64,000 bases of DNA from Hamiltosporidium tvaerminnensis FI-OER-3-3 (Eukaryota > Fungi > Microsporidia): contig CM061254.1 of the NCBI GenBank assembly GCA_022605425.2, positions 620,001 through 684,000 of the forward strand, read 5' to 3'. Made by a program: the position numbers and the translations under genes. Shown piece by piece: positions 1-64,000 of the stretch. The stretch's first letter is position 1; every line of letters begins with the position of its first letter. The notes under the pieces are model-generated. The model was not told where the DNA came from and searched no databases. It saw only the letters and a program-made list of their open reading frames with translations.

Positions 1-45
1 AGCTAATTCTAATTGAAAAAATTTTAACTTTTTCAAGCAGCAATG

Positions 46-105
46 TTTTTTGAGAACTAATAATCTGTAGATATATTTTTTTGAGAACTAATAATCTGTA
101 GATAT
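46..105. repeat. Two-copy ~31-bp tandem duplication
   Basis: TTTTTTGAGAACTAATAATCTGTAGATATA occurs twice back to back. Confidence 0.9.
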
Positions 106-1649
106 ATATATATCCGATTTAAAAATTTTTAGGTGATTTAAATATTTTTTATGGATATAAAAAGTAAAAACAAAATACACTTATGAAATTACAGAAAAAC
201 TAGATATGAATATCGGATGAAATTAAGCAATAAAAAAAATTCGCCAATTAGAAAATTCTCATAATAAATATCTTTAAAAGCAAAAAAAAGCCATGAGACA
301 GTTCGTATATTCAAAGTTCTATCTTTTAATACAGAAAAGCTTGGTTTTTAGTATGAGTCCTCAAATAGAATACATCTCGGCTTTATTTTTGTATCCAAGC
401 TCTTAGATTGAAAAAATTCATCTTTATGCGCTAAACACGAGTCGAAAAGCAACCCAAACTAGAAATTGCCCAACTTTTAATGCGACACAAACAGGGTATT
501 TTAAGAAGCGCTAATAAAGCCTTTGAGAATTATAGGATATTGTATTGAAATACTTGAACCACTTTAAGTCGAATAAATGAAGAAATTTGGTCAAACGAAC
601 GATTAAAACATACCGATTTTCTTCTTAGGTTTTATTTTCGCCTGATACTGAACAAATGTATAATTTAGAATGATTTTTGAAAAAATCAACGAAATTCAGT
701 GAATTTAAATGGAAAAATTCCTTTCATTTTTAAAAAATTCTATCAGATTCTCATTAATGAACTATTGAGTTTTAGATAAGGATCTAGCTACACATAATAC
801 TCTACTCTTAAGGTAAAACAAATAAAAGGTATTATATGTCAACAAGCGGATAGGTGAAATTTAAAGAACGATTTACAATAGAGACGAAATTGCTTTTGAT
901 GCCGGAAAAATAAAGAAAATTTTAAGCCAAATAATCCGAATCTTTATCTAGAAGGTGCTGTGAATGTGTAATTTCTTTTTTTATTTCGAAGGTTTTTTTT
1001 ACATTTTATATGATAATGGATTCTTAACATACAAACGAAATCAACCGGTTAAAGCTTAGATCTAAGAAAAATTATTTTTCAATGCGATGTCAAAAAAGTA
1101 CGAATTTCTAACTCAAAAATCACTTTTCTAAAAAGACATAAGCAGTGCCGTTTTCTAAACATACATTGGCAGGAGCAATTTGAAAATTGGAATTTAAAGA
1201 ATGTTTTTTTACAAAAGTACCTTGTTATTGATGATGGCCTTCACAATCGAAAATATAGAGAAAATTAATATCCAGGATAATAATTTCTTTTTCCTCATGA
1301 AATAATTAGGGTATATTCTCTTTACACTCTGTACTAATAAAAAGAATTGATGTATAATAGAGGTAATGACAAAATTAAAAATATTAATAAATTTTTGTCT
1401 GTATAAACAATATTTTCAATTTTTACTTTACTATATTGTTGAATTCTTCTATTGCAAACATATATTATATGCGAATTCATGACAGGGTGATTATATATGT
1501 AAATTCTTATAAAACCTATGAAACTTTAATTGCGCAATTAATCATTTGTACTTTTTGTAGCTTAAATCAAATTATTGACAAAATTAGTTCATTTTGTTGG
1601 TAATTTAAAACACTGCTCAAAAATAAACAGAAAAAAGCTACAGATTGAA

Positions 1650-1703
1650 TCAATGACTTCGTCTTCGCCAGTTACTTCCCGGATGAGAGTGAAGGCGAAT
1701 TGA
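1650..1703 (+). ncRNA. Decayed twister-like ribozyme relic
   Basis: TCAA-TGA-CTTC-GT-CTTC-G-CCAG-TTAC-TTC-CCGG-ATGAG-AGTG-AAGGCGAA-TTGA is colinear with the type-P1 twister consensus (P1-UAA-P2-GC..GCCGGUCCCAAGCCCGGAUAAA-AGUG-GAGGG-P1). P1 TCAA/TTGA still pairs, but many core positions are mutated. Confidence 0.35.
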
Positions 1704-1920
1704 GCATTGGGCTAATGGTTCTACCTTGGAAAACACTTACGTGGTATAGAATATTTAAAAATCTTTAAGATAACAGGACTAACTAAAACAGAAAATTTAC
1801 TAAAAAAGAAACAAAGCCAAAGGCAGCAAAAGTTTAAAAATAAACTAAAAATTGCGAACTGGAATGTGGGAATTCTCATGAGGCAGAAACTCTAAAAGTT
1901 TGTTTATATTCGATTAGAAC
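1650..1920 (+). mobile_element. 5' remnant of an RTE-clade non-LTR retrotransposon (5'UTR plus start of APE endonuclease)
   Basis: 1848-1877 reads KIANWNVGIL, matching the APE N-terminal motif (I)ATWNVRTL. Upstream TTGAGCATTGGGCTAATGGTTCTACCTTGGAAAA resembles an RTE 5'UTR motif. The frame closes shortly after. Confidence 0.55.
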
Positions 1921-3224
1921 TCTGAGACAAACAACATTCTTTTAAGGGAAAAAATTAAATATTTTACGGTTAAATAACGAATGAAAAATCTGTAGATTAA
2001 AATGTTACCATTATCATATAAAATTCTGGGCTAACATGTTGTTACTTTTTCGAATATCTTCTAATACCTCTTTAATTAATTTGTACTTTTACAAATCAGA
2101 CATCTTTTTTTTAGTTTTATCTTGTTCCTTTCCAAAATAAACGATTTAATATTTTCGATTAAGATTTCTAAAATCATTTGCTTCGCTTGTTTATTTTATC
2201 GAAGTGGATTTCTCGTGGATCGTAAATTCTCTAGAAACATCATTGACACCGTTTTCTTAGCTCAATTTAAACGATTATTTGAATTCCGTCTTTAACTTTT
2301 CATATTTAAAACTGATTAATTTTCTATCTATATGATATTGATACAGCGAAGAGCTATTTATCAAAATATTTAAAATGCTAACATAAACAGAAGTCGCACA
2401 TAAGAGAATTTTCTACTAAAACGACACAAATCGGTTTAGCAATGTTCTTTCCGTAATAAAACACCCAAAGAACAATTCTTTCTTTAGGAACTATATTTTT
2501 AAGCTTTTTGTCTGGTGATAATAAATATACCGAATATTTCTCTAATACGATGTAAAACTCCAAAATTTAATTTATTGGCATAATTTTTATCATTGGTGAT
2601 TCACATTGGAATCGCCATATGATGACATTGAGCAAAGCATAGTTCCTCATATGCAATTATAGCTGACTTATTAAGAACATCTCATTCCTAATTAAAACAA
2701 ATGCTTGCATTTCATTTAAAAACCTGCGAACGTTGACAAATAGATGAAATAGAAGAAAGAGTTATCGGCAAGATAATGTATGATCAAATTTTCTTTTTGG
2801 TCGACACTGGATGTTGAGTGCTATTTTGTAAAACAATAAAAACTTATATATATAAATGCTTCAAATAGAACTTTCAAGGCTTAGGAAATCTACATATCAA
2901 TTTAACTCTTGAAAAGTACACTATCCTTAAATAAAAACATTCGTGTTTATTCATATTCAGAGAGAATTAAGATTTTACTCAGGTTTGTATTAACTGTTAC
3001 ACAAATTTTGTATTAGAATCACGTGTTCATACAAAGATAATTTAAAATTTATGATTGAGATTGAAAAAGTTTCAAAAAAAAAACATAATTTTCACGATAG
3101 ACTCTACTAGAATGATTCTTTTTACCATTAAATTAATAGAAAAACCATAAATCCAAACTCTAAATACTATGGATGTATAATAAATGTAGTTTATATTACA
3201 AGTCACGAGGCATAAACCCCCCCA

Positions 3225-5209
3225 TGTCCAATAGAGACCCGGTTATTTTCTAATAATTTATAGAACCCCGGTTATTTTCATATATTTCATCAAAAACTCA
3301 TATATTCAAAATCCGGTGGGGTTTTTTTCTAAATTAAATAGATGGCTATTTAAGGAGAGCGGTATAGTTTAAAACTTATATTTCCTGCATAATGAATTTT
3401 TTAAAATTTCGAAAAGATAAAAAAAGCTTAATGTTACCATTTAATCAAGAAAGAATGTATTATATTTGCAAACTAAACAAACCAAATATAATGAAATACG
3501 TTACATTACGCCGAACAAAACCGTTCTTCGGTTAACATCGTTGTTTTGCTTTGATCATATTCTTCATAAAAATTGCTATAATGTAAAACCGAATTATGGT
3601 AAAAGAAGCCAAAAGTTACTATTTTCATTTTTGTATTCCTTTAGATGTCTTTTTTATCAGAACTTTATCTCCAACAGACAAACACTCGTGTGTTTATTTA
3701 AATAGTTGCTCTATATGGTTCTTTATCGCAAATTTCAAGATTCTAGAAAACAAACGCAAAGATTTTAGCTCGTTTTCGAAATCATCAACTTTTTTGGTGC
3801 GGCGGTACTTTCGGTTTCATTAAGTTCATCACGCACAACCTAGGCAATCCCTAGGCTTCATCGTGTATTCCTCGCATTTTCTTATGTTAAAACCATACCA
3901 GAATCTACTTCAATAGAAGACATTCTTGTACTGATTTCGATTTCATTTATTAGGCTTCTTAAAAGAGGATTGTGAAAATCTGGTTGCCTTGAAGAAAAAC
4001 AGAAATGAAAACTGTTTATTGCACTATTGATTGTTCTACTATAGCCACAAATCACATCATTAAGATGTTATATCTAGATCTTTCTATTTTTTTCATGCGA
4101 TTTCCTTGCTAGCTATCTTTTTTATGTTATGATTTACACGTTCGAATTGACCTTGCGCCATCGGATTGCGTGATCTTAATGTATAACTTTGATGCTAAGA
4201 TATTTCTAAAAAAATTCGAGTATTAAATGTTCAAGGTCTCATATATCATCAGATTCTGTACACTGAAATACCAAAGTTGTTTATTATAAGATTAATGTAT
4301 CTTTTGCTATTTCCATAGTCCTATTAATTATCTTAAAGCTCTACGGATATTTTGTATATGTGCCAATTACATCATAAGTCAGCAATATTGATCATTTTAG
4401 TCACTTTATTTCTGTATATTACACAATCTTACATATAATTATCATACGTGTTGGTGGTATAGTGGATAAATATCGCCGTTTGTTTGTGTAGAATTAAATC
4501 TTCTGCCTGCTTTACAGTCTTCAACATACTTTTTTGTGTAGGCTTTTTTAATCCCATAGTATTTTTGCTCAGTCAAAGCCATCGTATTATTTACTCGATG
4601 CAATAACGTGCTTTGTTTCAATGATATGTTTAATCAAGGCGGGTTCGTGTGAAAATGACTTGCATTAGACGATTTAATCGTTTAAAGCAAATATGATTCA
4701 TGTGCACTTCAAATGCCCTGCCTTCTGCTTTAAAACTTCTTTTCTTCTGTGGAATACATAACTGGATATTGATGGGTATTAAATATGTTGTGTAAATTTT
4801 TTTTCTAGTCTATTTTTACAACTTTAAATCTTTGGCAATGGAGTTAGATTGCATATGAGTTTTAACAAAATAAATACTTAGAAGAAAATGAACAAATAAC
4901 ATGAAAGCTTTAAATACATTTAGATAGTATGTAATTTTGTAAAATGCCTGTATATTGCCATTTCGAATATGTTTATGCTTTACAAATACAAATAAACACA
5001 AAAAAAACTGAAAAACGCAAGCAAGAAAATAAAAGAGGAATATAAATTTTATTAGGTAATTATTTATATTTACCCTATCCTACCTTTTTTTACAAGAGAA
5101 AGTTAAAAAAAGATAAATAAGAAACCATATGGAAAAAAATGGGAAATCAGAAGATGTATAGGAACAACCTGGATAAATAGCGGCGTGAATGTATAAGGGT
5201 CTAAGAACA
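3225..5209 (-). mobile_element. Decayed Ginger-like (Gypsy-integrase/KRBA2-like) DNA transposon, copy A
   Basis: Minus-strand fragments: YPVMYSTEEKR, Zn-finger relic VNNTMALTEQKYYGIKKAYTKKYVEDCKAG, RNPMAQGQFERVNH (4129-4170, integrase E motif), VGDKVLIKK. Many stops and frameshifts. 3' terminus ATTGGACA at 3225 is shared with copy B. The 5' end near 5209 is approximate. Confidence 0.75.
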
Positions 5210-5234
5210 AAAGGGTAATATAAAATATTTTGTT

Positions 5235-6885
5235 ATAAAATTCCTAACTGTTAAGCTAAAACGAGATTATTTTTTACATGGTTGATATATTGGCTCCTAA
5301 AAAAGTATTTTTTTAATTAATCTAGTGTGACGAAATATTTTTAAACTTGATATCAGTTCGCTTTGTACTTCGATAATGAGGCAGAGTCGGATTGTGTTTT
5401 CCATCTTCTCATATCCCCAAATATTTATAAAGACGAACACTACTTATAAAAAAGACGATATTCAAAAGACGCATCATTAGGAACAGAATTTTCTTTGTTT
5501 GTCTCTAATACAGTGGCCTAGAATAAAACTTAGGCATAATCTGCCCTATCATTTCTACACCGAGCCTTCATCTGTTAAGCGCTTAAGAGTACGATAAACA
5601 AGAGTTGATAAGTAAAGTGCGATTCATTATCATTATGTATTGACACTTTTGTGTACTTCTAATTAGTTTTTTATTTAAAAGATCATTACACAACGCAAAC
5701 AACAAAATTTACAAACAATCTTCTTGCAGAATTACTCTCCAAATCTTCTTGCTTATTATTTTTCAGGCCCTACTAATAGAAATTTTGCATTTTAATATGA
5801 TTACACTAATAAATTTAAGAAGAAGATTAAGTTATTAAGGTTCTCAATGCCTTTAGCGCAGATGAATGATTTTATATGTCTTAAGCTTGCTTTATATTAA
5901 ATACAATTGCCTTAGAATTATTTTCCACTCTTTATTGTGTGCAATATATAACAGATCCCGATTCTCTGCTTTATGCACGTCATTTACCGTCTCTAATTGG
6001 TTTGGCTAACTATCCCAGTCTCTCCACAACATGTTAAACAATATTCCTTACACACGTTGCCGTTAACTTATAGATGTTAGACATACAAGTGATTAGCCTG
6101 TAATAAAAGCCTCTTCGCAGAATTTATTTCGATATCAAATATAAAAGCCCACGAGTAAGCCAATAAACTTGGAATTTTCCTTTTAACCTCATAGCACCAC
6201 AATATCATAATGATGTTTCCAGAGAGTTTGAAGTTTCTTGATGAAGAAATTGTAAATACCATCAATTCCAGTAACTTCCAATTTGAAAGGTTATAAATGA
6301 TACTTTCGAATTCTTCAAGTAGATACACAGGGCGAAGAAAATTACAATACAAATGCAATAATAATCATGATTTTGACTGTGTTATTATTTTTGTTCCACA
6401 TCGTAGACAAAAAATCACAATTTTATTATGCCTGACTATATGCTTAAATTCAATACGTGCAAAAGGCTCATGATAAGATCGACCTAGGAAAAACTAAAAG
6501 ATGCGATCACATTTTTTGAAATTGCTGCCACTTTCATATATACAAGCTTTGACAATGACTTCAAAACCCATTCATCTTTGCTGGACCCCTTAAAGATAAT
6601 CCGATACTATAGCTTAATTTTACTCTACTATGATTTTTTGCAGAATTTTGTTTCAGCAGCGGTTTATTTTTTCTGTCTATAGAGTTTCTCAAATGGTTAT
6701 TTTGACGTACAATTCAGGAATTCTACCTTTTATTTTTCCCTTAAAGGCGGATATAGACTTATGGTTGCCTATTTCCTTGTGATAGAATTACTTTGTTGTT
6801 TTCAAAAAATACACAGGGTTTGTAATTAACCTGGTACATAAGCTCGGCAATATTCACAGACTATTTGATAAGAGCAGTTTAACCA
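5235..6885 (-). mobile_element. Old decayed copy (5'/RT half) of the R4/Dong-like element
   Basis: Reverse complement aligns colinearly with ~24890-26570, e.g. CTGGAATTGATGGTATTTACAATTT, GTCTAC(G/A)ATGTGGAACAAAAAT, AGCAAGAAGATT, GTCACACTAGAT. Retains YKYLG. Explains ORF 6077-6358. Confidence 0.85.
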
Positions 6886-7257
6886 CTTAAATTATTTATA
6901 ATATATATACTTACATATAATTTTAACAATGTACAGACTCTGAAGTCGGAATATAATGAGTTAAGAAAACTTCCAATGAAGCAACAAAGAAACAATATTA
7001 GAGTGGTGCTGAAAAGTCAGACTATATATTATGAAAACGATTATATAAAAATAAGGATAATTATTTGTCAAAATTAACATGTTAAGTATAAAAAATTCGT
7101 AATATAGACTACAGATATATCCAAAATAAAATAAAATGCAATAAATAAATTTTCGATATAGTAATTTTATAAATAAAACAGAGATTAAAATTCATTATGA
7201 AATACATTAAAACCATTAATTTAATAAATTAAAAAAATTATTGTTTAGTTTTGATAA

Positions 7258-9651
7258 TCAATCCATAGTAGCTTTCTTTGTGCGATTAGTCTCATAAATA
7301 ATCTCACAAGAATACCTAAAACTAGAAATATGGTCAAAATCCAAAACTCCATACAATCCTAAAAATGTATAATTCTTGCATTCAAATAAATGAATATATT
7401 TTTTAAGATTCATTGTTTTTGAAGGTAGTCCTATAAGCAATATCTTGAGTCTTCTGAAGATGAATAGCTTGGTAAATTCAAAATTATAAAAAATATTTAC
7501 ATTTAAGTGCAATTCTTGTAATGTATTAAGAAGATTTGTATTAATAAGTTTTTCAAAAATGTTTAACTCTGGTGAATTTTTTACAATTCCTAATTCTAGA
7601 AAATACAATCGTTTAAAATTGGAAAAATGCTCCAAATCATCCTGGTAAAGAGAAAATACATAATACGAAAGTCTTTCAAGATCTGCTATATTATAAAACA
7701 TAGAAAATATATTTAAACTACTATGAAAATTAATGTTGGCGAATTTAGATTCAACTTCAAACTTCAAGGTTTTAAGTTTAGGTCTATGTAGTATAGATGG
7801 ATGTGGTTGTGATTCTGACATATTTTCGGTCTTAGGAGGAAAATTTCTTCTAATATATAATATATATACTTCATAGAAGCAAAGAGATTGCGTAAACTTG
7901 CAACTCTGTATAAAATGAAATAATTTGGGATTTAATGTATTTTTTGATGCTTTAAATTCGAAATATATAATTGGACTATTTGAAAAATTAAAACACTTGT
8001 CATCGAGAAAGTTGTTATCTTCAAATTTATAAAAGCAAACCGATGTTAACCTATTACACCTCAGGATTATCGACAATAGTTCAGTGGTCAACATTATATT
8101 TGCCAAATATAGTTTTTTCAAAGACTTGAATAAACCTAAAAACTCATAGTTTTTTAGCCGGTTACCACTAGTCTTCAACAAATCAATTTTTAGACGCTTA
8201 ATTCTTTCGAGATTGAATTTGTGAAAATTGAACGATTCATACGTGTTTATATAGAAATGTAAGTCTGCGCCATACAAATATTTATAATATCCATCAACAA
8301 TCGGCATTCTGTAGGTTTCTTGTGAATTTGATATTTTATTCTTAACAGATGAATCTATAAATATATTGTGCTTGTTTCCATTTAAAAAATATTGTGGTGT
8401 TCGATGTTTCATATAATCTATTCGTGACACAATTAATTTAAACATTTTCAAATCCCGAATAATATCAAGATTTTCTATTGTATTCAACTCATGCATTTCT
8501 AAAGAAAAAATATCAAATTGCAATATTTCAGTAGTTTTAAAATAATGCATTTTAGGTAGAAATGGCTTGAATAAAGCGTTATTAATAAGTTTTATGTTTT
8601 TAACCATTTTAAAAAATCCACTGTTATGTAATTTATCAATTAGGGACATGTTATATGAAGCATATATTATAGCTTTATTAATATTATTAGGCATTAAATA
8701 TACAAACTTATTCATATCAAACGAATTTTGAACATCTTTAATATTTCCAATATATAGTCTATTAATATATAAAAGTCTTCGTAATATTCGCCACTTATGG
8801 CAAGGAAATAAACTCATACTGTGTAAATATGGCAGAAAATTTGTTTCAATGAGGAAAATAGTCACAATATATTTATATTCCTTGTTTGCGATCTGCATAT
8901 TTTTAGAGTTGATAAATTGAAATTGTCTATAATCATGAAACGTCTTATAAACTATAAACTCGTTAAACATGTAAAAATCAAGGAAGCATTCCAAAACATC
9001 GCGAATATTAAAATTGTCAAAATGCTTATAATCTAAAAAAGCTGATAATCCTGATTGTACAAAATATTCTTCATTAAAATTTTTAACGTAGAAAACCATA
9101 CTTTTAATGAATTCACAATAATTTTTATCTCTTTCAACGTTTAACACTTTTAGATATCGTAATATATTGAAAAACATTTTTAATTCTAATAACAAAATAT
9201 TATCACTAGACTGCGTTATCTTTAAAAAATACAAAAAATCAAAATATCCTTCTTTTTCTGTGTATATCGATATTTTCGTTTGTTTTTCAGAAATTTTACC
9301 TTCAAGGAAGCCAAATTTAAGAAAGTTATCACATGAATATAATACAGGGGATGTCGTCTCTGTGTGATTCTCCCCTTCTATTGCTCGGTCGCAATTTCGT
9401 AGCGTAGAAGAAGCACCTTCTTGCAGAAAATAGCATCCCACGTCATTTGTAGAAGTCTTGATGTTTTCTTTTTCATTTATAATCCAAACATTTATTTCTA
9501 TTCCGCAAATACAGCTATTTACTGCAAATAATAAAAACAAATGACAATATATAATGCATATCTGCACATAATATCGAATAATATAATTAAAAAAGCATTT
9601 ATACTTGCAATTGAAGTTCGAAAAATATTTTTGTAGATCCATTAGCATCAT
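7258..9651 (-). CDS. Leucine-rich-repeat-like protein, 797 aa, with hydrophobic N-terminal segment (expanded microsporidian family type)
   Basis: Long intact ORF with LxxLxL repeats (FKSLKKLYL, CNRLTSVCF, RPKLKTLKF, ADLERLSY, FKRLYFLEL, LNTLQELHL, FRRLKILLI). Hydrophobic stretch at aa ~24-50. GCCTACATAA directly before ATG. Confidence 0.8.
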   Translation of the reverse strand: MMLMDLQKYFSNFNCKYKCFFNYIIRYYVQICIIYCHLFLLFAVNSCICGIEINVWIINEKENIKTSTNDVGCYFLQEGASSTLRNCDRAIEGENHTETTSPVLYSCDNFLKFGFLEGKISEKQTKISIYTEKEGYFDFLYFLKITQSSDNILLLELKMFFNILRYLKVLNVERDKNYCEFIKSMVFYVKNFNEEYFVQSGLSAFLDYKHFDNFNIRDVLECFLDFYMFNEFIVYKTFHDYRQFQFINSKNMQIANKEYKYIVTIFLIETNFLPYLHSMSLFPCHKWRILRRLLYINRLYIGNIKDVQNSFDMNKFVYLMPNNINKAIIYASYNMSLIDKLHNSGFFKMVKNIKLINNALFKPFLPKMHYFKTTEILQFDIFSLEMHELNTIENLDIIRDLKMFKLIVSRIDYMKHRTPQYFLNGNKHNIFIDSSVKNKISNSQETYRMPIVDGYYKYLYGADLHFYINTYESFNFHKFNLERIKRLKIDLLKTSGNRLKNYEFLGLFKSLKKLYLANIMLTTELLSIILRCNRLTSVCFYKFEDNNFLDDKCFNFSNSPIIYFEFKASKNTLNPKLFHFIQSCKFTQSLCFYEVYILYIRRNFPPKTENMSESQPHPSILHRPKLKTLKFEVESKFANINFHSSLNIFSMFYNIADLERLSYYVFSLYQDDLEHFSNFKRLYFLELGIVKNSPELNIFEKLINTNLLNTLQELHLNVNIFYNFEFTKLFIFRRLKILLIGLPSKTMNLKKYIHLFECKNYTFLGLYGVLDFDHISSFRYSCEIIYETNRTKKATMD

Positions 9652-12600
9652 TTATGTAGGCTTTTCTTGATAATATATATTAAATTTAATATTTAATCTA
9701 AATATAAATTCTTTCATAATTACTGGTGTTTTAGTTTGCATTTAGAACGTTATAAAATCGTTTTATAATCTTTTTATCTTTTTTTGGCAATTATACACAT
9801 TATAATCGATTATAATTGTAAAATAAAAGATAAAAAACTTTTCTATTTGAATTAAAATTTGTCTCTTGCTCATAAAATAAAAAAAAATAGTTTCGCAAAT
9901 CGGATTTGCAATTTGATTTCCTCATAATCAATCAAATTGTGAATGGAGATATTAGCCTTTCCGGGTATGCATATTTATATTTGCGCTTTTAGCATTCTTC
10001 TCTTCTAAAAATTATTAATGCCTTTTTTACATTCAATAATGGTCTCATCCCCTCTTAATTATTAACCACTTACAAAATGCATAGCTTATTCCGAAAGATT
10101 TTTCTGGCTTTAGGGAAATTTATAACTACAAGGTGGTCATTTTCTTTTTACTTGTATTTATACTGAGAATTTTTGAATCCTTTTAACTATTTTAGATCAC
10201 CATTTACAAATAAAGTCAATTTGGAAAAATTTAAAAACAAATTGCAATATAAGATACTTAAAGCATGAACGGAACATAAATATTTAAACTTAAATAACAG
10301 TTTCTCTTTTATTGAAATTTTCCTAAGTCTTTTATTTTAAAAAAATTCTATGTCTTATAATATTCTTGTATTTCATTTAATTTTATTTGTTTCTTTAACC
10401 TATGATGCGAACACAATCCACAATTAAATTGTAAATTTGCCAATTAAAAGGCATTCGTGCTTTGTTTTTTCTTTGATTGGTTAGATTTTCAGCTCCGGGT
10501 AATTGTTCTTATAAAAGATGAAGGTGTATCAAAGGATATAGATCCCAGCCGTTCCGAAAGTCGATTTGCATAATTTGATGACCTATGTATCTAAGCGAGA
10601 GTTCTTTTCTGCTATCGAGATTTTTAAGCGCTTATAAACCTTAAAAACCATGGAGAAACTCTAAATGGCTTGATGGCACATATCTTCACTAATCTGAAAT
10701 AAAGTTTGAATATTTGCTTAGACATTAAATGTCATATTGGCTAATTCATTAAGTAAATACAGAAGGTTCAAGATAATCAACAAAGCTAGTTTGAAACTAT
10801 ATAGAACTTTATTTACTGTTTATTTTTTACCGCAAAATGTTTTTCGCACGAAGGCCTTCAAGAGCACAACCTATAAATAATACATTCTTACAAACCTTAG
10901 TCTTTATAATATTCTTAGCTTTATATTATTATTATTTTGTTTGGTATTAATTATCAAATAATTTTGCAATGTTGTTCAAATTTATGATAGGATATAGTTC
11001 AAAAACTTAAAAAAACGGTTCGATATTAAATGGAATTACAATTTTTGTAATTTTTTACAAAAAAACAATAGTTTAAAAATTGGTTTGAATTCTTTAGTAA
11101 AACTAAATGTGTTAAGATTATCGCTTTTTGCTTTTGCATGTTTAAAATTTATAACAGATATTCTGAATGCATGCTGCTTTTTCGACTTACAGGTGAATAT
11201 GATTTTTAAAATCACCAATATTAGTTATAGACTTAAATTCGGATTATTTGATTGTTGAAAGAGCCACTTAGTGATCTCGTATTGGATATTCTATAATCTA
11301 GACCATAATAAAATTTACAATACGAATCATCTTTTCTAAGAATATTTTCTTAATATATTAAAATATCGTGTAAAAAATGTATTTTTATTTACACCTAATT
11401 AAGATACTATTATTTTCGGCGGCCTTTGATTTAAAGCCAAATTGGAGGATTAAAGATTAATACAAATATAAAAATCCAAGACTCTTAAAATTAAAATATT
11501 ATGTATTTTTCATATTTAAAAGTTTCATGACCGAGTTTCGTATTGCTTACTCCAAACTCGGTTTCCTCAACATCAAATAAAATTCCGATTTAAGGTAAAC
11601 ATATAACACATGGAAATCAAATACTTAAATGAGCAAATTAAATTTCTTTGGAATTTAAACATCCATGGAATATAAAAATTTTAATTAGAAATTTTAATCA
11701 TTAATATATATTCCAGAGCTTTGTACCTTTTATTCGGATCTCTAAAATTTTAATCTACGTTGTATTTTTGTCAAAAATTTATTATAACAATAACAATTAT
11801 TCTGTAAAATGTATTCTAGAAATGATATTACAAAATTAAATCTTAATTTTGGTATTTATTTTCGTCAATATGAAGCCAAGATTATATTCTTCGATCTTTT
11901 ATGCTTATAATTTCATTCTAAATTATATTTGCGGTTACTAGATTATTTCATGTATCGTATAAAATGATAAAATAAAACCATTTAACACAATTATAGAGCT
12001 TACATTCATACCCTTTGCTATTATATTACCTAGTCTTCTATTTATTACCTTCAAATCCCTTTATCAGAAGTTCTTTTTATGTTTATACGAAAAAAAATTA
12101 CAAATATTCTATTTAGTATCATAACCGAGCAAACGGCTTGGATATAAAGAGATACGATAATTATCTATATCTGTTAACTTATTGAAAAATTTCATTTTGT
12201 GACAAATCTTCTATTAAAAATTTAACTTATAAACACGATGGAAGTTTTCGGGCTTCATAACGATGAATCCAAAAAAAATCATCCGATTTTTCCAAGCATT
12301 CTCTCATCTTATTCAATCCTCGTTTAATTTAAAATATAGGATTTAACGTATTTTGAGACCAAAAGAAGCTTTTTTAGAACAACTAAAATATGGCAATTTA
12401 TTTTTAAAAATTCCATTACAACAATTTTTCATTCCATTCTATGTTACAACGGTAAATATATCTACAAAAGAAGTGTGAAATTCATTTGTAATACATAGTC
12501 ACAATCTTTGACATATAAATTTGTTTATCTGGCTGCTTGTGTTTGCAGAGGTAATATACTATGGCGTTAGATTAGTTTAGGACAACGATCAACATAATAT

Positions 12601-13509
12601 ACGACTTTTTTTAACCTTAAAATATCTCTAGCATATTCTTCTATGGTTTATTAGCTTTTTTGTTATTTTTTTAATTTGGAAAGTCAGATTTTTCTTAACC
12701 TGCAATTATATTCTACAATCGGAAATACAGTATACTTTTTCAGAATAAATTAGATGCGGTAAAATGGAATGGAAAGTAATAACAATAAAGTGTATTTTTT
12801 AATGCTTAAAGAATTAAAAGATTCAATCTTATTTGAGGAGAACTAAGAAAATAGATTATATTTTTTTATTTCATACAATATGAATTTCTATTCGGCTATG
12901 ATTTTCTATAGCTCATGTAGCATATATGATTTAAATATAAAATTGATAAACTATCTTAAATACTTGTTCAATAATTTTAAAAAAAATGTTAAAATGCGAA
13001 TCAGATCTAATGTATACATATTGCACAGATATTGATCGTATTTACTTACAAAAATATGCTTAATTTCTTGATATAGAAGATTCTGCAAAATATGAATTTT
13101 CAACATTCAAAAACTGACAAATAGTTGCAAAAACCAATTCAAATTCCTAAGATATTTTGCTATGTCTAATCCGAAAGATTTAAAAAGCAAGGAAAAAAAA
13201 TATAAAAGATGAAATTTCAATTTATTTGTCTATTTTATTAGAAAATTCTTAGAAATTTTCAAACTTAATTTCGTACTAAATATTAGGATCAGCGATTTAC
13301 TTCTTTCTAAAAAAAAGTTGAAAATCTACTATCTTATGGAATCTTAAAACTTTAAATTTATATAAAAATATATTTAGGTGATAATATGAATACAAATCTA
13401 TATTTTAAATATAATGATAAAGAACAAATATTTACTTAACTCATTTTTTAGACTTTTAATATTTACTTATTTTTATGATTATTATATATTTTAGAATTAA
13501 AAATAGAAT

Positions 13510-15250
13510 GAAGCTCTGAATATTGCTCTTGAGATTTTAGAGCTCGGCTTATTCGCGGATTTTTTAGCAGAATGCGCTGTGTTATGTTACCGTTAGTTGT
13601 AGTGCATCACTTCGGTTTCTTCATACAGGTTTCTGTTTTGCCTCAAAAATTACGAATAAATTTTAGCTTTTTATTCGTTTCAGATTTCGGAGTTTTCATC
13701 TTAGTCCTATGATGAATAAATATTAAACTGCTTCTTCAAAGCCTTCGAATGATAAATCTAAGTTTAGAAGATGACGTTAGCCAGTCAAAAAGGAAAATCA
13801 TCTTATATTCTAAAAAAAAATTGCCTGAAATTGTGGAATTATACTTCATGTCAGGTTGATCGAATCTTATGCTAGTCTATGGGTGAAGAAAATTCTAAAT
13901 ATCAACGTCATTAATCTTTTTAACAACGAATAAAGGTGTATCAAGAATAATCGAAAGAGTTTATAATAGGAAGAAACTTTACTCATCCGTTTTTATGTAC
14001 TCAATCTCCAAAAAAAAATCTGTCGGATAACAAAAATTTGATAGAAACTCAAGCCGCCTGTTCTGATATTTATCGCAGATAACTTTTATGGAAAATTTTC
14101 ACAATGTTCACTGAAATCACAATGACGATTTTTAATGAAGTCATCAAATAAATTTAGACTGGATAGTGGCGTTCTTAGAATTAAAGTGTCGATCTAACCC
14201 AATAACTGAAAAATAAATTGCAACAAAACGTTAAAAGCACAAATAGAAGGTTGGTTTTATCCCGAGAATATCAATCATTGTTAATAAATTAGACTTTTGT
14301 AAATAAATAATGTCAAAAACATTTATTTCAAAAAGACTAAGGAAAGTATGTAACACAAATTTGTATAAAACTCGCTAAAAAATTTATATTAAAGGATTCC
14401 AATGGTTTTGTTCACATGCCAAGTCTATTTAGACAGTATAAATGCTGGAGCCTTAAGCTAAAAAAAATCATTACCGTTAAAATTGCACATGATGTACAAC
14501 AGAATAAGGCTAATCGAAAACATGTTGATACAAAATAATCACACGAGTGCTTTATCTCCCAAGTAAATTTTTCACTAAGATACGATACTTAAAATTGAGT
14601 AGTTCTCTTATAAGATGGTTTTATGATTACGGGCAAATCGTTTCTTATGAGGATGCTGTGAATGTGGCTTTTCTCTAATTACTACCTCATATTTGATTTC
14701 ACTTATCGATTCAATATAATCTGTGGGCATTTATAACTGAATATGCGAAAAAGAATTAGCATCTCGCCGAAGTATCGACCTATATGGAAACATATTTCAC
14801 AAGTATACTTATGTATGTTATTCATCTCCCAATTGTTGAAAAAAATCTCGATGGCCTAAAATTACACTATGTAAAGACAAAAGAGATCAACCAGGAGAAG
14901 TTCTGGCCGGAGATTATACAAATTCAAAGAACCTAATTTAGAAGAAGCCAGAAACCCATCGGTAATTAACAGAGTATAAATAGCTCTATATGCTTATGAT
15001 AATACCTTCGTTATATTAACCTAGATACTATTTCGAGGGTTTCTTTTTGATTTTTTAAATGATGCGAATTCTATAACTAGCTAACTCTGAAAAGAAAGAG
15101 AAACTATACCAGCCAGGGAGACTACTGAATAGAGATAGGAACGTTTGCCTCGAAAAATGTATCTTCCTTATATTATAAAGAAAACTAAAGAAACCCAAAA
15201 CAGATGAAGTATGGGTAATCCAGAACTGAATTAGAAATTCTTGCTCTGTT
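13510..15250 (+). mobile_element. Heavily decayed APE-type (R1-like) non-LTR retrotransposon: gag-like ORF1 relic plus endonuclease relic
   Basis: YKCWSL (14437, CCHC knuckle relic), CYSSPN (14816) and VLAGDY (14900, APE xxAGDFN motif) occur in the expected order. Boundaries approximate. Confidence 0.45.
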
Positions 15251-16019
15251 ATTCATTCGAGCAGTATTTAGACCATGCTTGAATGCCTAATTTAATACAA
15301 AGAAAATAACTAAAACTACTTATAAACGTTTCTGTCGAGCAAATCAGAACCTTCTTTAGGAATTTATTTGTTCAAACCAAAAATACTCCTTCTAAATACT
15401 CTATACCTCTCTTAACCAATCTCACAAGGTTTTGTATTTCTAGAATAATCTATATTAATATGTAAATATCTAATAATTAATTCTCATAAATAAGATTAAA
15501 AAAAATTTTACATCTAAACTGTTTATTTTCTTACATTACGCGCTTTAAGTAAGCAATGCAATGAGTTATGTAGTTAAAGAATTCTCTGTCACGTATAAAA
15601 AGCTTCTATAAAAATTAAAAAGGTTTTAATTAATTTTAAAAAATACTATAAATTATTCATTTATAAGTAATAAATATATATTTTCAAATTATCTTATCTC
15701 TGTTAAGTGATAGTTCAATTTACCGCAAATATTAGAGTTTAGCTTAAAAACACATAATAGGCTATATTATATTAAACCGACATTTGAAAAATACACAGAG
15801 TTATAACAGAACTTTAAACCTCTAAATAAAAAACTTAAATTTCTACAAAGTATAATTATTAAGTTCCCTGCTCTAAGCTATTTAAAACACACATATAATT
15901 TTATTTAAGAAATTCTTTCATTTAATATATAACTCTCTTATACACTCTAAGTTGATATATTACTCACTTGTTCCTATCAATACTACATTGTTCTCTCATT
16001 TAATAAATATCCCCTCTTA

Positions 16020-16180
16020 GATCTATCTATCAGATATCTATCCCTCATATCTATCCCTCATATATCTATCCCTCATATATCCATCCCTCAGATATTATCC
16101 CTCATATATCTATCCCTCATATATCTATCCCTCATATATCTATCCCTCAAATATCTATCCCTCTAATATCTATCCCTCTT
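16020..16180. repeat. Tandem minisatellite, ~13-17-bp unit (AT)ATATCTATCCCTC, about 10 copies
   Basis: Directly visible repeats of ATCTATCCCTC. Confidence 0.95.
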
Positions 16181-16245
16181 AGATATATCAATCTAATATA
16201 TTTACTATAAGAATTACATTTAAAATAAAATACATTACTTATCCC

Positions 16246-16425
16246 ATGGATGCTTTAGAAGGTGAGAAACTATGTAAGAAATTAGAAGAAGTAAATAAAA
16301 ATATAATTTCAGAATTAGATATAAGAAACAATAAACTTAAAAAAGCTATTAATTGTAATACACAACTAGAAAAGAAACTTAAAATGTATGAAAAGTTATT
16401 TCTAGAAATTTCTAAAAAAAAGTAA
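16246..16425 (+). CDS. Small coiled-coil protein, 59 aa (below ORF-track cutoff); possible DASH/Dam1 subunit, Dad1/Dad4-like
   Basis: MDALEGEKLCKKLEEVNKNIISELDIRNNKLKKAINCNTQLEKKLKMYEKLFLEISKKK*. CCC immediately before ATG after an AT-rich stretch; heptad pattern. Confidence 0.65.
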   Translation: MDALEGEKLCKKLEEVNKNIISELDIRNNKLKKAINCNTQLEKKLKMYEKLFLEISKKK

Positions 16426-16547
16426 AATTTTTAAATTTTAGTTTTGTATTTATTACTATTTTCGAGTTAAATAGTTTTATATTCTTTAGTCTTGTTGTTT
16501 AAATATATTTTAGTTATTTTGATATATAATATTATGGGATTTACTAC

Positions 16548-16915
16548 GTATTAACACCCCTTTAGTCATACTCCTATAGTTAACACCCCTTTATACATAC
16601 CTATTAGTATTAACACCCCTTTATGCATACCTATCTACTTAAAACCCCGTTATATATCTTTATTAGTATTAACACCCCTTTATACATACCTATATACTTA
16701 ACACCCTTTTATATATCAGTAATAGTATTAACACCCTTTATACATATCTATGAGTATTAACACCCCTTTATACATACCTATCTACTTAAAACCCCTTTAT
16801 ACATATATATTAGTATTAACACCCCTTTAATCATCACTATATACCTAACACCCCATATCATACACTCTATATACTTAACACCCCCTACTACCCTATCATA
16901 TTATAACACCCCTTT
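16548..16915. repeat. Array of ~13 TAACACCCC-core units spaced 28-30 bp
   Basis: Core at 16553, 16582, 16612, ~16641, 16671, 16700, 16730, 16759, ~16788, 16818, 16847, 16877, 16905, with variable linkers. Confidence 0.95.
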
Positions 16916-16986
16916 TAAAATCTAATCTTAAATAAACAAATCACTAATTTTTAAAATAAAAAAATAATCAAAACAAACAAAAAAAT

Positions 16987-19900
16987 ATGCTTAAAAATGA
17001 AAATACAACAGATAAGACTTTATGTTCTGAAGAAATTGAAAGTGCGAAATTACTTGGTTTTAAAATTGTTAAAATACTTGGAACAGGTACTTACGGTAAG
17101 GTAGCTTTGTGTATTAAAAATAGTGAAATTAACACATGTTATTATAAAGATAGTGATTATCATTACACAGTAGGTAATAAGACTGATAGTGTTAATGATT
17201 TATATTCTAATAATGGATTTTTAAGCAAAAGCATACCCTTTAATACAAGTACTGTTAATAACACCCCTAATACAAGTACTGTTAATAGCGCCCCTTTAAA
17301 TAACAGTTATCATAATAACACCCTGTTAAATACTAAGATTACAAATAACACCCATTTAAATACAAGCACTCTTAATAACACCCATTTAAATACAAGCACT
17401 CTTAATAACACCCTGTTAAATAACAGTCATGATAATAACACCCTGTTAAATAACAGTCATGATAATAACACCCTGTTAAATACAAACTATACAAATAACA
17501 CCCTGTTATACAACAATACTAACACTACACTTTACTATGCACTTAAGTTTATAAGAAAAGATACAAAGGATTTAAAAGTACATTTTGACAGAATAAAATC
17601 AGAAGTACAGCTACACTCACTTCTTAACCATTCAAACATAGTAAAACTATACTATTCAGTACAGACTAAACACCATATAGTACTTGTTATGGAATATGTT
17701 AAAGGAAAAGAATTATTCTATCATATACAACAGAATACTAAACTGTCTGAGGAACAGTCTCGGTATATATTTAATCAGATACTTGATGCTTTAGAATATT
17801 TACATGCTCATAATATAATTCATAGGGATATTAAACCAGAAAATATTATTATAGGGTACGGTAACAGTAGTAAGGGTGTTATTAATAGTAGGGGGGTGTT
17901 ATATAATGATAAAGGGGTATTAGAGACATTTAGTAACAAAGGGGTGTTATACCATAATAGTAATGATAATACCCTATTAGATACTAGTACTGCTAATAGC
18001 ACCCTTTTAAATAGTAGTAATGTTAACACCCTATTAGATACTAGTACTGCTAATAACACCCTATTAGATACTAGTAATGATAATACCCTATTAGAACCAG
18101 ACATTGAGGACAATACCTCTTTAAGTAACAGTAGCTATAATAACACCCTTTTAACTATAAGTACCAACTATAGTACCTATAGTAACACCCCTTTAACTAC
18201 CACTAGTACTACTTCTTATATTAGCACCCCGTTAACCAATAATACTATTAATAACACCCCTTTGACTACTACAACCACACCCTCTATTAATAACACCCCT
18301 TTAACTAACACTACTACACCCTCTATTAATAACACCCCTTTAACTAACACTACTACACCCTCTATTAATAACACCCCTTTAACTGACACTACTACCACCT
18401 CTATTACTAACACCCCCTTACCTACTCTTTCAGTCAAAATAATAGACATGGGATTTGCTACTCTTTATGATCCGAAAACCACAATAAAGAACTACTGTGG
18501 TTCTCCTTATTATTCACCACCTGAGATGATAAACGGTAGTAGATATATAGGACCAGAGATAGATATATGGAGTATGGGTGTTCTATTATATAACATGGTA
18601 GAAGGTAAATTACCATTCGATGCTAAGAGTTTAAATACGTTATACAGTAAAATTAACAGGGGTTCTTTTAAATTAAGCAATAATATTTCTTCTTCACTTA
18701 AAGACCTGTTAAAATGTATGTTATGTGTAGATATTAGTAAACGTATTACATTAAAGGGGGTTAAGGCACATGTATGGACTAAAGGGGTATGTGTTAATTA
18801 TTGTTTTGAAAGGATATCATATGTAGACCCTTTAATCTTTAGTAAGGTTGTTGAGTACTTTAGTGTTTGTGGGAGGTTCTTATATAGGAAGGGACGTGTT
18901 AATAATAGGGATAGGGTTGTTGAGAGGATAAAGGGTGTTAGTTATAGAGGTATAGATGGGGGTGTTAATGATAGGGATAGAGTGATTGAAAGAATAAAGG
19001 GTGTTAGTTATAAAGGTATAGATGGGGGTGTTAATCATAATGGAGAGGGTATGGAGGGTAATTATGAGGGTGTTAATAACAAAGATAGTAATTATAAGGG
19101 TGTTAATAATAGTACTATCCTAGAGGGTGTTAATTATGACTGTTGTATGTGTTATACTGGTACCTGTTGGGATAACACCCTTTATGATTTGAATAAGCCT
19201 ATTCAATTATCTAATGGTACAGTAAACACGTTGTTTAACAAATTATATCGAAATAATTCAACAGAAACAAAAATATATACTTTATTACAAAATAAAATGA
19301 TAAGTGGAGTATCTTTACGTGAAGTAGGAATTATAAGAAATGTATGTTTTGATAGTAAAATGTGTTGTCCTATTCTGTATTCGGAGAGAGGATGTATGAA
19401 GCAGAATTCAATTAATTTTTATGCGGAAAAAAAATGTTTTATAGGTGAATGCATAAACAATTTGATATGTAATAAGGGTGTTAATGACAGTACTGTAAAT
19501 AACGGGTATAAATATATTGATATGAATAATAGTATAATATATGATGGAGGTGTTATTTATAATAATGGTAAAGGAAAAGAACATATAAATGAAATTTTAA
19601 TGGATAAGAAGAAAAACAAACCGATGTGTTCGTTAGGTTGGGTATTTGATAAGATTAAAGGATTTTTTAAAAGAAAAAATGTAAAAAAGCAAATTCATCA
19701 TAAAACTACACTGACGTGTACGAATATAAAAGAAATAATATATGATTTGGTTAAAAGTTATGAATATAAGGTATCGCGAGATAATAAAGTATTGAGTTTG
19801 TTAATTCATGAACCTGAATGTGTGTTGATTGATATTATTGTAAATGGAGATTTTAGAATTTTTAAGGTTGAGATTTTGTATGTGAATGGGTGCAGAGATA

Positions 19901-19995
19901 CTTTTGATTATTTTTGTTTTCGATTAATGAAAGAAATACGGGATATGGAAGATGGCAGAATTGTTGGTGAAAAGTATAGAAGTGCGACTTTTTAA
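16987..19995 (+). CDS. Ser/Thr protein kinase, CAMK group (KIN1/MARK/SNF1-like), with three large low-complexity insertions
   Basis: GTGTYGKV, YALKFI, SEVQL, VMEYVKGKELF, HRDIKPEN, DMG, CGSPYYSPPE, YIGPEIDIWSMGV, LPFD. UBA-like relic after the kinase domain. The C-terminal alpha/beta region is compatible with a KA1 domain. Confidence 0.93.
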   Translation: MLKNENTTDKTLCSEEIESAKLLGFKIVKILGTGTYGKVALCIKNSEINTCYYKDSDYHYTVGNKTDSVNDLYSNNGFLSKSIPFNTSTVNNTPNTSTVNSAPLNNSYHNNTLLNTKITNNTHLNTSTLNNTHLNTSTLNNTLLNNSHDNNTLLNNSHDNNTLLNTNYTNNTLLYNNTNTTLYYALKFIRKDTKDLKVHFDRIKSEVQLHSLLNHSNIVKLYYSVQTKHHIVLVMEYVKGKELFYHIQQNTKLSEEQSRYIFNQILDALEYLHAHNIIHRDIKPENIIIGYGNSSKGVINSRGVLYNDKGVLETFSNKGVLYHNSNDNTLLDTSTANSTLLNSSNVNTLLDTSTANNTLLDTSNDNTLLEPDIEDNTSLSNSSYNNTLLTISTNYSTYSNTPLTTTSTTSYISTPLTNNTINNTPLTTTTTPSINNTPLTNTTTPSINNTPLTNTTTPSINNTPLTDTTTTSITNTPLPTLSVKIIDMGFATLYDPKTTIKNYCGSPYYSPPEMINGSRYIGPEIDIWSMGVLLYNMVEGKLPFDAKSLNTLYSKINRGSFKLSNNISSSLKDLLKCMLCVDISKRITLKGVKAHVWTKGVCVNYCFERISYVDPLIFSKVVEYFSVCGRFLYRKGRVNNRDRVVERIKGVSYRGIDGGVNDRDRVIERIKGVSYKGIDGGVNHNGEGMEGNYEGVNNKDSNYKGVNNSTILEGVNYDCCMCYTGTCWDNTLYDLNKPIQLSNGTVNTLFNKLYRNNSTETKIYTLLQNKMISGVSLREVGIIRNVCFDSKMCCPILYSERGCMKQNSINFYAEKKCFIGECINNLICNKGVNDSTVNNGYKYIDMNNSIIYDGGVIYNNGKGKEHINEILMDKKKNKPMCSLGWVFDKIKGFFKRKNVKKQIHHKTTLTCTNIKEIIYDLVKSYEYKVSRDNKVLSLLIHEPECVLIDIIVNGDFRIFKVEILYVNGCRDTFDYFCFRLMKEIRDMEDGRIVGEKYRSATF

Positions 19996-22900
19996 AATGA
20001 AATAGATTTCATTCGGTTTATTTAGTTTTTTAAAAAGCTTTGAGGTTGTTTTCAGTCACATTATAGATTAAAATTTTTAAAAAAAGTTGTATTTTGTAGT
20101 TTATTTAATTCTCGAATACTAAATTTTAATTTAATTCATAAATTAAAAACGTGAAAACCCTTCTTTATAATAAGAGGAAGTTAAAGTTTTTCAAGATAAA
20201 GATTTATTTTTGAAATACTAGAATAAAAACTGATGTCAAAATTCGGAATAATAGACCTGATATATTTATTTTAGATAAGGGATTGAATAAGATAACACAT
20301 ATCGATCTTAAATTATTTTATCCAATTTGCTTCAAATTGTTGAAATGAAAATAAAAGAACTACGGCATGTTAAATAATAAGCATTTGTTGTTTAAAGACA
20401 TAGAGTTAAAGTGATCTTTTATGTAAGACCGAGAAGGTTGGTACGCATCCCTAAGGAGTCCTCTTTTAGACCACCTGATATTTATAAGGATGGAAGTATT
20501 AAACATTCAATAGTGCCAAAAAACAAGTTAGAAAATTTTTAATAAATAAAATAGAATTATGTACTTTAAAATTCAGAATAGAAATGAAAAACCCTAATTT
20601 TTAATATTTAGATAAAATTTGGTGCCTGTAAATAATCTTAAGCTCGATTATAAACACCACTCAGAACAAAGTCTAATTATGCTTTCTGAAGAAACATTTT
20701 TTCGGGAACTAAGAATGAAAATATGTATCATAACGGTATATTGTAAAACCTCGAAAAAATGTCAAGTAAAGTGGTAGAAGTATAAATTAAATTAACTTAC
20801 AAGCTGTAGAATAATAAAATGATAAATAATCACTTATTTTTATGAAACATTGTACCCGTAAATTTGATTTTAGGTCATTTTCAATTTTAAATTACTTAAA
20901 GTCTTTAATGATACTTTATGGCGTTATATTAGTAAGTTTTTTAATCCTATTTGAATCAATTATAAGTCGTTTCTTTTCAATAAATATTTTTTTTTAATTT
21001 GAACTAAGCTAGTTGGAGCTTATATTTCTTTGATTTAAAATTCATCTTTTGGCTCTATTAGACTTTTTATTTCTGTTTATAAAAAGTTATCGGAAAAAAC
21101 GTTGGTTTTGTCCGTTTGTTATAAATTCCTTGCTTTTTTTAATAGTTGTATTCATTTTACATTCTGATATGTTTCGTTAAGTTAGATGGGAAAAAGAAAT
21201 ATACTATATCTGTAAAAAGAAGAAAGAAAAATTAACTTAGGAATTATTGTTTCTGTAACTCGCCGTCTAAAGAAGTTTCGAACTTATGATTCTATTTAAA
21301 TGTATCATGTGTATGTTGTGTCCGTAGTTCATCTATAGTATTTTTATTCTAGCTTATATTTGATATTTCTGGTGTCCCACCTGTGTTTGTTAATAATTCA
21401 AACCAGAAAAATACTTTTAATAAAAAGATTGTTTTGAAAAATGATTATGAGTTTGTTTACTCGATATTATATATATTATATATGAACTTTTACCATTTTT
21501 ATATTCTTTTAAAAAAAAAATTGTTCTCTTTTCACGTCTTTTTTTGTTGAAATAAAATCAGGAAAAATAGATATTTCTTTCTTTTTAAATTCTGCATTTA
21601 AGTTGAATTTTTGAATTAAACTATATTTCGATAACTCGTGTAGAAATTGTCTTTGTACTCTCAAAATTCGTAATACCTATAAAATAGAAGATCATAAATA
21701 GGTTACTCACTTGGATTATATGACTGCGTAACATTTGTACATTTTATGAAAATTTAACTTATAAATTATAAATCAAGCAATATTTGAAATATATGCCTTT
21801 TTAAATTCCGTAAAATATTTATGAACAGCTCATGAAACATAAGCCCCTTGTGATTTGATTGAGTTGTTTTGGCAGGAAATATACTTGAAAGTCTTTTTAC
21901 GTTATAGATTTTTTAACTTTTATTAAAACTACGGGGTTGGTTTCATTAAATATAGCTGATATGGAATAATAACGATTTTGGTTTATAGCATGTGTACTAA
22001 ACATGGAATATAATAAAATCACAACAGTCCAGTTAGTATTTTTTTTCCCATGATAACTTCTCTTTTTTTTGAACACAAAATTTTTTGAATTAGCAAACCC
22101 TCTATCTAATGGCTTATATTATAATTTTCTCAGAAGAAACCTATTTAGAAGCCTCAAATAAAGAAATGTTATAAATATTTTAGAATATCATTATAAAAAT
22201 AGCTTTTGAAATGAAAAACTATACTTTAATTTCTACAACGAACCATATAGTCAGCACAGATACAAATGTATCACTCAGTCCAAAAATTTTAAAACTTTTT
22301 AATCGCTATATCGATCATTCAATTTAAACAAATGTGTATTTCCTACATTTGCTAGTTACACTTCTCTATTTCGGTTCATATATGTGTTTTTATATGCTCT
22401 TTTCAAATTTAAACATTTATAAAATTTCTGGAATTCAAATAAATTAGCTTATTCAAGCAGAAATATCTTTAAGTTTGACTTTAATATTATTTAAGGCCAA
22501 TATAAATTAGTATATGTTGATTAGAGGAGATTTTACTGTTTTCTGTGAATACATCATTATCTATCATATGAGTATTTTTATATAAAACCTTGTTTGATTA
22601 TATGGCATCTAAGGCGCTTGAATGGTTGTATTGTGTTAAGATTAGAATATAATCATGTTTTTTTAAATGATATATGTAGTTTTTGTTTTTAAATGAACTA
22701 AACCATTTATTTTCTCTTTTCTACAAACTAGATTCTTCAGAGCTGGTACAATGCTTAATTATACATTAAAACATTTTAAATGCACTTGAATTTTGATATT
22801 CAGACTATCTTAATTAATTAAACAAAAATTGCCCGTTTCGGCTTTTTATATAAAACGAATTCAAAAGTGTCATTTGAGATAAATTATAAAACCACCTGAA

Positions 22901-24239
22901 ATCTATAAGATATATTCATTCAAATTTTTATTTTAGCATACGACCTTTTATTCCTTAATTGATTATATTATATATATCGATTGAACCATATAATAAAGTT
23001 TTCTTTTTTTTGGTTCATGAAGATTTAAGAGCTTTAATACAATATACTTTACATTATATTCATTATATTGAACTAATTATGAGTCGATATCGATTTTTAG
23101 TGTCAAGAGATAGACCTTTAATTATTTAGAAACCAGTGCGGTTCTTTTTCATAAATTGTAATTTTATTATATTTTTTTCCTGTTCTTAAATTCAAACGAC
23201 ACATAATGAATTATTTTTTATGATTTTCAGAAGATTCTTCTGTGATTTTTTTTTCAAACAATAAATTTTAAAACATTTGCTTTTAATTATAAGATTTAAT
23301 TTTAAAGATATAATTATTGTTTATGTGGCCTTACTTTAAGATTTAATGTACTCTAAAATCATTCAAACATATTTTAAACGTATAATTTTATGTGGTTTTT
23401 AGAATCTTAAATTACACGCTGAATGTAAAACTAGTTTATCTAAGTTTACAACCATATTTATAGTATTTGTAAAGATTTTATATATAACTCTAAAAAATAT
23501 TGTTTTTTAAGTATTTTTGTTGATTTTAATCTGTTGAACTGCAAGAAATTAGGCAAACTTTAGATATTTTTTTTTAATGTTACAACCGAATCAGTATCTA
23601 AATCAATTTTTTTAAAAAAATATTAATAAGCATTTATTCATTTTAAATACGAATAACAAAATAATATGTTTATACACACAAAGAAATCTTAAAACATTTA
23701 AGTATCAATTTTATACTTTATATATTTTTTTAGCTCACATTTGTATTAACCATAGAAAATAATATGTTAAAACTAAATAATAGATAAATAATTACAAATA
23801 TAGTTTATTACAACAATATTCGGTTTCACTATGTGATATGATTTTCTTTATTTTCCTACCCATCATTTTTATATTCACATTCAAGTGTAACTACAAGTTT
23901 GATATTTTCAAGATATATACGACTATTTTTTATCTGAGAATTGACATACTCATATTTCAGACCTTTTACCTGAATACAGTAAGTTATATCTTCATATTCC
24001 ATCTTTTTATAGTACATTATACTTATACTATGATCATCGTGTTTAAAGTTAATATCCTCCAAACTAAGTCCTTCAGGTATATTATAATATAATTTTATCT
24101 CCCTTATATTATCATTATTTGTACTCTTTTGTACTCACCTAATAATGGATTAATAGTAAAAATAATCATTATATATAAAAGAAACATTTAATGAATACAA
24201 ATTTAAAAATATAAATATTTATACTTTAATATTTATTAA

Positions 24240-38405: not shown

Positions 38406-38987
38406 ATATTTCTACTAATTTATCACAATTATTAGATTTCTTAAATATATTTTATTTGTAATATTCCCTATATTTCTACTAATTTATCACAATTATTAGA
38501 TTTCTTAAATATATTTTATTTGTAATATTTCCTATATTTCTACTAATTTATCAGAATTATTAGATTTCTTAAATATATTTTATTTGTAATATTCCCTATA
38601 TTTCTACTAATTTATCACAATTATTAGATTTCTTAAATATATTTTATTTGTAATATTTCCTATATTTCTACTAATTTATCACAATTATTAGATTTCTTAA
38701 ATATATTTTATTTGTAATATTTCCTATATTTCTACTAATTTATCAGAATTATTAGATTTCTTAAATATATTTTATTTGTAATATTTCCTATATTTCTACT
38801 AATTTATCACAATTATTAGATTTCTTAAATATATTTTATTTGTAATATTTCCTATATTTCTACTAATTTATCAGAATTATTAGATTTCTTAAATATATTT
38901 TATTTGTAATATTTCCTATATTTCTACTAATTTATCACAATTATTAGATTTCTTAAATATATTTTATTTGTAATATTTCCTATATTT
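38406..38987. repeat. Homogeneous 64-bp minisatellite, 9 copies
   Basis: TCTACTAATTTATC recurs at 38411, 38475, 38539, 38603, 38667, 38731, 38795, 38859, 38923. Only two variable sites (CAC/CAG, TTCCC/TTTCC). No spacers. Confidence 0.98.
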
Positions 38988-40084
38988 AATATATTTTAAT
39001 CTCCATACCACACCAATCAATATATTTTCTTAAAAAACTTTAAAAACAGAAATAAAAATTAAAGACTTAAAGAGATAAACATCAAATTATTTTTAAAGAA
39101 TTTATGATTTTCAAATATATTGTTCATAACGGATTATTTAATTAACAAATGAAAATCTCAAATTTTAAAAATTAAACTTTAGATTTTAACTAAAATCCAC
39201 TGGAATTTCATTTTTATTTTAATTAATTATTTTTTAAAAATGAAATATAAGTAATGAAAGGATATTTTTAGCCACCTTATTAATAGTCATGTCAAATATA
39301 TATTTTATTGTTTTTACTACATTTTCTGTTTTATAATACGAATCACTGTCTCATATTTATATTAAAGTATTTTATAAAAAAATGCTTAGAAAACTTTTAA
39401 AGATTAATTTTTTTTTACTTTAAAAAAAGGTTTTTTTAAGTTTTTATTCTTGAAAATAAATATTAAAATATTCCTATAATAGACTTATGAATAAAAACTG
39501 GTAAAATAAAAAAAACGTATTTTTTAATTAATTTATTTAAAATATTTAATTGATCAGAGGAAGAAATTAGTTAAACGAGAGAAAATATGTTAACCCAGAA
39601 TTTTATTACATAAAAATAATTTATCAGAGAATTAAATCAAATATATTTTTATTTCTAACGAGATTGTTTATCTTAGAAATAAATTAAACAGATAAATAGC
39701 AATGACTTCTTTCATAATCCAAAAAAAATGTAAAAAAATATATAAAAAAAATATTTAAAAAATATATTTGAAATTTAAAAAAAAAATATAAAAATCTAAA
39801 AAAAATATAAAAGAATCTATAAAAAATATAAAAATTTAAAAAAAATAAAAAAAATATAGAAGAATCTATAAAAAATCTTTAAAAATATACAAGAATTTAT
39901 AAAACATCTTAAAATTTAAAAAAAAATACAAAAACTTTAAAAGTGATGTTTAAACCTTAGAATTATCTCTGATAATATAAATCATTCCTTATATTTTATT
40001 AATAATTCTTTTTTTTTTTATTTCTTTAAATTAAATAAATTTTATTTTTATATTTCATTCTTTAATTTACAGCCTTTTGCTTTG

Positions 40085-40094
40085 AACCCTTAAA
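40085..40094 (+). promoter_or_regulatory. CCC-type start-proximal motif typical of microsporidian genes
   Basis: AACCCTTAAA-ATG. Equivalent CCC/CCT motifs precede ATGs at 16246(+), 9651(-), 33875(-) and 57416(-). Confidence 0.55.
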
Positions 40095-42794
40095 ATGATT
40101 TCAGAAAATTTAAAAAATATTCTTTCAAAAATAAAAATTTCAAAAAGTATTTCAAATGAAGATTTATCTTTTTTACAGTCAAATATTTCTCAGGACACAC
40201 AAAAAACATTGAAAGTGATTTCTTTAATACAAAATACAATTGATATTCCATCTTCATTGATAGAAACAATATTTACATTTTATACTACCAATTTTACTTT
40301 ACAAGACACAATTTCCAAATCAGAAAAACCAATGAGTCACAACGAATTTATAAAAATATTTTATTTTTATTTAAAAAATGATCATTCATTTATAAAAAAA
40401 ATAATAAATTATTTAGAAAATAGTGACACAATAAATTCCGTGGTATTTAATATGTCTTTATTATTATTTGTACATATTGGAGAATGTGGATGTACGTTAG
40501 AACCTTCTAAATTTACAACTTCCACTGTTTATAGTTTAGTGGTTATGAAAATGAATGAAGAAAATGTTATTTTGTTTGAAATGTTTCTTACTTATATTTC
40601 TACTTTCATTAGTAAATATGTAATTTATTTTTTAAAAAAAAATTCTCAAGAAAAAGAAAATAAATTTTTTTATAAAATTTTTAGTTTTTTGAACAAAGTA
40701 GCAAATATCAAAGATTTGTCATATTTTACTTCTGGTGGTGATTCTTCTATAGAATTCTATGAAATGCTATCTACATTAGTTTTGGATGAAGAAAGTGCAA
40801 TACAATGTTTTTCATGTTTGAAGACTTCAAATACTTTTTCTCAATTATTTTCTGCTGTACAATCTTTAAGTAAATTAAGTATTTACGATTCTAAGAAAAT
40901 ACAACCGACAGATAAAAAATATATTTTAATTCTTTTAGAAGTTTCAAATAAAATTTTAGAAAAATCGTTTGGAAAATGTAATTTGTATTTTCTTCGGTAC
41001 ATAAATATTTTGGTTGAATTTATTTTTACAAAAATAGATTTTGAAATTAAAAATATGATTTTTATATTTTTGAGTTTCTTTAAAGAAAAAGAAGAAATTG
41101 AAAATTGGATAAAATGTGTGGAATATTGTTTAAAAGAAGGAATTTGTGAAGAGGAAGAAGAAGGGTTTCTAAGACTATGTTATGTCTGTATTACTGAGTA
41201 TGAGGATTTGGATTATGAAATTTTTAAAAGAATTGCTTTTGTTTCTTTTATTGGTCTCTCTTCTTCAAATCCAAATTCAGTTTTTAATTCTTTAAAAATT
41301 TTATTGAAATGTGAAATTCAGAGTTTGATTCCGTTTTTTTCTAAGAAACCTTTTTCTTTTACTTCGGGATTGAAAAATACATTTTTAAAAGATGCTCGGC
41401 TGATTGGCATGTTTATAGAATTATGTTGTAAACTTTCAAATTTTAAAAGTTCTATTCTTGAACCGTTGCTTTATGATGTATCTTTTATGAATTTGATACT
41501 CTCGTATCCACAAAAGGAAATTTTTAATTTTGTTTCGATTTTTTCCTTTAAAGAATTTTCTATTTTTTTAAATGAAATTTTTTCTTTGATTTTTTTGTTT
41601 CCATTGGAAGGTTTGAAATATTTGGAACGAGGAACTAAAGAATGCATTGAATTTTGTCGGTTTATAACTGAAAGGAAAGAATATTTCAATAAATATATAA
41701 TAAATTTGTCAAATAAAGTTTTAAACAATATTGTTGAAATAGAAGACTTAGAAAAGTGTTCAAATAACATAATTGAGAACAATGATGATCATTTAATATC
41801 TAAGATTGATGAAATTAATATTCTTATTATATCGATTTATAATAATATTTTAGATTTTTATTTTATCGATGTTTCAACGAATCGAAGGAATGAAACTTTT
41901 TTTATAAATTTTGTTCCTTGTGATGAAATATATGAAATGTATGCTAAATTAACCATAAAAGGACATTTAAATGGATTTGATACAGATTATTATAAATTGG
42001 AAATTACTAATGTAAAGAGTATTAGAAGATGGTGTGATTATCTTAAATGTAGGATGGTTGTTGGAGATAATATAGAAGATATTTTAGCAAATGTGATTGG
42101 TGGAATCTGTACGAATGAAATAGAAGATTTGATTGGTTTTTATAATGGAGTTCAAGAAAGTGAAATACCGGAAAAAAAGTCAAAATCAAATCTTTCAGGA
42201 TTTAGAAATTCAAATTCTGTTGATGAATTCTTAGAATCTCGTCCTTTAGCTGTTTCAAATTCATTAGCAATAAAAATTCTTTATTCTTTCAAAAAGAAAA
42301 ACAATGAAATGTTTCTTAAATATTTTGAGAATGCTACTGATTGGGAAAAATTTCTTCTATTTTTTATTTTGGATTACAAATCCATGCATCTTTATGAATC
42401 ACAATTTTCTTATTTATTGACATTTGAATGTAAAAGAACATCCAAAAAAAATGACAAAAATTCACAAATTCTTCTTTCCTGTTCTCTTCATGCTCTGATT
42501 TATTTAAAATCTTTAAATAGTGCAATTTCTATGCTTAAAATATTAAATATTCCAAATGAATTTTACCCGCTTCTTTCAAAAATAAATCTAATGAATCTTT
42601 TAAATTCAGGAACAAATACATTTGATCTCAATCTTTTGAAATTATCAGATGTTCCTACTCAAATAGGAAATATCATTTTAATGTGGACAAATAATATTTG
42701 TGATAAAATTAAGCTTAAGGAATGGGCATCCTCGATTTATGCGAAAGGAGAAGAATATGAATATATGAATGAAATAATTAATGAAGCGATTTAA
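40095..42794 (+). CDS. Hypothetical 899-aa, probably alpha-helical solenoid (HEAT/ARM-like) protein
   Basis: Long intact ORF, amphipathic L/I/F-rich helices, GAACCCTTAAA before ATG. No catalytic motif recognised. Confidence 0.8.
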   Translation: MISENLKNILSKIKISKSISNEDLSFLQSNISQDTQKTLKVISLIQNTIDIPSSLIETIFTFYTTNFTLQDTISKSEKPMSHNEFIKIFYFYLKNDHSFIKKIINYLENSDTINSVVFNMSLLLFVHIGECGCTLEPSKFTTSTVYSLVVMKMNEENVILFEMFLTYISTFISKYVIYFLKKNSQEKENKFFYKIFSFLNKVANIKDLSYFTSGGDSSIEFYEMLSTLVLDEESAIQCFSCLKTSNTFSQLFSAVQSLSKLSIYDSKKIQPTDKKYILILLEVSNKILEKSFGKCNLYFLRYINILVEFIFTKIDFEIKNMIFIFLSFFKEKEEIENWIKCVEYCLKEGICEEEEEGFLRLCYVCITEYEDLDYEIFKRIAFVSFIGLSSSNPNSVFNSLKILLKCEIQSLIPFFSKKPFSFTSGLKNTFLKDARLIGMFIELCCKLSNFKSSILEPLLYDVSFMNLILSYPQKEIFNFVSIFSFKEFSIFLNEIFSLIFLFPLEGLKYLERGTKECIEFCRFITERKEYFNKYIINLSNKVLNNIVEIEDLEKCSNNIIENNDDHLISKIDEINILIISIYNNILDFYFIDVSTNRRNETFFINFVPCDEIYEMYAKLTIKGHLNGFDTDYYKLEITNVKSIRRWCDYLKCRMVVGDNIEDILANVIGGICTNEIEDLIGFYNGVQESEIPEKKSKSNLSGFRNSNSVDEFLESRPLAVSNSLAIKILYSFKKKNNEMFLKYFENATDWEKFLLFFILDYKSMHLYESQFSYLLTFECKRTSKKNDKNSQILLSCSLHALIYLKSLNSAISMLKILNIPNEFYPLLSKINLMNLLNSGTNTFDLNLLKLSDVPTQIGNIILMWTNNICDKIKLKEWASSIYAKGEEYEYMNEIINEAI

Positions 42795-42858
42795 ATAATT
42801 TTTTTATTTATTCTTTATTTATTTTTATTTCTTTTTATTTCTTTATTTTTTTATTCTT

Positions 42859-43371
42859 TGACCTGCTAGCCAATGAGTTAGGTCTTATTTATAAGTGTAG
42901 TGTTGAGATAATCCCTTATGTAATGACCTGGGACGGTATTGTGACAAAATACCATAAATCTCATCTTAAAAGACTAGAAATACCCATGAATGTAGAGGCA
43001 TACATTCAGTCTATAGTACTTAAGAAAACAGTCGAAACAATTTCTTTTGATCGACGAAGAGGACTTGAGTCAGGACTAAATGCCGAAGAGAGCTGGGAGA
43101 GAGCGTCAATGGGTGTTATTATGAGATCAGAGATGCATGAGGAACCAATACCCCCTTTAAAAGAAGCGAAAACAGAGGAAGATGGTGCAAAAAATTTTAA
43201 ACCGAAAAATAAAGCCCCCTTTATTTCACAAGGAGGAACCATTTAGAGGAACCGACCAATAACATAAATAAAGAGTCGGATTTGGAAGAAGAGACAATAG
43301 TGGTTAAAGAGGTGGAAGAAAACATATAAAAATGGTAAAAAATATTTTAACCCAGAATTTTATTAAATAAA
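42859..43371 (+). mobile_element. 5'-truncated young copy of the R4/Dong-like element
   Basis: Matches 27459-27971 at roughly 95% by eye and ends with the same GAATTTTATTAAATAAA. Sits in a TTTA/TTTATTC microsatellite ~65 bp after the stop of the 899-aa gene. Confidence 0.97.
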
Positions 43372-46300
43372 GTTTTATTTATTCTTTATTTATTTATTTA
43401 TTACTTATTATTTATTTATTTTTAGAAATGTTTACTGTTTCTATTATATTACCGTTTTTAATATTTTTTTGCGGTATTTTTTTAAGTTTTTCATGATTAA
43501 TGTTTTAATGAAAAAATTTAGTTTTAATATTGTATACCATTAATTTTTATATTCAAATTATATTTTTGTTTGCTTTGATATATCTACACATGGATTTATA
43601 ATGAAATGGTTTGAGGTTATTTCCAATATTCTTGAGTAGATATAAGTCATGTATTTAAAGATAAATTTAGAGTATTTCTGGTTGAAGGATTTTTGAAATA
43701 AGCATATGAGATTAGAAAAGTCTCAGAATGGAAACATATATAAAAATCATGGTATTTTACTAAATATATTTCTTTTAAAGTGAAATTTAAAAAGTATTGT
43801 TTCAATTAAATTGCATTTAGTTTGAATATTTGCTTTAAATAGTTAAAATCATGAAATTGAGGTAGGAAGACTTTTTTTTAAAGTTCGTATTTTTATGATT
43901 GTAGAAATTTACTTAAATATTAAACTTGAACGTAGGCATTACAAAATATCATTATATGTATCAAAGAAAAATATAAATATCTATAGAAAGTAGAGGAATA
44001 CATATATAAAATTTTACATAAAATCAAATTGTAATCATGACTTTTTTGGACGAAAAATACTCAGTTCAAAACCAAATGCGAAGCAAAATCTGAAAAAAAG
44101 AGATGAAGATTATGTGATAAGACAAACCTGAATAACAAGAAAACCCTATATTATTAAGATACGAAAATACCATCAAAAAAAAATCTTTAAGTAAACTCCA
44201 TATAATTCCAACCTTGTGCTTTAGATGGATTGACTTTAATAATATCCTAAATCGAAAATAGACAGATTTTTGACTATAAAATACACTTTAATTATAACAA
44301 AGCAAAGGTAGAATAAAGAAGCATATCCCTGAAGAGGATAACATAGTTAAATAGGTATCAAATTCATATATATACTGCAGACTTTAGATTATTCTACTGA
44401 AATTAACTTATTTTGAATTTAAATATTACGATTGTAACTCACTTAACGATATCACATAAAACTTACATCCGAAGCTTTTCAGTTACAAAAATTGAGAGCC
44501 TATTGAAGACAGTGTGGCTACTCCATCGTTAATATAAAACCCAGAAGCGCGCTTTTCTACAAAATTTTTGTTCTTTTTTGTCAAGATAAACATATTTCTG
44601 GAATTTTTGGAGCATTTTGAGCACAAGAGAATTTTAGGTATGAAGTATCTCGCCATTTTATATCAGATATATCAAACAGGCAAGTAATTTTTTAAAGTAT
44701 GGTATACTACTTCATCCTCTTGCATTGCAAAAGTATGCATATAAATAGGATTCACACAATGGTAACTAATTATGTTTAGGTCACTAAATTTTTAATTTTC
44801 TTACGAGGCTATCTGTATTTCTTTCAAAAAGTCTTGGGAGTTTATATGATATGTACCTAAAAAAGATAAAAAAACGATTTCCTTCTCAATTTAGACTTAC
44901 AACAGACATTAATTTAAGAAAAAATTTTACACATTGAGCAAATATTTTGCCTTTTTGCATAAATTATTAGGATAGACACCTTGATTTTTCGTGTATATTT
45001 TTAAATTTCACTGTTACGGTGAATGAATTACTTCTTTTTTTGTTTTAAAAACATGACTTACAAAAAGATTTGTCATTTGTCATCTGTCATACGACTGCTA
45101 ATATAGTTAGTTCGAATTTTTTTTCGCTTTTTATTTTTTAAACTAAAACTTAAGCCTAATTTGCACCATTTATACCTCCAAATCACTTTGAAGATGTAGT
45201 TCTGTATTAAAATCTAGTTGAATTAAAAAAATTTTGCTATTTTATAGATTTTTCATATTTTCAAAAATTCCCATAGAACTATTTAAGATTTAATATTTTT
45301 TTTGTTTCCTCGAAAAATTCAAAAAACCAATTTATAGAACAAATTTGTCTAATTATTTCACGTAAGATGGTTTTCATTGCAATTATTATTAGTACTAAGC
45401 TGCTTAAATAATATTTAATAATTTAAAATTTTCAAATTTAGATGAAAAAAAACAAATATTCGGCAATAAAGAGGGAGAAGTAAAATACGAAGCCAAACAT
45501 GAATCAATAAAAATTTAAAAGTCTAATTAAAAGTGATAGTTTCTAATTCATTACTACTATTGGGCATATGAAAGTGTAATTATATTAATCTAAACATATT
45601 ACATTAAAAATAATTTGTTTTTAGACATATGCTCTCACGAATTTCCATGATTGTGATTGGGTTATTATTTTGTCAGAAATTTTCAGAAATTAATCTAAAA
45701 CTTAATTCTAAAGTTCTAAACTTAAAAGATCACTAAAACTACAGAAAAATCTCAACTTCATAAAACTCTATATTAATGTAATCCATTCATTTATCAATCA
45801 AAATACTTGATTTGGATAACTCTGGTAATTATATGAGGTTTCACGAGGAAACCTAATATCATTGGGCTTGCATCTGTATCAAGGTACCTTAGAATTTCCG
45901 TAAGAAATAATCTTGTAAGTTAATCGTAAAGATAGAGACTAAGAAGTCGAATAGACTTGTATAAATCCTAAATAAGAGAGGGGAAACGACTACTTTATAA
46001 AGCATCTGCTTGAAATTAGTATTAGCGGATGTAGAAATAATTTTTTAGATATTAGTTGGAATATATACTGCACGATACAATGTAAAGATCTCCTATAACT
46101 ATGAATTTCAACAGATCAGAAGAAACAAATGGAAAATAAGACTGTCTCAAAAATCATACATTGTTTGAATTTAAAATATGACTTATGAATCATAAATGTA
46201 GGAATTATAGGACGAAATGATTGAAGCTGTAGATATGGAAATGGTTTGTCACATTATAACTGGCAGAGGAAAAAGAAAAAATGGCTTAGGACACAGGGCC

Positions 46301-49300
46301 TTGGCTCGCAACAGAATATGTTTTAATTCATTTTTCCTTCACAAGAATTAAGCTAAAAAAGAACCAAAATAAGTAACTAGGCATTATAAAACCATGGTGT
46401 TTAAAAAAGATTTTGCCTTTTCTGATTAGTTTATGATGATAACGTTTTTTGGAGCATTAAATAGAATGATTTTTTTTCAAAACATGTGAATCGGAAATTT
46501 TGATAAGTTTAAATAAAGCCCTAAAAATATACAGACTGTCTAAAATATATTTCTTTAAAATTAATCAGATACTAGAATCATACTGATATAAGCTTTATTT
46601 TTTTGTATATAAACAGGGAAATTAATAACTCAAAGTATTTTTTTATTATGTTCACATAATCATTTTAGCATATTTATCAAGATTTAAATTTTTGAGTCGC
46701 CATTTGATACAAATAAAATATCATTTCCGATGCTTAATGGATCAAATTAAAGAACAAATTTCAGTTGGATTGAAAATAAAATAGCAAGAAATTAAAAATC
46801 TATAGATTTAAAACTTCCATCAATCTTTGTATTTTATCATTTTTTAAATTTTAAAGCAAAACAAAACATATTGATTTAAGTTCCATGTTGCTATTTATAG
46901 ACAATATGTTGAAATAAACATGACATAATTATTTTTTAATCGACTGCATATCAAATAGAGTACTCCTATATCTCCTTAACAACATTGAAACAATTTAGTT
47001 CTGAATGCATAGATAATTAAATCGATAGACTGAGTTGGTGCGAAAAATCGATATATTATCTCTGATTAGAATATTTAGCTCTTTATTCGAATTTATAAAT
47101 CTTAAATAAAAACGCGTTTAAAACTACATAGTTCTTTATAATAGAATATTTAGCAAGATCTTCGAAATTTTTTATGGTTTCCTGAGAAAACTATATCAAA
47201 ACTTCTTTTTTTTTATCATTATACTGTTTCGTATTTGTTCTACCCGGAACTGCCACTTTCTTTTGTTCTTTGGGCCCTAATGCTGCATTATATCAAACCC
47301 GCTTTCGAATTAGGATGCAACTGGTTTTGATCTTGTCTTACAGAAATCTCTTAGCAGTTGATCCAGAAAAGACTTTAGTGATTTCAAGTGAAATGGTCGT
47401 TTTTGTTATTTGTTTTTTGCAAAGTTAAAATTTATAGCGAATATTTTCATTCCTCGAGAAAAAATTATATTCTGTAATCGTGTTATTTATAGAGAAAAAA
47501 TCGCTTGAAACGTATTGGCCTGTTCGTTATGCGCCGCCTATTTAATCGGCGTTTTTACAACGGCATTAGGCTTTGATACCTTGCTCTTTCTTTTTTCTTA
47601 AATTGTTTTTGTTGGGAATGCCAGCCAAATATTCCGTGTTAAATACCAACAAATGTTGTTGTTTTTCAAGCATTAATCTATTGCTATTGTTATACAAATT
47701 GAATTATATTTAAATGATTTGGGTTCTTTTTATTGTAGCTACCAATTACTCTCATACATTTTAATTTTCAGTTAAATTACATTTAATTCTTAATATTTTA
47801 TCCATCTATTTGATTCTAATATGATATCAAATATCATGCATCTAATGGCTTTGGGATTTCTGAATGCTGGTTATCAACTTTTGATATAAATTGTGAGTAA
47901 ATCTGGTAAAACGGATTGTTTCTGTTTACTTGGGTTTTTAGATATAACACTTTCATAATAAGAATAAATAATATACGTATATCTCAAAGAATCGCTACAA
48001 AATAAATTGTCATGTAAAATTTGTTAGATATTGGAATTATTTAAAGAAGAAATCTTTTGTTTGCTTATCAATTAATTCATCTGTACACAAAATTTCCCTC
48101 TAATATATAATAATCGAAAGATTACGAACATTGATATACCTATAAAATTTTTATAAGTTAAGTTTGCATCTAATATATCTTTTTCCAGGATATTAGTTTT
48201 TAGCCCAAAAACTCGAATATTTAGTTGAATCGCTACCTTTTAAATTTGTCTGAACAGAATTTATCCTAAAATTATCATTAAACAATCAATACTCCTGCAT
48301 ATTTGTAAAATACATTTTGCCTATATTCAGAGTCACCCCAAAAAGCCTAAATTTCGTTCTTATTGTTATCTTGCATATATGTCTATAGAATTTTACCAAG
48401 AATTTTATCTTTATATTTGCTTTTAGGATTTATATTGGTCAAAAACATTGGTTAAAGTTCGCCAAAGAATCTAATTTAAAATCATATAGGTTTCTCAATT
48501 TTGCGATTTTATGCTCTGTAAAATTCTCCATCGTGTAAAACTTGATGCATTACAGCGAAAAAACACCTTCAATCATATCAAAACATTAGAACTTGTTCGT
48601 AATATTAATGTTGTCGTGTTTGGAATAGTTTTCACTGACTTAAATCTTTGTTTTTTTTAAATTATTATGTCACAATGATCAATATCACAATCATCTTCTT
48701 TATTAAATAACTATATAACTCCTTATTCTTCTCGCTGTAAAAAAACTTATTTCACCTTCCAAGTTAATTACTTCACAATTTTCGTAAAATTAATAATCTT
48801 CCATCCTACCGGCACAGGATCGTAAAACCCATAAACGAAAGTTTTTGCTGCAAAAATGTAAAAATTGTATCCTTTCTAATGTATATATGAAGACATCAAC
48901 CCAAATTAAGCATCGATATGCAAAATGGCAAATCATGCTTTCACTGTACCAGAAGAAGGAATTGAGAAAAATATTAAATAAAGCAATATTTGTCAAAGCG
49001 GATTACAAAGGGTTCATGCAGGATTTAATTGACTCTATTCAAATTAAATCCAATTTAATTATATGTGTTTTGATTTACCTTTCAGGTTTGGAAGCTAATT
49101 ATGAAAATAAAATCGACTTTTAATATTCCGATTAATATACGACTAAAATAATCTTTAGTTGTATAGCGTATACAAAAAGACGATAATTAACAAATTTTGT
49201 TTAATCATTTATTTCAAAATTTAAAAAAGTAATACCGACGGAACCGTATCTCAAAGAAATAAATTCAATAATTATATTTTAATTTCTAAAGAAAAACTTT

Positions 49301-51404
49301 CCCAGGATATATATTTTAAAGAAATAAGATACTTCAACGAAGAATATTTATATAAGCTCACACTAGCTATTCTACTTTTCGTGTATATATATTCAATCTA
49401 TAGATCTATGAACCTATATTAAACTTATAATATTTTCGTAACTTACGAGACTATTTTTTAAATATATTAAAGATGAACAAGATATAGTGACAATATAATG
49501 CGGATTTGCTATCAAATAAGTTTATGAATAACTGGGATTGCTTAAAATAAGCCAAAAAATATCAACTCAAAAACCAGACTTCCTTTGGTTAAAAATACAA
49601 ATAATATATCTTGTGTAAAAAAAGCTTATTAAAAGACCAAAAATATATCTAAAGTAAGAAGTCTTATAAAGGCTTAACTTAAAAAATTATTCCAATAATT
49701 TACAAAAGCACCTTCTTTCAGCATTATAATGGGTAGTAAAAATGAACTTATAGGTGTTAATGGCTTTTTTAGGCAGCCAAAGTTTTGAAATATAACTCCT
49801 TTTGATAAAATCTGCTTTATCTTACTCATAATAGAAATATATTCTAGTGAAAAAAAATGTATACTACAATCATGCCATTAAACCACAAGAAAATTTTGTC
49901 CCTATATGTAAATTATTTTACGGGCATGAATACAAATTAAAACATATGCTTTGATGTAATGTGCTTTTTCATAATTTTTACTCATTTCTTCTAATTAGAC
50001 AAAAATTGAATATTATAAAATAATAAGGCGTACACAGGTGGTAGATTATTTTAAATTTGTATGTGGAATAAAATCCCCGCTTCATTTCAAACTGATTTCT
50101 GAATTTTAGACAAGTCTTCTGTAAATATTTTATAGTCAAAATATAATATACTTTTTAGATAATAAAGATTTCTTTTGAATTAACAGTAAATAGTAATTAA
50201 TAACCATAAATAAATTACGATTTCGTGGCTGCTGATTAAGTCTTATTAAATTCATAGTCACATAATAATCCTTTTTAGACAATTTGCAATATTTGAATTA
50301 TCGATACTTCTACGTTATACTTTAATGAGCGTAATATAGAAATCATAAAACGAATTAATATAAAATCTCGTACTTTTCAAAGATCAGGGCTTCGATATCA
50401 TTGAATGAATTGATTACTAGGCACAATAATGAAGGAAATTCCGCCAAAAAATGAATCACAGGTCAAAAAGAATTTTAACCACATAAATAAAATCATTCTA
50501 TCCATCATTATTATACGCGCTTATATTAAGAAATAATTTGAACAGAGATACCTAGATTTACGTCTTTCCAGAAATTTCTACGATTCGAAAATTAGGCAAC
50601 ATAAAAATGAAAGCGTTTATAAGATCGTTAATATTCTAATAAAATAAGGAATTCAATAAAATAAACCAACCACCACAAAAAAAAGAGATATAATTCAATA
50701 TTAAATAAATTTAACCAACAGTTGACCTTATTTTATCATAAGAAACATACAAAATGAAGCTATTACACATTAAAGGAACAATGTATGTAGCCAAAAGATA
50801 TTAAATTGAGAACAAATTCATATTCAAACTAAAACCCATTGCGGCTTTAGGACATATTATTTTTTTTTGTTAGAAATCAAGGTTTGAAAAACATATAAAT
50901 CAAAATATAGCTCTTTTATTTTCCGAGTTGATTTACCAACTTTTAGACAAACTCTGAAATCATTTTTAAGATAATTTGAATCTATTAACAAGTATATCAG
51001 TATATTATACTAACTAATATAGAAAAAAATGTTTTTTGGAAAAAAAAACAATGCTCTGATCAACCTTTTTAAATTGTAGAAAATTCATTACAAATATAAT
51101 ATGAATTTAATAACAAAGTAAAAACGACGTAAATTAACTTTAATAATGTTGGATTTTTATTCGTTTGATAATCGATTAGGCAGATAAACTGAAATTACAT
51201 CATAGAGGGTAATAATTGTAACAAATCAAGTTCATGTAAAAAACTCTGGCCTCCTTTTTTTGGAAATTAAAATATAAAATATTACAAGTACTACACTAAA
51301 TATATTTACATTTTTCAATTATCATAGATTATTACAATCTTGATAATTCCGATAATGTTTCTCCTATACTTTTTAAATGAAAAAGATACGAAGGATGCAA
51401 TATT

Positions 51405-52097
51405 ATGAATAAAAAAATACTCTGGATTTCATTTTCACTATTGACACTAATTTTTGTATTAGGAATTTTTGGATTGGTTTCATATAAGTCGGCAAAAAAG
51501 GTTATTGAAAATTTTGAAGCAGATTTTAAAATAACTTCACAGTCAGAATATTTTAAAAATCTTGCATCAATGTTAGGCAAAAACAATATTGGTATGTTCG
51601 AGAAAAAAAAAGATGGTCTTACATTCAATGTTCTGAATATTTATGATAAAGATGATTCAGATAGCTTATTAGAAGCCTTAAAACAAAAAGATAAAGAGAA
51701 GTTCATACAACTTAAGGATAAATTGCAGTTTCTTAATCAAGGCAACTCGATTCGTATTGAAAAGTTTTATACGTTTGAAGATCTGGGATCTTTAGCTAAA
51801 ATTGGGCTTTTCTTCACGAAAACTAATACACTTGAATCAGTAAGAAAACTAGCTTTGTTTATCAAGGCTAGATTAGATATTCATCAGAATGAAAACGGAG
51901 CCGATGATGTCTTCATAAATACTATCTCCCAGAGTGTTGTTGAAACCTATTGCGTACATTTTAAAAATGAAAGTGTAATATCTTTAGGTGAATTACAAAC
52001 CTTTACACTTATATACGCAGAGGGAAACATTAAGGGTTCGTTGACAGACTATATTGCTTATATTATTGAAAAATCACGAAAGAAGGAAAGTGAATAA
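51405..52097 (+). CDS. Hypothetical 230-aa protein with N-terminal signal anchor
   Basis: Intact ORF. MNKK followed by ~22 hydrophobic residues (ILWISFSLLTLIFVLGIFGLVS), then a soluble domain. Confidence 0.8.
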   Translation: MNKKILWISFSLLTLIFVLGIFGLVSYKSAKKVIENFEADFKITSQSEYFKNLASMLGKNNIGMFEKKKDGLTFNVLNIYDKDDSDSLLEALKQKDKEKFIQLKDKLQFLNQGNSIRIEKFYTFEDLGSLAKIGLFFTKTNTLESVRKLALFIKARLDIHQNENGADDVFINTISQSVVETYCVHFKNESVISLGELQTFTLIYAEGNIKGSLTDYIAYIIEKSRKKESE

Positions 52098-52849
52098 AAA
52101 GAAAACGATCAGACGTTAAGAGAATGTCAATATTATAGATTAAAAGTTCCATGTTCGTTTATTCTTAATTTTATGTTATTTGCCATTTTTAACTTTTAAA
52201 TATTTCGAAAATTTAGAAAATTAATTTTTTTAAATTGTAGATTAAACTTAGTTATAATTTTTAGGGACCTTAAAACCACTCTAACATTTTTGTGACTCTT
52301 TCTGTTACCGCATATATTTTTAAATTTTCTTTAATATATTCTCCTCACAAAATAAATTAATGTTAAAATTTTTAAGGATCTGTGTTAGTATTAGGTTAAA
52401 TTTTTTTTGTCGATGAAATATAATTCAAGTGGATTTTTTGTAAATTAAGGAACTTTCTCTTTATAGACACCTTTTTCTTTTTGACTGGCTCTAAGCAGTA
52501 TGTTTTTCTATTTTAGGACACTTTATCAGCAGACACAAACCCATTAAATTGTCTTTTGAAACCAAAAACCAAATTTACCCGTCTGAATTAAGATTTATTT
52601 AAGCAATGGAAATCCGTATTTGTCACGACATCATAAATTTCCTAAGTCTAAAGGAACCCTATTATTCCGTAAAAACTTTTCAAAGCTATTATACCTTTAT
52701 TATTCCAAAAGCCCCTTTATCTCCAAACCCTATTGTTTTAATCTTTTTTCAATTTTCCTATAGATACCTAGATATTATATATCTATCCGATTCCGTATTA
52801 GTATTTTTTTAATATTTGTTTGTATAAATATAATTATGGTGAGGTTCGT

Positions 52850-54340
52850 ATGAACATAATATCAATAAATTTTCTTTCCACTTCTTCTTATTCCGGTTTT
52901 CGAATTTTTGTTATTGTAAATGTTTGTAAACTAAAAATGTTTTTAAACTTATTACAATGGGACAAAACAACATAATACAGTATAAAAATTATTTAAAGTT
53001 TTATTTCCATTTTTTCTTTTTGCATATATGCAAAGTTAAGTGTATAGTAACTACAATCCAAGTTTGTAAGTTCAAGAAAGAAAGTCCTGACAAATTATTT
53101 AAAGCCGCATAATATACCTGATTCTGTATATCTTAAAAGCTGACCAATTAAACCGAATAATTTTACTAGATTCATTATATATTTGACACACATAAAAAAA
53201 TTTATAAAGCAGTAAGATATCTTACAAGAATTCATAATATAATAAAATATTTATTGAATTTTCTTTTTTTAAATTTATTTTTACGATGGGAATATAATCC
53301 GATAACAGCCGATATTTAAAAATTACTTTTTTTGCATATTATTGACTTATCGGTGCATCAAAGTTATACATGAGACCTTTGCTATCCAAACTGCCGGGTG
53401 GCGTCGAACGCTCCAATCAGACCATAAAAACTGGTTTGCGATGAAATTGCACAAAAAAATGAAGAAGATAGATTGCGTATTCGAAACTGTTATAACAAAA
53501 TATAACAAAGCAAGATAATATACAACCGTTACCCCTATTTATGCTTTCTTTTGCCCCCCCCCCCGGATTTCCAGGATTCACTTTCTGGAAGTATAATGAA
53601 AGAAAACGAAACTGGTTTATAAGTGCCATCGATTTGCGTAGGTTCAGGTACAATTTTTACAAAAAAATGTAGGGAAAACACAATTGAGCGAGTGATTGCC
53701 TCAGGTATGTATGAAGAATGTAAGGAAGCATTTAAACTTATATTGGCTAAAATAACTGGTGATTCAGAAAAAAATAGTAAGATTTCTCAGATTCTGCTTG
53801 GCATTCTTAAAATTATAGAGAAAGAATAAAAAAGACTTAAAATTCAAATAGCATCTCGACGCAGTTGCCTATTGAAGATGAAGTCTGGATAAAAAGCGAC
53901 TATGAGATGAATACAATAACGAAAAGAGCCTTTTTTTACTTCTAAAAAAATGATTCGGCTTTTAAAGTTACAGCTATTACATGGAATAACATATTCAGGT
54001 AAAAAACCATGCATGATAACTCAAGAAAATTTCATGCGCTTAATGAAATGTAGTTAATTTAACTAGTTTATTTTGCAATTTTAATACTGCCTTTTTAGAG
54101 TTCAAATGCTTAAAACATTTTTTTTATGCCGTCAAAAATTTTAAAGAATTATTTCGGGCAGTGGTCACCCAAAAACTTATATAAGCATTTTCTAAATTAA
54201 TTCATATTAGGTTTAAGAAAAATATACTTCCATTTTTCAAATATATTGGCTTCGGGTGCGCATGAAGAAAAACGGGGTTCTATACATTCATTAGAAGTAG
54301 CTCGCGGATATATACTAAATAACTAGGGTTTCATTGGACA
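52850..54340 (+). mobile_element. Decayed Ginger-like integrase transposon, copy B
   Basis: SDN (~53298), IKVIH, GGVERSNQTIK/WFAMKLH (53397-53452) parallel copy A. Terminus GGGTTTCATTGGACA at 54340 and subterminal CGGGGTTCTATA match copy A's end. Left boundary uncertain. Confidence 0.7.
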
Positions 54341-54365
54341 CGAGATATTTTATTAGTTCGTGTCT

Positions 54366-55961
54366 TTTAATATTATTCTGGGTTTAAAAACATTTTAATT
54401 CTTTTATAGGATTCCTTCTTCATCGTTAACCGTCATGTATTATTGCGAAATCCCACTTTCCGTTTATATTTAGTGTAGATTCCTCTGATGTAGTTCTCAT
54501 ATCTGAAATAACTGCTGTTTATTTTTAGTTTTATTTTTTTTACACATTTTTTTTTCGCTTCATGCTTGTTTTAAAGGAGGCTTTAGTCTTTGGAGCATCT
54601 CGGTTCTGTTTATAACCGAATTGGTTCTTTTAAATGCTCTTAGGCATTTAGTCTGTCCGAAAATTCTATCTTCGATCAAAAATAATAGTTCAGCTGTCTT
54701 CTGCGCAAAAAACTTGATTTTTGTCTCTTCATTAATAAGGATTTGCGGTTTTTGGAGGTATTAATTGATTCATCTTTGGTACCAAAGCCTTGCACGAGCC
54801 CATAGTATTTCTCAGTACTGCAGCCAACCGGGCTCTTTCTAGCCAGTTAGTCTTTTTTCTGGATTTCTTAACGAGGTATTTTAAAAGGATTGTGTTAGCC
54901 TTACACACAGACCCTTGCCCGGAAGGCCAGTCCCTTTTAGTCGCCTCTTACTACAAGCCGAAAATACTCTAAGCCAATTATGAGCGGAGCATGCTGAGGA
55001 ATCATTAAGAAATGCGCTGTGTATTATTTCACAATACTGTTCCGAGTCATCATAAAAGAGATTATCGCAATACCAAACTTATAAATAAGACCCAACAATG
55101 TAATAGCAAGCAGTACCGCCAATTATTTTCAGATTCAACTATTTGAATTGAATCTTGGGATGCATTCCTACTTCGAAAAGATAATTCGGTTTCAATTTTA
55201 TCCAAAACAAATATTTCGGATCTATTATTCAGACTTTGATTTCAGCGTTTATTCTAGTGTCCAGCCTTTACTTTCGCTATTTCGTTTTAAGAATTTCTTA
55301 ATGTGAAGTACTCCTAATTTGTCTTAATGACATAAACTTATATCTATTTACAAAGAGTATGTGAGGTATTGTATTATTTCGTTATTCTGTCTGCGATAGT
55401 CAAGGTAGAGCATTTCCTTACATTTATTAGCTAAATGATCTACTGTTTTACAAGATTTATTAAATGTTGGCCTATACCTTCGACACCCATAATACATTTC
55501 TATCCTGAATTAGCAGAACATTGTTTCGACACATGGCCTAATATTCCCTTTCTTCAGCCCTTTGTAAGATTAGGCAACACTTACATGTTCATTTTGTTTT
55601 ACATCAGTAAACCTTGAATAGAGTTTTCGTTTTTATCTTTAGTTATATGGCTTTGCTAATTAAGCTTCATATAATGTTTTTTTAGTGACTTCTTAATCAA
55701 TTCTATATTTTAGTTGTATGAAGCTTCAAATTAGTGCAAGATGGTTATATTAGTATTTTACATTTCTAGAACGACTGCTCATCGAGTTGATGCTTCTTTA
55801 CTTTTTTTTTAAGACAATCCAAGAGTTGCAAAAGAATATTCCGCTTCGCAACAATACACGCTGTAGAGCTCTTCAAAGTTATGTTCTAGGAAGATACACA
55901 CGCGTTTTATATCATGGGCGTAATTAACTTCATTTTTCCACCAACACTACACGCACTGCAT
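54366..55961 (-). mobile_element. Old decayed copy (3' half: thumb, CCHC, RLE, 3' end) of the R4/Dong-like element, carrying a ~255-bp insertion
   Basis: Reverse complement aligns with ~26603-27967 (ATGCAGTGCGTG, CAACTCTTGGATTGTCT, AATATTAGGCCA, CAGGATAGAAATGTATT, AGAAGACAG, GACTAAATGCC, CCCAGAAT..TATTAAA). Confidence 0.88.
54760..55018 (-). mobile_element. Short GC-richer insertion, probable non-autonomous RTE-derived (SINE-like) element
   Basis: Absent from the younger R4 copies. Minus strand has GTAGTAAGAGGCGACTAAAAGGG and GTGTGTAAGGCTAACAC, resembling RTE 5'UTR motifs recalled from arthropod elements. Confidence 0.45.
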
Positions 55962-56009
55962 GCAAAAGAAACCGTATTATTATAAAATATTACAACAAAT
56001 AGTTTTGGA

Positions 56010-56942
56010 ATAAGCCAATTCTTAAACAACTAGATACATTATCTTGCTTGCTATTTGATCTTACAAGGAAATCAATTATCCGTAAGCTAAAATCCGACAT
56101 GGAAACATGTTTTTTGACATAAAAACATAATATATAACCTATGCTGAATATTTAAATATTATTATAAAATGAAGGAAATATAAAATATTCGTTTAGAGCC
56201 ATGGCAACAGAATTAGCAAAAGCCGTATCAAAGATAACCGAAAACAAAATAAAGTACATGGAAATAAACTACCTTAAAAGAAACCTAGGGAATAACTTAG
56301 AAATTAATCTATTTGAATTCGAAAAAGTATTCGGTTTTGAATTTTCAGGTACCTGTATAAATGATTATAACAAAAGTAATGAGGAAATAAAGGAATGAAT
56401 GGAGGCGGGAAAAAGGGTCTATTTTGCCCTGCATAACTTTATTAAGTCAATAAATATAAGACGAGACCCAAAGGGGAACGTATATATAGAACTATCATAA
56501 GATATGTTACAATCCATAAATCCGAGATTTTGGTAATAATAAAAAAGGATGAAACACTTCTAAACACGTGGAAAGGATACTTCGTAGAATACAAGGGCCT
56601 ACAATACTAATAATGTGTAAAAAATAAGAACGAAACAAATAATTCATAATCGCTGTCGAGAATTAAATTTGGTTCCTGAAATAAAAAAAAGAAAGATTAA
56701 GATGGCTAAGGCATGTTGTAAGAATGCCACCTGATCGAGGTATAAGTCAACTCTAGGCTTACAAACCTAACAGTAAAAAAGAAGAGATGTACCAAGAAAA
56801 ATTCGGTTTAATGCCCCAGAAAGACCTATGAATTTTTAATGTAAGGCAATGGAAGGAAATTTACTTGGTAAGGAAGAATGAAGAAAGTTTGTTAAAGATG
56901 CACAAGCTCTTCAATAACTGAAGCCCTACTTTGTAGTAGTAG
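56010..56942 (+). mobile_element. 3' remnant of an RTE-clade non-LTR retrotransposon (RT core to tail)
   Basis: DTLSCLLFDL, YAEYLNII (YADD relic), ENKIKYM, FEKVFGFEFSGTCI, EEIKE*MEAGKRVYFAL, YRTIIR, RILRRIQGP, RLRWLRHVVRMP. Ends in a (GTA)n tail at 56933-56942. Confidence 0.85.
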
Positions 56943-57047
56943 CAAACATGAATAGTCATTAAAATGAAATTATTAAAGGAAAAAATTATGAGCCAAGTTA
57001 ATTTAAATTTGTAACGATTACATAACACTACATATATACAAATATTT

Positions 57048-57416
57048 TTATTCGAAACAAGAAACCAATAATTTCAAATAATAATTTTTATCCAAATCAA
57101 TTTTAAAATACAAAAAATTACAGTAATAATTATATAATATTTCTTTTGCTTCTTTTAACAAAGGAAATATTTTATGATATGTAATATATTCGATTTTAGC
57201 TACTCTTTGTTCGAATATCATAGTGTCTCTAACCATTTTCAAAAACATTGGTACTATTTCGTTTAAGGAAAAAAATAAAAATTTTTCATCTTTTTGATAA
57301 ATCGCAGCATTCAAATGTTTATTATCTTCTTTAAACATTCTTTTGATTGCATTTCTGATTAAAATCCTTTCGCTGTGATGATTTTTTTTATCTTCATGAT
57401 TTTTTCTGTTGTTCAT
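57048..57416 (-). CDS. 122-aa protein with a divergent histone-fold (H4-like) pattern
   Basis: Intact ORF with AAATTT...CCT directly upstream of ATG. AIKRM..IYQ..RD..AK..IT..LK..LY is colinear with H4 AIRRL..IYE..RD..AK..VT..LK..LY. Confidence 0.6.
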   Translation of the reverse strand: MNNRKNHEDKKNHHSERILIRNAIKRMFKEDNKHLNAAIYQKDEKFLFFSLNEIVPMFLKMVRDTMIFEQRVAKIEYITYHKIFPLLKEAKEILYNYYCNFLYFKIDLDKNYYLKLLVSCFE

Positions 57417-60400
57417 AGGTTTTTTTGTGAATTCAAATTTATATTATGAACATTTTTTATCTATTTATGAGATCATGATCTATTTACATTTAGAATCAAA
57501 TATTTGATAAAAAGCAAATGATTATGAATATCATCTTAATAAGATATCAGAATGCATAGTGATAATGTCAAAAAAATCTTAATATATATTACTGCTTTTC
57601 TGAGAAACCAAAAAAGAAACATAATGAGGTAATTTATTTTTTATAAAATATAAAAATTTTTATATTAAATTCAACATGTTTTTTACGCTAATTAATTTCT
57701 AAGGAATGTGTCTACTAAATAATAGTTTTGTAAATTGTTTTTTAATTTATTAAAATCAATTAATTAAAAATATATACAAAAAGTTGTTGAAAGTCTTTGC
57801 TATTTAATATTAATATTATTCAGGGCAGTATCGTGATATTCAAGTATGTAATTCGATGAAAAACTTTTTTATATGAAAGTTGAATGAATCTTTTAGATTT
57901 ATTCCGTAAAAAACCAAAATCTATTTCATATAATTATCTTAATAAATTTTCGAAAACTGTAAAAAAAGAAATTTTTTTCAGTAATTTGGTCACTAAATGT
58001 AAGCAAAACATTTTTAAATCGAATTCAAATTATTTGCTAAATTGTTCTATTTTTTTGAAACAGATCTAACAATAGAATTAGATATAAAAACAAAAATAAT
58101 CGAATTTTTATCAATTGAATAGATTAAATTTAATGTATAACATATAAATTAATTTTGTTCTTTAAATTTTGAACTTTGGTTCTAAATATAAAAATTTGAT
58201 TGATTAAATATTTTATATTCTCCTTAGAGATTATATAAAAATATGTTATATAGAAAGGATGTTTGAAAATCGAATCTATTGATTCGGATTTTTTTTTTCA
58301 ATCTTGAAATTCTATTGAGCAAAATTATTCTTCAAATACAATAATTATTTTAATTCGTTATTTAATACCACTTCATGGCGGCTGTTTCAAAATAACATTT
58401 TTTCAGTTTATATATGCATAAGATGAGTTGAGGTTCAAAAATAAAGAATACTTGTAGGATATAATTAGTCCTGCTTTTATATGAAGACTCACAATGCTAT
58501 TAAATATGATTTCAAAGGCAAAGTATTTTTTATACGAATATATCTCTGTTTCGTAAGTATTTATTATCTGTATAATCGTGTTTATTTATATCTTTTAGAT
58601 TTTACTATTATGGAAATTAAGAAAAAAATTTACCCTAAATATTGGGAAAAATATTTTTTCACTAGAAAAAATTTTAGATTTTTGTTTTTATAATTCGGAA
58701 TTTATCTTGCCCTAGCTTAAATAAAAAAATTATCTACAGCGATACTACTAAGACCAATGTAATTATACAATTACTTAAATTACGTCGTATAAATGTAAGC
58801 ACATTTAGTGAATTGAAAATTATCCAATTCGACCGAAATATTTTCGCTGTTTTTTATCTTCATTAAATATAGGAAAAAAATAATATTAAAAAATTTAGTA
58901 ATATGAAAGAATACAGCGATAAAATCTGATATAAAAATTATAATTATTTCGAATAATTTATGTTTTAAACATAAACTAACAACATTTAAATTTTTATAAA
59001 AAAAAAAGCTTCAAATATTGGCTTTTCGTAAAGTTGTGCCAGATGATCATTATATAAAACAGAAAAATATTTCATTTGAATAAATAAAATAAAATCTGCA
59101 GGTTAAAAAAAATGTATAAAATTTATTTGTATAGAAATGCTTCGTATTCAGTTAAAAACAGTTAAATTTTTGTTTGATGTTAAGATTAAGGACATCTTTT
59201 TATTTAGCACATATAACTTCTATTATATAACCTTTTAAACGTCGGTATCAAAAAAATATCAAGATGCTACAAAATTAAAAAAAATATATGGAAAAATATA
59301 TCGAATACAAACATGTCCTAAAGCAAAACCTTGATTCTATAAGGCTAAATATAAAATAATAGAACAAATCGAATGTATTATTCACGTGAATTGCTTTAAT
59401 AGTTGCTAAAAAAAATTATTTTAAATCATTTTTTCGCAGCGAATAACTTTAAATATAAAGTACACATTAAATTTATTTTGTAAATATTGTACAATATATT
59501 TAAAATACAGATTGCATCGTCTAAAAAAAGCTCTTCTTGGTTCTACGCATAAAAATTATTAAAATGAATATAAATTATACTATTTCGTGATATGGATGCT
59601 AGAAAAATACTAAAGTACCGAATTATGGATTGTATTTGTTCGAAATAAAAAAAGTGTGGATATATTACATGGATAATTAAATTCTATGTAAATAAACTAA
59701 CTATAAATTTAAAATGTTTAAAAGAAAAAATGCCCTTAACATATCTAGGGTTTGTTTACTTCTGATACAATCAACAGCCACATAAATATGTTTATATTTA
59801 TAGATTTTTCCGCTAAATTTTTGCAAAAGTACGTTTACATAATATATTTTTTTAAAAAATATTTAATATAAATTGAGGTGAAAGGATGCAATATGTATGT
59901 TTTTTCGCGAATGAATTAAAATTCTATAATTTCTTGAAAATTATATTAAATTGCTAATGTACCAATATAAATATGTATGCGGTTTTTACAATAATTTCAA
60001 ATGGTTCTTGAATTAAAAGGAGTTTAGGCATTCGCATAAATTATTAATGAATTATATTTATTACCAGTTATTTATAAGTAGCATTAAAATTATAATATTT
60101 ATTTCAACGGTTTCAGAGCATTTATATATTGTATGCAGTGACGGTTTATTCTTTTTAAACTGTAAAAAATAATCATTATTTTAAATTCATTTCTTCATGC
60201 ACAATATTAAATTAATTTGCAAAACTACTTTTCATTATTACTTGTTTTTGTTTATTGCGCCCAAAAATCAGAAAATAATCGGTAATTTATATTTGAATAT
60301 TCCTATGACTGTTTTGAAAAAAATCGCGCAAATGGTTGGGTTGAGTAGCGATTAGGTGCTTTAAATGTGTCATGAAAACCAAAAAAAAAATTCGCAGGGT

Positions 60401-61149
60401 TCTTTTAAAATAAATTAATATATTATATCAAGCGGAGACATGGGTTGTATTAAATAATATATGAAAATTTGTCATAATTAGCGAATCAAAAAGCGTTTTT
60501 AACATTCTATTATTGGTTATTTTTTATAGAATGTTTTGATACATTATTATTTTTAAGATAATATATTAAGCTGTAGAATAATGTCTTTTTCTTAAAAAAA
60601 TGAATTTATCATAGGTTTTAAAAAATCACAACAGCAGGAAACCATTACATTTCATTTTATGCGAAAAACTGTTCAAGGAAGTAAATAGTTTTTAGAATAA
60701 TACAAAGATTTCTTTTATAAGATTAATATCAAATTTATAATTTACTGCAGCAAATAATATGAAATAGAATGTTAAATAAAGCAAATATAACATAAATATT
60801 TTTACATTTCATCGACATAGATATAAATGTATTTAAGCACCTAGCAATGTTGTTAAAATAAAGGTTTAAATATATTTTTATTTTAATAGAATTTATAAGA
60901 TACCTTAAATAGATGGTTTTATGAGCAATATATTTAAAATCATGCCCTGAAAATAAAAAAAAAATTCTAAATGTAATCATCAAAAAAAATCATTTAATTC
61001 CCTACAAATTTTTTATTTGATAAATACGACTAGTTTATTCCAAAACCATTTCGTCTCCACATTGTAAGCAGTTATTTAATCCAGTGGATAATATCTTAGA
61101 TTATCTAAAATGATATTACAAACTATTATTGTGTATAAAATCAATCATC

Positions 61150-62060
61150 GAGTCTTATAGGGGATTTTAAAAAAATTAATAAATTTTAATCTAAACGGCT
61201 TATATAGGAATACTCAGACGTAAAAGAAGAACCAAAATTTTAATTACTATATTCAAAAAAAAAGTTTGTTTGCATTAAAAAGTCTTTCTGCAAATTTTAA
61301 TCGTTTATATATAGTTTCTATGTTATCAAAATTTAAGGAATACCTTCGATATTTTTGTAAAGCTTTCAAGAATGGTAATTTTAGTGTTTAGCTTCTATAA
61401 AAATTTCTTCATGTGTTAGTTGTTATGAATTTGGAGTCTAATCTTTTTTTATTGAAACAATATCTATGTTTTCCTTCCGGCCCTAACCGCCAAGAATCCA
61501 TGACTCAAATCCTTTTGTATTAAATTTTCTTGTGATACACGCATCTAAAATTAGTAGTTTGAATTAATAGATCAGAAAATAGTATTTTTTTGGTAAACAG
61601 ACAGGTTATACTATGGGAAATCACCTAAAAAACCATTCTGCAACATTTATTCTGCTATTATCCGCAAGTCGCTTATTTTAGATTTAAATCTATAAATTAA
61701 AAACTTTATATAAAAATAGAATTATTTCCAATTACTCAAGTAAAAATTGCTTAAATTTTTTTATCTAATATCAATCAACTAGGTCCGATATATAAAATAT
61801 TGGCTTAAATTTTGTTATAGAATCGGCAGGTATTTTTTTAATTTTTATAGATTTCTTTACTCTTTTACAAAAAGTTTCGGTAGCTTTAATATAGTATTTA
61901 ATCAATAGAGTAGCCGTGTGAAGCATTCTGCCTTTTTGGCACTCGAATTGGACATTTTAAGGAATTTTTGTTGTTAAATTTATTACTAAATTTATTGATT
62001 GCAGACATTTCCCTTTGTTTTGTGCATGCCAGAATAAATATATTTTGCTCCAGAGATATA
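61150..62060 (-). mobile_element. Decayed Merlin/ISXO2-like DNA transposase relic
   Basis: Minus strand: CTKQREM...LKCPIRVPKRQ (N-terminal Zn-finger relic), then ESWILGG (~61480-61505, Merlin W(V/I)xGG motif). Many stops; no TIR identified. Confidence 0.45.
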
Positions 62061-64000
62061 TTTCTCATTTATAATTTTCTCTCTTAAGTACCATTGAGAA
62101 TAGTTAACGTGTTTTTATTCAATCCGTTTTTTTAAATTTAAATACAATCTTATATATGTTTATAGTAATTCTCCGTGATATATCGATTTACTTGGTTATA
62201 ATTTATGCCCTTTTATTATTTACAACTATTTTATTATTTTTAAGTTCAATTATTAAATTTGAATCAAAACTTTTTTCATTTTTGGGATGCTGTTCCTCTT
62301 GCCGAAATTTTTCTAATTATTTTATGACAATCTCAAAACTTTAAGAGTATCCATTAAGACCTCCTAGTCTAGTGAATTTTTCAAGTTTTCCTGCCGTTTC
62401 TATCTTCCGTTTGAACATCATGAACAAACAAAAGATCTATTTATGCTTAAATTATGCTTATGATATCATCTTGATGAAATACATGCGTAAAAATAGCTAA
62501 AGTACTGTCTATGAATAAAATAGAAGCGTTACATAACATATATTGCATCAAAAACTTCTTATTTTAAAATTTGGGTTTTTTTTTTGATATTTTATACAAG
62601 CTATTTTTACGTACAATATAAATCACGTCTACATGTTTTCTATAGTCATTCTATTATTTCTAAGGAGTTTTAAATACCAAAGTTCTTGAAAAAAGCTGTT
62701 TATTTTGTATCGCACTTATTTATAGTCGTGTATTTTTGTTATATCAAACTTCATATATTTGCAAAAAAAATTAACAAAATATTTTGAAGCGAATATGTTT
62801 TTTTCGCAAATTAAAGTACATTAAATCGGAAATATGAAAAAAAAATTATTCTATGTGAACTATTTTCCGCTTGTATAGCAATATTTGGGTATTTCGCATT
62901 AAATTGTGCGCATAAATTCCTTGTTTAGACAATTATGAAGATTAAAGATTAAAAGCCTTGGAATATATTTTATTTCTTTAAAAATTAACTTTTATGAGAT
63001 GCTATGATTAATCGATTTTATTTGGTTTTTTTTTAATATTGAATTTCAGGATCATAGTATTGAATTTGAGGTTAAATTATGCATGAAATGCGACCTACGG
63101 GTGTGAAGAGCATATTTGAGATTGATTCATATCATCGCGAAGAATATCAGAGAAAAAAAATTAAACATATCAAGCAGATGGTTTATTTTATATTGCTATA
63201 ATCCACAGAGGGTATCTCAGTCTATGCATGCGTAAATAAATAAAATCAACTTCAGTTCACAGTTTTCTTGCTATTTTAACCAAGCTTGAATGTTATCAGA
63301 TAAAAGAATTTTTTTTTAAACCAATACCTTTTCTTTACCCTTTTATTTTAAATATTTCAACTTGCTAGAAAAGGCTAAAAATTTCTAATGTTTTTTTTGT
63401 ATTATAATACTCAATGTTGTCTATTGGTCCTATCTAATTTACGTCACAGCTAAAAACTCTTTCTTTTTGATAAATGATAATATTTTTGCACACTTTCAGT
63501 TATTTTTATGCAAGGTTGGCATATAAATGATTCATCCTCATTAAAAACCATTTCGAAAAATATTTTTAATATTATAAACCTGTTATTGTGTCAGTTATCA
63601 TTAGTGGTTTACTCCGAATACATGACTTTACAAAATTTTAAAAAAATATTTAAGATTCTTAGAATATATTATAAAAAACTTTAAATGTACTCGATCTTTA
63701 AAATTTACCTAGAAGTTTTTCCTGTCATCATTGTATATCTTGTTATAAAATATCGTTCGAAAATAAATTCTGCTGAATTATTATTTATCAAATATCAGTT
63801 GAATATAAAGATCTCGTGAGAGTTTAAAATTTTTTATTAATCATAGAAGTTATTCTTTTAACAATCACGAATGTTTTGTTAAAAACTCATAGGCAATAAC
63901 GATATATTTAATTTCCGAATAATTGAAATATAAGATTTTTTTGTTTATCTAGCATCAATTATTCATTATAGAAGATAATCTGTAATTTATTTTAAATTCA

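Follow-up and report, generated by a model that had tools for sequence, protein, structure and literature searches.

The arrays in the 64-kb stretch of Hamiltosporidium tvaerminnensis DNA analysed here (the window) are probably local members of a genome-wide minisatellite family, built on a short core that we infer to persist as a cis-acting DNA site. The repeat unit comprises an 8–11-nt core, TAACACCC(Y)(Y)T, joined to a linker of ~20 nt. Units are chiefly 30 or 27 bp long, with additional lengths of 39 and ~58–60 bp, and the strand that bears the core is poor in G. The core motif goes unmentioned in the papers that we consulted on the H. tvaerminnensis genome.

Results

The core motif forms phased clusters at many loci

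Exact copies of the core (TAACACCC/GGGTGTTA) number 42 in the window, whereas 100 shuffles gave 0.54 on average and never more than 3, and 40 of them fall within 16552–19483. The arrays are real, and the cores lie at the spacings and on the strands given in the original prediction; the TRF periods over 16548–19111 are 27, 30, 39, 59 and 66. The same prediction had confined the motif to an island of ~3.5 kb, which holds for the window but fails for the genome, where the core is abundant and clustered at many loci. In H. tvaerminnensis as a whole (21.64 Mb in 17 contigs, 26.6% GC) there are 6,387 exact cores as against 288 copies of a control word, and 1,224 phased core triplets as against none in the control. 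Genome-wide mapping, which had been suggested as a check, thus found the motif phased, clustered and on both strands.

A logo of 794 cores showed an invariant core and variable linkers. Among the sampled loci, which are cluster-containing loci picked on contigs 1–2, the spacing modes were 30, 27, 39 and 60 bp, with 30 and 27 bp accounting for most spacings inside ORFs; genome-wide, triplets with both spacings of 28–29 bp were rare (70 of 1,224). The linkers of 30-bp units were also compared between loci, and 55% of units matched a unit from another locus at 18 or more of 22 positions, compared with 5.7% after a phase-preserving shuffle. Judged by these matches, whole units, beyond the cores alone, are related among arrays in different genes.

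The arrays share the properties by which minisatellites are recognized. Units of a length within ~10–100 bp stand head to tail and their number varies among isolates and close relatives, as in VNTRs, and one core is common to arrays at many loci, as in shared-core minisatellites. A search of Rfam gave no match, and the 120 hits of a metagenome scan for the phased pattern (29–69% GC, periods 9–30) were unrelated tandem repeats.

Non-coding arrays

A non-coding array on the forward strand (16548..16915) contains 11 exact and two degenerate TAACACCC cores in units of 28–30 bp, the cores lying on the G-poor strand. Its exact cores (16552–16904) are spaced by 29, 30, 59, 29, 30, 29, 59, 29, 30 and 28 bp, and within each of the two 59-bp gaps, at positions 16640 and 16787, stands one degenerate copy of the core, TAAAACCC. 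The ATG of a kinase gene lies 76 bp downstream of the last core. This array is also found in H. magnivora, where it differs by a 58-bp (two-unit) gap.

Elsewhere, ORFs contain ~62% of the arrays that were sampled and 47 of 124 are not wholly within a called ORF, shares that are biased because the loci were chosen on contigs 1–2 for their clusters. Several of the sampled arrays are clearly non-coding, with spacings of 28–31 or 38–42 bp and linkers that differ between arrays. The modal period in non-coding arrays is 29–30 bp, equivalent to 2.8 helical turns rather than 3. In one old-looking non-coding array (L009) the cores and a phase of ~29 bp have been kept and the linkers are unrelated. We also observed an ORF-free array block of ~1.7 kb, present in five copies near contig ends, all of them in the orientation of the telomeric C-strand. 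An early count of 8:2 raised the possibility that non-coding arrays are oriented with respect to the gene downstream of them, but this was not established when more loci had been added: in the sampled loci 10 arrays have the same orientation as the next gene and 6 the opposite.

Arrays within the coding sequence of a kinase

An uninterrupted ORF of 1002 aa on the forward strand (16987..19995), encoding an AMPK/Snf1-like Ser/Thr kinase, hosts the coding arrays of the window. Pfam detected Pkinase in two stretches (2.3e-62) and otherwise only PK_Tyr_Ser-Thr and Kinase-like (below its cut-off), with no repeat family. The best match is AMPK alpha-1 (6.9e-49), followed by SIK, Snf1 and MARK. Residues K187, HRD 279–281, N286 and D487 are invariant in the kinase alignment, and DMG stands at the position of DFG, the usual motif in kinases. 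On its sequence, the host gene is an AMPK/Snf1-family kinase with intact catalytic residues. Its non-array codon positions diverge by 0.3, 0.2 and 1.7% from those of H. magnivora, which indicates that the gene is under purifying selection.

Insert 1 (17241..17516, forward strand) occupies the β2–β3 loop, at residues ~47–160, and contains seven C-type cores (17316–17496) at an exact spacing of 30 bp, read as N-T-(L/H/P)-L; its units are reshuffled relative to H. magnivora. Insert 2 as a whole substitutes for the two-residue β7–β8 turn, kinase residues 290 and 481 aligning with AMPK alpha-1 residues 138 and 141. The first part of this insert (17862..17950, reverse strand) bears G-type cores, which appear as GGGTGTTA on the coding strand, at 17874, 17894 and 17942, read in two frames as KGVI, RGVL and KGVL. 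Its second part (17954..18424, forward strand) has C-type cores read as NTLL and then NTPL, in units of 27/30 bp followed by units of 39 bp; the cores at 18252–18408 are exactly 39 bp apart, and further spacings are 30, 42, 69 and 87 bp. Beyond the kinase domain, on its 3' side, lies an array of G-type cores (18896..19140, reverse strand) read as (K/G/E)GV(N/S) with spacings in the range 27–42 bp (cores 18933–19125, spaced by 27, 39, 27, 42, 30 and 27 bp). It is followed by a lone C-type core read as DNTLY (19173..19180, forward strand) and by a lone G-type core read as NKGVND (19476..19483, reverse strand). The kinase cores are thus translated as NT(L/P)L on one strand and as (K/E/G)GV(N/S) on the other.

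AlphaFold2 modelled the kinase lobes confidently (block mean pLDDT 78–98) and assigned a pLDDT of ~30 to inserts 1 and 2, insert 1 being without secondary structure; the downstream array (18896..19140) is likewise predicted to be disordered. The kinase arrays sit in surface loops with predicted disorder, and purifying selection continues to act on the kinase core. The kinase inserts are in frame and 0.3–0.6 kb long, far longer than the introns of this species, of which only 98 are predicted, with a mean length of 28 bp (PMC10542269). Since the frame is open, the length greatly exceeds that of introns and the deposited H. magnivora protein contains the inserts, we read them as probably translated.

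Other hosts of arrays include genes for a DEAD/DEAH helicase, a PI3/PI4 kinase, a class V myosin and a HEAT protein, a distribution indicating that arrays are tolerated in unrelated housekeeping genes. The original prediction rightly associated such repeat-rich proteins with Hamiltosporidium.

The core is a DNA-level entity

Within ORFs the core is present in either orientation and in every frame, in agreement with the proposal that the conserved unit is DNA rather than peptide. The codons used are nearly fixed. In [KQE]GVx peptides (n = 308, from 42 ORFs) the K/Q/E codon ends in G in 289 cases (94%; background 25–27%), glycine is encoded by GGT in 297 (background 52%) and valine by GTT in 304 (background 48%). 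The NT[LP]L reading uses AAC-ACC in 42 of 55 cases, where ~5% would be expected, and xHP uses CAC in 91 of 92. The 730 cores in ORFs of at least 300 aa give six readings (GV 386, KGVL 46, KGCY 29, NT 118, HP 122 and TP 29), different readings co-occur within single proteins, and the core is also present in non-coding arrays.

In the frame in which TAA would be a stop, only the T differs (CAA, TTA or TAT precedes CACCC), the remaining core being kept; inside genes, solely stop-free in-frame versions of the arrays are seen. Spacing had been held to be a multiple of 3 throughout the coding sequence. This is contradicted by the cores at 17874 and 17894, which are 20 bp apart because one core is read there in two frames (KGVI, then RGVL), a circumstance that strengthens the DNA-level reading.

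Arrays gain and lose units in frame

In comparison with the window, H. magnivora has an additional 81 bp (27 aa, three units) in the first part of insert 2 (17862..17950), 60 bp (20 aa) in its second part (17954..18424) and 30 bp (10 aa, one unit) in the downstream array (18896..19140); one 3-bp indel in the coding sequence was also seen. A search for sequencing runs that contain the locus found four, whose contigs behave as DNA, and no RNA run; polymorphism among isolates was assessed from these four. One extra 27-bp unit is present after 17931 in runs X3 and X4 only, and a 3-bp insertion was also seen in other isolates. Between two PI4K paralogues that are 98.7% identical, the sole length differences are indels of 60 and 57 bp. 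Arrays therefore gain and lose whole units among species, isolates and paralogues, as replication slippage or unequal exchange predicts, and the growth and shrinkage unit by unit fits the amplifying process that had been proposed.

All indels in coding sequences are of 3, 27, 30, 57, 60 or 81 bp and are therefore multiples of 3, whereas the non-coding array differs by its 58-bp gap and the non-coding stretch shows 1–2-bp differences in some read contigs. These observations are consistent with the suggested filter of reading-frame selection. These data also show that the arrays did not arise in assembly. Short-read contigs of one run, possibly from the source isolate, show zero differences from the window, and the arrays are reproduced in the three other runs and in the sister species; independent contigs and H. 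magnivora thus both carry them.

Divergence of cores and linkers

The statement that cores are conserved while linkers vary accords with the comparison with H. magnivora, in which 1 of 236 core sites differs compared with 45 of 887 linker sites (Fisher p = 3e-4), a contrast that at the kinase locus depends on the neutral rate assumed. Core third positions changed at 1 of 74 sites, a rate close to the 1.7% of third positions outside the arrays. Unit turnover, or the alignment of non-orthologous units, may account for some of the linker excess. At G/C sites the divergence is 8.5% in linkers and 0.9% in cores, and none of the 19 array SNPs found within the species falls in a core. Change in the linkers is spread evenly over the three codon positions, which implies that the encoded peptides are unconstrained filler.

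Telomere and hairpin models

We examined eight contig starts, seven of which open with (CCCTAA)n, and contig ends read (TTAGGG)n only, in keeping with the TTAGGG telomere repeat of H. tvaerminnensis (PMC10542269). The idea of telomere-like repeat addition is refuted by this telomere repeat, every array having its own linkers of ~20 nt; with their unit of ~30 bp and variable linker, the arrays are not telomeric repeats. A whole-unit palindrome or hairpin (TTAACA-CCC-TGTTAA, with an idealized 27-nt palindromic linker) was rejected as a general model, because the palindromic right arm is in the minority. In the 794-core logo, the TGTT right arm occurs in ~12% of cores (G at +3, 12%) and the linker is strand-asymmetric, with 3–6% G. 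Folding of six 130-nt array segments as ssDNA was no better than that of shuffles (MFE 0 to −7.3 kcal/mol, z −1.75 to +1.80), and the upstream array (16548..16915) was without predicted ssDNA structure.

Discussion

We envisage that the core would persist as a putative cis-acting DNA site, most likely as the target of a sequence-specific DNA-binding factor. Such a site might promote the local duplication and copying of units, giving a self-propagating repeat, or might itself be selected, and new arrays would be seeded through ectopic copying of units between loci. A more specific version, speculative and distinctly doubtful, is that a dedicated sequence-specific factor, perhaps a replication-fork barrier or a protein of nicking or recombination, recognizes the core, drives duplication of the surrounding DNA in steps of ~30 bp and copies units between loci. 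The arrays would then form a 'coding minisatellite' system that propagates itself, through which much of the Hamiltosporidium proteome would have become longer and the genome would have grown in part.

Alternatively, the cores could be phased binding sites with a cellular role, as promoter or initiator elements akin to the microsporidian CCC-like start signal or as chromatin or insulator sites, the coding copies being spill-over. We consider this possible but unlikely. The upstream array stands at the same place in H. magnivora, yet its last core is 76 bp from the kinase ATG and does not adjoin it as does the microsporidian A/T-rich plus (T)ACCC(Y) signal found just 5' of ATG, which the core resembles (PMC2803860). 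The array L009 retains its cores and ~29-bp phase despite unrelated linkers, and the five ~1.7-kb ORF-free blocks near contig ends are uniformly oriented; on the other hand, the 28–29-bp triplets are rare, spacings in ORFs being mostly 30 and 27 bp, the period amounts to 2.8 helical turns instead of 3, orientation to the next gene is divided 10:6, and most sampled arrays (~62%) are inside ORFs. It is also conceivable, if quite improbable, that the arrays are a passive by-product, an Asn-rich low-complexity repeat of an AT-rich genome that was spread by recombination and has no cis function. The conservation of the core would then be only apparent, reflecting a recent common ancestor of the units and linker differences inflated by shuffling. 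This would accommodate the relatedness of units across loci, the fast turnover of arrays and the change of core third positions at about the rate of non-array third positions. It would not account for the near invariance in cores (0.9%) of G/C sites, which usually mutate most in this DNA (linkers, 8.5%), for the retention of the core in non-coding arrays with dissimilar linkers, or for the replacement of T alone in the TAA-stop frame.

An origin from a mobile element, with the arrays derived from a DNA transposon or another element inserting into genes, either as its subterminal binding-site repeats or as its fragments, seems very unlikely: coding arrays are without terminal inverted repeats and change by single units, and the sampled loci contain no transposase that is linked to an array. 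In its favour are the multi-copy ORF-free block built of arrays and the interspersed repeats that make up 39.6% of the genome, most of them unclassified (PMC10542269). Selection for a functional decapeptide such as xxKGVNxx would agree with GV being the commonest reading (386 of 730 cores in ORFs), but is extremely unlikely, given that the same DNA yields unrelated peptides (GV, NT(L/P), HP, KGVL, KGCY, TP) within single proteins, codons are fixed, linkers evolve equally at all codon positions, non-coding arrays exist and Pfam gives kinase-type families only. A protein-level repeat domain was rejected on account of the near-fixed codons and the six readings. Telomerase-type or telomere-like addition and assembly artefact have practically no chance of being correct. 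Although TAACACCC equals telomeric TAACCC with two inserted letters and the subtelomeric blocks have the telomere's polarity, contig ends carry (TTAGGG)n only (PMC10542269), and variable linkers of ~20 nt are impossible from a fixed template. As for an artefact, the arrays are reproduced by independent short-read contigs and by the sister species.

The reading of the arrays as a minisatellite family invites comparison with known systems. Hypervariable human minisatellites sharing a common core were reportedly first described by Jeffreys and colleagues in 1985, and the human core has been suspected of being a recombination signal; for a putative role of this kind, or as an instability signal, in Hamiltosporidium, the contrast between cores and linkers would be indirect evidence. 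As in the human case, the Hamiltosporidium arrays are dispersed, with units of 10–60 bp, a shared short G/C-rich core, G/C strand asymmetry and polymorphic unit number. Unlike human minisatellites they are mostly in frame in housekeeping genes, with either orientation and every frame represented; their host is a 21.6-Mb microsporidian at 26.6% GC, and the core sequence is unrelated.

In Eimeria, CAG and telomere-like repeats occur genome-wide within coding sequences (Reid et al., 2014; PMC4199364). The two systems have in common one DNA repeat across the genome, protein-coding regions included, with amino acids that vary with the frame. The Eimeria units, 3 or 7 nt long, produce homopolymeric runs, the second repeat being a variant of the telomere repeat, whereas the Hamiltosporidium unit is of ~30 bp, has a conserved core and a variable linker and is not a telomere repeat. 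Plasmodium proteins contain polymorphic low-complexity, Asn-rich insertions (PMC3140889). There too an AT-rich parasite has disordered, fast-evolving in-frame loop insertions in conserved proteins, kinases among them, and slippage is involved. We know of no Plasmodium low-complexity regions built on one shared DNA core that is present on both strands and in non-coding arrays.

Start codons of microsporidia are also preceded by a CCC-like or GGG-like signal (Peyretaillade et al., 2009; PMC2803860). The likeness lies in a short (T)ACCC(Y) that follows A/T-rich sequence and can be replaced by GGG, and in the position of the window's array upstream of a gene on the sense strand. The CCC-like signal is present as a single copy directly before the ATG, whereas the array has 11–13 copies and ends 76 bp upstream; moreover, thousands of core copies are inside ORFs and polarity is inconsistent (10:6). 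The arrays were accordingly rejected as instances of this start signal, on the distance to the ATG and the divided orientation.

Microsporidia are a textbook example of genome and protein shrinkage. Here we see the opposite trend in a large-genome microsporidian, with one repeat family placed in frame in loops of essential enzymes, between genes and in subtelomeric DNA. Should the core be a cis-acting site, the arrays would provide a tractable system for studying the seeding and spread of minisatellites, the tolerance of proteins for neutral filler and the non-adaptive expansion of parasite genomes. The arrays are ready hypervariable markers for the Daphnia–Hamiltosporidium coevolution model, and they call for caution in gene annotation and repeat masking.

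A minor observation concerns the two orientations of the core. The G/C asymmetry of the linker flips along with the core, from which it follows that most reversed arrays are true reverse complements; flipping of the core in place was for this reason rejected as a general cause of the two orientations. A subset of cores nevertheless switches in register: of 39 changes from G-type to C-type, 24 lie at exactly +27, and of 18 from C-type to G-type, 9 lie at +33. Such in-register switches leave the linker in place, for instance where QQGVN units are followed by QHP(F/V/L)N units, and these switches could represent short-patch conversion or micro-inversion.

Core arrays in the window and in a kinase gene

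The core TAACACCC, the conserved 8–11-nt part of a repeat unit of ~30 bp, occurs in either orientation 42 times in the 64-kb window, compared with a mean of 0.54 and a maximum of 3 in dinucleotide-preserving shuffles, and 40 of the 42 fall within 16552–19483. An intergenic array at 16548–16915, with 11 exact and two one-mismatch cores in units of 28–30 bp, stops 76 bp short of the ATG of an uninterrupted 1002-aa kinase ORF (16987–19995). Within this ORF, cores on the coding strand (C-type) at 17259–17503 are spaced by exactly 30 bp and those at 18024–18415 by 30 to 39 bp, both groups being read as N-T-(L/P/H)-L. Cores on the opposite strand (G-type), located at 17874–17949 and 18933–19132, are read as (K/G/E)-G-V-(N/S/L/I). 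These counts, spacings and readings agree with the motif positions, strands and translations of the original prediction. Its further claim, that spacing is a multiple of three throughout the coding sequence, holds for nearly all cores; the single exception is the 20 bp between 17874 and 17894, which arises because the core, on an unchanged strand, is translated there in two different frames.

The ORF matches the Pfam Pkinase domain (2.3e-62) in two stretches and is most similar to AMPK alpha-1 (6.9e-49), followed by SIK, Snf1 and MARK; by sequence similarity it is an AMPK/Snf1-like kinase. The only close relative among proteins, a kinase from Hamiltosporidium magnivora, is identical to it in 95% of aligned columns. 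Since query residues 290 and 481 align with AMPK residues 138 and 141, insert 2 (the second array-bearing insertion in the ORF, ~190 aa) takes the place of a β7–β8 turn of two residues. Insert 1 (~115–140 aa) is located after the glycine loop and before the β3 lysine. In an AlphaFold2 model built from a 20-sequence alignment, both kinase lobes have block mean pLDDT values of 78–98, and residues 47–160, 294–478 and most of 623–913 are at pLDDT ~30 without secondary structure, so that the arrays occupy loops predicted to be disordered. At 18445–18530 the kinase reads DMG for DFG and SPPE for APE; the aspartate D487 and the glutamate E513 are invariant across the 20 sequences.

The units form a dispersed family

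The original prediction had confined the motif to an island of ~3.5 kb. This was overturned by a search of the genome (21,638,905 bases in 17 contigs; published as an assembly of 21.64 Mb in 17 contigs with 26.6% GC and TTAGGG telomeres, PMC10542269), in which exact cores number 6,387, compared with 288 occurrences of the reversed control word, and are split evenly between the strands. The 10-mer TTAACACCCC occurs 662 times, against 14 for its control. Spacing is phased, with 1,224 core triplets at 27–31 bp and none for the control; both spacings are 28–29 bp in only 70 of the 1,224.

We then considered 35 cluster-containing loci on several contigs, a choice that over-represents clusters. The window and the first 20 of these loci together have 124 arrays, of which 77 are wholly within ORFs. 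Host ORFs encode a DEAD/DEAH helicase, PI3/PI4 kinase, a HEAT protein and a class V myosin, the head domain of which is broken into six stretches. Core spacings inside ORFs are 30 (180 pairs), 27 (57), 39 (30) and 60 bp (22), and outside ORFs 30 (38), 29 (16), 28 (12), 39 (8) and 31 bp (7). An ORF-free block of ~1.7 kb is likewise built from TAACACCC arrays, set one after another, whose units measure 29, 30/58 and ~38 bp; it is present in at least five copies (L034–L038, respectively at 23–29 kb on contig C13, 1827–1833 kb on C2, 38–44 kb on C16, 889–895 kb on C7 and 1540–1546 kb on C13). Four copies are at most ~40 kb from a contig end and one is ~77 kb from it, and each has the orientation of the telomeric C-rich strand at its own end; of eight contig starts inspected, seven open with (CCCTAA)n.

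The conserved unit is DNA rather than peptide

As predicted, conservation resides in the DNA. All six readings of the six-letter core are found in ORFs of 300 aa or more (GV 386, KGVL 46, KGCY 29, NT(L/P) 118, xHP 122 and TP 29), and codon usage is nearly fixed even when sites are picked by peptide and not by DNA. Of 308 [KQE]-G-V-x sites, 289 have a first codon with G as its last base (background 25–27%), glycine is GGT in 297 (background 52%) and valine is GTT in 304 (background 48%); N-T-(L/P)-L is encoded with AAC-ACC at 42 of 55 sites (~5% expected), and the histidine of xHP is CAC at 91 of 92. In the frame in which TAA would be a stop, that triplet alone is changed (to CAA, TTA or TAT) and the other core letters are retained. 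Non-coding arrays with dissimilar linkers likewise retain TAACACCC(Y)(Y)T, in units of 28, 29, 30, 39–42 and ~58–60 bp.

In a logo of 794 cores, the core is followed by T (0.65) or C (0.31) at +1 and by T (0.78) at +3, and the linker shows a 3-nt periodicity with only 3–6% G on the core strand, an asymmetry of G and C that reverses along with the core. Linkers are array-specific yet related between arrays: among 266 units from 23 loci, each exactly 30 bp long, 55% have a linker match of at least 18/22 at another locus, compared with 0% under full shuffling and 5.7% under codon-phase-preserving shuffling. Whole units, and not cores alone, have therefore been copied between genes.

Many coding arrays pass from G-type to C-type cores with the 30-bp register and the linker unchanged, for example from ...NKQQGVN to ...NKQHP(F/V/L)N units; QQGVN-type to QHP(F/V/L)N-type arrays include L024:5131–9624(-), L010, L011 and L022, among others. 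The distance is exactly +27 in 24 of 39 G-to-C switches and +33 in 9 of 18 C-to-G switches, and thus the CCC or GGG triplet keeps its place between AACA and TGTT-like arms. Such switching could occur by short-patch conversion or micro-inversion. Switches from G to C outnumber those from C to G about twofold along the coding strand (39 versus 18).

Turnover of units and divergence of cores and linkers

The arrays are present in the H. magnivora orthologue of the kinase, and nearly all differences are whole-unit indels within them, of 81, 60 and 30 bp in the KGVL, NTLL and EGVN parts, respectively, with 3 bp elsewhere in the kinase. Units of insert 1 are reshuffled, and the upstream non-coding array has a 58-bp gap, equivalent to two units. 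Within the species, the locus is covered by contigs from four public runs, all belonging to a single study. Of these, one that may be the source isolate has no differences from the window; two (X3 and X4) carry an additional 27-bp unit after 17931, three have a 3-bp insertion after 18079, and some contigs differ by 1–2 bp in the non-coding stretch. The extra KGVL-type unit of X3 and X4 resembles, without being identical to, one of the units that H. magnivora has there, and represents an old polymorphism that is shared, or else a gain that happened more than once. Two inverted PI3/PI4-kinase paralogues of ~1,830–1,870 aa, ~100 kb apart on contig 1 (L015, C1:1165–1175 kb; L016, C1:1263–1273 kb) and 98.7% identical, differ in length only through 60-bp and 57-bp indels, both inside arrays. 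The arrays are therefore real and differ in how many units they hold, and within genes only multiple-of-three changes are seen.

When the H. magnivora alignment is counted with the reshuffled part of insert 1 left out, cores differ at 1 of 236 sites and linkers at 45 of 887 (Fisher p = 3e-4), an excess in linkers that may partly reflect unit turnover or alignment of non-orthologous units; the non-array coding sequence differs at 14 of 1909 sites and flanking non-coding DNA at 9 of 176. At G/C sites the divergence is 8.5% in linkers and 0.9% in cores, and none of 19 within-species array SNPs falls in a core, cores being about a fifth of array bases. Linker divergence is nearly equal across codon positions (3.9, 4.4 and 5.6%), indicating that linkers are without protein-level constraint; the low values outside the arrays (0.3, 0.2 and 1.7%) indicate that the kinase itself is constrained. 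Because core third positions change at about the same rate (1/74) as non-array third positions, and given the possible turnover or misalignment of units, core-specific selection is likely but not proven at this single locus.

Possible role of the core

Overall, there is a dispersed family of related ~30-bp units that are won and lost singly and, in genes, pass a reading-frame and stop-codon filter. Together with these features, we favour, with some reserve, a core that acts in cis as a DNA site, most simply one recognised by a sequence-specific DNA-binding factor. Such a site would either drive local duplication and copying or be selected for a cellular role, and new arrays would start by ectopic copying of units.

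That the core arrays serve a cellular role is the main alternative, and we regard it as rather unlikely. The core resembles the microsporidian CCC-like start signal (PMC2803860), the upstream array is conserved, and the ORF-free block recurs near contig ends in telomeric C-strand orientation; however, coding arrays predominate and polarity towards genes is unclear (10:6). A purely passive origin of the arrays seems less probable still, and an origin from mobile elements would be surprising. Given the codon evidence, a protein-level motif is highly improbable, and we attach almost no weight to telomerase-type addition or an artefact.

Comparison with known systems

The TAACACCC family works like Jeffreys-type minisatellites, a family sharing one core. 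It is also akin to Plasmodium low-complexity inserts and to the repeats found throughout Eimeria coding sequence (PMC4199364). Three features set it apart: its units pair a conserved 8–11-nt core with a variable linker of ~20 nt, within housekeeping genes the core is used in either orientation and in every frame, and one core also builds non-coding and subtelomeric arrays. The literature examined on the H. tvaerminnensis genome makes no mention of the family.

Other repeats are present in the window. A second, G-free array at 16012–16189, just upstream of a 59-aa ORF (16246–16425), has ~12 copies of a 15-bp unit with the consensus CCCTCATATATCTAT and a CCC core; in contrast to the TAACACCC family it is confined to this locus, which holds all six of its matches in the genome. 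A 64-bp tandem repeat at 38406–38987 (9.1 copies, 98% identical, in a stretch of 16% GC) is unrelated to the core family, and one isolated core, at 27711, lies in a GC-rich patch at 24001–28000 (36–38% versus ~26%).
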